Translations under genes and position numbers: made by a program | Origin: a virus | Taxonomy: Duplodnaviria; Heunggongvirae; Uroviricota; Caudoviricetes | Virus record (IMG/VR): IMGVR_UViG_2675903253_000012 | DNA: 40,607 nt | Strand: one strand, 5' to 3' | Part shown: positions 1 through 40,607 of the stretch, in pieces | Layout of the letters: each line of letters opens with the position of its first letter | Position numbering within the stretch: the first letter of the stretch is position 1 | Notes under the pieces: model-generated | Database searches by the model: none | The model's input: only the letters and a program-made list of their open reading frames with translations | What the model was told of the DNA's origin: nothing

Positions 1-1236
1 CTACGATAACCGCGCATTCAACATGGCTACCTGTTCGTCGTTCATGTCATCAATCCACATACCGTAAATTTCATACACCATCTGCGCAGTTTCATGCCCC
101 ATCTGGCTGGCTATAAACGCCGGGTTCGCTCCTGCCGTCAACAGCCAGCAGGCAAAAGTATGCCGCGTATGGTACGGATTACGGCGGCGAATACCAGCAC
201 GTTTTACTGCTGCATTCCATCTCGCACCCAAACTGCTTACCGAGTAATAAGGTTTCTGTTTTCCGTTACACACTCTGGGCATGAAAACAAAATGCAGTTT
301 TTGCTTTTCGGTTCTGCCGTACTCCCGATGATAAAAAGTGATTTCGCTTTTGCGATGATGCCCGGTCAGTTTGTATTGCTCCTTCAGTGCTTCAAGAGCA
401 GGCTGCAGTAGTGTTACCGTCCGGATCCCCGCATTTGTTTTTGGGGGACCGAACATATCCAGTATCGTCAGGTTTCTTCTGACATTCACAACTCCCTTCT
501 CGAAATCCACATCCTCCCACGCCAGAGCAGCCAGTTCCCCGTGACGAAGCCCGGAGTATACGGCAAATTTCCACAAGTTCTGGCTCTGTCCTTTTTCACT
601 TTCCATTAATGCATTGAATTCTGTTTTAGATAACGGGTCAGGCTTTATTCTGTTTCTCTGTAATTTCTTTACTCCTTCAAATGGTTTGGTTGATATAAAT
701 CCCGACTGATACGCAAAACGTAACAACGAACAGAGCAGGGCGATATAGTTATCAACTGTGCGCACGGTTCTTCCTTTTTTGTTGGATCTTGGATTATCCA
801 GGTAAAGCGTTTCTCCATGCAGCAGTTCATTCCGGTAGTTTAAGATATCGCTATAACGAATATGCGATATCGGAGTACTCTCACAAATTATTATCCTGAG
901 TGTTTTTAATTGTGATTTCGTTTTCTTCATTGTGTTTGTTGTTAACTCTGTTTCTTTAATTTTTGTCCAGATATCACAAAGCTCCCCGAACGTTTTTATG
1001 ACCCTCGTTGTCACCATTTTTGCCCCAGTGCTGGACTGGGGAAAACGTCTTAAATACTCAAACTCACCGGAATTGATTTCATGAACTATCAACGCTCTTA
1101 AATTCCCGGCTTTTTTAATGTTACTGTTAGTAACCTCCCAGCCTTTCAATGTTTCCCGACATCGTTTTCCTCGAAACATGAACCAGATGCGAATGTATTT
1201 ACCTCGAATCTCGACACCTGTTGGTAATTTAGACAT
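1..1236 (-). CDS. intR: Phage integrase, tyrosine recombinase (Rac IntR-like), complete 411 aa; stop codon at window positions 1-3
   Basis: Full-length ORF on minus strand; translation recalls Rac prophage IntR (tyrosine recombinase C-terminal region with R...H..R...Y-type residues); position at prophage end next to excisionase. Confidence 0.93.
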   Translation of the reverse strand: MSKLPTGVEIRGKYIRIWFMFRGKRCRETLKGWEVTNSNIKKAGNLRALIVHEINSGEFEYLRRFPQSSTGAKMVTTRVIKTFGELCDIWTKIKETELTTNTMKKTKSQLKTLRIIICESTPISHIRYSDILNYRNELLHGETLYLDNPRSNKKGRTVRTVDNYIALLCSLLRFAYQSGFISTKPFEGVKKLQRNRIKPDPLSKTEFNALMESEKGQSQNLWKFAVYSGLRHGELAALAWEDVDFEKGVVNVRRNLTILDMFGPPKTNAGIRTVTLLQPALEALKEQYKLTGHHRKSEITFYHREYGRTEKQKLHFVFMPRVCNGKQKPYYSVSSLGARWNAAVKRAGIRRRNPYHTRHTFACWLLTAGANPAFIASQMGHETAQMVYEIYGMWIDDMNDEQVAMLNARLS

Positions 1237-1237
1237 A

Positions 1238-1453
1238 TCATGAGTCTTTGATAAACTGATTTATCTTTGGATAGTTATACCAGATAATCCCTCGCTTACT
1301 GTCTGGCTTCCCTAAAGGAGATACTCGTTTGAAGTGGAAGCCTTCCACCCAACAGTTCTGGCGGTATGCTTCAATTTGTCTGGCCCCCAGACCAGTGCGA
1401 AGCATCAGGCCGTATTCAACCATCCACTCTTCATTAAAGATTACTTGTGCCAT
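1238..1453 (-). CDS. xisR: Excisionase-like protein (YdaQ/XisR family), 71 aa from internal Met of the 79-aa ORF
   Basis: Small ORF immediately upstream of int on same strand; sequence [16 protein letters not shown]... matches recalled Rac YdaQ; start chosen at MAQV. Confidence 0.8.
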
Positions 1454-1552
1454 CGCATCACCTCTGGCAGGCGCCAATGTTAGACTTAAATTGACGCCCG
1501 ATGTTGATTATTAATAATCAGCTATGAAGTTTTAATTTGAATACAATGCAAT

Positions 1553-1813
1553 TCACGAGGACTGAAGTTTCTCGCAATTAAAATTTATCAGTTTTACTTT
1601 CTGCTCTCTGGAAACGCCTGCTTCTTTTTTACCTGAGAGCATTTTTTCGCATTCTGATTTCGTTAGTTTAGATTTTGAATATCTTGTCCAGTTAGTAGGA
1701 GTGCCACCTTCCTTTTCAATAGTGGCGGTAATTTTATACATGAACACCTCCATTATTATTTCCAGTGGTTCGTTTATTTCATCGTTCGAGTGCTTCTTTT
1801 TCACTTCCACCAT
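1553..1813 (-). CDS. ydaC: Rac-prophage YdaC-like small protein (DUF1187)
   Basis: 86-aa ORF in conserved Rac position between xis and ralR/recT; recalled similarity to YdaC. Confidence 0.65.
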   Translation of the reverse strand: MVEVKKKHSNDEINEPLEIIMEVFMYKITATIEKEGGTPTNWTRYSKSKLTKSECEKMLSGKKEAGVSREQKVKLINFNCEKLQSS

Positions 1814-1928
1814 AACCGGTTCGGGATTCGCATCCGTTACACTTCGCTCGGTAATATCCTGAAATGGCTTTCACCGTTACTGATGGACAACCACAAAATG
1901 GACATGGTTTAACATTGTCATATCTCAT
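1779..1928 (-). CDS. ralR: Restriction alleviation protein RalR/Lar-like (49 aa here, below the ORF-track cutoff), with two CxxC pairs
   Basis: Hand translation of minus strand: MRYDNVKPCPFCGCPSVTVKAISGYYRAKCNGCESRTGYGGSEKEALER*; CPFC...CNGC zinc-ribbon typical of the Lar family; overlaps ydaC start; sits just upstream of recT as in Rac. Confidence 0.6.
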   Translation of the reverse strand: MRYDNVKPCPFCGCPSVTVKAISGYYRAKCNGCESRTGYGGSEKEALER

Positions 1929-1983
1929 AATTTTTCTCATAAAAATATTTCAAGTTGGCGGTGCATTACACCGCCAGGCTGAA

Positions 1984-2793
1984 TTATTCCTCTGAATTAT
2001 CGATTACACTGTATTCCCCGGTTAATACAGAGGAATCTGCAGGATCGATTGTCAGTGGTTCCTTTTCATCCATTGATACTGCACGCTGGATCTCAATTGA
2101 TACGGGCAGATATTTGAACAGGCGACGAATAGCCGTTTTCTTTGCCATTTCTTCCCAGTGAGTTACCCACGGCCCGTTATTACCAGCTTTACTCTGGCTG
2201 CGCACCAGCTCAATCTGTTTGCGCGTCATAACTTCAAACTGAGTACCTCCGTCTTTCAGTCTTGCGACAGCATAGACGTGGGTAACAGGGGCATCTTCGT
2301 TTTCTCCTGGGCGGTGTATTAACTTTTCATCAAGGCCAAATTCGAAATTAAACTCGTCACCTTCACGGACAACACGGGCTGACAGGCTGGCGATTTGACC
2401 TGAACGGCGAGCCAGATCAATCATGCCGCGATAGCCAATGATTAGCTGAACGTTTTTTTTACCGCTCTTTTCGTTTTTATTACCAAAAGGCAGTAAATAT
2501 GCATGACCGAGGGCGCTACCGGGCTCAAGTCCGAGCTGTGAACACTGTACGATTGCACTGACAAAACTCATAGTGTCACAGTTTCCTAACGCCGGAACTT
2601 TACGAATTTCTGTGGTGGCGATACGGATCATACGTTCAGCCGTCATATGGCGTGGAAGAGCTGCTGCCAGTTGCTCTTTCATTGATGGCTGGTTAATAAA
2701 ACTAATCACGTCGTTATTTTTAATTGCTGCTGGTGCACGGTTTCCCTGAGTTTTTTGCAGATCGGCTTTTGCGATTGGTGGTTGCTTAGTCAT
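1984..2793 (-). CDS. recT: Recombinase RecT (ssDNA annealing protein), 269 aa
   Basis: Translation from [16 protein letters not shown]... matches recalled E. coli RecT; overlaps recE stop by 8 nt as in Rac. Confidence 0.95.
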
Positions 2794-5386
2794 TTGCATA
2801 TTCCTTAGCCCAGCGGGGCAGTGATAACGTCTTAATAGCTGGCCATTCATCGGTATTGAGGCAGTCAGCCAGGGTTCGCAGATTGCGGTGATATTCCAGC
2901 TGACCTGCCAGTTTTGCTTCTTCGCCCATCATGAAAATTTCAACCGGATAACGTCCGCATTCAATAGTTGTGCTGGCAACCAGAAAAACGAAAGTTGGCT
3001 GCACTCCAAACTGTGCTTCATAACCGTCACTGTAGAATGCATCCTGAACGTGATAGCGGTAGTCGTAATAAGCGGTTTTGAATCGTTGAATATCCGCCGT
3101 AGTTTTCACGTCCATGATCCAGTGAAATTCAGGGATAATTTTGTCCGGACGGCACCGACACAAAATTGCTGTTTCAGGATCTTCCCAGTAAATTGATGAT
3201 TCAGCGTGTCCGGCGCTTTCAACAAGCCATTGCCCCAGCGGCAAAGCCATAACGCTCTGATACATGAGTTCAATTTTCCGGCCTTCTTCGGCAGTGATAA
3301 CCGTTTTTCCTGTGCTTGCGCATTCCCTCAGAAACGCTTTCTCTTCTTCTTTTCCGGAGTTTGTCCGGCGGTTAAATTCAGGTGCTACGATAAAGCGGTT
3401 ACTGAATTCTTCCGGCTCAAGTACCCGGCAGTGGAAAGCGGTTCCTAAATCGAGCGTTTTTGTCTTTGTGGTGTCCACGGGGGCATTTTTACGCCACAAA
3501 TACAGTGCCGGAGTATCAGCAATGTCATCGAGCTGAGACTTACTGACACCGGGACCCGCGTGGTAATTCTCATTCGAAATTCCGTAATAAATACCTGGCT
3601 CTATGTCTTCTACGATTACGGGATCTGCGACTTCGCCAGTTTCATCACTGCAATCGCGATGCGGATCGCTGCCAGCATTCTCATTGTGCGGATGTTCAGC
3701 GCCTTCCATTTCCTCCGGATCATTTTCCTTAGCTTCAACCTGACTCTCTTCATCGAATGTTTCCTGGTATGTTGCGTCGCCCATCACCGCACCACAGTCA
3801 GGGCAGTTATCCCCGCCAGTCTGGCCGCAGGCATTGCAGGCTATTTCCGGTTCCTGTTGCACTACTGGCTCAGGTTGATTCATATCCGGGCTGGTTTTTT
3901 CCGTTTCTGGCTGGTTCTGGTACACACAATCGCGAGTCTGGATCCCCTTTACCCATTTCGGATCGTTCGGGTCGCTAATTCCGTCAACAAATTCACCACG
4001 TGATGCAGCAAGCAATTTATCGGCATCGACAGGATTTTTTGATGGAATGTTTTTCCGGGCTTCATGGAGTTCTGCCCGCAGTTCCTGATATTTCGCATCA
4101 ACAGAATTTACCTGTGACTGAGCATCCAGCGGCTGCGTGTCCTGATGATGTTCAGTTGCGTCCGGTTCCATTGTTTCAGCCTCTCCCTGTTCAACTGCCG
4201 TTGTTCCAGATGGTTGCGGTTTTTCTTCATCATCCTGTTTTCCTTCTTCTGTTACTCGCTGCGGCATCGGGGCAGAGGAGCGACCGCAGGCAATATCCAC
4301 GATTTCCGGATCAGGGTTGGCATGATCGGTTTCAGTCAGTACTTTGTTCAGATATTCAGTGACGTGCGCGGGGATGACCTCGATCCCAATTGGTGCTTCT
4401 TTTACGGACGCAACCACGATGGCGCGGGAATAATCCAGCCCGCCAGGCATGGTGATGAATTTGTCGCGGAAAACAGAAAAGGGCGGTTTATTTTCAGCGA
4501 TAATTTCCTCAATGCGTTTAGCGTGTGCCGGATGAAGGTTATAGATGTCCAGATCCATTGAACGGGCCAGTACGCCAGTGGCTACGTCCCGCGCCAGTGA
4601 CGTCAGATCGTGTACGAAACCTTCGCCGCGATCGGTGAGGTTTCCGCCGCCAGCATTAGCACCGGAAGCCGTGCGAGTGATGTGTGAAACACGATTACCC
4701 TTCATCCACTCTTTTGTCAGCAGTCCTCGATCGGTGTAGTCAGCGTTCAGGTATGCTTCGAAAAAAGCAGTTATCAGTCCCAGGTTTGAATTACCAGGAT
4801 TAGGGAAAACTTTGTCAGTGTCACGAACCAGTTTGTGGAGTTCGCGAATTTCCAGCGGGTCGAGCAGGCTGGTTTTGTGGGAAACAGCCAGGGCAGTAAC
4901 AGCCGGTAGTTCTTCAGCCCGAGCAATGTGTAATGCCTGGAGTCCGTCGCGTGAAACGTGCGTTACCGGTTTTTCGCTGCCGTGTTGAGCAAGCCAACGA
5001 ATGGGCAGTTCCTGGCCAGAAATTGGGAGTAGCATATTCTCCTCAATCTCAGTCATGTCTTCGCCGTTGACGTTGGTATTGCCTTGATAGTGAGCGTTGT
5101 CTGGTGCTGCTCCCGGTTTTAGTTCCCATGTCATGGAGTCTTTGCTGAGTTGATAGCGTTCACTCCAGGTAAAATCGATCTCACCTTCAGCGGGCAGGTC
5201 ATTAACGACAGGAAAATTCGTGGCAACAGCTTTAAAATAGCTGCTCAGTTTTTTACCTGACTTAACGATCAGGTAGTCCAGAGTGGCACAGGTCGATTCA
5301 AAATCGTTGCTTGCCCACAGGACGACGTCAGGTTCACCGGATGATTTTTTCGCTTTCCGTAACAGGAAGAGTGGTTTTGTGCTCAT
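2786..5386 (-). CDS. recE: Exodeoxyribonuclease VIII RecE, 866 aa
   Basis: 866-aa ORF; acidic central region and C-terminal nuclease domain; matches recalled RecE; recE-recT operon arrangement. Confidence 0.95.
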
Positions 5387-5487
5387 TGTTTTTTAACCTC
5401 AACTCAGATTAAAATTCGTTTTGTTCAGTGAATGATCTTGCCGGATACACACTGTTCATAGCCTGCGCCATACGCAGGCTATTTCTT

Positions 5488-5763
5488 TCAGATTTCACCT
5501 TTTAATTTCATTGCAATTAGAGTTGCCAGAAATTCGGCTTTTTTTTCTGCGGGCAGATTCTTTCCGATATGCACCAGGCACATTTTTTTGACACCTTCAT
5601 CAAGTGTTTTTACGTTGCCTGATGGACCATCGATATCAACCACAGTGAATGGGGTTTCTTTATTTTCTGTTTTAATTACGTAGCCAATGCGCTTTCCTTC
5701 CAGATTCACCTCGTGAACAATGTCATCGGTAGTTACAACAGTGGCTTCATAATTGGTAATCAT
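5488..5763 (-). CDS. racC: RacC-like small protein, 91 aa
   Basis: MITNYEATVVTTDDIVHEVNLEGKRIGYVIK... matches recalled RacC; start set at internal Met of the 107-aa ORF. Confidence 0.8.
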   Translation of the reverse strand: MITNYEATVVTTDDIVHEVNLEGKRIGYVIKTENKETPFTVVDIDGPSGNVKTLDEGVKKMCLVHIGKNLPAEKKAEFLATLIAMKLKGEI

Positions 5764-5837
5764 GTTTTTCTCCTTAATTAAGGTTGAGCGAATACCTGCC
5801 ATTTCTGGCATAAATTCAGTTTCGAATAGTCAATTAA

Positions 5838-6008
5838 TTAAAGTTCATGTGCCATCTGGTCTTTTTCGGCACAAGCTTCACTGCAATATTTTCTCGGTTC
5901 GTCTTTTGATAAAATCCCGTGCATGAAGTGAAGCATTCTTTCAATAGCTTTGCTTTCTTCAACGTCTTTTTTGCAAAGGTGGTAAGCACATTTTATTTTC
6001 TTAGTCAT
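5838..6008 (-). CDS. ydaE: YdaE-like small Cys-rich (zinc-binding) protein, 56 aa
   Basis: Hand translation [56 protein letters not shown]; ATGA start/stop overlap with kilR. Confidence 0.6.
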   Translation of the reverse strand: MTKKIKCAYHLCKKDVEESKAIERMLHFMHGILSKDEPRKYCSEACAEKDQMAHEL

Positions 6009-6229
6009 CACCATGACTCCGCCTTTACAGGTAAACCATCACGACCGAGGAAGACTTTAATCATGCGGTCAGTAATGCATGTTTTTGTGGTCAGGTTACG
6101 AATATATAGTTTTCGCTTTTTAATATTGTTTGCCGAGGCAATATATGTCCGGCCTTCATGAAGAACATAATCGCCAGGAGTCACACACTGACGTGGTATT
6201 TCATCAGTTCCGAAGTGATGTGCAATCAT
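6008..6229 (-). CDS. kilR: KilR cell-division (FtsZ) inhibitor, 73 aa
   Basis: [40 protein letters not shown]... matches recalled Rac KilR. Confidence 0.85.
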
Positions 6230-6670
6230 AATTATCTCCATTTTTACAAATGAACTTTGTTGATGCGGTGCCTGGTGCCTCCAGGTGACTGCAACCAGTT
6301 AACAATTACAGTCGGCTTTCCCACCCAAACCAATAAGGACTAACATGACTTTTAACTGTGCCACGTGCGCTTAGCCGCATTCACCGCATCACAAAATTCA
6401 CTTTAAAAAGGGCGGACATCAGCCGAACTTCAAGAAAAAAACTGATGCCGCCAGGACTACACACAGCAATGTCGTTATTTACAACCGGAGGCGCACTCCC
6501 ACCATTTAAATTTAACAGACAAGACCGACTCTTTATGGATATCGGAAATGCGCCTTCGTGTTGTGCCCGGTTTTATTTCACCACCTCCGGGCTTCGGTGG
6601 TCTCGGCTATACCCCTACAGCGAGAGCTTGTGTTAACATTTCAATACCCTTACAGTTGAGAGTTATTGAT

Positions 6671-7159
6671 ATGTTGGATGTATTTACTCCATTGTTGAAA
6701 CTTTTTGCTAACGAGCCACTCGAAATACTTATGTATACGATTATCATTTTTGGTCTCACTCTCTGGCTGATACCGAAAGAGTTTACTGTCGCATTCAATG
6801 CTTATACTGAAATACCTTGGCTCTTTCAGATTATCGTTTTTGCCTTTTCTTTCGTGGTCGCCATTTCCTTCTCAAGATTGCGAGCACATATTCAAAAGCA
6901 TTATTCATTACTACCAGAGCAACGAGTATTGCTTCGTTTATCTGAGAAAGAAATCGCTGTATTTAAAGATTTCCTTAAAACAGGAAATCTTATTATCACT
7001 TCTCCTTGCCGTAACCCGGTTATGAAAAAATTAGAACGGAAGGGCATCATTCAACATCAGAGTGATAGCGCAAACTGTTCTTATTATCTCGTCACCGAAA
7101 AATACTCCCATTTTATGAAGTTATTCTGGAACAGCAGGAGTAGACGTTTTAATCGTTAG
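6671..7159 (+). CDS. sieB: Superinfection exclusion protein B (SieB), 162 aa, membrane protein
   Basis: MLDVFTPLLKLFANEPLEILMYTIIIFGLTLWLIPKEF... with two hydrophobic TM segments; matches recalled SieB; start at internal Met of the 203-aa ORF. Confidence 0.85.
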   Translation: MLDVFTPLLKLFANEPLEILMYTIIIFGLTLWLIPKEFTVAFNAYTEIPWLFQIIVFAFSFVVAISFSRLRAHIQKHYSLLPEQRVLLRLSEKEIAVFKDFLKTGNLIITSPCRNPVMKKLERKGIIQHQSDSANCSYYLVTEKYSHFMKLFWNSRSRRFNR

Positions 7160-7311
7160 CTTACTGTGTGCTTCTCCAACCATCGGCGCGCACCAGTTTC
7201 GGTTTTAAATGTTTTGCTTTTGGTATACGTCATGGCAGTGAACGTTCCATCCTGGTTGGGGAACACGCCGCACACCAGGGATTCGTTGTTGCCGAGGTCG
7301 ATTTTTTGCAT
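7156..7311 (-). CDS. ydaF: YdaF-like small protein (DUF1391), 51 aa
   Basis: Hand translation MQKIDLGNNESLVCGVFPNQDGTFTAMTYTKSKTFKTETGARRWLEKHTVS*; convergent 4-nt overlap with sieB stop; conserved Rac position. Confidence 0.55.
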   Translation of the reverse strand: MQKIDLGNNESLVCGVFPNQDGTFTAMTYTKSKTFKTETGARRWLEKHTVS

Positions 7312-7321
7312 TTTGCGAATC

Positions 7322-7456
7322 TCACATCTTGTTGCTGTGTATAGCGACTTCTGCCTGCCAGAGATCCCAGTCGTTGCTGCGTAAAGCCTGCACAGCCTGG
7401 TTGTAAGTGATACCGCAACAATCCATCAAATACTGAACTACTTCGTAATGCACCAT
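7322..7456 (-). CDS. ydaG: YdaG-like small protein, 44 aa
   Basis: MVHYEVVQYLMDCCGITYNQAVQALRSNDWDLWQAEVAIHSNKM within the 60-aa ORF; conserved Rac position. Confidence 0.6.
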   Translation of the reverse strand: MVHYEVVQYLMDCCGITYNQAVQALRSNDWDLWQAEVAIHSNKM

Positions 7457-7614
7457 CTTATCTCTCCCCTTAACGCCGGGTGGCGGAACTGAAACCTGCT
7501 GCACTGCAAAATCTGAACCCTGCCGTCATGTTCATACGCCTCGGGCTGGCTACTTAACCCCTGACCACTGCCTGGTAACTCGAAGTATTGCCCTGCGTTC
7601 TGTGGGGCGGGGTG

Positions 7615-7680
7615 GGTTGGTAGGTATATAATGTACTTTGTGTTCATTGATGTAAAGTACTATAAGTACATTTTGTGTGT
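7615..7680. promoter_or_regulatory. Putative early-left promoter/operator region with repeated GTACT/AGTACT motifs
   Basis: Sequence tatataatgtactttgtgttcattgatgtaaagtactataagtacattttgtgtg contains several GTAC-centred repeats and, on the minus strand, a TTTACA-17bp-CATTAT promoter-like pair; lies between racR 3' end and the leftward ydaG-kilR-recET genes. Confidence 0.3.
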
Positions 7681-7746
7681 AAAAAAATGAGATGGGATAA
7701 AGTGAAGCACAAACCCGGAGGGGGACGCTACCGGATTTATGCTGGT

Positions 7747-8184
7747 TTAAGAGGCTTTTTGTTTTTTCTTTCGTGCTAGCTCTTCGTAAATTGCATTGTA
7801 CTTCTGTTTTTTCTCCTCAAGAGTTTTTAAAAGTTCATCTGTCTCACTGTCAGGGAGCTCGTCCAGAAGGTCAATGATGATTTTTTGTCTTGGATTTAAC
7901 TCCTGATAGAAACGTACCTGTCCACTTTCTTCTGTATCCTCTCCCAAAAGATAGGTTGGTGTTGTTCCAATGAGTGTTGCTAATTCCCTTAATTTCTCTC
8001 GGCGAGGAATTGTTTCGCCATTAAACCATTTGCTAACCGCTTTTGGTGTTAATTTCATTCGACGGGCAATTTCTGCCTGCCTTCCATGTTGTTCATAACC
8101 AGCGTTTTCACAGGCTAGCGCAAGCCTACTGGCGAACTCTTTACGCGCTTTATCTTCATGAACCATAAGTTCAATGATATTCAC
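7747..8184 (-). CDS. racR: Prophage repressor RacR-like (XRE/Cro-CI family HTH), 145 aa
   Basis: HTH-like segment QAEIARRMKLTPKAVSKWFNGETIP; divergent from ydaS/ydaT as in Rac. Confidence 0.85.
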   Translation of the reverse strand: MNIIELMVHEDKARKEFASRLALACENAGYEQHGRQAEIARRMKLTPKAVSKWFNGETIPRREKLRELATLIGTTPTYLLGEDTEESGQVRFYQELNPRQKIIIDLLDELPDSETDELLKTLEEKKQKYNAIYEELARKKKQKAS

Positions 8185-8245
8185 TCTTGAATGTACTGTC
8201 AGTTCTGTTATAGCATGTACTCAAAGTTCACATTGTGAGGGTGAT
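8185..8245. promoter_or_regulatory. Divergent racR / ydaS intergenic control region (candidate operators, repeated ATGTACT)
   Basis: 61-bp divergent intergenic region containing gaATGTACTgtcag and gcATGTACTcaaag repeats; a Shine-Dalgarno-like gaggg precedes the ydaS ATG. Confidence 0.4.
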
Positions 8246-8500
8246 ATGAACCAGAAAACACTTGAAGATGTAATCAAAACTGTTCGCGTTTCTGTTGTGG
8301 CCGACGTTTGTGGTGTCAGCCAAAGAGCAATCTACAAATGGATGGATAACGGAAAATTGCCTCGCACAGAATATACCGGCGAAACAAATTACGCTGAAAA
8401 AATCGCTCATGCATCAAACGGATTATTTTCTGCTGATGTAATTTTAACTATTGGCAGAAATAAAACTACTACGAAAAAGCTGATGGGAGTTGATTCATGA
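8246..8500 (+). CDS. ydaS: YdaS-like Cro/HTH-type protein (toxic when derepressed in Rac)
   Basis: MNQKTLEDVIKTVRVSVVADVCGVSQRAIYKWMDNGKLP (HTH); start at ATG with gaggg Shine-Dalgarno; divergent from racR. Confidence 0.75.
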   Translation: MNQKTLEDVIKTVRVSVVADVCGVSQRAIYKWMDNGKLPRTEYTGETNYAEKIAHASNGLFSADVILTIGRNKTTTKKLMGVDS

Positions 8501-8919
8501 AAATCAAGCATGAGCACATCGAGTCAGTGTTGTTAGCCCTGGCAGCCGAAAAAGGGCAGGCATGGGTAGCCAATGCCATTACTGAAGAATATCTGCGCCA
8601 GGGGGGCGGCGAATTGCCCCTGGTACCAGGCAAGGACTGGAATAATCAGCAGAATATCTATCACCGTTGGTTGAAAGGTGAAACGAAAACGCAAAGAGAA
8701 AAAATTCAGAAGCTGATCCCAGCAATTCTGGCAATCCTTCCGCGCGAGCTGCGTCACCGACTCTGCATCTTCGATACCCTGGAACGCCGTGCATTACTGG
8801 CGGCGCAGGAAGCGTTAAGTACGGCAATTGATGCGCATGATGATGCAGTCCAAGCCGTTTACCGGAAAGCGCATTTCAGCGGCGGCGGGTCTTCCGACGA
8901 TTCTGTCATTGTTCATTAA
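8497..8919 (+). CDS. ydaT: YdaT-like protein (Rac toxin partner of YdaS), 140 aa
   Basis: ORF overlapping ydaS stop (ATGA); recalled similarity to YdaT. Confidence 0.8.
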   Translation: MKIKHEHIESVLLALAAEKGQAWVANAITEEYLRQGGGELPLVPGKDWNNQQNIYHRWLKGETKTQREKIQKLIPAILAILPRELRHRLCIFDTLERRALLAAQEALSTAIDAHDDAVQAVYRKAHFSGGGSSDDSVIVH

Positions 8920-8931
8920 GCAAAAGTTTCC

Positions 8932-9789
8932 ATGCTGTTTGTGCTTATTCTAAGCCACCGGGCAGCATCATACGGGGCAATTATGGCCGCATTACCATAC
9001 ATGCAACTGTACATAGCTGATTACCTGGCTGACACCATGCATTTGTCAGCAGAGGAGCATGGTGCGTATTTGTTGCTGATGTTCAATTACTGGCAAACAG
9101 GAAAGCCAATACCTAAAAACAGGCTGGCAAAAATTGCCCGTCTGACTAACGAGCGATGGGCTGATGTTGAACCATCCTTGCAGGAGTTTTTTTGCGATAA
9201 CGGCGAGGAATGGGTGCATCTTCGGATTGAGGAAGATCTGGCATCAGTCAGGGAAAAATTAACCAAAAAATCAGCCGCAGGAAAAGCATCTGTTCAGGCC
9301 AGAAGAAGCAGAAAGGAAGCAGATGTTCAAACAAAACAAGAGAGAAATTTAACAGGTGTTCAAACAGATGTTGAAGTGGTGTTTGAACATGATGTCAACA
9401 CAAAGGCAACTAATAAAGATACAGATAAAGATCTAAAAACAGATCCCCCCCTAAATCCCCCCCGGGGGAATCGAGGTGTCAAAAAGTTTGACCCTCTGGA
9501 TATTGCTTTGCCGAACTGGATTTCTGTCTCGCTTTGGCGTGAGTGGGTTGAATTTCGCCAGGCATTGCGAAAACCGATTCGAACGGAGCAGGGCGCTAAC
9601 GGGGCGATACGGGAACTGGAAAAATTCCGTCAGCAGGGTTTTACACCTGAGCAGGTGATTCGACACAGCATCGCCAATGAATACCAGGGCTTGTTCGCGC
9701 CGAAAGGTGTTCGACCTGAGACGTTACTCCGACAGGTTAACACCGTCTCGTTACCGGATAGTGCGATCCCGCCAGGCTTCAGGGGGTAA
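8932..9789 (+). CDS. ydaU: YdaU-like replication-module protein (DUF1376); true start may be the internal MAALPYMQLY Met near 8983
   Basis: Conserved LPYMQLYIADYLADT N-terminal motif of DUF1376 phage proteins; directly upstream of DnaC-like gene. Confidence 0.75.
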   Translation: MLFVLILSHRAASYGAIMAALPYMQLYIADYLADTMHLSAEEHGAYLLLMFNYWQTGKPIPKNRLAKIARLTNERWADVEPSLQEFFCDNGEEWVHLRIEEDLASVREKLTKKSAAGKASVQARRSRKEADVQTKQERNLTGVQTDVEVVFEHDVNTKATNKDTDKDLKTDPPLNPPRGNRGVKKFDPLDIALPNWISVSLWREWVEFRQALRKPIRTEQGANGAIRELEKFRQQGFTPEQVIRHSIANEYQGLFAPKGVRPETLLRQVNTVSLPDSAIPPGFRG

Positions 9790-9795
9790 CTGACC

Positions 9796-10542
9796 ATGAA
9801 AAATATTGCGACAGGCGACGTTCTTGAACGTATCCGCAGACTGGCCCCGTCACATGTAACCGCGCCATTCAAGACGGTAGCGGAGTGGCGCGAGTGGCAA
9901 CTTTCCGAAGGCCAGAAACGTTGTGAGGAGATCAACCGTCAGAATCGTCAGTTGCGGGTGGAAAAAATTCTGAATCGCTCTGGCATCCAGCCATTGCACC
10001 GCAAATGCTCGTTTTCGAATTACCAGGTGCAGAACGAAGCGCAGCGATACGCGTTGAGTCAGGCGAAATCCATCGCTGATGAACTGATGACCGGGTGTAC
10101 AAATTTTGCGTTCAGCGGAAAACCTGGTACCGGGAAGAATCACTTAGCGGCAGCTATCGGGAATCGCCTGCTGAAAGACGGTCAGACAGTGATTGTGGTT
10201 ACCGTGGCTGATGTTATGAGTGCCCTGCACGCCAGCTATGACGATGGGCAGTCAGGCGAAAAATTTTTGCGGGAACTATGCGAAGTGGATCTGCTGGTTC
10301 TTGATGAAATTGGCATTCAGCGCGAGACGAAAAACGAGCAGGTGGTGCTGCACCAGATTGTTGATCGCCGGACAGCGTCGATGCGCAGCGTGGGGATGCT
10401 GACAAACCTGAACTATGAGGCCATGAAAACATTGCTCGGCGAGCGGATTATGGATCGCATGACCATGAACGGCGGGCGATGGGTGAATTTTAACTGGGAG
10501 AGCTGGCGTCCGAATGTCGTCCAGCCAGGAATTGAGAAGTAA
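9796..10542 (+). CDS. ydaV: DnaC/IstB-like AAA+ replication helicase loader (YdaV-like)
   Basis: Walker [16 protein letters not shown] and Walker [10 protein letters not shown] motifs visible in the translation. Confidence 0.88.
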
Positions 10543-10564
10543 TTTTTACCGGGAGGAAATTTTT

Positions 10565-11326
10565 ATGGAGACTGTTTTTGACGCACTGAAAGCAATGGGA
10601 AAAGCCACATCCATAGAACTTGCTGCGCGACTTGATATCAGTCGTGAAGAAGTGCTGAACGAACTATGGGAACTGAAAAAAGCTGGTTTCGTTGATAAAA
10701 GCGCGTACACCTGGCGTGTGGCTGATAACAACGTTCAGCAGGAACAGCCAATGCAGGCAGAACTGCCGGAAGAAACCACCACGGCAACTGTAGTGAAAAT
10801 CTCAGAGTGCGATTTAACCGCGACGATTGAACAACGCGGACCACAAACGGCGGATGAACTGGCTACGCTGTTCGGTACAACATCCCGCAAAGTTGCTTCA
10901 ACGCTGGCAATGGCAATCAGCAAAGGACGCCTGATTCGCGTAAACCAGAACAGTAAATTTCGTTACTGCATGCCGGGCGATAATTTACCAGCAGAGCCGA
11001 AAGCTGCATCGGTAGCGGAAACTGATGGTAAAGCCTTTCCTCAGCCAGCCGGTGTTGCGTTACCAGTACAGGAAGCGGCAACACAGGAAGATATTAAAAC
11101 AGAAACTGTGGCGGACATTGTGCAGTCGCTGCCATCGTTTACTGAAACGCAAGCGGATGACCTAGTTTTACCATCGCTGCATATGGCAAACCGCGAACTG
11201 CGTCGGGCGAAAAATCATGTCCAGAAGTGGGAGCGAGTCTGCGCCGCGCTGCGGGAGCTGAACAAGCACCGGGATATTGTCCGACAGATTGTCGATTCCT
11301 CCAGTCGTATTGTGTCGGAAAAGTGA
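10565..11326 (+). CDS. YdaW-like protein (DUF1627), probably starting at [13 protein letters not shown]
   Basis: ORF following the DnaC-like gene as in Rac (ydaW is a pseudogene in K-12; intact here); internal Met start chosen. Confidence 0.6.
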
Positions 11327-11341
11327 TTGCCGGAGGCGCTT

Positions 11342-11758
11342 ATGGCAAAAGTTTTTACACAGGAAGAGCGTGAAAAAATTAAGGAGCAGGTTGTTGAGTT
11401 GGTACGCCAGAGTGGGCGCGAGACGTTAAGGCAACTGGAGGCCAAGACAGGTGCGACAAGATATCTGATGAGCATTCTTGCCAGAGAGTTGGTTGCCAGT
11501 GGCGATGTATACAACTCTGGTTACGGGTTATTCCCGTCTGAACAGGCGCGTAAGGATTGGAAAAACGCCCGCAAAAAACTATCCAGGGCAAAGGTGAAAA
11601 AAACGGTTGTGGTTGATCCTGACCTTATCTGGTCATTACCAGACGGAGAAATACGCCGCTATGACAGGCGTCAGAACATAATCTGTCGCGAGTGCCGGAA
11701 GAGTGAAGTTATGAAACGTGTACTGGCATTTTATCAAGGAAATCTTCGGTATTTATAG
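11342..11758 (+). CDS. Hypothetical protein, 138 aa, with C-terminal CxxC
   Basis: ORF with ggagg Shine-Dalgarno 6 nt upstream of ATG 11342; backbone-like GC content; no recognisable family. Confidence 0.5.
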   Translation: MAKVFTQEEREKIKEQVVELVRQSGRETLRQLEAKTGATRYLMSILARELVASGDVYNSGYGLFPSEQARKDWKNARKKLSRAKVKKTVVVDPDLIWSLPDGEIRRYDRRQNIICRECRKSEVMKRVLAFYQGNLRYL

Positions 11759-11894
11759 ACGTTACTAGATCAAAGAGCATTAGTTCATATGTAAATTGAC
11801 ATTTTTCTGGCACAGGGGAGAGCTAGCGTGGTTGTCCGCTTTGTGCCAATAGCGGACATTGCTGGCTCATGGTATGTTAGTTTAAGGAGGCAGG

Positions 11895-11923
11895 TTATGC
11901 CCTGTATTTCGCTGTGGTATAAT
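11895..11923 (+). promoter_or_regulatory. Candidate sigma70 promoter with extended -10 (TGgTATAAT) driving the cargo operon
   Basis: Perfect TATAAT at 11918-11923 preceded by TG at 11915-11916; weak -35 TTATGC at 11895-11900 (17-bp spacer); followed by aggga Shine-Dalgarno and GTG start at 11957. Confidence 0.5.
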
Positions 11924-11956
11924 AGTTGCGCAATTGATACAAGGGAGCGTTACATC

Positions 11957-12919
11957 GTGAAAATTGTTTTCGAGGTTAATGGAAAGAAAGTTCCACTAAA
12001 ATCTTTAAAATACATAAGCAAAAAAGATCAACTCGAAGTAATGAAAAACTGGTTCTTTGAAAACTTTGAAGATCCGGCAAATGCTTGTCCGTATGAAAGT
12101 AGAGAAGGTGGCTATGCTTACATATATGGCGGGCCGTATGATGCGAGCGAAGAACTACAATCCATCTTCGGTCAATATGTTAAATCTGAGTATATTGAGG
12201 AATTAGTAGATGAATTACAAACACAATGTTTTGACTGGTCTGGAAACTCAAATAATATAGATGATTGGTACGATGATGATATCTACGACGCTGTAACGTC
12301 TTCCGGTAATCCGTATTTAAAATTCATTGATAATATCGATAAAATAAAAAAACTTGCAAAAGATAAAACTGAACAACAGCAAAAAAACCACTTGCTTAGT
12401 TTGCTCTACACGAATGTTATTACAGCTTTGGAAACGCTTTATGTTGAGCTATTCATTAATTCTATAGAGAAAGATGATGTCTACATAGCCAATTGTATAG
12501 AAAAAGGTAAGACTGAATTTAAAGTAAGCAAAGATATTGCTGCGTTGCCTTTCAAGGGTGAACCCATCGAGAAAATTAGGGGAGAGCTAATCAGGTCAAT
12601 CAAGGAACACTTGATCAGTGCAAGCTGGCATAGCACTAAAAAGGTAATCGACCGCTATGAAGCTACATTCGATATAAAAGTACAAAAAGACTGTCCGATA
12701 GAAGCTATTGAATTGGCAACCCTCAATCGAAATCACTTAGTGCATCGTGGTGGAAAGGATAAAGAAGGGAACCTCGTAGTGATTACAGACCAGGATCTTG
12801 AAACGCTGATTGAAAATGCATCGAACCTGGCAATTATGCTCTACAACAGTTTAAATGTAGCAACGAATAAAACCACCATTTTGCAACCAGATGACAAACC
12901 GTTCATTCATGAATTTTAA
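11957..12919 (+). CDS. Cargo protein A, about 320 aa, uncharacterised, with C-terminal HEPN-like R-N-x-x-x-H motif (putative RNase); ORF is open from 11828 but the promoter-proximal GTG at 11957 is the likelier start
   Basis: AT-rich ORF; motif LNRNHLVHRGG encoded at 12728-12745 matches the HEPN R[NHQ]xxxH signature near the C-terminus of a predicted helical region; 15-nt spacing to the downstream gene suggests an operon. Confidence 0.6.
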   Translation: MKIVFEVNGKKVPLKSLKYISKKDQLEVMKNWFFENFEDPANACPYESREGGYAYIYGGPYDASEELQSIFGQYVKSEYIEELVDELQTQCFDWSGNSNNIDDWYDDDIYDAVTSSGNPYLKFIDNIDKIKKLAKDKTEQQQKNHLLSLLYTNVITALETLYVELFINSIEKDDVYIANCIEKGKTEFKVSKDIAALPFKGEPIEKIRGELIRSIKEHLISASWHSTKKVIDRYEATFDIKVQKDCPIEAIELATLNRNHLVHRGGKDKEGNLVVITDQDLETLIENASNLAIMLYNSLNVATNKTTILQPDDKPFIHEF

Positions 12920-12934
12920 TAGCGCAGGTCATAC

Positions 12935-13936
12935 ATGGATATTCGCACACGAAAGACAAAATTTTTAGAGTCGTTAGATTCAACTGAAGTGATACGCAAA
13001 GCAGTAAGTCTCGCTATAGATTGCATTATTGATAATCATAATAGTAATGAAGATACCCCCTTAGTTATTACCAGCTATGATGATCTCTGTAGAATCCAGG
13101 TGCTAAATTATGTACAGGAGTTTTGCGAAGCTGCATTCCCTGATATGGATGAATATTACTTTAGTCCTAACATACTTCGCATCAACGGCAAGACTAGTGA
13201 AGAAGCTTGTATTAACTTAATTAAACTCTTAAGAAGTACAAAAGGCATGCTATTCTGGTCCGATGCCCCATCGTGGTTCGCTAGCCTCCCCGACGGATTA
13301 TTCCATGTTGTTAACATTGATCAAAAAATCGTTACTCGCGGCCTTAATAAGAAAAACTCTAAGCCGACAATAATCAATAAAGATTACAGTGTAGATACAC
13401 TACTATCAGAGCTATTTTTGAATGGCGCACACATGGAGCAACCCAACGTACACAACGTTTCTGAGGGAAACATGAAGTTCTATGATGAATGCCATGCTGG
13501 ATTAATCAGACCAATACCCGCTCCAATAGGCGCGTCATACGATGAAGAGATCACAATTAATTCTCCAGATTGGCAAAAGCTCGCGTGTGTAGCTTTACGC
13601 CGCTATCAGTCGAAGGAATGTCATGACGGAATGCAATGGGATACAACCGATCATGGTTGGACTGATGTAATCGCGTATCCATTCGTCGAAGAAATACAAT
13701 CAATGGATAATAGTGGTTATCGACAATGTTTAGTTGGGCTGGTCACAATAAACAATTCAAATGCAAATTCTCCGTACCTATCTACCGTTTGGATACATCC
13801 ATTTTATCGCAGGAGAGGGTTATTAAGTAAGTTATGGCCAAAATTACAAGAGTTATATGGAAGTAACTTCGAAATTGAGCGACCTAATGAAAATATGAAA
13901 GCATTTCTGAAAAGTGCGAAACACGCAGATTACTAA
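12935..13936 (+). CDS. Cargo protein B, 333 aa, uncharacterised partner of protein A
   Basis: AT-rich ORF 15 nt downstream of A on the same strand; no Walker motifs seen; C-terminal segment VWIHPFYRRRGLLSKLW only weakly resembles an acyl-CoA-binding loop. Confidence 0.6.
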   Translation: MDIRTRKTKFLESLDSTEVIRKAVSLAIDCIIDNHNSNEDTPLVITSYDDLCRIQVLNYVQEFCEAAFPDMDEYYFSPNILRINGKTSEEACINLIKLLRSTKGMLFWSDAPSWFASLPDGLFHVVNIDQKIVTRGLNKKNSKPTIINKDYSVDTLLSELFLNGAHMEQPNVHNVSEGNMKFYDECHAGLIRPIPAPIGASYDEEITINSPDWQKLACVALRRYQSKECHDGMQWDTTDHGWTDVIAYPFVEEIQSMDNSGYRQCLVGLVTINNSNANSPYLSTVWIHPFYRRRGLLSKLWPKLQELYGSNFEIERPNENMKAFLKSAKHADY

Positions 13937-14119
13937 TTTATGAATCAGTCTGTGGAGTTAGGGTTGGTGTGAACAAGTAGGGTAAGAGCCTCAACGTGAT
14001 GCTATGCCGACCTGCTCCCTGAGAATTCACACAGAAGGCTGCTAGCAATGTCTGCAGATCGCTCAAAGCGGACTAAAATGTTGGCTTGTTTCTGACTTAG
14101 AGCATTTAAGGAAGTGCTG

Positions 14120-14338
14120 GTGGTGACTGGTTGTTGTGTTCCATTTCTACAGAATAAAATCACAGAAACTATACCCAATAGTTGTATTGAATCACTGACG
14201 AGACAGCCTCATATTTATCAGGACTGGTGTGCGTCTAATACAGGGGGTTGTCGTGCTGGTTCTCAAATGTGCGCTGGCTATTGCGGCTGTAATGGCAATT
14301 TATTGTCTTGCTGTTGTTCTTATGGAGCGGCTTTCTGA
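14120..14338 (+). CDS. Possible small Cys-rich peptide (about 72 aa, 11 Cys), speculative
   Basis: ORF with aagga Shine-Dalgarno 7 nt upstream of GTG 14120; Cys-rich C-terminus ...GGCRAGSQMCAGYCGCNGNLLSCCCSYGAAF; could still be a chance ORF. Confidence 0.25.
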   Translation: MVTGCCVPFLQNKITETIPNSCIESLTRQPHIYQDWCASNTGGCRAGSQMCAGYCGCNGNLLSCCCSYGAAF

Positions 14339-14488
14339 TTGATTACATACTGGCTAGAAAAAAGGTGTTACCTTGGTTTATCTTTGTCCGGCAAGGTGCG
14401 CTCATTAATCTTAAGTAAATTTATTGCTCAAGTATTCAGATTACTTCTTATGGTTGAAGTCTCCTGTCAATGTAGAACCAATATATTT

Positions 14489-14527
14489 ACAAAAATGAGA
14501 CCCGTCGGGGATAGCCCTGCCGGGTCT
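14489..14527 (-). terminator. Rho-independent terminator for the YeaR-like gene
   Basis: Inverted repeat agacccg...cgggtct (14499-14527) followed on the minus strand by a U-run (complement of acaaaaatg), about 30 nt past the stop of the minus-strand gene. Confidence 0.5.
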
Positions 14528-14556
14528 GACTGTTAAAGCATTTTTAATATGATCAT

Positions 14557-14895
14557 CTATTTTTTGGTGCTATAGACTTTTTCGCCCGAAAAGTCTGGAG
14601 CGACCCAAAAGTTAATATTAAACTGAGCATCATCGCTTAGTTCAACACGGTGCCAGTATTGTGGTGGGCTTGTTGCAAAAGCGCCAGCATTAATGACTAC
14701 TTTTATCTCCGGTTCAGTAGCATTCTCATCAGTAAAACCATAATATGTTACAGTGCCTTCCATTACGCACAACTGCCCAAAAACACCTGCTGCTGTATTA
14801 TGATGTGTTAATAACGCTGAAGGTACGTTCTCTTTTGTGAAGAACGGAGTTGAGCGTTTGATTACCCAATCTTTAGGAATTCTCTTGTGTGTCAT
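14557..14895 (-). CDS. YeaR-like DUF1971 (TehB-associated cupin-like) protein, cargo gene
   Basis: Translation MTHKRIPKDWVIKRSTPFFTKENVPSALL...YYGFTDENATEPE...AGAFATSPPQYWHRVE...FNINFWVAPD parallels recalled E. coli YeaR motifs (RSTPF, EP, AG.FA.PP..WH, FNI.FFVAPE). Confidence 0.7.
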   Translation of the reverse strand: MTHKRIPKDWVIKRSTPFFTKENVPSALLTHHNTAAGVFGQLCVMEGTVTYYGFTDENATEPEIKVVINAGAFATSPPQYWHRVELSDDAQFNINFWVAPDFSGEKVYSTKK

Positions 14896-15708
14896 AACCA
14901 CCTCCTCCAAAACATGCATTAAAAATGCATCTTTTGGAGGGTTATGTCAAGCTGTTATGAAACACATAATTGATATGTTGATTAGAGGAGAAGATAGAAT
15001 AAATATGGTTGTTTTTCGTATAACTATTTGTTTTACTTTTAGTTTATGCATTCTGTGTGTTAGGAATAAGTTATTAAAGTTTAATCAAAAAATCTCGATG
15101 TAGTCCACATAGATTACTGTTACTGAACCTTATTGTGTGTATTAGTTGTGTTCTGAAATTTCAGCTTAATTATTTATGATGTATTTTTTAACGATAAATA
15201 TTTTCCCAGGATACCTTTACTGTGTATATAAATAAATTATATACGCATAAATAATGTAAAGGCGTCCTTTTAGATATATCTTATCAAATGTTAATGACTT
15301 GAGTGGGAAATATGATTCCAGCAACTTATCATGTGGCTACTTTATAAAAATAATGCCCATATAAAACAACAAGCGAAAAGGATTACGGATAAAAAAGGAG
15401 CGAGATGTGCGAACTTGTTATTTTCCATGTTTAACCACCTTAAATAATTGATGATGACGGGATGATTGCATCTGTAATGCTTTTATTGAAATGTTATGAT
15501 AAAAAAGAACTTTTGCATAACATTAAAATGTAATTTATCTAATCGTTTTTAATAATAAGTGTCGTATTTCTATCCTTGTACCAGCTATTTGATATGTAGT
15601 GTTTGTTCATGCTATGTGGGGCTTTACACCATAGCCAGTTTATTTATACTTTATTCGTCAGCCTGAACAACTGGCATCTGCTGCGCTGCGCCATCGAGAG
15701 ATTGAGAA

Positions 15709-16308
15709 ATGGCGCATATACAACTGGTCAAACAAACCTCTTCTGGTTTACTTCTCCCGGCGACGCCGGAGAGTTGCGATTTTCTGCATCAAATCAAAAT
15801 AGGTGAGTGGATACACGCAGACTTTAAGCGTGTGTGTAACTACGCATTCCACAAGCGTTTTTTCAAACTCCTGCAACTGGGTTTCGATTACTGGACTCCG
15901 GTCGGTGGGGCGATCACGCCTCGCGAACGAGAACTGCTGTCTGGTTTCGTTGATTACCTGTGCGAATCAGTTGGTCGGGAACACACGCCAGCCCTGAGTG
16001 ATGCCGCAGAGCAATACCTTAACACCGTTGCGACTCGTAGAACCCGGGATACGGCGTTGCTAAAGTCGTTTGAGGCTTTCCGCGAGTGGGTAACCATTCA
16101 GGCCGGATTTTACACCGAGCATATTTATCCGGACGGTAGCCGTGGGCGTCGGGCAAAATCCATCGCTTTTGCGAATATGGACGAAGTCGAGTTTCAGCAG
16201 GTTTATAAATCTGTACTGAATGTGCTGTGGAACTGGATTCTGTTCCGTAAATTCTCCTCTCAGGAGGAAGTTGAAAATGTGGCCGCACAACTACTGGAGT
16301 TTGCGTAA
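15709..16308 (+). CDS. nin-region protein, DUF1367 (YbcN-like)
   Basis: 199-aa ORF preceding DUF1364 and Q-like genes; recalled similarity to DLP12 YbcN family. Confidence 0.65.
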   Translation: MAHIQLVKQTSSGLLLPATPESCDFLHQIKIGEWIHADFKRVCNYAFHKRFFKLLQLGFDYWTPVGGAITPRERELLSGFVDYLCESVGREHTPALSDAAEQYLNTVATRRTRDTALLKSFEAFREWVTIQAGFYTEHIYPDGSRGRRAKSIAFANMDEVEFQQVYKSVLNVLWNWILFRKFSSQEEVENVAAQLLEFA

Positions 16309-16598
16309 TGGTGAATTTACGTAAAGCGGCTAAAGGCCAGATGTGCCAGATCAGAATCCCTGGCTACTGCAATCACAATCCCGAAACCTCTGTGCTGGCG
16401 CATTACAGGCTGGCGGGGACGTGCGGAACAGCGACAAAACCACATGATATGCAGGCGGCGATAGCCTGTAGCTCATGCCACGATCTAATCGACGGGCGGG
16501 TAAAAACCAGCGATTACACCAAAGAAGAATTGCGCCTGATGCATGCTGAAGGGGTTTTTCGCACACAAGAAATCTGGAGAAAGAAAGGTCATTTATGA
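16308..16598 (+). CDS. nin-region protein, DUF1364 (YbcO-like, Cys/His-rich putative nuclease)
   Basis: 96-aa ORF MVNLRKAAKGQMCQIRIPGYC...CSSCHDLIDGR with conserved Cys/His; ATGA overlap with upstream gene. Confidence 0.65.
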   Translation: MVNLRKAAKGQMCQIRIPGYCNHNPETSVLAHYRLAGTCGTATKPHDMQAAIACSSCHDLIDGRVKTSDYTKEELRLMHAEGVFRTQEIWRKKGHL

Positions 16599-17137
16599 TT
16601 TACCCAACGAATACAGGAAAAAGCGGAGAACACCTTCGCCTCACCACGCTGGAAAGTGTCTGGATTCAGGGAAAACTACGTATGTGGGGGCGCTGGTCGT
16701 ATATTGGCGGTGGCAGGTCAGGGAATATGTTCAATCAGTTGTTGGCATCCAAAAAACTGACGAAAACAGCCATTAATGAAGCCCTGCGCAGAATGAAAAA
16801 AGCGGGAATAGAGAAAGCTGAGCTGGAAGCGTTTTTGCGAGAGATGATCAACGGCAAGCAAAAGAGCTGGCTGGCGCATTGTACTGATGCAGAGGCGTTA
16901 TGTATTGATCGAGTCATAAGTGAGGTGCTGGCAGAGCATCCAGGATTGATTTGCATTCTCCGGCAACGCTATGAAGGGCGGGGGATGACTAAGCGCAAAA
17001 TGGCTGAATTGCTAAATGATGCACACCCAGAGTGGTGTTTTAGCACATGCGAAAAACGGATTGCTAATTGGTTAGCTGTTGCTGAGTATGCCCTATATAT
17101 TCCCATGCGTGAATCATTTGCTGAGAAAATGGCTTGA
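16595..17137 (+). CDS. Putative late-gene antiterminator (Q-like), assigned mainly by position
   Basis: 180-aa ORF immediately upstream of a strong intrinsic terminator and the lysis cassette, the canonical position of lambdoid Q; not lambda-Q-like in sequence as far as I can tell. Confidence 0.55.
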   Translation: MIYPTNTGKSGEHLRLTTLESVWIQGKLRMWGRWSYIGGGRSGNMFNQLLASKKLTKTAINEALRRMKKAGIEKAELEAFLREMINGKQKSWLAHCTDAEALCIDRVISEVLAEHPGLICILRQRYEGRGMTKRKMAELLNDAHPEWCFSTCEKRIANWLAVAEYALYIPMRESFAEKMA

Positions 17138-17214
17138 TTTCTTACGTATAAACTGCTTCAATTTTGCTATGCTTCGCAAAGCTGTATCGCGAGGCGGATT
17201 GCAGACATGGACAT

Positions 17215-17244
17215 CGTAAAAAAACCGCTTAATGCGGTTTTTTT
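17215..17244 (+). terminator. Intrinsic terminator (tR'-like) downstream of the Q-like gene
   Basis: aaaaaaaccgc-ttaat-gcggttttttt: 7-bp GC-containing stem, 5-nt loop, U-run; flanked by A-run. Confidence 0.8.
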
Positions 17245-17564
17245 ACGTCAGGAAAGCAGGGGAGAATGCTGCTAGTTGGGCAACTGGTCTTTCTGCTCCA
17301 AATTATAACAGAGACCAGTTATAGTTTCGGTGCTGTGTTTTTTTTACAATATTGTGATAACACATTGCTGGCGGGAGTTTTGATATTTCTTGGCAGGGGC
17401 TGATGATGCGTTATCCTGATGTCGTCAACTCATATAAAATGAGATGAGAGATCATTGCAGGGTGGTTTGTAATTCGCTGTTTAGCGGGACAATATGTTGT
17501 CTGATACAAGACACCCGACGCCTCAGATTACTATAATAAAGACGAAGCATCCTTTGTATTGACC

Positions 17565-17590
17565 AACCGCCTGTTTAGGCGGTTCTTTTT
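17565..17590 (+). terminator. Second intrinsic terminator in the late leader
   Basis: aaccgcct-gttt-aggcggtt followed by cttttt. Confidence 0.6.
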
Positions 17591-18122
17591 GGGCTGGTTT
17601 ATTGTATGCCAAATGATTATTAAAAAGGTTGTGTTAATAACAAGATCCGAAATAATATGCCTGCATATTTTTATCTTGCTTATATTCTGCATATTGTGCA
17701 TAGCAGGCTCATCCCTGCAATCAAAACTGTATGATGAGTATTTTTTGTTTTCCTTTTTTCCAGTCATCTGATGATGACCTGCTTCTTTTTAATCCGGATC
17801 GACATCAGTTTTTTAAGATAATTCCTGCGAGTTATATGCATAAATGCCACAAACTCCGCATTTTATGTGGTTGGGAGTTGCCGGGCGCGCAGTGAGTTTG
17901 CTAAGAAAACTCCTGCATGGTGAATCCCCCTGTGCGGTGGGGTGATACCATTAACCTTTTCTGTCGCCGACAGGTATCACGAACATTTTGTTCACCGGGA
18001 GGCACCCGGCACCATGCACTTCAATAGATTCTCTCCACATTATGGATATTCTTTCAGAATATCCCACGCAGACTTTGTGTAAATGTTAACAAATGTGCGT
18101 TTTATTTGATCTGATTCGCTGT

Positions 18123-18152
18123 TTGAGCGTCCAAAACAACGGTATATATAAT
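18123..18152 (+). promoter_or_regulatory. Candidate sigma70 promoter for the first TolA-like lipoprotein gene
   Basis: TTGAGC (18123-18128), 18-bp spacer, TATAAT (18147-18152); gaggaaaa Shine-Dalgarno before ATG 18182. Confidence 0.45.
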
Positions 18153-18181
18153 CCTTTACTATATGACATATGTGAGGAAAA

Positions 18182-18610
18182 ATGGGTTTTCGTAGCGCAT
18201 CAATTCTTACGTTGATTATTAGTGGGATTATTATCGGGTGCACTGATGCTGTATCGACAAATTATCATGACCGTACATCATATTACTCCGATAAAGCAAT
18301 AGAGACACAGTATGTGAGTTCATCTGAACGTACTTCTGATGTTAGTGAGGATATCCGTCTGTATGCCCATCAAATCAAGAGCGCCATCGAAAAACAGTTC
18401 GGGGATGCGAGTAAGTATTCAGGAAAAGAGTGTACACTGAGAATGCATATGGCCCCGAATGGCCTTCTACTGGAGGTTAAAAGAGAAAGTGGAGACCTCG
18501 ATTTATGTCGTGAAGCGATGAATGCGATAAAGAATGCTGATATACCTGCCCCCCCTTCGCCGGAAGTATATAAAGTATTTCAAAATGGGGTGCTGGATTT
18601 TAAACCCTGA
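18182..18610 (+). CDS. Lipoprotein with TolA C-terminal (domain III)-like domain, cargo gene 1
   Basis: Signal peptide plus lipobox IIGC; C-terminal YAHQIKSAIEKQFGDASKYSGKECTLRMHMAPNGLLLEVKRESGDLDLCREAMNAIKNADIPAPPSPEVYKVFQNGVLDFKP closely parallels the recalled C-terminus of E. coli TolA. Confidence 0.75.
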   Translation: MGFRSASILTLIISGIIIGCTDAVSTNYHDRTSYYSDKAIETQYVSSSERTSDVSEDIRLYAHQIKSAIEKQFGDASKYSGKECTLRMHMAPNGLLLEVKRESGDLDLCREAMNAIKNADIPAPPSPEVYKVFQNGVLDFKP

Positions 18611-18760
18611 TATTTATTGTTTTGTAATAAACGGTTTCGGCTTAGGTTTGTTCTGACACAGCTACGGCACTGAGCTAAATTTAGCGGATAGTCAGCTCTG
18701 AGCCAGTGGCGGACGTAACAACTACTATTGCTGAGATTTTAATGGATTGAGGAGCAAGAA

Positions 18761-19156
18761 GTGGGATTAAAGAAAATCGTTATGTTGACTTTTTGGGTCG
18801 GTTTTGTTGCGGGATGCACACCTTTACACCCTTCAGATTGCCACAAAACTACTGCTACAGGTAGTTGCAGTTCAGGACGCTGGGATGATCAGGATGAATG
18901 GGGGGCGCAAGCGCGGGGAATCAGAGCTGCAATTAATGCCAAACTTGATGAGCCGCATAACTGGAAAGGGAAAAAATGCAGGTTGCATATGGAATTCTCT
19001 CAGGATGGCACGGCGTTAAAAATATCTACCAGTAACGGTGATAAAGCCTATTGCGAAGCGATAAAGTCCGCAGCTCATAAAGCCAAATTTCCGGCCTTCA
19101 ACAATCCGGAAGTCTACAGAGATTTTCAGAAATCTGGCTTTGACATGCGAGGTTAG
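18761..19156 (+). CDS. Lipoprotein with TolA C-terminal-like domain, cargo gene 2 (paralogue of gene 1), GTG start
   Basis: Signal peptide plus lipobox VAGC; C-terminal CRLHMEFSQDGTALKISTSNGDKAYCEAIKSAAHKAKFPAFNNPEVYRDFQ shares the C...DG...C...PEVY..FQ pattern with gene 1 and TolA; gaggagcaa Shine-Dalgarno. Confidence 0.7.
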   Translation: MGLKKIVMLTFWVGFVAGCTPLHPSDCHKTTATGSCSSGRWDDQDEWGAQARGIRAAINAKLDEPHNWKGKKCRLHMEFSQDGTALKISTSNGDKAYCEAIKSAAHKAKFPAFNNPEVYRDFQKSGFDMRG

Positions 19157-19281
19157 CTCTTCAATTACTATATCTCATTCATAGCAAACTGACAGATTTG
19201 ATGATGTTCTATATACGAAACCTGTGATGTCAAGTCTGAGCTAATACAAATAAACATAATATCAGAGAAATACATTTTATT

Positions 19282-19304
19282 AGCTCGCTACGGCGAGCTT
19301 TTTA
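19282..19304 (+). terminator. Intrinsic terminator between the lipoprotein cargo genes and the holin
   Basis: agctcgc-tacg-gcgagct followed by ttttt. Confidence 0.65.
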
Positions 19305-19407
19305 TATTGCATCGTCTCCAGCATATATATCAATTAAGGCTCTGATTGATGTGTCTGAAAGCCTACACATAATAACTATGCCATCCGTTCCGTGCGGAGG
19401 TGAGGCT

Positions 19408-19623
19408 ATGAAATCCATGGACAAAATTTCAACAGGCATTGCCTACGGCACCTCCGCAGGCAGTGCTGGCTACTGGTTTTTACAGTTGCTCGATAGAGTA
19501 ACTCCGTCACAGTGGGCTGCAATCGGTGTGCTGGGTAGTCTGGTATTTGGCCTGCTGACGTACCTGACAAACCTTTATTTCAAGATTAAAGAAGATAAGC
19601 GCAAGGCTGCGAGAGGTGAATAA
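19408..19623 (+). CDS. Class II pinholin, S21-like (dual start MKSMDK; 71/68-aa antiholin/holin forms)
   Basis: [71 protein letters not shown] matches recalled phage 21 S protein. Confidence 0.9.
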
Positions 19624-20120
19624 TGCCTCCATCATTACGAAAAGTCGTTGCTGCTGCTATTGGTGGCGGAGCAATTGCTATAGCATCAGTGTTAATCACT
19701 GGCCCAAGTGGTAACGATGGTCTGGAAGGTGTCAGCTACATACCATACAAAGATATTGTTGGTGTATGGACTGTATGTCACGGGCATACAGGAAAAGACA
19801 TCATGCTCGGTAAAACGTATACCAAAGCAGAATGCAAAACACTCTTGAATAAAGACCTTGCCACTGTCGCCAGACAAATTAACCCGTACATCAAAGTCGA
19901 TATACCGGAAACAACGCGCTGCGCTCTTTACTCGTTCGTTTACAACGTGGGCGCTGGCAATTTCAGAACATCGACGCTTCTTCGCAAAATAAACCAGGGC
20001 GATATCAAAGGCGCATGTGACCAGCTACGTCGCTGGACATATGCTGGCGGTAAGCAATGGAAAGGTCTCATGACTCGTCGTGAGATTGAGCGTGAAATCT
20101 GTTTGTGGGGTCAGCAATGA
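19623..20120 (+). CDS. SAR endolysin (lysozyme with N-terminal signal-anchor-release domain), R21-like
   Basis: N-terminal Gly/Ala-rich weakly hydrophobic SAR segment [20 protein letters not shown]; lysozyme-like body; 1-nt overlap with holin stop. Confidence 0.9.
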
Positions 20121-20581
20121 ACAGAGTAACCGCGATTATCTCCGCTCTGGTTATCTGCATCATCGTCTGCCTGTCATGGGCTGTTAATCATTACCGTGAT
20201 AACGCCATTACCTACAAAGCCCAGCGCGACAAAAATGCCAGAGAACTGAAGCTGGCGAACGCGGCAATTACTGACATGCAGATGCGTCAGCGTGATGTTG
20301 CTGCGCTCGATGCAAAATACACGAAGGAGTTAGCTGATGCGAAAGCTGAAAATGATGCTCTGCGTGATGATGTTGCCGCTGGTCGTCGTCGGTTGCACAT
20401 CAAAGCAGTCTGTCAGTCAGTGCGTGAAGCCACCACCGCCTCCGGCGTGGATAATGCAACCAGCCCCCGACTGGCAGACACCGCTGAACGGGATTATTTC
20501 ACCCTCCGGGAACGACTGGTAATGATGCAGGCCCAACTTGAAGGTGCTCAGCAATACATAACCGAGCAGTGTTTAAAGTAA
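20117..20581 (+). CDS. Rz-like i-spanin
   Basis: N-terminal TM segment then coiled-coil-rich periplasmic domain; ATGA overlap with endolysin stop. Confidence 0.8.
20337..20522 (+). CDS. Rz1-like o-spanin lipoprotein embedded in the +1 frame of Rz
   Basis: Lipobox VVGC followed by Pro-rich segment PPPPPAW, nested entirely within Rz. Confidence 0.75.
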
Positions 20582-20718
20582 AATCTTAACTACAATATGA
20601 TTCATTTTGATGATTGTTTCATAAGGAACAGTGAAGTAAGATCTAAGAGGAGTTAAATTTTATACAGTATAATCATAATATTGCAGCAAGGTGGTTATAA
20701 TTGAAAGAATATTTAGAT

Positions 20719-22176
20719 ATGAATACATCTCATGTAAGAGTTGTTACTCATATGTGTGGGTTCCTGGTTTGGCTCTATAGTCTTTCAATGTTGCCACCAA
20801 TGGTTGTAGCATTGTTTTATAAAGAAAAAAGCCTGTTCGTTTTCTTTATAACTTTCGTTATATTTTTTTGCATTGGTGGCGGAGCGTGGTATACAACTAA
20901 GAAATCTGGCATTCAATTACGTACCCGTGATGGGTTTATTATAATTGTAATGTTTTGGATTTTGTTTTCTGTTATTAGTGCATTCCCTTTATGGATTGAC
21001 TCAGAACTTAATTTAACGTTCATTGATGCTCTGTTTGAAGGGGTTTCTGGAATAACAACAACAGGAGCAACTGTAATTGATGATGTTAGTTCATTACCTC
21101 GGGCATATTTGTACTATCGGTCACAGTTAAATTTTATAGGTGGTTTAGGAGTTATTGTTCTGGCGGTTGCAGTATTGCCATTATTGGGTATTGGTGGTGC
21201 AAAGCTTTATCAGTCAGAAATGCCGGGGCCATTTAAGGATGACAAACTCACTCCCCGCCTGGCCGATACGTCACGGACACTGTGGATAACTTATTCTTTA
21301 TTAGGTATTGCTTGTATTGTCTGTTATAGACTTGCAGGAATGCCTTTGTTTGATGCTATTTGTCACGGGATTTCCACAGTTTCGCTTGGTGGTTTCTCAA
21401 CTCATAGCGAGAGTATCGGATATTTTAATAACTATTTGGTTGAGCTGGTGGCTGGTTCTTTTTCCCTGCTATCGGCTTTCAACTTCACTCTTTGGTATAT
21501 TGTTATTAGCAGAAAAACGATAAAACCTTTAATCAGAGATATTGAACTTCGTTTCTTTCTGTTAATAGCCTTAGGGGTGATCATTGTTACCTCTTTCCAG
21601 GTCTGGCATATAGGTATGTATGACTTGCATGGAAGTTTTATTCATTCGTTTTTTCTTGCCAGCTCCATGCTCACTGATAATGGTTTAGCTACGCAGGATT
21701 ATGCAAACTGGCCCACGCACACGATAGTGTTTTTGCTGTTGTCAAGTTTCTTTGGGGGATGTATAGGTTCAACCTGTGGTGGAATTAAGTCACTTCGATT
21801 TCTTATACTTTTCAAACAAAGCAAACACGAGATAAATCAGCTTTCTCATCCCAGAGCGTTGTTGAGTGTAAATGTAGGAGGGAAGATAGTTACAGATCGT
21901 GTAATGAGGTCTGTATGGAGTTTCTTTTTTCTTTATACTCTCTTCACGGTGTTTTTTATACTGGTGTTAAATGGTATGGGATATGATTTTCTTACATCAT
22001 TTGCAACAGTGGCTGCATGTATTAATAATATGGGATTAGGTTTTGGGGCTACTGCATCGTCATTCGGAGTGCTTAATGACATTGCAAAATATTTAATGTG
22101 CATAGCTATGATTCTTGGTCGCCTTGAAATTTATCCTGTTATTATATTGTTTTCAGGTTTTTTTTGGCGCTCCTAA
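20719..22176 (+). CDS. trkG: Potassium uptake protein TrkG (TrkH family), 485 aa
   Basis: MNTSHVRVVTHMCGFLVWLYSLSMLPPMVVALFY... multi-pass membrane protein matching recalled TrkG; AT-rich; known Rac cargo. Confidence 0.93.
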   Translation: MNTSHVRVVTHMCGFLVWLYSLSMLPPMVVALFYKEKSLFVFFITFVIFFCIGGGAWYTTKKSGIQLRTRDGFIIIVMFWILFSVISAFPLWIDSELNLTFIDALFEGVSGITTTGATVIDDVSSLPRAYLYYRSQLNFIGGLGVIVLAVAVLPLLGIGGAKLYQSEMPGPFKDDKLTPRLADTSRTLWITYSLLGIACIVCYRLAGMPLFDAICHGISTVSLGGFSTHSESIGYFNNYLVELVAGSFSLLSAFNFTLWYIVISRKTIKPLIRDIELRFFLLIALGVIIVTSFQVWHIGMYDLHGSFIHSFFLASSMLTDNGLATQDYANWPTHTIVFLLLSSFFGGCIGSTCGGIKSLRFLILFKQSKHEINQLSHPRALLSVNVGGKIVTDRVMRSVWSFFFLYTLFTVFFILVLNGMGYDFLTSFATVAACINNMGLGFGATASSFGVLNDIAKYLMCIAMILGRLEIYPVIILFSGFFWRS

Positions 22177-22313
22177 TATATGGCTGATTTATAATTGTGA
22201 GTTTAATATTATGTTGACTCACTCATTGATCCAATACCTAACTTTACCAGCAACACCTCCGCCCCCAGTAGCACTGGCTGCTGGGGTGCGTTTTATTCAT
22301 AAAGCAAGGCTGT

Positions 22314-23102
22314 ATGAGCGAGAAATTAAAGATAGTCTATCGCCCATTACAAGAATTGTCACCGTATGCGCACAACGCCAGGACGCACAGTACTGAGCAG
22401 GTGGCACAACTGGTAGAAAGTATTAAGCAATTCGGCTGGACTAATCCGGTGCTGATTGACGAAAAGGGCGAAATTATTGCGGGTCACGGTCGTGTTATGG
22501 CGGCTGAAATGCTCAAAATGGATTCTGTTCCGGTCATTGTTCTGTCTGGCCTGACGGATGAGCAGAAAAAGGCGTACCGCCTGGCAGATAATCGCCTGCC
22601 GATGAATGCTGGCTGGGATGAAGATCTGTTGCGGATGGAGCTGTCGGACCTAATCAATGCTGATTTTGATGTCTCCCTGACAGGCTTCATCCCGGCAGAA
22701 ATTGATGAACTGTTGACGGATGTTTTGCCCGGTACAGGAAATGAGGAGGAGCCGTATACGACGAAAATTGATACGCCTGTTTATGAGCCGTCAGGCGGTA
22801 AACCGGATATCAGTGAACTGTACGACGATACGAAAACTCAGGAGCTGATCAGCCGGATACGTTCGGCGTCCCTTGATCCTGATATTGAGAAATTCCTCCT
22901 GTGTGCAGCAGAACGTCACACGGTGTTTAATTTCAGCAGAATTGCGGACTATTACGCTCATGCCCCCGCTGAAATTCAGTGCCTTTTCGAGGAGTCGGCG
23001 CTGGTGATCATTGATTATCAGCAGGCTATTGAAAATGGATTTGTCCGAATGACGCAGCGCATGGTGGAGATCATGCATGGCGGGGAGGAGGAATATGCGT
23101 GA
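22314..23102 (+). CDS. ParB-like nuclease domain protein (YnaK-like, full length)
   Basis: N-terminal ParB/Srx-like motif segment ...LIDEKGEIIAGHGRVMAA...; K-12 ynaK is a short fragment of this family. Confidence 0.7.
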   Translation: MSEKLKIVYRPLQELSPYAHNARTHSTEQVAQLVESIKQFGWTNPVLIDEKGEIIAGHGRVMAAEMLKMDSVPVIVLSGLTDEQKKAYRLADNRLPMNAGWDEDLLRMELSDLINADFDVSLTGFIPAEIDELLTDVLPGTGNEEEPYTTKIDTPVYEPSGGKPDISELYDDTKTQELISRIRSASLDPDIEKFLLCAAERHTVFNFSRIADYYAHAPAEIQCLFEESALVIIDYQQAIENGFVRMTQRMVEIMHGGEEEYA

Positions 23103-24027
23103 TGATTTTTGCGCCTTTATTCTGACTCACGGGCGACCGGACAAAGTTCTGACTTACCGGACGTTGCGTCGTGCTGGCTATACCGGGAAAATTTTTATCG
23201 TTGTTGATGATGAAGATAAGACACGGCATCAGTACATGGCTGAATTTGGTGAACAGGTGCTGGTATTTTCCAAAGCCGATATTGCTAGTCGTTTTGACGA
23301 AGCCGATAATTTTAGTGACCGCCGCTCAATTTTTTACGCCCGTAATGCCTGTTTCGACCAGGCAAAACTGGTCGGGTGTAAATACTTCATTCAGCTCGAT
23401 GATGATTATCACGAGTTCCAGTTTCGGGTGGATCGCAACTATGACCAGGCCTATTTCCCGATAAGGAAACTGGATGAGATCCTTTCTGAAATGCTTGCGT
23501 ACTACGAATCAATACCTGCTCTTTCCATCGCTATGTCGCAGGGCGGGGATTTTCTTGGTGACAATGGCGGCCATGCTTCGTGGGTGAAACGCAAGGCAAT
23601 GAACAGCTTTATCTGTTCGGTTGATCGACCGTTCTCATTCATGGGGCGCATTAACGAGGATGTGAATACGTACACGAATCTCGGTCGCTGTGGTGAATTG
23701 TTTATGACGATCGGTGCTGTCCAGTTAGGGCAGAAACAGACGCAGAAAAACAGCGGCGGAATGACCGAGCTGTATCTGGATTCCGGAACCTACGTTAAAA
23801 GTTTTTACTCCGTCATGTATGCGCCGTCGTGCGTAAAAATCTCACTTATGGGTGCCAGTCATAAACGCATTCACCATCAGGTCACCTGGAACAACGCTGC
23901 AGTAAAAATCCTTCACGAAAAATACAGGAAGAAGACACCCTGCATATCAATGGGGGTGACAAATGATTCCGTATTCGAAAGTCGAGTCTCTGGCAGCGTG
24001 CCGGATGACTGCACAACAAATCGCTGA
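23095..24027 (+). CDS. YdaY-like protein, intact; possibly GT-A-like (DxD motif QLDDDY), function unknown
   Basis: Start at ATG 23095 with ggagga Shine-Dalgarno; N-terminus MRDDFCAFILTHGRPDKV resembles recalled YdaY; acidic DDD motif. Confidence 0.5.
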   Translation: MRDDFCAFILTHGRPDKVLTYRTLRRAGYTGKIFIVVDDEDKTRHQYMAEFGEQVLVFSKADIASRFDEADNFSDRRSIFYARNACFDQAKLVGCKYFIQLDDDYHEFQFRVDRNYDQAYFPIRKLDEILSEMLAYYESIPALSIAMSQGGDFLGDNGGHASWVKRKAMNSFICSVDRPFSFMGRINEDVNTYTNLGRCGELFMTIGAVQLGQKQTQKNSGGMTELYLDSGTYVKSFYSVMYAPSCVKISLMGASHKRIHHQVTWNNAAVKILHEKYRKKTPCISMGVTNDSVFESRVSGSVPDDCTTNR

Positions 24028-24214
24028 CGTTCTGGATGTTGATCTGAACCGACTGAAAGAAAATCGGGAAGCAATGACAGATTTTTATGCGGCCATCCGT
24101 AAGGGCAGAGCGAAAGGTGAAGCCGAGTTACGAGCGGCATTGTTTAAGCTTGCCAGAAAAGGGGATGCCTTTGCTCTGCGCGAACTACTCAGGGTGGATA
24201 AAAATCAGGACTAA
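23963..24214 (+). CDS. Small hypothetical protein (83 aa), possibly an HTH protein linked to the packaging module
   Basis: ORF overlapping the 3' end of the upstream gene and ending 4 nt before the terminase small subunit; helical and basic. Confidence 0.35.
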   Translation: MIPYSKVESLAACRMTAQQIADVLDVDLNRLKENREAMTDFYAAIRKGRAKGEAELRAALFKLARKGDAFALRELLRVDKNQD

Positions 24215-24217
24215 CTG

Positions 24218-25312
24218 ATGAGCAGACCGGACTGGGGGGCGTTGCAGCAGGAGTATATTGCTGAATACACCCGCTCCGGTATATCTCCGGTGGCATGGTG
24301 TGAAGCAAGGGGACTGAATTACGCAACAGCCCGTCGTTACATCAAAAAAACTCCGAAAAATGCGCAGACAGAAATGTGCAAAACTGCGCAAAAAAGTGCG
24401 CAGAAAAAATCTGCGCAGACTGCACAAAAGCGGAACGAAAAATCTCAGGAAAAAAAGCCAGTATTCGATGCGGGCCTGAATGAGGGCGACGCGGAGGAAT
24501 TTTCGTTCTGTCCCGATGAATTCGGCATTTCTGACCAGCAGGCTAAGTTTGCGATGCTTGTTGCTCAGGGTAAAAAGCCGACAGAGGCGTACCGACTAGC
24601 CGGTTATGAGGGGCAAGGTGCGACAGCTAACAGCAACGCCAGTCGTATGCTTAGAAATGCCAGGGTTTTTCGCGCTATCAGCTACTTCCGCAATCAGTAC
24701 CAGAAACGCTATACCGCAGACCTGGATTTACTAGTGAGTCAGTTGATGGCTATTGTCCTGGCCGACCCCAATCAGCTTGCACAATTTCGCCGTGTTAACT
24801 GCCGTTATTGCTGGGGCGAGAATCATCTCTACCAGTGGCGCGATATAGCAGAATTCGACAAGGCAGCGGCGCAGGCTTCCAGAGATGGCAAACCCGAACC
24901 GGAATATGGAGGCCTCGGCTTTGTTGATAACGCCATACCCAATCCGGACTGCCCGAAGTGCTGCGGTGAGGGAACGGGACAGCTTTATATGGCTGATACC
25001 ACTCTGCTTGATGGGGATGCGCGGCAATTATATGCAGGGGCAAAATTCGGAAAATTCGGCGTTGAGATCCTGCTGGAGGATAAGGCTGCCGCCCGGCGTG
25101 AATTGTTGCGTTTGTTTTCTGCTGGCGGGGCTTTATGTGCAGATAAGCGGCTACGGGAACTGGAAATTGAACGGCGCAGAATGGAAAACCAGAAGCTGCG
25201 CAAAGAGATCGAAACGGTGGAAGATAATGAACATCCCCAGCCTGTGGCGATCAATATTAATGTGGTTGATGCCAGAGTAAGGAGTGATGAAGATGATCTC
25301 TCCGACGCTTAA
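24218..25312 (+). CDS. Terminase small subunit
   Basis: 364-aa ORF immediately upstream of and overlapping the large terminase; N-terminal HTH-like region; Cys cluster. Confidence 0.65.
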   Translation: MSRPDWGALQQEYIAEYTRSGISPVAWCEARGLNYATARRYIKKTPKNAQTEMCKTAQKSAQKKSAQTAQKRNEKSQEKKPVFDAGLNEGDAEEFSFCPDEFGISDQQAKFAMLVAQGKKPTEAYRLAGYEGQGATANSNASRMLRNARVFRAISYFRNQYQKRYTADLDLLVSQLMAIVLADPNQLAQFRRVNCRYCWGENHLYQWRDIAEFDKAAAQASRDGKPEPEYGGLGFVDNAIPNPDCPKCCGEGTGQLYMADTTLLDGDARQLYAGAKFGKFGVEILLEDKAAARRELLRLFSAGGALCADKRLRELEIERRRMENQKLRKEIETVEDNEHPQPVAININVVDARVRSDEDDLSDA

Positions 25313-26594
25313 TGTGCCTCAGGCGCGATTTCTTTCAATGCCCCATAAATTTAAAGCCTATATTGCTGGTTTTGGCTCGGGCAAAACATGGGTTGGGTGT
25401 GGCGGCATATGCAAGGGGATTTGGGAGCATCCAGGTATAAATCAGGGATATTTTGCGCCAACGTATCCCCAAATTCGCGATATTTTTTACCCTACAGTGG
25501 AAGAAGTTGCTGCTGACTGGGGATTGAACGTAAAAATTAATGAGGGAAATAAAGAGGTTCACTTTTATTACGGACGCCAGTATCGGGGAACCACTATCTG
25601 CAGATCGATGGAGAAGCCACAAACGATCGTCGGTTTCAAAATTGGTAATGCGTTGGTGGATGAACTGGACATTTTGCCGAAGGAAAAAGCCAGAACGGCG
25701 TGGCGCAAGATAATTGCACGTATGCGTTATAAGATTGATGGACTTCGCAACGGTATTGACGTTACAACCACGCCGGAAGGATTCAAATTTGTCTACGAGC
25801 AGTTTGTTAAAGCCGTGCGTGAAAAAACAGAGCTGGCCTCACTGTATGGTCTGGTGCAGGCATCTACTTTCGATAATGAAAAGAACCTGCCAGCAGATTA
25901 CATTCCTTCGCTTCTTGAATCATACCCTCCAGAGCTGATTAAAGCCTATCTTCGAGGACAGTTTACTAACCTGACAAGTGGTACTGTTTACCATCAGTTT
26001 GACCGGAAACTGAATAATTGCGAAGAAGTGGAGCAGCCAGGGGAGCCGATTTATATTGGGATGGATTTTAACGTTGGAAAGATGGCGGGAATCGTCCATG
26101 TGCTGCGTTTGGGGCTTCCATGTGCGGTAACTGAAATCATCAATGCCTACGATACGCCGGATATGATCCGCATCATTAAAGAACGCTTCTGGCTGTATGA
26201 TGGGAATGATTACCGGAAAGTGAGGGAAATTTATATTTATCCAGATGCTTCCGGGGATTCCAGAAAATCAAGTAACGCAAGTACGACGGATATAGCCCAG
26301 CTTAAGCAGGCTGGTTTTAACGTTGTGGTGAACAGCTCGAACCCGCCAGTAAAAGATCGCGTTAACTCAATGAATGCAATGTTCTGCAATGCCAATGGTG
26401 AGCGTCGCTATAAAGTTAATGTGAAGCGTTGCCCGTTATATGCCGAATCTCTGGAGCAACAGGTCTGGGATGAGAAGGGGGAGCCTGATAAAAAATCTGG
26501 CAATGATCACCCGAATGATGCCGGAGGTTATTTCATCGTTAAGCAATTCCCTATTGTCAAACCGACCGGAAGAGTCACATCACTTCGGATTTAA
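25284..26594 (+). CDS. Terminase large subunit (ATPase/nuclease)
   Basis: Walker A AGFGSGKT and Walker B-like ALVDELD; size and position. Confidence 0.88.
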   Translation: MMKMISPTLNVPQARFLSMPHKFKAYIAGFGSGKTWVGCGGICKGIWEHPGINQGYFAPTYPQIRDIFYPTVEEVAADWGLNVKINEGNKEVHFYYGRQYRGTTICRSMEKPQTIVGFKIGNALVDELDILPKEKARTAWRKIIARMRYKIDGLRNGIDVTTTPEGFKFVYEQFVKAVREKTELASLYGLVQASTFDNEKNLPADYIPSLLESYPPELIKAYLRGQFTNLTSGTVYHQFDRKLNNCEEVEQPGEPIYIGMDFNVGKMAGIVHVLRLGLPCAVTEIINAYDTPDMIRIIKERFWLYDGNDYRKVREIYIYPDASGDSRKSSNASTTDIAQLKQAGFNVVVNSSNPPVKDRVNSMNAMFCNANGERRYKVNVKRCPLYAESLEQQVWDEKGEPDKKSGNDHPNDAGGYFIVKQFPIVKPTGRVTSLRI

Positions 26595-26596
26595 TT

Positions 26597-28003
26597 ATGG
26601 CTGATATATCAACACCCAACCTCGACTATAACGATATGCTGGAGGCGTGGGATATTAACGACGCACTGATGGGCGGTACGCTTGAAATGCGCAGGCAGGG
26701 GGAAAATTATCTCCCAAAATGGCCTAACGAAGATGAAGACGCTTATAAAAAACGCCTGTCTGTGGCTACGCTACTTCCTGTGTATGAAGAAAGCATCAAG
26801 CAAAATATTGGGCGCATATTTGCAGAGCCGACAGTATTGAGTGAGGAAACGCCGGCAAAAATCAGGGAATATGCAGAAAATATCGACATGGAGGGGAGCC
26901 GACTGGATGTGTGGGCGCAGCAATTTTTCAGCCTCGCATTTCAGTATGGTGTGGCACATGCGCTGGTGGACTATCCACGAACGGATATGAAAGAGATTCG
27001 GACAAAAGCCGATGAAAACGCGACCGGTGGTCGTCCGTACGTTACGATGCTGAATCCACGCCAGGTTATTGGATGGAAATCGAAAGTTGAAAAAGGGAAA
27101 GTTGTTCTCACTGATTTGCGTATAAAAGAGGTCATCATTATTGATGGTGATGATTTCGGGCAGAAGAAGGTGGAGCAGATCCGCCATATTATGCCCCGTC
27201 GAGTTGAAATTTATCGACGTAGCGAAGGCACTAATGGCGAATCTGTCTGGACGCTTCATGAGTCATGGAATACCAGCCGTGATGATATTCCTCTGGTAAC
27301 ACTGTACACGAAGAAAACAGGATTTATGCGTGGTACACCGCCATTGCTTAATCTTGGCTTGCTGAATATCAAGCACTGGCAAAGCCAGAGCGAGCAGGAC
27401 AATATTCTTCATGTTGCCCGCGTTCCATTGCTGGTGGCCTACGGGCTGGACAGGAATGAAGAACTGACGGTTGGTGCATCCACCGCTACGATTTTTGAGG
27501 ACAGAACAAAAAATGGCCTCGAATATGTTGAACATAGTGGCGCAGCGATAGAATCTGGCGAAACATCACTTGAGAAGCTGGAAAATCAGATGCGTCATGC
27601 CGGCGCTAAACTTCTGCGTGCTGAAAATACATCCACCAAATCTGTTGATCAGACTAATGAAGAGCGAATGCAGGAAAACTCGCCGCTTTATACAATGGCG
27701 AACTCCCTCGAAGATGCCCTCGATAATATTCTCCAGATAATGGCGGAATGGATCGGAGAGAGTTGCGGTGGCAATGTGGATGTGCGCACTGAACTGGATG
27801 TATCTGCCCAGGTGTTTGACTCATCCTCCGCGCTGGCTGTTCAGTCATTGCGTCAGGGCGGTGATATACGTCAGATTGATGCGGTTCGGGTGTTGCAGGC
27901 GTTGAAATTTATCGATCAGGATTCCCGTCCAGAGGAAGTGATCGATGAATTAAAAAATCAGAGTGTAATGCTGATGGAAATCAATGATGCAAACCGTGAA
28001 TGA
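26597..28003 (+). CDS. Portal protein
   Basis: 468-aa ORF directly after large terminase; acidic C-terminus; typical order terminase-portal-head morphogenesis. Confidence 0.75.
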   Translation: MADISTPNLDYNDMLEAWDINDALMGGTLEMRRQGENYLPKWPNEDEDAYKKRLSVATLLPVYEESIKQNIGRIFAEPTVLSEETPAKIREYAENIDMEGSRLDVWAQQFFSLAFQYGVAHALVDYPRTDMKEIRTKADENATGGRPYVTMLNPRQVIGWKSKVEKGKVVLTDLRIKEVIIIDGDDFGQKKVEQIRHIMPRRVEIYRRSEGTNGESVWTLHESWNTSRDDIPLVTLYTKKTGFMRGTPPLLNLGLLNIKHWQSQSEQDNILHVARVPLLVAYGLDRNEELTVGASTATIFEDRTKNGLEYVEHSGAAIESGETSLEKLENQMRHAGAKLLRAENTSTKSVDQTNEERMQENSPLYTMANSLEDALDNILQIMAEWIGESCGGNVDVRTELDVSAQVFDSSSALAVQSLRQGGDIRQIDAVRVLQALKFIDQDSRPEEVIDELKNQSVMLMEINDANRE

Positions 28004-29099
28004 ACGGCTGCGTGATGAATCAATTGCTCATGCAGTCTGGATATCCCGCTATAGCACTGGCGTGGCTGCCAGAATGGTGAAAATACTGAATGACAGCGAT
28101 GCGGAACTTACTGCTCGCCTGCTGATAGCACTGGACAGCCTCGATCCAGGTAGTTTTACCGTTAAGCGCCTGGAGTCACTTCTGGCGAGCGTCAGAGAGG
28201 TTAACCGCACTGCTATTAACAGCATGTTTACCAGTCTCTCCGGAGAGCTGAACGAGCTGGCAATTTATGAGGCTGGTTATCAGTTAAGTCTGTTTGATTC
28301 TATGCTACCTGATTTTGTTGCTGATGTTCACCCTCTGGTTGGTATCTCTCCTGATGCACTTTATGCCGCTGCAATGGCGCGACCATTCCAGGGACGACTG
28401 CTCAGTGAGTGGGCCTCAGATCTTGAGGCGGATCGGCTCAGACGCATAACAAATACAGTGCGTCAGGGTTTTTTGCTGGGGGATACCAATGAGCAGATCG
28501 CAAGAAAAATTCGGGGACATGTCAGTAAGGGATTTCAGGATGGTGCATTGCAGATGAGCCGGGCTAATGCGGCCAGCATTGCAAAAACAGCGGTTGGACA
28601 TCTTGCTGCTACTGCCCGTGAGAGTTTTGCCAGCGCGAATAATGATTTGATTAAGGGTAAGCAATGGTTATCAACGCTTGATAATCGTACTACGCCACAA
28701 TGTCGAATCAGGGATCGCCTCAAATATACGCTGAATAATAAACCTGTAGGTCACAGCGTGCCTTATTTGCAGGGGCCGGGAAAAATTCATTTCTGCTGCC
28801 GCTCAACGGAAACGTTCATTCTGAAATCAGCGAAGGAACTGGGTATTGATGTTCGCGATATTTCCCCGGCTGAGCGGGCCAGCATGGATGGCGTGGTGGC
28901 CGGAGATACAACCTACAGGGAATGGTTTTTGCGTCAGCCTTACACCAGACAAAAACAGATTGTGGGGGAAAGCCGAGCAAAGCTGATTCGGGATGGTGGT
29001 ATGTCGCCAGATGAATTTTACACCGATAAAGGCGAATGGCTGACGCTGAAGCAGCTCCGTGAGCGTGATGCACAGGTATTCAGAAAAGCAGGGATTTAA
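27984..29099 (+). CDS. Head morphogenesis protein (Mu gpF / SPP1 gp7-like minor head protein)
   Basis: Position after portal; recalled resemblance to the Phage_Mu_F family. Confidence 0.7.
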   Translation: MMQTVNERLRDESIAHAVWISRYSTGVAARMVKILNDSDAELTARLLIALDSLDPGSFTVKRLESLLASVREVNRTAINSMFTSLSGELNELAIYEAGYQLSLFDSMLPDFVADVHPLVGISPDALYAAAMARPFQGRLLSEWASDLEADRLRRITNTVRQGFLLGDTNEQIARKIRGHVSKGFQDGALQMSRANAASIAKTAVGHLAATARESFASANNDLIKGKQWLSTLDNRTTPQCRIRDRLKYTLNNKPVGHSVPYLQGPGKIHFCCRSTETFILKSAKELGIDVRDISPAERASMDGVVAGDTTYREWFLRQPYTRQKQIVGESRAKLIRDGGMSPDEFYTDKGEWLTLKQLRERDAQVFRKAGI

Positions 29100-29119
29100 A
29101 TAAATCATTTATTACAACA

Positions 29120-29143
29120 GGCTACCTTCGGGTGGCCTTTTTT
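29120..29143 (+). terminator. Intrinsic terminator-like hairpin after the head morphogenesis gene
   Basis: ggctacc-ttcg-ggtggcc (one G.U pair) followed by tttttt. Confidence 0.55.
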
Positions 29144-29203
29144 ATTGCTGCGATCCGGATGGTGAGCAGCGTAACTGTCGGAAGACTTAAACCAGGTACT
29201 AAT

Positions 29204-29968
29204 ATGAAACTGAAAACGGTCGAGATTAACGGAAAACAATACGCAGAAATTGATACTGCTGGCCTGCCAGTTTATGTGCACGACGATGGTAAAGAAATTG
29301 GCTTCGATGCACCGCTGGCGACAAAAAAAATTACAGAGCTTAATGGCGAGGCAAAAAATCATCGCCTGGCTAAAGAAGCTGCAGAGGAAAAACTGGCTAA
29401 GTTTGCCGCTATCGAAGACCCGAAGAAGGCGATCGAGGCACTGGAAATGCTGTCAAAAATCGACCAGAAAAAGCTGCTCGATGCGGGACAGGTTGACCAG
29501 GTTAAGGCAGAAATTACGAAAAATTTTCAGCAGCAATTAGATGAAGAAAAGCAACGCTCTCAGATGCTGGAGAAGCAGCTTTACGATTCTATGATTGGCG
29601 GTAGTTTTGCGGGTTCAAAATATATTGCCGATAAAATTGCGATCCCGGCAGATTTATTACAAGCCCGCTTCGGGCAGGCATTCAAAGTGGAAGAAGGGAG
29701 GATCGTTGCTTATGACGCTTCCGGCAACAAAATTTATTCCCGCGCGAAGCCTGGCGAACTGGCGCAGTTTGATGAGGCGCTGGAGTTCCTTGTCGAAAAT
29801 TACCCTCAGAAAGACTACATCCTGAAAGCCAGTGGCAACAATGGCGGCGGCTCCCGTCCGACACAGCATGATATTGGTCAGAAAACGATGAAACGCTCTG
29901 CTTTTGATGCACTGGATGTTGCAGGTAAGCAAAACGCATTGAAAGACGGTATCACAATCGTTGATTAA
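29204..29968 (+). CDS. Putative scaffolding protein
   Basis: Start at MKLKTVEING; helical, charged, coiled-coil-like, Gly-rich C-terminus; immediately upstream of the major capsid gene. Confidence 0.6.
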   Translation: MKLKTVEINGKQYAEIDTAGLPVYVHDDGKEIGFDAPLATKKITELNGEAKNHRLAKEAAEEKLAKFAAIEDPKKAIEALEMLSKIDQKKLLDAGQVDQVKAEITKNFQQQLDEEKQRSQMLEKQLYDSMIGGSFAGSKYIADKIAIPADLLQARFGQAFKVEEGRIVAYDASGNKIYSRAKPGELAQFDEALEFLVENYPQKDYILKASGNNGGGSRPTQHDIGQKTMKRSAFDALDVAGKQNALKDGITIVD

Positions 29969-30066
29969 CACATTTGTCAGCTTCCGGATGGGAGCTGGTG
30001 TCAGGGCTGGATAGCTCATTACTCCATCTATTCACAATTACGCAAATTTTTAAGGAATATTTAATT

Positions 30067-31206
30067 ATGGCTGGAAATACCCTGACCGGGTTGATCCCGA
30101 CTATTTATACCGCCCTGGATGTTGTATCCCGTGAGCAGGTAGGTTTTATCCCTGCGGTAGCAAAAAACGCAAAAGCTGACGCCGCAGCAAAAGATCAGAC
30201 GGTAACCGCGCCAGTTGCGCCTGAGGCGAAAACCGAAGATATCGTACCGGGGCCGTCAGCTCCGAATACCGGTGATCAAAATATTGGCACTGTTGATGTA
30301 AAAATTACTAAATCCAAAATGGCACCGGTTAAATGGAATGGTGAAGAACAACTGGCTCTTGGCCCTTCAGGGACTTACAACACCATTCTGGCTGATCAGT
30401 TCAAGCAGGCTTTTCGCGCCCTTGCAAACGAGGTTGAGGCTGATCTTGGTGCGTTGTATTTCGGTGCTTCCCGCGCCGTGGGAACCGCAGGGACAACGCC
30501 GTTTGGTGTTAAAGATGATCTTTCTGATGCTGCTCTGGCTCGTCAGGTTCTGGAGGATAACGGCGCACCGACAACCGATCTGCAGATGGTGCTTGGCTCC
30601 ACTGCCATTGCTAATTTGCGCGGAAAACAGTCTGTATTGTTTAAAGTGAATGAATCCGGCACTGAACAGCTACTGCGTGAGGGCGTGTTGGGGCGTCTGG
30701 AGGGATTCAATATTCACAGTTCGGCAGGTGTGAAACGAGCGCCAAAGGTTGCTGCAACTGGTTATCTCGTGAATGGAGAGAAAAAAGAAGGCGATGTTCT
30801 TATTTCCATTGATACTGGTTCGGGGAGTATTTCTGCAGGTCAGATTGTTACGTTCGCTGGTGATCCGAATCAGTATGTTGTGGCAGCAGCGACCAGCAAT
30901 CTGATTACTCTTGCAGCGCCCGGACTGCGTCAGGATCTGGCCGATGATACTGCCATCACAGTTGTTGGGGCCTTTACTGCAAATATGGCGTTTGATCGCA
31001 ACGCGTTTCTGCTGGCATCCCGTACTCCGGCAATGCCGGAAGGTGGCGATAATGCTGATGATGTAATGAATGTTACGGACCCGATTTCAGGGATTACGTT
31101 CCAGATTGCACTGTATCGTCAGTATCGCCAGGTGCGCTATGAAGTTGGACTGGCATGGGGTGTTTCATCAGTGAAGCCGGCACATGGTTGTCTGATTCTT
31201 GGTTAA
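30067..31206 (+). CDS. Putative major capsid protein
   Basis: Start at MAGNTLTGLIPTIYTALDV with aagga Shine-Dalgarno; follows scaffold gene; followed by a strong terminator. Confidence 0.65.
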   Translation: MAGNTLTGLIPTIYTALDVVSREQVGFIPAVAKNAKADAAAKDQTVTAPVAPEAKTEDIVPGPSAPNTGDQNIGTVDVKITKSKMAPVKWNGEEQLALGPSGTYNTILADQFKQAFRALANEVEADLGALYFGASRAVGTAGTTPFGVKDDLSDAALARQVLEDNGAPTTDLQMVLGSTAIANLRGKQSVLFKVNESGTEQLLREGVLGRLEGFNIHSSAGVKRAPKVAATGYLVNGEKKEGDVLISIDTGSGSISAGQIVTFAGDPNQYVVAAATSNLITLAAPGLRQDLADDTAITVVGAFTANMAFDRNAFLLASRTPAMPEGGDNADDVMNVTDPISGITFQIALYRQYRQVRYEVGLAWGVSSVKPAHGCLILG

Positions 31207-31215
31207 ACATTCAAA

Positions 31216-31236
31216 CGGGGCTTCGGCCCCATTTTT
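31216..31236 (+). terminator. Intrinsic terminator directly after the capsid gene
   Basis: ggggc-ttcg-gcccc followed by attttt. Confidence 0.7.
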
Positions 31237-31248
31237 AATGGGGGGCAT

Positions 31249-31425
31249 ATGGCCGGATTAACTAAAGAGCAAAGAGCACAGCGTGAAGCCGCACAAAAAA
31301 CGCAAATTGAGTTAGTGGTTATGGTGACCGATTATCAGATGTTTCCCGGCGCACCAACTATCGCTAATGTTCATCCTGATGAAGTTGACAACTGGAAGGC
31401 TATGGGCTGGAAAACTCAGGAGTAA
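31249..31425 (+). CDS. Small hypothetical head-module protein (58 aa)
   Basis: Hand translation MAGLTKEQRAQREAAQKTQIELVVMVTDYQMFPGAPTIANVHPDEVDNWKAMGWKTQE*; fills the gap between capsid and connector genes. Confidence 0.4.
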   Translation: MAGLTKEQRAQREAAQKTQIELVVMVTDYQMFPGAPTIANVHPDEVDNWKAMGWKTQE

Positions 31426-31428
31426 CAC

Positions 31429-31824
31429 ATGATCACTTACGTGACCTGTGATGACGTTGATAATGCGTTTGGGAACGCCTGGACGAGTGAGAACGCTAAA
31501 AATAAAGCTGTTTTAATGGCTAATGCCTGGCTTAATGGCTTCAACCTGAAAATTAACCCATCCCGTATTCCGGAAGAGGTAAAACTTGCGGGAGCATATG
31601 CAGCCAGAATTGCCTCATTCGGTAAGTTGTTTCAGCAGAAAAATGATTCTGGCGTTGTTATCAGTAAAGCCGTGTCGGCTGACGGGGTCAGTGTATCGAA
31701 ATCATTTTCTGAGTTGCCAGCAAACAGCACTGCATTGCTTGAACCCGATTTACAGCTTGCGATAGCACTGCTGAAACCGTACGGACTTAGTCGCTCACAA
31801 GTCAGGGTTGTGAGGGGGGGATAA
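31429..31824 (+). CDS. Head-tail connector / head completion protein (putative)
   Basis: 131-aa ORF in the head-tail joining gene block, tightly packed. Confidence 0.5.
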   Translation: MITYVTCDDVDNAFGNAWTSENAKNKAVLMANAWLNGFNLKINPSRIPEEVKLAGAYAARIASFGKLFQQKNDSGVVISKAVSADGVSVSKSFSELPANSTALLEPDLQLAIALLKPYGLSRSQVRVVRGG

Positions 31825-32207
31825 TGGGGCTTCGTGAAGAGATTCAGTCAGAGGTTGCCGCTGCTTTTGATGAGGATTTAGCGGACGCCGTGAGTGATTT
31901 TTCTGGTTCTTACGTTACGCACCGGCACTGGGATCCTGTGACGGAAACTGGCGGCGAATCCACCGCAATCTATACCGGGCGAGGCGTGTTGACACGTTAT
32001 AAGCTGGGCAGAATTGATGGGATTAATATTTTGCATGGTGACCTTAAATTAACCGCTCTGGTATGCGAGGTTACGGATAAACCAGCTGTCGACCATATTA
32101 TTGAGATTTATGATCCTGTATCAAGGCAGTTACAACGATACGAGGTAATTACAGCAAGTGTAGATCCTTCCGCATCAGTTTACTCTATCCAGTTAAGGAG
32201 AGCGTAA
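31824..32207 (+). CDS. Head-tail joining protein (putative)
   Basis: 127-aa ORF with ATGG start overlapping upstream stop; gene order. Confidence 0.5.
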   Translation: MGLREEIQSEVAAAFDEDLADAVSDFSGSYVTHRHWDPVTETGGESTAIYTGRGVLTRYKLGRIDGINILHGDLKLTALVCEVTDKPAVDHIIEIYDPVSRQLQRYEVITASVDPSASVYSIQLRRA

Positions 32208-32588
32208 ATGGCAAAGGCATGGGATATAGAACCGTCAATATTTGCCGGGATGATTGAGGAAGATGTAGGGCTGAAGATTCGCTACATCGCTATGCAGATT
32301 CTTACTGCTATTGATATTGCTGCTCCGGTTGATACCGGACGTTTCAGAAATAACAACCTGGTGTCGTTACAGCATCCCGATTTTGGTATATCTGATAACG
32401 TGGATCCGAACGGTACGATTGCTGTTCAGCGTGGGATCGGGGTTATTTCGAAAGCTGCAAATTACGGGGTTATTTATATCCAGAATAACCTTCCTTATGC
32501 AGAGGCTCTTGAAAACGGTCATTCACAACAAGCGCCAACTGGCGTGTATGCCAACGCTTTTCATGGTGTTTTACAGGCTTACAAATGA
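32208..32588 (+). CDS. Tail component / head-tail adaptor (putative)
   Basis: 126-aa ORF; gene order. Confidence 0.5.
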   Translation: MAKAWDIEPSIFAGMIEEDVGLKIRYIAMQILTAIDIAAPVDTGRFRNNNLVSLQHPDFGISDNVDPNGTIAVQRGIGVISKAANYGVIYIQNNLPYAEALENGHSQQAPTGVYANAFHGVLQAYK

Positions 32589-32977
32589 AGTTTACTGAAA
32601 TCAGAAATACGGTTATTTCCAGAATGACGGCACAGACGATTATTGATGGAAAAGACGTATTGTATCCGAACGGGCCAACGTTCGATCCTTCCGGTAAGTT
32701 AATCTGGGCGCGGTTAAGTAATATTCCCGGGCAGGCTGGAGTTAATGAAATTGGCGCGGGGCCGGTTGTTTATCGCACGGGGATAATCATTATTCAGTTA
32801 TTTGTCCCCGCAGGTTCTGGTTCAAAACTCATTACTGAGACAGCCGATAAATTGCGGGAACTGTTTGAGTTTCAGGATGACGATCGTCTCAGTTACCAGG
32901 CTGTTTCCTCAATAGCCGTTGGCGAAAAGAATGGCTGGTTCCAGCTTAATCTTCAAATTCCATATCGCGCGCTCTAG
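32585..32977 (+). CDS. Tail completion / terminator protein (putative)
   Basis: 130-aa ORF with ATGA overlap; gene order. Confidence 0.5.
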   Translation: MKFTEIRNTVISRMTAQTIIDGKDVLYPNGPTFDPSGKLIWARLSNIPGQAGVNEIGAGPVVYRTGIIIIQLFVPAGSGSKLITETADKLRELFEFQDDDRLSYQAVSSIAVGEKNGWFQLNLQIPYRAL

Positions 32978-33003
32978 CGCAATTAATGACATAGGAGGCT
33001 CCT

Positions 33004-33966
33004 GTGAGTTCAGGTGCAAAGGTTATCTCGGCATTTATCCGGGAGACGGTTGCAGGCACTACGCCAGCAAGTGGTGACTGGAGTTTATTAAAACGCACAA
33101 GCTGGGGAGTAAAACCCACCCAGAATAAAGGCGAAAATAATGAGATTGGTGGCTCCCGGATGGCTCAGGGGGCGACGCCTGGCACTGTGGATGTCGGCGG
33201 TGATGTTGGTACCAAATTTCGCTGGGGTCAACATGATGATTTTCTTGCATCCTGTTTCGGCGCGGAATGGTCAGGCGATTCTCTGACAATGGGGAATGAG
33301 CGAATAACATTTTCTCTGGCGACCTATGCGTCCGATGTCGGAATTGCCTCTGTCGTCAGAGGAGCGCAGGTTGGCTCATGGAAAATGCAGATCCCTAACG
33401 ACGGCGATATTACAGCGACCGTAACCTTTGCCGGACTGGACTGGGAATCAAAGGCCGATGATACGAATTTTATCAAAGGCGAACCTGTGGATAGTGCAGG
33501 AAAGCTACGTTATTCGTTTAAGGAGGTTTCAGCAGTAAGCCTGAATGGTGTTGCCGGAGGTAACGGTTTTTGTATCGACAGTTTTGATATTCAGTTCGAT
33601 AACAAACTCCAGACACAGCGTTGTATCGGGACTGGCTCGCCTTATGCAGGAGCAAATATTCCGACTACTTTTACACCGTCCGGTACGGTGACGCTTTCAT
33701 GGTCTAAAGCCGCGTGGGAAATCTGGAGTAAAACACTGACTGGAGAAACAGTTCCGTTCAGCTTCACGCTTTCGAATGGAGAGGGGGCATACACTTTCAG
33801 TTTCCCGAAGGTTCAGGTGTCAGGTGAATGGCCTGATGGGGGTAATAGCGACATTATCCAGGTTCAATTGAGCATTACCGCAGCAGATGAAGCACCTACG
33901 ATAACCAGAAAAAAAAATTCCCCGGCTGCCGTGATCGCAAAAGCCAGTGCTGAGGCGATTAGTTGA
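33004..33966 (+). CDS. Major tail (tube) protein, putative
   Basis: 320-aa Gly/Thr/Ser-rich beta-type protein directly upstream of the chaperone and tape-measure genes. Confidence 0.6.
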   Translation: MSSGAKVISAFIRETVAGTTPASGDWSLLKRTSWGVKPTQNKGENNEIGGSRMAQGATPGTVDVGGDVGTKFRWGQHDDFLASCFGAEWSGDSLTMGNERITFSLATYASDVGIASVVRGAQVGSWKMQIPNDGDITATVTFAGLDWESKADDTNFIKGEPVDSAGKLRYSFKEVSAVSLNGVAGGNGFCIDSFDIQFDNKLQTQRCIGTGSPYAGANIPTTFTPSGTVTLSWSKAAWEIWSKTLTGETVPFSFTLSNGEGAYTFSFPKVQVSGEWPDGGNSDIIQVQLSITAADEAPTITRKKNSPAAVIAKASAEAIS

Positions 33967-34014
33967 TTTTCCGTTATTCCTCCTGTGGTACTGCCCTACA
34001 GGGGGACGCATTGA

Positions 34015-34476
34015 ATGAGGTTATGGATGTTTATTCTTAATCAGAAAATTATCATTGGTGGAGAACGCTGGTTTACGCCAATGAAGGACTTAAAACCTGT
34101 AGACGGGTTAAAACTGTTGGTGGCAAGCAGCGATAACGATCAGTATCGCTCCCGTAATGCATTAATCCGTCGCCACATTGAGAAAATGGATGCCAGTTTG
34201 CACGTCGGAACGAAGGAGTTTGATATTTCAAAGGTTTCCGAGGTGGATTCTGTTGATGATTTACTCATTGATAATGCCGCTCGTTATCTGCTGAAAGACT
34301 GGAAAGGGGTTGGTGAACTGGTTAATGGTGTTGAGGTTGCACTGGAATATACGGCAGAACGAGGGATCGCGCTGCTTAAGCAGAATCCAGAGTTGTACTG
34401 GCAGATCCTTGCAGAAGCAGCCAGCATCGCCCAGGGTAAAGAGCAGCAGAAGCAGGATACGATAAAAAAGCCATAG
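34015..34476 (+). CDS. Tail assembly chaperone (lambda gpG analogue)
   Basis: 153-aa acidic ORF between major tail and tape-measure genes; ends at a slippery A AAA AAG. Confidence 0.7.
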   Translation: MRLWMFILNQKIIIGGERWFTPMKDLKPVDGLKLLVASSDNDQYRSRNALIRRHIEKMDASLHVGTKEFDISKVSEVDSVDDLLIDNAARYLLKDWKGVGELVNGVEVALEYTAERGIALLKQNPELYWQILAEAASIAQGKEQQKQDTIKKP

Positions 34477-34784
34477 CTGCCCAGCGGTGGTTATCGGAGT
34501 TCGGGGGAGAAAGGGGGGAAAAGGCAAGATGGAAGCGAGAAAAACTCAGGTTGCCACCGATACCGGAACCAGAAATAGACCCGGTGCTTAAGGAGTTGTT
34601 GTACGCCTATTCGGTAATATCCCGTGCCCGACGTTATGCTGGAATGGCTGGGGTGCCTTTGCCTTTATCTCTGACAGAGATAAATGAATATTTAGCCACT
34701 CATCCGGTATTGATTGAGCGCGATGAATTTGAAGCAGTGATCTTTGCACTGGATGACCAGTATTTTCAGGAGCAGTGTGTGTAG
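34015..34784 (+). CDS. Tail assembly chaperone -1 frameshift product (gpGT analogue), predicted shift at 34464-34470
   Basis: Slippery heptamer A AAA AAG at 34464-34470 just before the stop; the -1 frame is open through 34784. Confidence 0.5.
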
Positions 34785-34904
34785 TTGTTAATTACGTACA
34801 CTCTGTTACAGAGATGTGATGGTGTCTTTAATTAAATCGATGATGCTCCTGGAGAAAAGCATTGCGTGGCCTCGTAATCGCTATATCTACTATTATGTCG
34901 CCTG

Positions 34905-34930
34905 AAACCCACTTCGCGGTGGGTTTTTTG
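34905..34930 (+). terminator. Terminator-like hairpin upstream of the tape-measure gene
   Basis: aacccac-ttcgcg-gtgggtt followed by ttttttg. Confidence 0.4.
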
Positions 34931-34949
34931 TTGTCAGGAGTTTTAATAA

Positions 34950-37900
34950 ATGGCAGAGCAAACCTCGCGTCTCGCAATAATTATTGATAGCACTGGAGCG
35001 AAAAATAATGCTGACAATCTGACCTCCTCATTAGTCAAAATGACGCAGGCTGGGGAAACTGCTGCAAATAGCGCAGGGAAAGTGACTAAGGCAACAGAAG
35101 ATGAGAAGAACGCGCTCGCAAAATTAAAAGCAGCTATTGATCCAGTTGGTGCCGCAATTGATACTGTCGGTCGACGCTATTCTGAATTAAAGAAATTTTT
35201 CGATAAAGGGCTTATTGATAAAGAAGAATATGAATTTCTTGTCCGTAAACTTAATGAAACCACAGAGGAATTGAGCGGGGTTGCGCAAGCGCAGAGAGAA
35301 GCCGAGAAGGCCGGAAAACTTGCTGCCGCCCAGCAGGAAGCGCAGGCTCAGGCCTTTCAAAGAATGCTGGACAAGATCGACCCTCTGGCTGCGGCGCTAA
35401 GAAATCTTGAACAACAGCATGATGAACTTAATGCTGCGTTTGCATCCGGGAAAATAAATGGTTCTCAGTTTGAGAATTATAGCCGAAAAATACAGGAAAC
35501 ACGGCGAGAGCTTACCGGAGAGGCTCAGGCAGAGCGAGAAGCAGCAAAAGCGCATGATGAACAGGTTGTTGCTTTGCAACGTCTGATTGCTCAACTTGAT
35601 CCTGTCGGAACTGCTTTTAATCGTCTGGTAGAACAACAGAAACAGCTCAATGAAGCAAAAGCTAAGGGGATGCTTTCTCCTGAAATGTATGAGGAGCTTT
35701 CTGGAAAACTTCGTGCTATGCGGAGTGAGCTTGAGGTTACTCAATCACAATTAAGCAAAACCGGAATGTCGGCAAAACAAACGGCTTTTGCTATGCGCAT
35801 GTTGCCTGTACAAATGACGGATATTGTTGTTGGGTTGTCCACTGGTCAGTCGCCATTTATGGTGTTAATGCAGCAGGGCGGCCAGCTAAAAGATATGTTC
35901 GGTGGGATTGGCCCGGCGATCAAAGGTGTAGGTTCTTATGTGCTGGGATTAATTAATCCTTTTACCCTGGCCGCAGCAGCCGTTGGGGTCTTAGGACTGG
36001 CTTACTATAAAGGCTCTCAGGAGCAGGACGAATTTAATAAATCTCTTATTCTTACCGGAAATCAGTTGGGGACAACCAGCGGGCAATTGGGCGATATAGC
36101 TCAACGTGCCGGGAATGCGGCTGATTCGACAACTGGTGCTGCGGCGGCAGTATTAAATCAGCTTGTGCGTTCGGGAAAGGTAGCGAGCAGTTCGCTGGAG
36201 CAAGTGACGACAGCGATAGTAAAAACGAGCGAAGTAACAGGAATATCAACCGAACAACTGGTTAATGACTTCAATGAAATTGCAAAGGATCCTGTCAGTG
36301 CCATATCAAAACTTAATGATCAGTACCATTTTCTGACACTTGCGACTTATAACCAGATTAAGGCGCTACAGGATGAAGGGAACCAGCAGGAGGCCGCCCG
36401 CATTGCGACAGAAGAATACTCATCCTCAATGATCCAGCGCACCAACCAGATTAAAGAAAATCTTGGTTATCTTGAGACTGCATGGAAAGCTGTCGCAGAC
36501 TCCGCAAAATGGGCATGGGATTCCATGCTGGATATTGGCCGTGAGGCCTCCCTTGATCAAAAAATCTCAGATGTTCTCCGTCAAATTGATGAAATAGAAA
36601 AAAATACCCGACCCGGAGTTTTCGGGTTAGGTGGCATTGGAGATGGCGGAGCTCAAAATAAAAGGCTGGCACGATTAAAGCAGCAATTGGGCGTACTTCA
36701 AGCAGAAAAAATTGCTCAGGACGTACTAAATTCATCAATAAACGATTACAACAAGCGACAACAGGAAGGAATTGAACTCAGACAGAGAGCAGATGCCTTT
36801 TCAAAACAATATCAGACCCGGGAGCAGCAGAGAGCTAGTGAACTTGCAAAACTGGAAAAGCTAAAGAATCAGTATTCAAAGGAAGAATATAATAATCTTA
36901 TCGCTCAAATAAATGAGCGTTATAAAGATCCAAAGCAACCAAAGGCGAAAGGTTATTCTGATGATGCAGCCCAACGAATGATTGATCATCTGAATCAACA
37001 GAATGCGTTACTAAGTTCACAAGCTGAGTTGACCGTTAAATTAAGTTCCTCTGAACAGGAACTGGTTAAGTGGCGTCAGCGGATTGCCGACCTAGAGTCA
37101 CGACCATCATCGAAATTAACCCAGGATCAGAAATCGCTTCTCTTACACCGGGAAGAAATAACCACGTTGATGGAGAAAAATGTTGCGATTGAAAAAAATA
37201 ACAGGCTAATCAAGGAATCCGCCGAAATAACAGCATGGCGTGATTCATTGCAGGCTTCGATTGATAATCGTCAGCAGGGGTATGATATTCAGATTGCTGG
37301 TTATGGGGTTGGCGATAAAAATCAGCAACGCCAGCAGGAATTACTGCGGATTGAACATGGATATAACAATCAGCGTCTGCAACTTGAACGTGACTATGCA
37401 GATAAATCCCGTGGAATGTCAGATCATGTTTTTCAAGAGAAAATGCAGGCTCTGAATGATGCTCTGGAACGGGAAAAAGAAATTGTCAGACAGAAAAACG
37501 AGCAGCTCGATATTCAGGCAGGAGACTGGGTTAGTGGTGCCTCCCAGGGATTCAATAACTGGCTGGATGACACTAAGGATATCAGTGAGCAGATAAAATC
37601 AACCACGACTCAGATGTTTGATGGGATGACCGATGCGCTGGGTGATTTTGTCACGACAGGCAAGGCAAATTTTCGTTCTTTCGCTACTTCCGTGATTTCG
37701 GATCTTAGTCGAATAGCATTAAAGGCTTCAATTACTGGGATTTTCGACAGCATTAGTAACAGTTCTTCTGGGGGGATTTTAGGAACTATCGGGAGTGCTA
37801 TTAGTAAATTTATTCCGAATGCAAAGGGCGGTGTTTATGAGTCTCCGTCATTGAGCACGTATTCGAACGGTATTTATGATTCCCCGCAATTTTTTGCTTT

Positions 37901-38183
37901 TGCAAAAGGGGCTGGTGTTTTTGGTGAGGCTGGACCGGAAGCCATTATGCCATTAACACGAACTTCCGATGGTTCTCTTGGTGTCAGAGCTATTAATAGT
38001 AAAAGTGGTAATGGAGGCGGAGATATTACCTATGCCCCTGTATACCAAATCACTATTCAAAATGACGGCCAGAATGGAGAGATTGGCCCTCAGGCAATAA
38101 AAGCACTTATGGGGATGGTTGATCAGCGGGTGCAGGGCAATCTGTTAAATATGCGACGTGATGGGGGAATGTTAAGTGGCTAA
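34950..38183 (+). CDS. Tail tape measure protein (1077 aa)
   Basis: Very long coiled-coil-rich ORF downstream of chaperone pair; Gly-rich C-terminal region. Confidence 0.9.
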
Positions 38184-38514
38184 TACGGAAGAATTTCACT
38201 GGTTACCAGAGGATGGAATGAAAACAGAAAATAAACCATCGATAAAAACTGTAAGATTTGGTGATGGTTATGAGCAACGAAGTCCAAATGGACTTAATCA
38301 TTCTCTGCGCGTTTTCACCTGTGATTTCAAAGTTGAGGCGAATGAACGTGATTCATTTGAAAAATTTTTAGCCCGGCATGAAGGCTATAAATCTTTTTTT
38401 TGGCGCCCGCCGGGTATTAACAGAAAAATCAGAGTGGTGTGTCGAACGTGGTCAGCGACAGAACATATCACCTATACCGATTTTTCGTGTCAGTTTGACG
38501 AAGTGGTGATCTGA
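38176..38514 (+). CDS. Minor tail protein M (lambda gpM-like)
   Basis: [16 protein letters not shown]...[16 protein letters not shown] parallels recalled lambda gpM. Confidence 0.85.
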
Positions 38515-39212
38515 TGCAGGACATACAACAGGAAACGCTGAATGAATGCATTCGTGCGGAGCAGTCGGCCAGCGTGGTGCTCTGGGAAATCGACCTGACC
38601 GAGGTAGGCGGGGATCGCTACTTTTTCTGCAATGAGCAGAACGAGAAAGGAGAGTCTGTCACCTGGCAGAGTCGGCAGTATCAGGCCTATCCCATTCAGG
38701 GGAGTGGATTTGAGATGAACGGCAAAGGTGCCAGTGCAAGGCCAACGCTGAAAGTCTCTAATCTGCACGGCATGGTCACCGGGATGGCGGAAGACCTGCA
38801 GAGTCTGGTCGGCGGAACGGTGGTCAGGCGTAAGGTTTACGCCCGTTTTCTGGATGCGGTGAACTTCGTCAACGGAAACAGTGACGCCGATCCGGAGCAG
38901 GAGGTGATCAGCCGCTGGCGTATTGAGCAGTGCAGCGAACTGAGCGCGGTCAGTGCCTCCTTTGTACTGTCCACGCCGACGGAAACGGACGGCGCTGTTT
39001 TTCCGGGGCGCATCATGCTTGCTAATACCTGCACCTGGACCTATCGCGGTGATGAGTGCGGTTATCACGGTCCGGCTGTCGCGGATGAATATGACCAGCC
39101 AACGTCCGACATCACGAAGGATAAATGCAGCAAATGCCTGAGTGGCTGTAAGTTTCGCAATAACGTCGGCAACTTTGGCGGCTTCCTTTCCATTAACAAA
39201 CTTTCGCAGTAA
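38514..39212 (+). CDS. Minor tail protein L (lambda gpL-like)
   Basis: 232-aa ORF with C-terminal Cys cluster, gene order M-L-K-I-J. Confidence 0.85.
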   Translation: MQDIQQETLNECIRAEQSASVVLWEIDLTEVGGDRYFFCNEQNEKGESVTWQSRQYQAYPIQGSGFEMNGKGASARPTLKVSNLHGMVTGMAEDLQSLVGGTVVRRKVYARFLDAVNFVNGNSDADPEQEVISRWRIEQCSELSAVSASFVLSTPTETDGAVFPGRIMLANTCTWTYRGDECGYHGPAVADEYDQPTSDITKDKCSKCLSGCKFRNNVGNFGGFLSINKLSQ

Positions 39213-39217
39213 ATCCC

Positions 39218-39912
39218 ATGACAGAGACAGAATCAGCGATTCTGGCGCACGCCCGGCGATGTGCGCCAGCGGAGTCGTGCGGCTTCGTGGTGAGAACACC
39301 GGAGGGGGAAAGATATTTTCCCTGCGTGAATATTTCCGGTGAGCCGGAGGAGTATTTCCGGATGGCTCCGGAGGACTGGCTGCAGGCAGAGATGCAGGGT
39401 GAGATTGTGGCGCTGGTCCACAGCCACCCCGGTGGTCTGCCCTGGCTGAGTGAGGCCGACCGGCGGCTGCAGGTGCAGAGTGATTTGTCGTGGTGGCTGG
39501 TCTGCCGCGGGGCGATTCACAAGTTCCGCTGTGTGCCGCATCTCACCGGGCGGCGCTTTGAGCACGGGGTGACGGACTGTTACACGCTGTTCCGGGANNN
39601 NNNNNNNNNNNNGGTCAGAATCTCTATCTGGATAATCTGGAGGCCACAGGGCTGTATCAGGTGCCGTTGTCAGCGGCGCAGCCGGGCGATGTGCTGCTGT
39701 GCTGTTTTGGTTCATCGGTGCCGAATCATGCCGCCATTTACTGTGGTGACGGCGAGCTGCTGCACCATATTCCTGAACAACTGAGCAAACGAGAGAGGTA
39801 TACCGACAAATGGCAGCGACGCACACACTCCCTCTGGCGTCACCGGGCATGGCACGCATCTGCCTTTACGGGGATTTGCAACGATTTGGCCGCCGCATCG
39901 ACCTTCGTGTGA
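39218..39912 (+). CDS. Tail assembly protein K (lambda gpK-like; JAB/MPN plus NlpC/P60), interrupted by the N-run
   Basis: N-terminal HSHP motif ALVHSHPGG; C-terminal LCCFGSSVPNHAAIY; the 15-nt N-run at 39598-39612 leaves frame and length across the gap uncertain. Confidence 0.7.
39598..39612. other. Assembly gap (15 N)
   Basis: Run of n characters in the sequence. Confidence 1.
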
Positions 39913-40457
39913 AAACGGGGGCCGAAGCCATCCGGGCACTGGCCACACAGCTCCCGGCATTTCGTCAGAAACTGAGCGACGGCTGGTATCAGGTGCGCAT
40001 TGCCGGGCGTGATGCAGGCGAAAATGAATTATCTGCCCGTCTTAATGAACCGCTGGCAAATGGTGCCGTGATCCACATCGTTCCGCGTCTGGCGGGTGCC
40101 AAAAGTGGCGGTGTGTTTCAGGCGGTGCTGGGTGCGGCGCTGATTGCGGTGGCATGGTGGAACCCTGTGGGCTGGCTGGGGGCCGCGGCTGTATCGGGTA
40201 TGTATGCAGCAGGGGCCAGTATGATCCTGGGTGGTGTGGCGCAGATGCTGGCACCGAAAGCCAGGACGCCCACGGCAGCCAGTACAGATAACGGCAAACA
40301 GAACACGTATTTCTCGTCACTGGATAACATGGTTGCCCAGGGTAATGTTCTGCCTGTTCTGTACGGGGAAATGCGCGTGGGGTCACGTGTGGTTTCTCAG
40401 GAGATCAGCACGGCAGACGAAGGGGACGGTGGTCAGGTTGTGGTGATTGGTCGCTGA
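39810..40457 (+). CDS. Tail assembly protein I (lambda gpI-like)
   Basis: MAATHTLPLASPGMARICLYGDLQRFGRRIDLRVKTGAEAIRALATQ... matches recalled lambda gpI; overlaps 3' end of K. Confidence 0.85.
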   Translation: MAATHTLPLASPGMARICLYGDLQRFGRRIDLRVKTGAEAIRALATQLPAFRQKLSDGWYQVRIAGRDAGENELSARLNEPLANGAVIHIVPRLAGAKSGGVFQAVLGAALIAVAWWNPVGWLGAAAVSGMYAAGASMILGGVAQMLAPKARTPTAASTDNGKQNTYFSSLDNMVAQGNVLPVLYGEMRVGSRVVSQEISTADEGDGGQVVVIGR

Positions 40458-40517
40458 TGCAAAATGTTTTATGAGAAACCGCCTGCGGGCGGTTTTGTCG
40501 TTTATGGAGCGTGAGGA

Positions 40518-40607
40518 ATGGGTAAAGGCAGCAGTAAGGGGCATACCCCGCGCGAAGCGAAGGACAACCTGAAGTCCACGCAGCTGCTGAGTGTGATCGA
40601 TGCCATC
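40518..40607 (+). CDS. Host specificity / central tail fibre protein J, 5' fragment (continues beyond window)
   Basis: MGKGSSKGHTPREAKDNLKSTQLLSVIDAI matches recalled lambda gpJ N-terminus; gtgagga Shine-Dalgarno. Confidence 0.85.
   Translation, partial: MGKGSSKGHTPREAKDNLKSTQLLSVIDAI

Follow-up and report, generated by a model that had tools for sequence, protein, structure and literature searches.

The AT-rich tract between the replication genes and the nin-like/Q genes of this Rac-type lambdoid prophage raises the question of whether it entered as one piece, and what it carries. The original prediction described it as a single, horizontally acquired insertion of about 4 kb at a variable prophage locus. 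In the window, the whole 40,607-nucleotide stretch of viral DNA analysed here, positions 11760-15700 have a GC content of 37.7%, compared to 46.8% in the remainder and to about 50% in flanking genes (49.7% in 8932-11758, 49.1% in 15709-17137). The tract is the window's GC minimum at the 3.9-kb scale, and only sliding windows that overlap it go lower. Codon usage gives the same picture, as GC at third positions is 0.35 in gene A, 0.36 in gene B and 0.36 in the DUF1971 gene, compared to 0.46-0.61 in ydaU, ydaV and the DUF1627, DUF977, DUF1367, YbcO and Q genes. The compositional difference foreseen in the original prediction was thus found in both measures, and the AT-richness of the tract probably reflects a foreign origin.

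Alignment with related prophages defined the boundaries of the tract. Its left backbone anchor is the DUF977 gene, the last gene of the replication module, which is also annotated in RefSeq relatives; its right anchor is the DUF1367 gene, which starts the nin-like/Q backbone and precedes YbcO and a Q-like DUF1133 gene. Homology to the LD39-1 prophage stops at 11856, within the boundary motif L, while homology to a hokD-type prophage (L005) ends at 14357 and starts again at 15341. Breakpoints against four related prophages therefore divide the tract into cassette 1, a spacer, cassette 2 and backbone (Table 1), which contradicts a single insertion of 4 kb. Of the approximately 750 bp of AT-rich non-coding DNA ascribed to the insertion, the tract itself exists, but its last 368 bp belong to the backbone, as prophages without the DUF1971 module have them 5' of DUF1367 at 76-95% identity.

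Table 1. Features of the AT-rich tract and its flanks, with positions numbered from the first nucleotide of the window.
Feature	Position	Strand	Details
DUF977/Ren-like gene, 138 aa	11342-11758	+	Pfam DUF977 E 3.3e-31; PHROG 142 'Ren-like exclusion protein' E 1.3e-46
Conserved left flank	11759-11833	+	common to prophages with different cassettes; alignment, 17 cassette classes
L boundary motif	11834-11857	+	GTCCGCTTTGTGCCAATAGCGGAC; 6-bp inverted arms, 12-nt centre
Cassette 1, DS-33 anti-phage defence operon	11858-14049	+	breakpoints; 38.5% GC
Extended -10 promoter-like element	11915-11923	+	TGgTATAAT; 34 nt 5' of gene A start codon
Gene A (DS-33A), 320 aa	11957-12919	+	WP_014639476.1; GTG start
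Gene B (DS-33B-like), 333 aa	12935-13936	+	WP_000354966.1
R boundary motif	14050-14073	-	plus strand GTCTGCAGATCGCTCAAAGCGGAC; inverted counterpart of L; all cassette classes converge there
Conserved spacer, normally 5' of hok	14074-14357	+	from 14050 if R is included; 43% GC
Cys-rich ORF, 74 codons	14114-14338		in spacer; rejected as gene
Chi	14116-14123		in spacer; kept in 104/112 loci
29-codon hydrophobic ORF	14253-14342	+	VLVLKCALAIAAVMAIYCLAVVLMERLSD; candidate small membrane-peptide gene; overlaps Cys-rich ORF
Cassette 2, YeaR-like DUF1971 module	14358-15340	-	34.8% GC; occupies hokD position of other prophages
Intrinsic-terminator-like hairpin and U-run	14488-14527	-	after DUF1971; RNA fold -19.4 kcal/mol, z -2.16
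DUF1971 (YeaR/TehB-N-like) gene, 112 aa	14557-14895	-	WP_000149055.1; Pfam DUF1971 E 2.6e-26; RefSeq annotation
NsrR-type 11-1-11 operator (predicted)	14911-14933	+	AACATGCATTAAAAATGCATCTT; 15 nt 5' of DUF1971 start codon
Non-coding tract	14920-15708		30.5% GC
DUF1367 backbone leader	15341-15708	+	33% GC; conserved in related prophages
Promoter-like site	15623-15650		TTTACA-16-TATACT; in DUF1367 leader
DUF1367 gene	15709-16308	+	Pfam DUF1367 E 1.4e-96

Two cassettes that can be exchanged independently, with backbone between them, make up the mosaic. ST95-type prophages carry the DS-33 operon followed by hokD and LD39-1 carries a 3HP-like operon followed by DUF1971, indicating that cassettes 1 and 2 assort independently. 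Among 5426 complete E. coli genomes the complete arrangement occurs in 13, at 97.6% identity or more, while the operon occurs at 99% identity or more in 209, in two different lambdoid prophage types, the DUF1971 tract in 450 (at least 80% coverage) and a junction query, about half of it spacer, in 3667, most of the matches listed falling in the spacer half. We consider it very improbable that the tract is the product of a single event, or that its low GC is a functional property of the backbone such as H-NS-silenced regulatory DNA. An evenly low GC throughout 11.8-15.7 kb and the 13 near-identical complete copies would fit such an origin, but the parts are differently distributed and recombine independently, and the spacer and the DUF1367 leader are both conserved backbone that differ in AT-richness.

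The expectation of a variable locus was borne out, as the cassette 1 site holds at least 16 size classes of alternative fillings in about 70 loci of related prophages. Many match known defence families; the cassettes include 3HP (Hp1/2/3, E 5e-41, 1e-10 and 4e-11), PD-T7-3 (E 3.5e-168), AbiH-like, PDC-S07, ThsA/SIR2-like with an adenosine deaminase, Lit-like (E 1.3e-18) and Tmn (E 6.9e-57) cassettes, and a BstA-like protein. The tract is an accessory ("moron" or defence) swap-in site of a Rac-type prophage; the island is real and mostly known biology. Similarly, P2/P4 hotspots hold many alternative, mostly AT-rich defence systems at a fixed position between conserved genes, and another Rac-type prophage carries 3HP, first described there, at the site studied here. 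P2/P4 hotspots differ in phage family and flanking genes, and cassette ends formed by a 24-bp inverted motif pair are a property of the present site. We assign a probability of about 85% to the overall reading of the locus as a two-cassette mosaic accessory hotspot, carrying DS-33 and an NsrR-type DUF1971 module, that is swapped by recombination.

The two-gene operon noted in the original prediction exists and fills cassette 1. Gene A is identical to DS-33A (320/320) and gene B nearly so to DS-33B (332/333), with the gene order and spacing of DS-33 ("GNAT", PMC13092281), a system from an E. coli reference-collection strain validated by plaque assays (DefensePredictor, Science 2026, PMC13092281) and listed as "defensive TRUE" with WP_014639476.1 and WP_000354965.1 (PMC13092281 Table S6). 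Wild-type DS-33 gave log10 protection of 3.8 against T7, 3.3 against T3, 4 against Bas67 and 5 against Bas26; with the GNAT gene deleted the values were 4.8, 3.3, 4 and 5, and with the HEPN gene deleted 0.1, -0.5, 0 and 0.5, while R258A reduced protection against T7 to 0.8 (PMC13092281 Table S7). As deletion of the HEPN protein, identical to gene A, or change of its essential R258 abolishes protection, this protein is necessary for defence. The single difference in gene B is P289, the consensus residue, in place of L289 in the tested allele; residue 289 is invariant in 42 homologues, and the L289 allele is found on 31 contigs compared to at least 1000 with the window allele. Since the dispensability of B was measured with an allele altered at an invariant residue, B may contribute more than the published test suggests. 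The main text of the DS-33 paper does not describe a prophage hotspot, boundary motifs or a mechanism (PMC13092281).

Gene A combines an N-terminal HEPN/RES N-terminal domain 1 with a RiboL-PSP-type HEPN domain bearing RNHLVH (R258, H263), a motif invariant among homologues. Window proteins matched no PADLOC model at E <= 0.01 and gene A itself fell below the cut-off in the Pfam search; Pfam matches of its homologues support membership of the RiboL-PSP-type HEPN family. PD-T4-2 component B, another RiboL-PSP-type HEPN protein (PF18735) with N-terminal domain 1 (PF18870), belongs to the same domain family, to which DS-33A was matched by HHblits (probability 96, 55% coverage; PMC13092281); it shares the Rx4H motif with gene A, but its partner gene is different. 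Other prophage-encoded HEPN defence proteins are Tha of S. aureus prophages (PMC11087260) and HepS of Salmonella Gifsy-1, which defends without a partner and lies where the accessory genes of a lambdoid prophage cluster, between its replication genes and its late-gene regulators (PMC13043305). HepS is a precedent for a solo HEPN abortive-infection gene at the equivalent lambdoid position, although HepS homologues are shorter than 250 aa, use R100/H105 and lack N-terminal domain 1. By analogy with the HEPN family, gene A may be a self-contained sensor-plus-RNase abortive-infection protein acting on RNA, kept in check by its N-terminal domain, which would release the C-terminal HEPN nuclease only upon infection. 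Gene B, with an N-terminal domain of about 190 aa of unknown kind and a C-terminal GNAT acetyltransferase fold, would be a separable second module, which could defend on its own or modulate A.

A different reading of the operon, as an addiction pair that stabilises the prophage through a HEPN RNase toxin and a GNAT antitoxin or neutralising modifier, is improbable in our judgement. Its model would be the HEPN toxins that a modifying partner keeps under control. HEPN RNases often act as toxins, and HepT toxins are among the closest solved folds of A, itself a HEPN fold; deletion of B gave about 1 log more protection against T7 and T5, as single published measurements (PMC13092281), and there are elements (L090) that have an intact B with a truncated A, as expected if loss of a toxin is tolerated. 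The genes also co-diverge, the same 15-nt gap being maintained over about 20% protein divergence, which argues for some functional coupling. However, loss of the GNAT gene left the strain viable and its defence normal (PMC13092281), and most Rac-type prophages lack the operon. Homologues of A stand without B or a conserved neighbour in about 80 species, and those of B, which lacks an MNT nucleotidyltransferase fold, occur without A in ICEs and other loci, including one B-only cassette bounded by L and R (L224). The extended -10 element, read from the DNA letters alone, is a putative promoter of the DS-33 operon; TGgTAtAAT or TGgTAcAAT is retained in a Serratia copy and four diverged metagenome copies, TGaTAcAAT stands in the Aeromonas copy, and the element is missing from L229, the most diverged copy.

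Most likely, lambdoid phages that reside in the same cell or infect it exchange cassettes by recombining within the conserved flanks; this exchange would take place beside the conserved Chi site and always resolve at a 24-bp inverted motif pair. This pair brackets every cassette: the left flank is similar in all 17 cassette classes compared as far as L and diverges right past it. When the L motif of the window is reverse-complemented, it agrees with the R copy of locus L003 at 21 of 24 positions. We found no description of such a pair in the literature. Homologous exchange alone accounts neither for the shared 24-bp end points of unrelated cassettes nor for the retention of the motifs by DS-33 in chromosomes, islands and ICEs with unrelated surroundings.

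It is possible, though we hold it only tentatively, that L, R and the R-spacer-L junctions are recombination sites of a dedicated site-specific system. Its enzyme would bring accessory or defence cassettes in, cut them out or exchange them, and would do so in prophages, islands, ICEs, plasmids and chromosomes. L and R lie at the exact divergence points in 17/17 classes, and no motifs are expected by chance (shuffled sequences match the strict arm pattern 0.02 times and the fuzzy consensus 0.0 times). Copies of DS-33 at 91-98% identity retain both motifs amid unrelated DNA, one of them between sugar-utilisation and LysR/beta-lactamase genes, where no mobile element is encoded within 8 kb. Tandem arrays (L..R/L..R/L..R) adjoin a P4-type integrase in L090, the R-then-L order holds in 25/25 close motif pairs with a conserved spacer of 14-18 nt, an E. 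coli ICE and a plasmid each have junction-like sequence separating defence-like genes, and the motif also flanks cassettes of B homologues (44-46% identity) in marine contigs. Against this, cassettes travel without a recombinase, none is inverted in 279 pairwise comparisons, and the search for a clean, empty single site gave only a near-empty one, in which 300 bp of another cassette persist. Covariation is absent between L and R, whether of one cassette or of one junction, gene orientation within cassettes is not uniform, and Rfam searches matched no family. As an alternative, the motifs could act at the RNA level, as insulators or stabilisers, and simply mark the end of conserved DNA. Integron arrays likewise have tandem cassettes, often of defence genes, separated by short imperfect palindromes. 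Unlike integrons, the cassettes here lack an integron integrase and an attC-type match in Rfam, attC core boxes were not seen in one junction inspected by eye, gene orientation is mixed, and each junction consists of two separate 24-bp hairpin motifs.

In the spacer, the small Cys-rich ORF of the original prediction exists as an open frame but is very unlikely to be a gene, as it failed the coding test for protein-coding selection. The overlapping 29-codon ORF has 10 synonymous and 7 mostly conservative non-synonymous variants among 36 unique sequences, compared to about 2 and 14 for the same stretch in the Cys frame (tallied from the variant table), and its GTG is preceded by AGGAGG at 5 nt in most variants (AGGGGG in the window). 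This pattern indicates protein-coding selection on a candidate small membrane-peptide gene, which is annotated as "putative membrane protein" in a few records.

The spacer, which precedes hok in thousands of E. coli genomes, is followed by hokD in most loci and by hokD or DUF1971 in nearly every one; a few have both, such as L152 and, outside this survey, L004. In cassette 2 the YeaR-like DUF1971 gene lies on the opposite strand with its own terminator, as originally predicted, with a GC-rich stem followed by UCAUUUUUGU. Its protein matches the NCBIfam TehB N-terminal region below the cut-off (E 5e-13). The operator-like palindrome AACATGCATTAAAAATGCATCTT differs at 2 positions from the ytfE NsrR site AAGATGCATTTAAAATGCATCTT (PMC5320621 Table 4) and is the sole match in the window, where 0 are expected; a comparable palindrome occupies the equivalent position in 21/22 prophage DUF1971 loci. 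The arrangement resembles that of yeaR-yoaG, also DUF1971 with an 11-1-11 palindrome just 5'; yeaR and tehA are predicted or known NsrR targets (PMC5320621). In contrast, the window gene is carried by a prophage and stands alone, no yoaG partner being seen. NsrR binding is predicted here from sequence only, and the gene would probably be switched on by nitric oxide.

The window is an E. coli lambdoid prophage of the Rac type. Its RefSeq relatives, 99.9% identical across 11300-16400, carry recE, racC, kilR, sieB, a repressor/cro pair, ydaT, ydaU, ydaV, DUF1627 and DUF977, then two hypothetical genes, DUF1971 on the opposite strand, DUF1367 and a YbcO-family gene, followed by a Q-like DUF1133 gene, two TolA-like genes, essD, rrrD, rzpD and trkG. 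The backbone families were borne out by Pfam, and PHROGs groups DUF977 with Ren-like exclusion proteins. Gene order and backbone families therefore place the tract under study (11760-15700) at the junction of the replication module and the nin-like/Q module. The original prediction held that this tract is AT-rich relative to its neighbors, and measurement agrees: it contains 37.7% GC, compared to 46.8% in the rest of the window and ~50% in the flanking genes, and sliding-window analysis ranks it lowest in GC among the 3.9-kb stretches of the window. GC3 is 0.35-0.36 in three cargo genes, against 0.46-0.61 in seven backbone genes. All of the ORFs described earlier were found in the sequence, as was the AT-rich non-coding DNA (14920-15708; 30.5% GC and no annotated gene). 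At the right end of the window (38501-40500) the GC content climbs sharply to 57-58%, unlike the remaining prophage.

The tract had also been read as a single ~4-kb horizontal insertion at a variable prophage locus. The variable locus stands, with at least 16 classes of filling, but the single island does not, as the tract is made of four parts. Homology to LD39-1, a prophage of the same type with other cargo, ends at 11856 and restarts at 14025; homology to an ST95-type Qin-like prophage covers 11332-14357 and is followed by hokD; homology to a hokD-type relative covers 14059-14357 and restarts at 15341; and homology to the relative AR_0067 restarts at 14560. These pairwise breakpoints divide the tract into cassette 1 (a two-gene operon of a HEPN gene, A, and a GNAT gene, B), a conserved spacer, cassette 2 (the DUF1971 module) and a conserved leader of the DUF1367 gene. 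The earlier interpretation was thus right in spirit and wrong on the single island and on a Cys-rich ORF as cargo. Of 5426 complete E. coli genomes, just 13 have the entire arrangement, 209 have the operon, nearly all at ≥99% identity, and 450 have the DUF1971 tract at ≥80% coverage. A junction query that takes one half of its length from the segment separating the operon and the DUF1971 tract matched 3667 genomes, chiefly through this spacer half. Of the hallmarks of a moron, an autonomous accessory transcription unit with its own promoter and terminator, the tract shows presence/absence polymorphism among related phages. Cassette 1 has a promoter-like extended -10 element and no recognizable terminator, and cassette 2 has the terminator of its own that had been claimed for DUF1971, a GC-rich hairpin and U-run downstream on that gene's strand.

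Features of the tract and of the surrounding window
Feature	Position	Description
RalA antitoxin sRNA	1557-1735	Rfam match above gathering score, 225 bits; outside the tract
Boundary motif L	11834-11857	GTCCGCTTTGTGCCAAnAGCGGAC
Cassette 1	~11858-14049	From pairwise breakpoints
Gene A	11957-12919	GTG start, 320 aa; putative HEPN/RES N-terminal domain 1 and C-terminal HEPN domain
Gene B	12935-13936	333 aa; ~190-aa N-terminal domain and C-terminal GNAT fold
Boundary motif R	14050-14073	Inverted counterpart of L
Conserved spacer	14050-14357	From pairwise breakpoints
Chi site	14116-14123 (+)	GCTGGTGG; 43 bp right of the cassette 1 boundary
29-codon ORF	14253-14342 (+)	Hydrophobic; frame overlaps the rejected Cys-rich ORF
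Cassette 2	14358-15340	From pairwise breakpoints
Putative NsrR operator	14911-14933	AACATGCATTAAAAATGCATCTT; 15 nt upstream of the DUF1971 start codon
DUF1367-gene leader	15341-15708	76-95% identity in prophages without DUF1971
Sigma-70-like site	15623-15650	Within the DUF1367 leader
STnc100 sRNA	17885-18071	Rfam match above gathering score, 86.6 bits; outside the tract
Third motif copy	18691-18714	Weaker; between the two TolA-like genes
Motif copies in related loci	L090, L216-L227, L240, L351, L353, L356, L357	Same 24-bp family

The locus is a defence hotspot. Among 109 viral contigs collected with a conserved spacer 27-mer, the interval between the end of DUF977 and this 27-mer fell into at least 16 discrete classes, of which the cassette found here, DS-33, is the commonest (16 loci), and insert GC ranged from 0.33 to 0.50 across classes, mostly <0.40. 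Other classes encode NUDIX-like (PDC-S07) and HAD-like proteins (1621 bp), PD-T7-3 (2006 bp; E 3.5e-168), an AbiH-like protein (2811 bp), 3HP (Hp1/2/3; 3488 bp), adenosine deaminase with ITPase-like and SIR2/ThsA-like proteins (3644 bp), a Lit-like protein (4191 bp) and Tmn (4262 bp). AR_0067 is filled with a BstA-like KilA-N protein, and a record named DH5alpha carries DUF262 and an AAA ATPase at a site whose spacer-hok-DUF1367 backbone is the same. The largest classes hold transporter or metabolic cargo. A class of 403 bp is a near-empty remnant; no truly empty site was found, and the sole near-empty site (strain A20) retains the ends of the AbiH-like cassette. Several cassettes match no known defence family, which makes them inexpensive candidates for new systems. 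Proteins without a PADLOC match are included in classes 1163, 1424, 2378, 3406, 5434 and 6047 (L129, L202, L170, L172, L123 and L111), and in classes 1163, 1424 and 3406 this applies to every protein tested. These unmatched proteins, whose sizes include 269, 248, 471, 379, 417, 447 and 317 aa, are candidate uncharacterized defence genes. A variable accessory slot between lambdoid replication and late-regulator genes is well-established biology, of which the tract is an instance; the present analysis adds a map of the slot to the nucleotide and the catalogue of alternative cassettes. The defence system occupying the slot, DS-33, was predicted and validated in 2026 (PMC13092281), and what is still of interest is the motif-bounded build of the cassettes, the common GNAT-gene allele and the uncharacterized cassettes.

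The gene A product is identical to DS-33A (WP_014639476.1) at 320 of 320 residues. The DefensePredictor supplementary tables list WP_014639476.1 together with WP_000354965.1 as system "GNAT", or DS-33, and rate it defensive (PMC13092281). As its main cargo, the tract carries a defence system that has been published and validated by experiment, at a locus of a familiar type. PADLOC returned no match for five island ORFs, genes A and B included; NCBIfam returned nothing but a sub-threshold TehB match for DUF1971; the PHROGs families matched are of unknown function; solved structures searched by sequence with both family profiles gave no match; and Rfam produced nothing credible over 11500-16000 at gathering thresholds and at E ≤ 1. 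In Pfam, gene A scored 22.2 bits for HEPN_RES_NTD1 (PF18870) against a cut-off of 27.4 and had no match to HEPN_RiboL-PSP (PF18735). A 59% identical homologue, P0061, scored 28.5 for RiboL-PSP (cut-off 28.4) and 26.8 for NTD1, and both domains appear on many gene A homologues in precomputed annotations. The AlphaFold2 model of gene A (pLDDT 84.7) has HEPN proteins as its best solved-structure matches and predicts a four-helix HEPN fold. R258 and H263 of its RNHLVH motif, an instance of the Rx4-6H pattern, are invariant in 44 homologues.

In the plaque counts reported for DS-33, the whole operon gave log10 protection of 3.8 against T7, 3.3 against T3, 4 against Bas67, 5 against Bas26 and 0.8 against T5; the corresponding values were 4.8, 3.3, 4, 5 and 1.7 with the GNAT gene deleted and 0.1, -0.5, 0, 0.5 and 0.5 with the HEPN gene deleted, and the R258A mutant gave 0.8 against T7 and 0.4 against T5 (PMC13092281). 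By these counts, the HEPN protein is necessary and the GNAT gene is dispensable in that assay, which used an identical gene A and the L289 allele of gene B. Homologues of gene A (28-76% identical) in 80 species-representative genomes are found without gene B and without any other recurrent neighbor, and no conserved partner gene for the family emerged among the neighbors in ~80 species. In this genomic context, the homologues behave as systems of one gene, as does HepS, a solo HEPN protein at the equivalent position in Salmonella Gifsy-1. HepS is an anticodon nuclease that acts by abortive infection and is set off by tail-tip proteins (PMC13043305). The gene A protein would then be an autonomous sensor-nuclease.

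Gene B starts 15 nt after gene A, and its product matches DS-33B (WP_000354965.1) at 332 of 333 residues, with P289 in the window and L289 in DS-33B. Its predicted GNAT fold includes the acetyl-CoA-binding beta4-alpha3 segment; HAT1 and MYST-type protein acetyltransferases head the Foldseek matches and superpose poorly overall, and the N-terminal domain has no informative Pfam or fold match. P289 lies in the cofactor-binding segment and is invariant in 42 homologues. The L289 allele was found in 31 contigs and the P289 allele in at least 1000, and the published dispensability of gene B may describe a crippled protein. That claim rests on a minority allele altered at an invariant residue, and the common allele is worth retesting.

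In the clade of gene B homologues at ≥73% identity, gene A lies upstream wherever enough upstream sequence is present, the gap is the same 15 nt in nearly all cases, and the two genes co-diverge (A 84-100%, B 78-100%). The exceptions are L224, in which an 86% identical gene B is a cassette by itself, and L090-L092, a Citrobacter/Enterobacter island in which gene B is intact (5001-6002) and gene A is reduced to its last 64 codons (4791-4982), inside a three-cassette array adjoining a P4-type integrase. Gene B homologues of ≤62% identity occur by themselves, in ICEs and elsewhere. A strict toxin-antitoxin relation between the two genes is unlikely because the GNAT-deleted strain is viable and gene A occurs solo elsewhere. 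A pair of the HepT-MntA type was rejected, as gene B has a GNAT rather than an MNT fold and the gene A family has no conserved partner. Gene B would instead be a separable second module. In Aeromonas caviae (L093-L095), the DS-33 pair (A 86%, B 79%) is carried on a relaxase-bearing element and adjoins a SIR2 and cREC_REC pair; no L or R motif was detected there.

All cassette classes diverge directly after the 24-bp motif L and re-converge at R; the R copy in L003 matches the reverse complement of the window's L at 21 of 24 positions. The arm of each motif adjoining the cassette varies with the cassette, and the outer arm and center go with the flank. The motif family, GTCCGCTTTG[T/A]GC[C/G]AA.AGCGGAC, brackets accessory cassettes in inverted orientation. 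DS-33 copies in other genera keep both motifs with unrelated DNA outside: one lies between sugar-utilization genes and LysR/beta-lactamase genes with no mobile-element gene within 8 kb, and another is the middle of three tandem cassettes adjoining a P4-type integrase. The joint between tandem cassettes consists of R, 14-18 conserved nt and then L, and the 25 motif pairs that lie close together in 3.3 Mb of DNA follow this R-then-L order without exception. Such junctions were seen in prophages and islands, in one ICE and one plasmid, and at a plain chromosomal site; junction-like sequence parts defence-like genes in an E. coli ICE and in a plasmid, and in marine contigs B-homologue cassettes likewise have the motifs at their flanks. 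When viral contigs were searched for an exact 15-mer of L, many of the loci found had no DUF977 upstream; several of these have R-L junctions, so at least some are real motif copies in other contexts.

It is conceivable, though we put the chance at only about one in five, that these motifs and junctions mark an undescribed family of mobile gene cassettes of Gammaproteobacteria with a dedicated recombination mechanism. If so, the mechanism would deliver the cassettes, often of defence genes, to prophages, genomic islands, ICEs and plasmids as well as to plain chromosomal intergenic sites, with the Rac hotspot as one docking site and DS-33 as one passenger. Against a dedicated system stand the lack of an associated recombinase, of inverted cassettes, of covariation between motif copies and of a clean empty site, as well as the mixed gene orientation within cassettes. 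Three other explanations of the motifs were rejected. None of 279 pairwise cassette matches was inverted, which counts against an invertible segment between serine invertase sites; the absence of covariation counts against L and R as halves of one long hairpin or a co-evolving pair; and a REP/REPIN-type high-copy repeat, which would number tens to hundreds of copies per genome, does not fit a separate query with the motif junction, for which blastn found a single place in each of 53 genomes among 5426. No description of the L/R sequences was found in the literature, including by searches with the motif strings. Boundary motifs could explain the loading of such hotspots, a general question for defence islands.

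The conserved spacer contains the 74-codon Cys-rich ORF formerly counted as a cargo gene. This assignment fails: 36 unique sequences hold 12 synonymous and 40 non-synonymous variants, the start codon is missing in some sequences, and one sequence contains a stop. The 29-codon ORF, with 10 synonymous and 7 mostly conservative changes, is under purifying selection, has AGGAGG 5 nt before its GTG in most variants (a strong ribosome-binding site), and is labeled a putative membrane protein in a few records. Since it usually lies directly before hok, it may encode a small, perhaps toxin-like membrane peptide. A hok/sok type I toxin-antitoxin locus is not seen here: a tblastn search with HokD found no hok-family ORF after the spacer or elsewhere in the window and did find matches in most related loci, and Rfam searches gave no Hok or Sok RNA family. 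The Chi site of the spacer, one of four in the window, all on the plus strand, is kept in 104 of 112 related loci. Given the polarity of Chi, it would promote RecBCD-dependent exchange leftwards, into the cassette.

In cassette 2, the DUF1971 protein is a member of the YeaR/TehB-N family. Most related prophages have hokD in its place, and a few carry both. Upstream of the gene is a putative NsrR operator, an 11-1-11 inverted repeat close to AAGATGCATTT-N-AAATGCATCTT that is unique in the window (0 expected by chance) and matches the ytfE site at 21 of 23 positions. The ytfE site is the strongest NsrR site of E. coli, and both yeaR and tehA count among the predicted or known targets of NsrR (PMC5320621), which suggests that nitric oxide probably lifts the repression of the prophage DUF1971 gene. 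Of 22 prophage copies of DUF1971, 21 carry an equivalent palindrome. The adjoining DUF1367 leader is non-coding, has 33% GC and is kept upstream of DUF1367 in many prophages.

Follow-up and report, generated by a model that had tools for sequence, protein, structure and literature searches.

The two-gene operon described here is DS-33, an already known anti-phage system, and taken as a whole it is very probably best explained by a HEPN defence effector (protein A) encoded together with an accessory GNAT-fold protein (protein B). It lies on the plus strand of a 40,607-nucleotide stretch of Caudoviricetes DNA (IMG/VR record IMGVR_UViG_2675903253_000012), the whole of which is referred to below as the window. 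Protein A is identical to the published DS-33A in 320 of 320 residues (supplement sequence) and RefSeq gives the locus the same accession, WP_014639476.1, while protein B matches the published DS-33B (WP_000354965.1) in 332 of 333 residues, the sole difference being P289 in the window and L289 in the tested allele. Gene order and the 15-nt spacing between the genes are also the same. An earlier note on this DNA, made from the sequence alone, had presented the operon as a candidate undescribed system and had named homology to a characterised defence system as a criterion against novelty; given the identity with DS-33, the observation is real and its novelty is refuted on that criterion. The finding is thus a rediscovery; its yield is a confirmed annotation for the operon, which was found in 209 of 5426 complete E. 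coli genomes (about 4%) and which RefSeq still labels 'hypothetical protein'.

Published anti-phage activity of the operon

DS-33 was reported as the transcription unit WP_014639476.1 plus WP_000354965.1 and marked as replicated (DeWeirdt et al., DefensePredictor, Science 2026; PMC13092281), although the main text of that work is silent on it. The system protects 10^3-10^5-fold against T7, T3, Bas67 and Bas26 (PMC13092281), with wild-type -log10 EOP values of 3.78 (T7), 3.30 (T3), 4 (Bas67), 5 (Bas26) and 0.77 (T5). With the HEPN gene deleted the corresponding values are 0.08, -0.48, 0, 0.52 and 0.54, and the R258A variant gave 0.78 for T7 and 0.37 for T5, whereas the variant with the GNAT gene deleted gave 4.78, 3.30, 4, 5 and 1.73 for the same five phages (Table S7; PMC13092281). 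In this one published test, defence was therefore lost on deletion of the HEPN gene or on R258A and kept on deletion of the GNAT gene. The published experiments, done on a protein identical to A, thus show that A alone is necessary and sufficient for DS-33 protection and that R258 is required. Both the defence reading of the earlier note and the importance it attached to R258 are borne out by these data. PADLOC, a check which that note had proposed, holds no model that matches A or B: PADLOC-DB v2.0.0 (2023), than which DS-33 is newer, returned chance-level matches for A only (E >= 0.009) and none for B. No named function for either protein was obtained from PADLOC, NCBIfam or PHROGs, and profile searches of PDB sequences yielded chance matches only.

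The locus and its inverted-repeat cassette

The long ORF of A spans 11828-12919 (+), yet the likely true start is the GTG at 11957, which is preceded by a GGGAG Shine-Dalgarno sequence, is identical to the PGAP start and gives a protein of 320 amino acids (11957-12919, +). Gene B (12935-13936, +; WP_000354966.1, 333 amino acids) is co-oriented and starts 15 nt after the A stop, so that the gene arrangement originally read from the sequence agrees with the ORF coordinates and with PGAP. The operon is flanked upstream by ydaU/ydaV, DUF1627 and DUF977 genes and downstream by DUF1367/DUF1364/DUF1133 genes, within a Rac-type E. coli prophage carrying intR, recET, kilR and sieB; these neighbours place it between the replication and Q-like modules, as had been proposed. 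The claim that it is richer in AT than its flanks holds in part: GC content is 0.34-0.40 in 12001-14000 and 0.49-0.54 in the upstream replication genes, but 14001-15500 downstream is likewise AT-rich (0.29-0.41), and the contrast is therefore mainly on the upstream side. The extended -10 promoter-like element TGGTATAAT was found, as described, at 11915-11923 (+), 34 nt before the GTG of A, by reading of the sequence; it was absent from the output of a simple sigma-70 scan of the window, because it lacks a good -35. The element sits in a 123-nt leader that accompanies the operon into unrelated contexts; elsewhere it is conserved or reads TGGTACAAT, and it is retained in two deletion derivatives that carry B only (L105 and L154). 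A scan with Rfam in and around the cassette gave no match.

Leader, A, B and a 3' tail form a mobile unit of 2240 bp (11834-14073, +), whose boundaries were set by homology: in unrelated flanks, nucleotide homology begins at 11833/11834 and stops at 14073/14074. Repeat search and flank comparison identified terminal inverted repeats at these limits, on the left GTCCGCTTTGTGCCAATAGCGGACATTGCTGGC (11834-11866, +), which is itself a hairpin with a 7-bp stem, and on the right a copy on the minus strand (14041-14073; reverse complement GTCCGCTTTGAGCGATCTGCAGACATTGCTAGC). A search of the window with the repeat pattern gave 2 matches against 0 expected, and the 33-nt arms, alike in about 26 of 33 positions, coincide exactly with the limits of the unit in at least 8 different flanks. 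With looser matching (3+2 mismatches) many pairs were spurious, and only pairs with clear arm similarity were kept. In lambdoid prophages the unit occupies a variable cargo site; it is also found on plasmids, its contexts outside the window being an IncF plasmid, Serratia, other lambdoid prophages and metagenome contigs; the phage GenBank collection held no copy of the operon. The same inverted repeats elsewhere bound Rst_3HP, PD-T7-1, PDC-S15 and DarTG as allelic cassettes, so that a single vehicle is linked to five defence systems and further cargo candidates are indicated.

As for the mode of movement, a target-site duplication around the cassette was rejected, none being visible in 9 contexts, and no transposase was identified. 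The 3' end was likewise rejected as an integron attC-like site, since the core motifs, read by eye, do not fit. The literature searched held nothing relevant on the repeat sequence or on repeat-bounded defence cassettes, and the inverted-repeat-cassette account of DS-33 goes beyond the published DS-33 work. We tentatively suggest, with more doubt than confidence, that the 33-nt GTCCGCTTTG...GACATTGCT repeats may mark out a family of small, stackable mobile cassettes that carry a promoter and are apparently undescribed within the literature searched. Such cassettes would move defence systems (DS-33, Rst_3HP, PD-T7-1, PDC-S15, DarTG), as well as unknown cargo, to and fro among one lambdoid-prophage site, plasmids and other elements. 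If true, a scan for these repeats would offer a route to new systems.

The HEPN protein and its GNAT-fold neighbour

Protein A consists of an N-terminal HEPN/RES-NTD1 domain (residues 1-100; 11957-12256, +; PF18870) with the motif WFxxNFEDPxxxxPYESREGGYxYIYGGPYDA, a predicted four-helix HEPN domain of the RiboL-PSP / MAE_28990-superfamily type (residues ~140-308; 12374-12880, +) and a disordered C-terminal tail (residues 309-320; 12881-12916, +; pLDDT < 50) that reads ...DDKPFIHEF and ends in Phe. This fusion architecture of HEPN/RES-NTD1 and HEPN was already described computationally in 2013. The catalytic motif R258-N-H-L-V-H263-R264 (12728-12748, +), for which invariance in the family and the published R258A variant both speak, lies in the stretch LNRNHLVHRGG, with R258 encoded by CGA at 12728-12730 and H263 by CAT at 12743-12745. 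R258, H263 and R264 are invariant in an alignment of 55 A sequences reaching down to 26% identity, and the Rx4H signature of HEPN proteins is thus present; the model of A shows the four-helix up-down bundle that is the HEPN hallmark, and its top structural matches are all HEPN domains. The HEPN motif noticed at the outset is hence confirmed. The Pfam assignments rest on relatives and on the model, because window A itself scores below the cut-off for PF18870 (E 1.9e-4, 22.2 bits; gathering cut-off 27.4 bits) and has no match to the PF18735 (RiboL-PSP-HEPN) profile. PF18870 is matched by 52 of the 55 family members (E <= 0.01) and is a precomputed annotation of many relatives, and PF18735 is matched by 29 of 55 (best E 7.1e-11). 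The N-terminal region is the best conserved stretch of the 55-sequence alignment. The terminal Phe, mostly preceded by acidic residues, occurs in 81 of 108 full-length family members, and this conserved tail provides a concrete handle on regulation.

We infer a mechanism in which A would be kept inactive in uninfected cells and switched on when an infection cue is sensed through its N-terminal domain, a domain also found at the front of aRES, a stand-alone defence protein that degrades NAD+. Activated A would then cut RNA, by analogy with other defence HEPN proteins most likely tRNA or mRNA, and the cutting would stop translation and so abort the infection. Moreover, HEPN/RES-NTD1 and the conserved acidic C-terminal Phe tail may be a common switch for different effectors, namely HEPN and RES domains and, in alphaproteobacteria, a hydrophobic C-terminal module. 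When homologues of A residues 1-100 were sought in order to find further effector fusions, only fragments came back.

Protein B, to which the earlier note could assign no motif, is a GNAT-fold protein and predicted acyltransferase according to its model (AF2 pLDDT 90.6). A family-specific N-terminal domain is followed by a C-terminal half with the GNAT acyl-CoA N-acyltransferase fold (residues ~200-333; 13532-13933, +) and with GNAT motif A (beta4, then R/Q-x-x-G-x-G/A), which reads LSTVWIHPFYRRRG (13775-13825, +). On inspection of the alignment by eye, helix alpha4 shows no clear counterpart of the general-acid Tyr that is usual there. Residues 1-200 are restricted to B-family proteins of about 330 amino acids (21 matches among 1.84 billion representatives). 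Sequence comparison placed the one difference from the tested DS-33B within motif A, at codon 289 (CCA; 13799-13801, +), where all 44 aligned family members have Pro and the tested allele has Leu. The sole test of the GNAT gene was thus made with an allele altered at an invariant position, and B was possibly already inactive in the published deletion test. The GNAT protein may be a regulator whose effect was masked by P289L.

The genomic distribution of the two genes bears on how they are related. A is solitary in most lineages, with no recurrent neighbour in about 75 loci of many phyla; clustering of the neighbours in about 80 loci revealed no partner, and a conserved partner gene for A was accordingly dropped. 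The neighbours include integrases and SIR2, RmrA, ResIII and CapP-like genes. Nevertheless, where A and B occur together, in a prophage, an integrative mobilisable element and an IncF plasmid, the 15-nt spacing is unchanged in about 50 loci down to ~75-83% identity, which is compatible with some functional coupling. Such linkage would be expected if B were a real functional partner that tunes A, for example by acetylating A, an RNA substrate or a phage factor; it could extend sensing to further phages or keep the resident prophage from harm on induction, and its contribution would have been invisible in the published test because of the P289L allele and a panel of lytic phages only. That B stays intact after deletion of A in at least two independent derivatives agrees with this idea, as does the invariance of P289, and the slightly stronger defence of the GNAT-deleted strain (T7 4.78 vs 3.78; T5 1.73 vs 0.77) fits a damping role. 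However, these tenfold differences in EOP rest on single rows per phage and variant, an A relative at 77% identity and all distant A relatives lack B, and B at <=68% identity lacks A in every locus with judgeable upstream sequence. We consider a tuning partnership rather unlikely.

The separate occurrence of B can also be read as that of independent cargo with a function of its own (separate defence, counter-defence or benefit to the element) that merely shares promoter and cassette with A, a possibility to which we give somewhat more credence while still doubting it. The B family is found alone in an integrative conjugative element beside TraG and DtrJ-like genes, beside ddrB-ParB and in marine gammaproteobacteria, and the leader is kept in cassette derivatives that carry only B. 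Deletion of the GNAT gene caused no loss of defence, and DefensePredictor gave B a log-odds of defence of 1.08 compared with 9.45 for A (PMC13092281). Against this reading, B alone, with the HEPN gene deleted, failed to protect from any of the five phages in the test (PMC13092281).

The earlier note had also considered a two-gene or toxin-antitoxin module, in which A would be a constitutively toxic HEPN RNase neutralised by B through binding or covalent modification, like HepT by MntA. The two genes are indeed an adjacent pair on plasmids and prophages, and natural losses of A were seen more often than losses of B: derivatives with A truncated or deleted retain an intact B, and the natural knock-outs of either gene also include strain MB56, with ISSen4 copies flanking A. 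Yet the GNAT-deleted strain was viable enough for plating and fully defended (PMC13092281), strain SF-173 retains an intact A with B split by IS1 (although the N-terminal 187 amino acids of B survive), and most members of the A family stand alone. A toxin-antitoxin module is largely refuted by these natural and published knock-outs; we rejected it as highly improbable. B thus appears to be accessory and no obligate partner of A.

Comparison with known systems

The window operon and DS-33 are the same system, with window B having Pro289, the family consensus, and the tested allele having Leu at this position. GNAT toxins of the TacAT/AtaRT type share the GNAT fold and the location on mobile elements; they have about 160-175 amino acids and an adjacent small antitoxin. 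In contrast, B has 333 amino acids and an N-terminal domain peculiar to it, lacks an antitoxin-like neighbour and is found alone with no indication of toxicity. The HepT/MntA type VII toxin-antitoxin systems (HEPN-MNT) differ in that HepT, of ~130 amino acids, lacks the N-terminal domain of A and requires its nucleotidyltransferase antitoxin, whereas A tolerates the loss of B. HepS (Gifsy-1) and Tha (S. aureus), HEPN abortive-infection proteins encoded by prophages, have no sequence relationship to A and carry other sensing domains, the triggers of HepS and Tha being tail proteins.

Closer to A by domain type are PD-T4-2_B and the RiboL-PSP-type HEPN proteins PD-T4-5, PD-T7-3/DARNA and ApeA, which belong to the same HEPN Pfam type, PF18735, as was found for 29 of the 55 A relatives. 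The authors of DS-33 linked A to PD-T4-2_B by HHblits, with 96.1% probability over 55% of A (PMC13092281), but the PADLOC models of PD-T4-2_B, PD-T4-5, PD-T7-3/DARNA and ApeA gave no match to A even at E <= 1. The RiboL-PSP-type defence proteins moreover differ from A in domain order and accessory domains; DARNA, for instance, has an N-terminal HEPN and a C-terminal Pds5-like domain. The likeness to aRES, drawn by domain family from its description, concerns the other end of A. aRES is a stand-alone defence protein of defence islands, in which PF18870 is joined to a RES domain and which arrests growth when the cell is infected (Osterman et al., bioRxiv 2026, 10.64898/2026.01.28.702374). In both proteins a HEPN/RES-NTD1 domain precedes the effector, but the aRES effector is a RES NAD+ phosphorylase and that of A a HEPN nuclease; no RES domain is found in A, whose C-terminal domain is HEPN, and A is consequently no member of aRES. 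Since the sensor-like N-terminal domain is common to A and aRES, one trigger mechanism may serve two effectors.

The operon and its published defence phenotype

The window carries a Rac-type prophage gene set (intR, its first gene, xisR, ralR, recET, racC, kilR, sieB and ydaSTUV-like genes), and 25 kb of it align with E. coli NCTC10444 at 99.9%. Gene A (11957-12919) starts with GTG, preceded by GGGAG, and gene B (12935-13936) follows after 15 nt. A longer reading frame from 11828 spans the promoter-like element TGGTATAAT (11915-11923); PGAP does not use that start. The GC content of the pair is 0.34-0.40, versus 0.49-0.54 in the upstream replication genes, and the motif LNRNHLVHRGG contains R258 (12728-12730) and H263 (12743-12745). 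Sequence, GC content and PGAP coordinates bore out every part of the earlier note's description of an AT-rich two-gene operon with a 15-nt gap, a -10-like element and this motif. The AT-rich stretch continues further 3' (14000-15700; GC 0.29 at 15001-15500), with a DUF1971/TehB-like gene on the minus strand (14557-14895) and about 800 nt devoid of annotated genes 5' of DUF1367. Over the rightmost part of the window (38500-40607) GC climbs abruptly to 0.57-0.58, versus 0.35-0.53 elsewhere, which may mark a module boundary.

PHROGs and RefSeq assigned no function to A. The locus is a real HEPN-based defence locus that is already known, so that its earlier designation as a candidate undescribed module does not hold: the transcription unit of WP_014639476.1 and WP_000354965.1 is the validated system DS-33, working name "GNAT", in the supplement of DeWeirdt et al., DefensePredictor (Science 2026, PMC13092281), the main text of which does not discuss it further. 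Window A is identical to DS-33A and B differs by one residue. In the plaque assays on MG1655, the wild-type system gave -log10 EOP values of 3.78 for T7, 3.30 for T3, 4 for Bas67, 5 for Bas26 and 0.77 for T5; upon deletion of the GNAT gene (B) these were 4.78, 3.30, 4, 5 and 1.73, and upon deletion of the HEPN gene (A) 0.08, -0.48, 0, 0.52 and 0.54, respectively (PMC13092281). The R258A rows considered here, those for T7 and T5, give 0.78 and 0.37 (PMC13092281). DS-33 defence was hence shown to depend on A and R258, with B dispensable; the phage challenge and motif mutation that the earlier note proposed had already been published, and its HEPN-based defence reading was correct. What stays of interest is how the GNAT protein contributes, if at all, the putative sensor domain shared with aRES, the C-terminal tail ending in Phe, and the defence cassettes enclosed by repeats.

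Independence of the two genes and a possible role of protein B

Of 5426 complete E. coli genomes, 209 contain both genes; the pair also occurs, with identical proteins, on IncF plasmids, and in Aeromonas on a relaxase-bearing island adjoining SIR2 and cREC genes (in A. caviae L086-L089 the pair shows 86% and 79% identity, next to SIR2 and cREC_REC genes). In about 50 loci with upstream sequence present and B at about 73% identity or higher, A lies directly 5' of B with an unchanged gap. Solitary A was found in about 75 loci spread over many phyla, some of them with relatives as close as 75-77% identity; the genes nearby include integrases, transposases, SIR2, RmrA, ResIII and CapP-like genes, and no recurrent partner was seen among its neighbours. 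Conversely, A is absent beside every B at 68% identity or less, wherever upstream sequence allowed judgement, the settings being an integrative conjugative element, a ddrB-ParB neighbourhood and marine gammaproteobacteria. In a Serratia conjugative element (L173, 5001-6445) a 148-aa ORF follows the solitary B homologue after about 2 nt, and in Marinomonas (L083, 5038-7005) the homologue and a weak Abi_2 (HEPN-type) gene are divergently oriented.

Natural knock-outs were found in both directions. In B-only cassettes (L105 1422-2682, L154 7817-9075, L155 6380-7578) B is intact, and what precedes it is reduced to the leader and the final ~40-60 nt of A; two different junctions imply at least two separate deletions of A. 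IS1 truncates A beside an intact B in AHB12 and splits B beside an intact A in E. coli SF-173; in MB56, A lies between two ISSen4 copies, and in O78 strain 3 an IS2 separates DUF977 from the cassette. Neither family depends on the other. Distribution and knock-outs together indicate that A works autonomously and that B does not serve as its antidote; a toxin-antitoxin or obligate two-gene system, as also considered earlier, finds no support in solitary A, the IS1-split B with intact A and the published GNAT deletion, which still defends.

The model of B (333 aa, GNAT fold) has a pLDDT of 90.6, and matches to residues 1-200 are confined to members of the B family that are about 330 aa long (21 in 1.84 billion representatives). 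The published DS-33B (WP_000354965.1) differs from window B solely at residue 289 (codon 13799-13801), a GNAT motif A position that is Pro in the window and in 44/44 aligned relatives and Leu in the published allele. Since the tested allele carried Leu289, the GNAT deletion may have compared two inactive states, and its outcome may not be representative of consensus B. The tenfold higher protection against T7 and T5 without B, seen in single rows per phage, would fit B as a damper of defence, albeit weakly.

Repeat-bounded cassettes and their cargo

Homology between contexts is bounded exactly by 11834 and 14073, the ends of a 2240-bp unit with 33-nt imperfect inverted terminal repeats (11834-11866 and 14041-14073; GTCCGCTTTG...GACATTGCT). 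The repeat pattern occurs twice in the window versus 0 expected, and the cassette repeats recur in at least eight unrelated flanks. In A. caviae L086-L089 the left repeat is not conserved, as homology begins at 11898. We saw no target-site duplication in the flanks compared, identified no transposase for the cassette and found no description of the repeats in the searchable literature, where one may still exist.

In viral contigs, the same repeats enclose other cargo, several of these units lying at the window's prophage site 3' of DUF977. Directly 3' of a DUF977 gene, as in the window, L175 (unit 3150-6506) and L183 carry Hp1-Hp2-Hp3 of Rst_3HP (best E 5e-41). Flank sequences are those of the window around a PD-T7-1-like protein with a 156-aa ORF (L186 4143-6278; best E 2.8e-69) and a 444-aa PDC-S15 protein (L205, unit 8671-10495, L217, L218 and L220; best E 6.7e-99), and are different around DarT-DarG (L208 9155-11946; best E 7.8e-38 and 1.9e-79, respectively). 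The cargo of L215 and L221 has no assigned identity. L221 (2508-7300) resembles stacked cassettes: in this apparent tandem array a 472-bp unit with an 80-aa ORF is followed 18 nt on by a 4284-bp unit with four unassigned ORFs, a third begins at 7300, and a -10-like element follows each left repeat. Cargo-less palindromic solo repeats (CAATGTCCGC...GCGGACATTG hairpins; L180 11069-11092, L209 6751-6774, L211 13070-13093, L210 2338-2361) may be empty sites or scars. The position 3' of DUF977 is a variable cargo site, occupied in other E. coli prophages (L162-L165) by QueH, hokD, small ORFs with a cytosine methyltransferase, or a DUF4145 gene.

Protein A and a possible mode of action

The HEPN/RES-NTD1 match of window A (320 aa) is sub-threshold in Pfam; 52/55 relatives match this domain and 29/55 match RiboL-PSP-HEPN. 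R258, H263, R264, E159 and W224-H225 are invariant in the 55-sequence alignment, which reaches down to 26% identity and also contains the very conserved N-terminal motif WFxxNFEDP...PYESREGGYxYIYGGPYDA. A C-terminal Phe after an acidic stretch ends 81 of 108 full-length family proteins (...ESEF, ...EEEF, ...DLPF; set P0001-P0115); the tail of A (residues 309-320, 12881-12916, ending ...DDKPFIHEF) is disordered in the model. Such tails resemble the acidic tips at the C-terminus of single-stranded-DNA-binding proteins. Alphaproteobacterial proteins (L058-L079, e.g. L066 7923-8822 and L069 7923-8825) have only the NTD1 domain in common with A, at 40-50% identity; after it come a GIGHNNPP motif and, at the C-terminus, hydrophobic helices, and most of the proteins end in ...PF; they look like a third effector type on this domain.

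We propose that A may act as an infection-activated HEPN RNase. Other defence HEPN proteins, e.g. DARNA, cut tRNA anticodon loops, making tRNA the foremost candidate target. The architecture of A, with NTD1 fused to a MAE_28990-superfamily HEPN, has been on record since Anantharaman et al. 2013. The N-terminal domain would likely be the control module, since this Pfam domain also lies at the N-terminus of aRES, a defence protein with a RES domain that acts on its own and upon infection causes NAD+ depletion and growth arrest (10.64898/2026.01.28.702374). While the two proteins have this N-terminal domain in common, the effector of aRES is the RES domain and that of A the HEPN domain.

Follow-up and report, generated by a model that had tools for sequence, protein, structure and literature searches.

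Two predicted TolA domain III lipoproteins in the late region of a Rac-like prophage: candidate decoys for Tol-dependent colicins and filamentous phages

Introduction

Some bacterial toxins and filamentous viruses enter the cell by grasping a host protein, TolA, as a handle. When domain III of TolA (TolAIII) is placed free in the periplasm, cells reportedly become tolerant to group A colicins, and also leaky (Levengood-Freyermuth et al. 1993, J Bacteriol 175:222). Phages and plasmids are known to encode outer-membrane lipoproteins that block entry: Cor (phi80/N15/mEp167) and Llp (T5), which act on FhuA; and TraT of F.

The contacts made by TolAIII have been mapped. Colicin A binds TolA at L375-P380, K379, and K396 (PMC3365938). 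The β3 strand, residues A415-K420, is used by the filamentous-phage protein g3p, by ColN, and by TolB, and a proline introduced there abolishes binding; affinity for TolA is about 1 µM for ColN versus about 40 µM for TolB (PMC4339652). Two manipulations bear on what happens when these contacts are diverted. TolAIII fused to a signal sequence provokes the release of periplasmic proteins from E. coli (PMC6195910), and periplasmic g3p-N1, which sequesters TolA, confers colicin A resistance together with a 4-log reduction in phage uptake (PMC10424213). A full-text literature search for phage- or plasmid-encoded proteins consisting of TolAIII only returned passing annotations and no functional study.

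Two such proteins, designated ORF1 and ORF2, are encoded by a prophage within the window considered here, which is the whole stretch of 40,607 nucleotides that was analysed. Their architecture, relatives, and genomic setting are described below, along with a model for their function.

A cargo slot between Q and the lysis genes

The prophage is Rac-like and resident in E. coli. Its two TolAIII genes occupy the interval between a Q-like antiterminator gene and a P21-type lysis cassette, bearing out the initial annotation, which had placed them between Q and the holin. The slot and its borders are as follows.

16595..17137, + strand: Q-like late antiterminator, DUF1133/Phage_antitermQ; left border of the cargo slot
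18123..18152, + strand: putative sigma-70-like promoter motif, TTGAGC-18 nt-TATAAT (consensus match, 10/12; weak evidence)
19282..19305, + strand: intrinsic-terminator-like hairpin, AGCTCGC-TACG-GCGAGCT (19282..19299) plus TTTTTAT (consensus scan only)
19351..20581, + strand: lysis cassette; right border of the cargo slot
19351/19408..19623, + strand: P21-type holin, part of the lysis cassette
19623..20120, + strand: lysozyme, part of the lysis cassette
20105..20581, + strand: Rz, containing embedded Rz1
20337..20522, + strand: Rz1 lipoprotein, embedded in Rz

The antiterminator gene scores 356 bits against DUF1133 and 26.1 bits against Phage_antitermQ. The terminator-like hairpin lies 3' of ORF2 and 5' of the holin gene. 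No tRNA genes of the kind present in Stx phages were found in the slot.

The same cassette follows a different Q gene in mEp460_ev081, and relatives of ORF1 occur without ORF2 in the same phage slot, behind Q genes of either the PF03589 or the DUF1133 type. This is the behaviour of a moron: the insertion is optional, so that related prophages with different Q genes may have it or lack it while the flanking genes are conserved. Presence and absence among prophages, along with the terminator-like site after ORF2, thus give the cassette an apparently moron-like anatomy.

The initial annotation also credited the first gene with its own promoter, consistent with expression in the lysogen. The motif is indeed there, but it is an unconserved match to consensus. 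A 91%-identical relative of ORF1 retains the −35 element and has TGTAAT at −10; in a 66%-identical relative, the DNA upstream is unrelated. Moreover, the 3.2-kb region contains 11 promoter-like sites, against 6.5 ± 2.3 in shuffled sequences, so that the motif is compatible with chance. ORF1 and ORF2 also lie within the Q-dependent late transcription unit, so that they are no less likely to be expressed in lytic growth than in the lysogen.

This setting invites the hypothesis that the two proteins help in late lysis or vesiculation: transcribed mainly from the Q-dependent late promoter, along with the holin, endolysin, and spanin genes, they would yield a flood of free TolAIII that titrates the TolB amino terminus and blocks Pal mobilisation. 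As the lytic cycle closes, the outer membrane would be weakened or more vesicles released. The genes stand directly upstream of the lysis cassette, in the Q-to-holin unit, and their putative promoter is weak. Periplasm-targeted TolAIII makes E. coli leaky (PMC6195910), tol mutants hypervesiculate (PMC7391070; PMC11032300), and a CP-933O prophage gene, linked to TolA by the authors of that paper themselves, rises 32-fold after ciprofloxacin (PMC11125564). Nevertheless, the cassette already has Rz/Rz1 spanins to serve the outer membrane, and many related prophages lyse without ORF1 or ORF2, as their presence and absence reveals. Relatives of ORF2 reside on plasmids and chromosomes with no lysis genes nearby, and the Klebsiella relatives are tied to a bacteriocin operon and a decoy-like TonB_C gene rather than to lysis. 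A lysis or vesiculation role is judged fairly unlikely to be the main function.

Two lipoproteins with a stand-alone TolA domain III

ORF1 and ORF2 are intact genes. Each almost certainly specifies a protein in which a lipoprotein signal peptide and a flexible linker precede a TolA domain III that stands alone. Their features are listed here.

18182..18610, + strand: ORF1, 142-aa predicted lipoprotein with TolA domain III; ATG start, GAGG 5 nt upstream
18239..18241, + strand: ORF1 predicted lipid-bearing Cys20, lipobox IIGC
18344..18607, + strand: ORF1 TolAIII, aa 55-142 (Pfam, PDB sequence match, AlphaFold model)
18761..19156, + strand: ORF2, 131-aa predicted lipoprotein with TolA domain III; GTG start, GGAG upstream
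18815..18817, + strand: ORF2 predicted lipid-bearing Cys19, lipobox VAGC
18893..19153, + strand: ORF2 TolAIII, aa 45-131 (Pfam, PDB sequence match, AlphaFold model)

The ORF1 amino terminus reads MGFRSASILTLIISGIIIGC, with a signal peptide at aa 1-19; that of ORF2 reads MGLKKIVMLTFWVGFVAGC, with a signal peptide at aa 1-18. A longer form of ORF2 is precluded because an in-frame TAA lies at position 18740. Both signal peptides, which had been proposed at the outset, contain a positively charged n-region and an uncharged hydrophobic core ahead of the lipobox; across an alignment of 16 family members the lipobox Cys never varies and the Gly at −1 hardly does. It is an established rule that lipoproteins with no Asp at position +2 travel to the outer membrane; the Thr at this position in both proteins predicts outer-membrane sorting. 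The segments that follow differ in character: aa 21-54 of ORF1 form a disordered, Ser/Thr-rich linker, and aa 19-44 of ORF2 make up a conserved and strongly constrained amino-terminal segment with the pattern Cys-x7-Cys-x8-Cys.

Profile, sequence-to-PDB, and fold comparisons agree that the carboxyl-terminal ~88 residues of each protein are a TolA domain III. The Pfam model PF06519 (TolA C-terminal; cut-off 25) scores 82.6 bits with ORF1 and 54.6 bits with ORF2. By sequence, the solved E. coli TolAIII matches ORF1 with an E value of 5e-28 (60% identity to TolA 334-421) and ORF2 with an E value of 5e-9 (about 31% identity over the whole domain). AlphaFold models, with pLDDT ~90 in the domain, depict in both cases a three-stranded sheet packed on helices that can be superposed on solved TolAIII: rmsd is 0.6 Å over 88 residues for ORF1 (against 2x9a_B) and 1.1 Å over 86 residues for ORF2 (against 3qdp), and E. 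coli TolAIII provides the best PDB matches for both. The disulfide-forming pair C363/C388 of TolA corresponds to C84/C109 in ORF1 and to C73/C98 in ORF2, and is invariant in the family alignment; each protein also carries the G-D motif and the terminal ...VY..F....LDF. The likeness to TolA domain III, with its sequence hallmarks, had been noticed in the initial annotation, and it withstood the alignment and structure prediction suggested there as a check. Pfam and PHROG searches with both proteins found TolA/TonB families only, and PADLOC models gave no match of either protein to known defence systems.

The two genes had also been described as paralogous. They are homologous (29% identity, E 2e-18), but only distantly so, and they have separate distributions. 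These same observations rule against an origin of the pair by tandem duplication.

Could the genes be non-functional debris, ORF1 as a decaying fragment of a captured tolA and ORF2 as a hitch-hiking ORF? The NCBI PGAP label for ORF1 is that of a pseudogene ("incomplete; missing N-terminus"), and the NCBIfam TolA models NF007065 and TIGR02794 align to ORF1 and ORF2 through their last ~95 positions only. NF007065, which describes full-length TolA, scores 107.8 with ORF1 and 53.7 with ORF2, both below its cut-off of 213. The TIGR02794 threshold is passed by ORF1 alone (75.6 versus 59.45), and only through the carboxyl-terminal part; this accounts for its database label "tolA". Its pseudogene flag is an artefact, produced when a model of full-length TolA is used to name the gene. 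The ORF1 frame is complete: a ribosome-binding site precedes it, it opens with a signal peptide and lipobox, and the 142-aa lipoprotein form is kept in the 91%- and 66%-identical relatives, which come from different prophages. The dN/dS ratio of its TolAIII domain is 0.09-0.34, the gene is identical in 771 genomes, and frameshifted or truncated copies are not common. Pseudogene status for ORF1 was rejected because the frame is intact, the lipoprotein architecture is conserved, and dN/dS stays below 0.4. Across both genes dN/dS ranges from 0.08 to 0.39, nowhere near 1, and both are under purifying selection. Debris is accordingly a most improbable explanation.

A family of short TolAIII lipoproteins

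Of the 5426 complete E. coli genomes, 771 share the ORF1-ORF2 pair in identical form, and 1370, or a quarter, have at least one copy. Relatives of ORF2 are present on about 500 E. coli plasmids, with F-type plasmids among the carriers and pO157 included; the pO157-type copy follows psiB-psiA-hok. The segment shared with plasmids extends slightly beyond the gene.

18731..19160, + strand: ORF2 cassette common to E. coli plasmids, 87% DNA identity (plasmid matches, query 832-1260)

In Enterobacter and Serratia, the ORF2 copies are solitary chromosomal genes with no obvious mobile context. A scan of IMG/VR recovered near-identical copies only. Among the best 149 matches in a 50%-identity representative library, 78 are short proteins (105-170 aa), at least 55 of which contain a lipobox. 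ORF1 and ORF2 are members of a large family of short, TolAIII-only lipoproteins. On Klebsiella cloacin plasmids, a lipoprotein TolAIII gene overlaps a gene for a secreted protein consisting of TonB_C only, and the two adjoin the bacteriocin operon.

The ORF2 branch is unusually uniform. Copies from E. coli, Enterobacter, and Serratia are 84-88% identical to one another. Measured against plasmid, Enterobacter, and Serratia copies, ORF2 has a dN/dS of 0.06-0.14; for the whole mature protein compared between genera, omega is 0.01-0.14 with dS of 0.5-1.1, a very strong constraint. This pattern is better suited to a protein that binds a conserved partner of its own than to one that mimics the TolA of each host. 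It also argues for viewing these proteins, ORF2 especially, as accessory envelope lipoproteins, in which the TolAIII fold and the Cys-x7-Cys-x8-Cys segment would bind a conserved component of the host envelope and serve fitness or virulence, as do Bor or TraT, instead of blocking import. The solitary chromosomal copies, and the mere 31% identity between ORF2 and E. coli TolAIII, point in the same direction. On the other hand, no result points to a candidate partner, the edge strands of genuine TolAIII are kept across the family, and the plasmid and bacteriocin contexts suggest functions in competition. An accessory role of this kind is distinctly unlikely, on present judgement, to be the right account.

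A decoy model

The preferred reading is that ORF1 and ORF2 act as decoys: outer-membrane-tethered, non-energised competitors of TolAIII, whose selected role is tolerance to Tol-dependent colicins and filamentous phages. We put its chance of being correct just short of even. After lipidation, the Lol pathway would sort both proteins to the inner leaflet of the outer membrane (Thr at +2, not Asp), where each would display a TolAIII uncoupled from the TolQR motor. This surrogate would bind docking ligands by β-strand addition. TolA-dependent colicins (A, N, and relatives) would be caught by their translocation domains on emerging through the porin, and filamentous phages by g3p domain N1; the TolB amino terminus would be bound less strongly. 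Such dead-end capture would stall import, and the lysogen, or the host of a plasmid with ORF2 relatives, would tolerate Tol-dependent bacteriocins and filamentous phages. The affinity of ColN for TolA greatly exceeds that of TolB, and therefore modest expression could protect the cell and not disable Tol-Pal. High expression late in the cycle, driven by Q, would titrate TolB as well and loosen the outer membrane; perturbation of Tol-Pal may thus be a side effect, or may have a role in late lysis.

The residues concerned can be followed in the alignment. The colicin A site of TolA corresponds in ORF1 to LLEVKR, K100, and K117. The β3 strand reads GVLDFK in ORF1 and SGFDMR in ORF2, neither with a proline, and the short TolAIII-only family overall keeps L417/D418/F419/K420. 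Judged by these residues, the binding edges for colicin A (β2) and for g3p, ColN, and TolB (β3) are retained. The decoy reading is strengthened by the retained edges, by the relatives on F-type plasmids, and by the Klebsiella pairing with TonB_C. Edge conservation is weak evidence of ligand binding, however, because β-strand addition hardly constrains side chains.

Other observations count against decoys. The candidate promoter for expression in the lysogen is weak and unconserved, and the genes belong to the late operon. The identity of ORF2 to E. coli TolAIII is only ~31%, although the copies of different genera are 84-88% identical, and its Cys-rich segment is strongly constrained. Finally, there are the solitary chromosomal copies in Enterobacter and Serratia, and the lack of a PADLOC match.

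Significance

A broader proposal follows the decoy model. The prophages of Enterobacterales, F-type plasmids (including pO157), and bacteriocin plasmids may carry a widespread and so far uncharacterised class of outer-membrane-anchored TolAIII copies, "import-hub decoys", paired on some Klebsiella plasmids with a secreted TonB carboxyl-terminal domain; together these would make the carrier broadly tolerant, whatever the receptor, to bacteriocins and phages that depend on Tol or Ton. This generalisation is tentative, with the balance tilted somewhat against it.

If these proteins are decoys, then a cell could become resistant, in a single step, to entire classes of colicins and filamentous phages, with no need for a receptor mutation or a specific immunity protein. 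Carrier elements occur in a quarter of the complete E. coli genomes (1370/5426), and among them is the EHEC virulence plasmid. Decoys would matter for therapeutics based on bacteriocins or phages, for competition within the gut, and for the question of why Tol-dependent weapons diversify. They would also be natural, tuned counterparts of a laboratory tool, the periplasmic TolAIII used to permeabilise E. coli.

Comparison with known systems

Existing catalogues already hold both proteins. PHROG 5772, listed as "unknown function", takes in ORF1 (E 1e-62) and ORF2 (E 7e-65), and NCBI names each a [quoted passage not shown]. Both entries do no more than assign a name; no experiment stands behind them.

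The nearest described relative is E. coli TolAIII itself (~334-421; PDB 1TOL, 1S62, 2X9A, 3QDP/3QDR), whose fold, disulfide, and β2 and β3 edges are common to ORF1 and ORF2. Full-length TolA, however, possesses a domain I membrane anchor, for coupling to TolQR, and a helical domain II. ORF1 and ORF2 lack both; in their place stands a lipoprotein signal peptide followed by a short linker, for totals of 142 and 131 aa versus ~350-430 aa. The genomic setting differs too: tolA belongs to the tolQRA-tolB-pal-cpoB cluster, whereas ORF1 and ORF2 are found in a prophage late region, with Q-like and lysis genes as neighbours.

Laboratory constructs for periplasmic TolAIII (Levengood-Freyermuth et al. 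1993; Wan and Baneyx 1998, used in PMC6195910) likewise provide a free TolAIII uncoupled from the motor. Those proteins are soluble, overexpressed, and identical to that of the host, whereas ORF1 and ORF2 are predicted to be lipid-anchored, have diverged (60% and 31% identity), and presumably are expressed under control.

Cor, Llp, and TraT resemble ORF1 and ORF2 in being small lipoproteins, encoded by temperate phages or plasmids, that are proposed or known to stop phages or colicins at the envelope. They have no sequence relationship to ORF1 and ORF2, and inactivate an outer-membrane receptor; the mode proposed for ORF1 and ORF2 is mimicry of a periplasmic import hub.

Filamentous-phage superinfection immunity, through periplasmic g3p-N1 or full-length pIII, blocks entry by way of the same interaction between TolAIII β3 and g3p N1 (PMC10424213). 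It is the mirror image of the present proposal: there, a phage ligand saturates the TolA of the host, whereas ORF1 and ORF2, as TolA copies, would do the same to the ligand.

Two lipoproteins that carry TolA domain III

Judged by sequence, two neighbouring genes of this E. coli prophage encode bacterial lipoproteins:

18182..18610, + strand: ORF1, 142 aa; ATG start, GAGG 5 bases upstream, frame intact
18761..19156, + strand: ORF2, 131 aa; GTG start, GGAG upstream, frame intact

A longer form of ORF2 is excluded by an in-frame TAA at 18740. Textbook lipoprotein signal peptides open both proteins (MGFRSASILTLIISGIIIGC, then T, in ORF1; MGLKKIVMLTFWVGFVAGC, then T, in ORF2). As the initial annotation had it, both are lipoproteins by sequence: all 16 aligned relatives have the lipid-acceptor Cys, and the preceding Gly is nearly invariant. 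Public annotation misses both signals, since RefSeq holds truncated versions. In PGAP (NCBI), ORF1 figures as a tolA pseudogene with a truncated N-terminus (window 18350..18610, or 9451..9711 in L001, the RefSeq locus carrying the cassette), and ORF2 is given an internal start codon, the ATG at 18782, within the signal peptide (window 18782..19156; L001 9883..10257). Both calls are artefacts that arise because a full-length TolA model is used for naming.

The remainder of each protein is dominated by TolA domain III (TolAIII), the C-terminal domain docked by colicins, filamentous-phage g3p, and TolB. Here sequence, profile, and fold methods agree. Pfam PF06519 (TolA C-terminal) matches ORF1 at 82.6 bits and ORF2 at 54.6 bits (threshold 25), and NCBIfam TolA equivalogs align to them through the last ~95 model positions only. 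In a gapless alignment, ORF1 residues 55-142 pair with E. coli TolA 334-421 (60% identity, E 5e-28); ORF2 is about 31% identical to E. coli TolAIII (E 5e-9). The AlphaFold models have pLDDT of ~90 in the domain and <50 over the first 40-50 residues. In Foldseek searches of the PDB, E. coli TolAIII is the top match for both: ORF1 superimposes on 2x9a_B at 0.6 A across 88 residues, and ORF2 on 3qdp at 1.1 A across 86, so the proposed likeness to TolAIII is clearly structural as well. The disulfide Cys pair of TolA is retained in both. By every test the two proteins belong to the TolA C-terminal domain family, whereas full-length TolA has an anchor, domain II, and a tol-pal context, all three of which they lack. 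Both are assigned to PHROG 5772, listed as "unknown function", and match no PADLOC family.

Selection and constraint

Purifying selection acts on both genes. In comparison with the 91%- and 66%-identical prophage relatives, dN/dS for ORF1 is 0.26-0.39 overall (domain, 0.09-0.34; signal peptide plus linker, 0.40-0.78). For ORF2 it is 0.08-0.14 at dS 0.5-1.1, measured against copies from a pO157-type plasmid, Enterobacter, and Serratia. Selection and conservation contradict the notion that these are pseudogenes, which is very improbable.

The mature N-terminal segment of ORF2 (lipid Cys-x7-Cys-x8-Cys) is constrained equally to the domain. ORF2 residues 19-44 (window 18761..18892) and family members P0168, P0171, P0180, and P0186 conserve lipid-Cys-x7-Cys-x8/9-Cys; a WDDQDEW motif also occurs in this N-terminus, where omega is 0.01-0.10, a very strong constraint. 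AlphaFold yields no confident structure for this Cys-patterned segment. Such constraint, together with extreme conservation of ORF2 between genera and its low identity to host TolAIII, would suit an accessory role in the envelope with some other conserved partner, an explanation that seems unlikely on balance.

Genomic setting and relatives

The pair does lie in the Q-to-holin slot originally named for it, within a lambdoid prophage of Rac-like type, and is flanked by these features:

16595..17137: DUF1133 protein that also touches the Phage_antitermQ model (profile match), upstream of the pair
17885..18071, + strand: STnc100 sRNA match (Rfam, 86.6 bits, gathering 47, full-length model)
18123..18152, + strand: promoter-like TTGAGC-18-TATAAT upstream of ORF1 (promoter scan)
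19282..19305, + strand: terminator-like hairpin and T run after ORF2 (consensus scan)
20701..22176: trkG (potassium transporter), directly after Rz/Rz1 and before ynaK and terminase genes

DUF1367 and DUF1364 genes lie further upstream; downstream come a P21-type holin, lysozyme, Rz/Rz1, trkG, and terminase genes. The Q-like gene is followed by ~1 kb of non-coding DNA, and the STnc100 match sits between that gene and ORF1. According to a 2026 preprint, STnc100 is a PasD-related sRNA of prophages, usually found near Q genes. The trkG/ynaK order is the Rac layout, here with an intact P21-type holin; the lysozyme N-terminus resembles a signal-anchor-release segment.

Of 5426 complete E. coli genomes, 771 contain an identical 1.4-kb segment and 1370 some match to it; in IMG/VR the cassette is on at least 151 contigs. 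In phage mEp460_ev081 this cassette follows another Q gene, and the DNA in common begins near 17991, inside the STnc100 match. The two genes are independent of each other in distribution. Other prophages have the 91% and 66% relatives of ORF1 in their Q-to-holin slot without ORF2, beside different cargo, for example a NanS-type esterase or AraC-like regulator. A gene on E. coli plasmids (526 places, pO157-type plasmids among them) shares 87% DNA identity with the ORF2 region (18731..19160). The orthologue on pO157-type NZ_CP062772.1 (L004 4815..5246; 88% protein identity) lies in the plasmid leading region, after psiB-psiA-hok and before toxB; an ATG there corresponds to the GTG start of ORF2. 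Proteins 78-89% identical occur in Citrobacter, Enterobacter, Klebsiella, Raoultella, and Serratia. The Enterobacter and Serratia copies are chromosomal and solitary, and the Serratia homologue (L010 6957..8736) adjoins GmrSD_N and HEPN (RiboL-PSP/MAE_28990) genes, a neighbourhood that looks like a defence island.

Searched by profile, 1.84 billion representatives yielded 589 matches. Within the top 149, 78 have lengths of 105-170 aa; a strict pattern finds a lipobox in at least 55 of these 78 (several more by eye), and a few carry ordinary signal peptides instead. The short proteins keep the core and edge-strand residues of genuine TolAIII. Two plasmid settings stand out:

L003 3687..4420, Klebsiella pneumoniae plasmid CP043367.1: 123-aa lipoprotein TolAIII (lipobox LTAC) and 121-aa TonB_C protein
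L005 4229..5258, Klebsiella conjugative plasmid NZ_CP069204.1: thioredoxin-fold (DsbA/TraF-like) gene, then 144-aa lipoprotein TolAIII

The first is carried by Klebsiella 10-kb ColRNAI cloacin plasmids, adjoining the cloacin-immunity-lysis operon, and hundreds of Klebsiella plasmids match the locus. The TolAIII stop overlaps the start of the Sec-secreted TonB C-terminal-domain protein (PF03544, 42.5 bits), a possible Tol-plus-Ton decoy pair. In the second, the thioredoxin-fold gene may serve the TolAIII Cys pair as a dedicated disulfide helper. Pili of F-type plasmids attract TolA-dependent filamentous phages.

Transcription

The promoter proposed for ORF1 is there as a motif, but lysogen expression is no more than putative: the region holds 11 promoter-like sites versus 6.5 +/- 2.3 in shuffles, and the motif is not kept in relatives, the 91% one having TGTAAT as its -10 and the 66% one unrelated upstream DNA. 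Transcripts would arise more surely by read-through from the late promoter, which depends on Q. A hairpin flanked by A and T runs lies immediately 3' of the Q-like gene (17219..17246), and further on a strong terminator-like hairpin comes no more than 30 nt after promoter-like AAGACA-18-TATAAT (17508..17592); these elements are possibly the late promoter and Q-sensitive terminator.

EDL933_2012, a CP-933O gene of EDL933 that the authors tie to TolA, is reported to rise 32-fold after ciprofloxacin (PMC11125564). If it is an ORF1 relative, this is evidence of induction-dependent transcription. A role as late-lysis or vesiculation helper would suit that rise and the position within the late operon. 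That role is conceivable but rather doubtful, as plasmid and chromosomal relatives do not suit it. The TonB_C-only pairing beside a bacteriocin operon and F-type plasmid carriage fit import blocking better than lysis.

A proposed decoy for colicins and phages

Besides architecture and fold, two ligand-binding edges are retained. At TolA beta2 (L375-P380), the added strand comes from colicin A, which also makes cation-pi contacts with K368, K379, and K396 (PMC3365938); the equivalents in ORF1 are LLEVKR, H89, K100, and K117, respectively. Beta3 (A415-K420) receives a strand from g3p-N1, colicin N, or the TolB N-terminus, and a single proline at D418 or K420 abolishes this binding (PMC4339652; PMC7391070). 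Its counterparts are GVLDFK in ORF1 and SGFDMR in ORF2.

ORF1 and ORF2 may be outer-membrane-tethered TolAIII decoys against Tol-dependent colicins and filamentous phages, a reading favoured tentatively. Thr at +2 predicts sorting of both to the outer membrane, where motor-less TolAIII would meet incoming colicin translocation domains and g3p and retain them unproductively. TolAIII binds ColN at about 1 uM and TolB at about 40 uM (PMC4339652), so low levels could protect at little cost. High late-phase levels would also poison Tol-Pal; exported TolAIII leaves E. coli leaky (PMC6195910). In the reverse precedent, periplasmic g3p-N1 blocks TolA, giving colicin A resistance and 4-log lower phage uptake (PMC10424213).

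Relation to known systems

The sequence observation is not new, as databases already name the domain; the full-text literature searched contained no functional study of phage or plasmid TolAIII-only proteins. The hypothesis that mobile-element envelope lipoproteins may exclude competitors through host-domain mimicry is specific, and the genes are common. Functionally, one of the two nearest things is the laboratory periplasmic TolAIII construct; Levengood-Freyermuth et al. reportedly found in 1993 that exported TolAIII also gave colicin tolerance. The other is the group of phage and plasmid exclusion lipoproteins Cor, Llp, and TraT, which are unrelated in sequence. These inactivate a receptor, whereas ORF1 and ORF2 would mimic a periplasmic hub.
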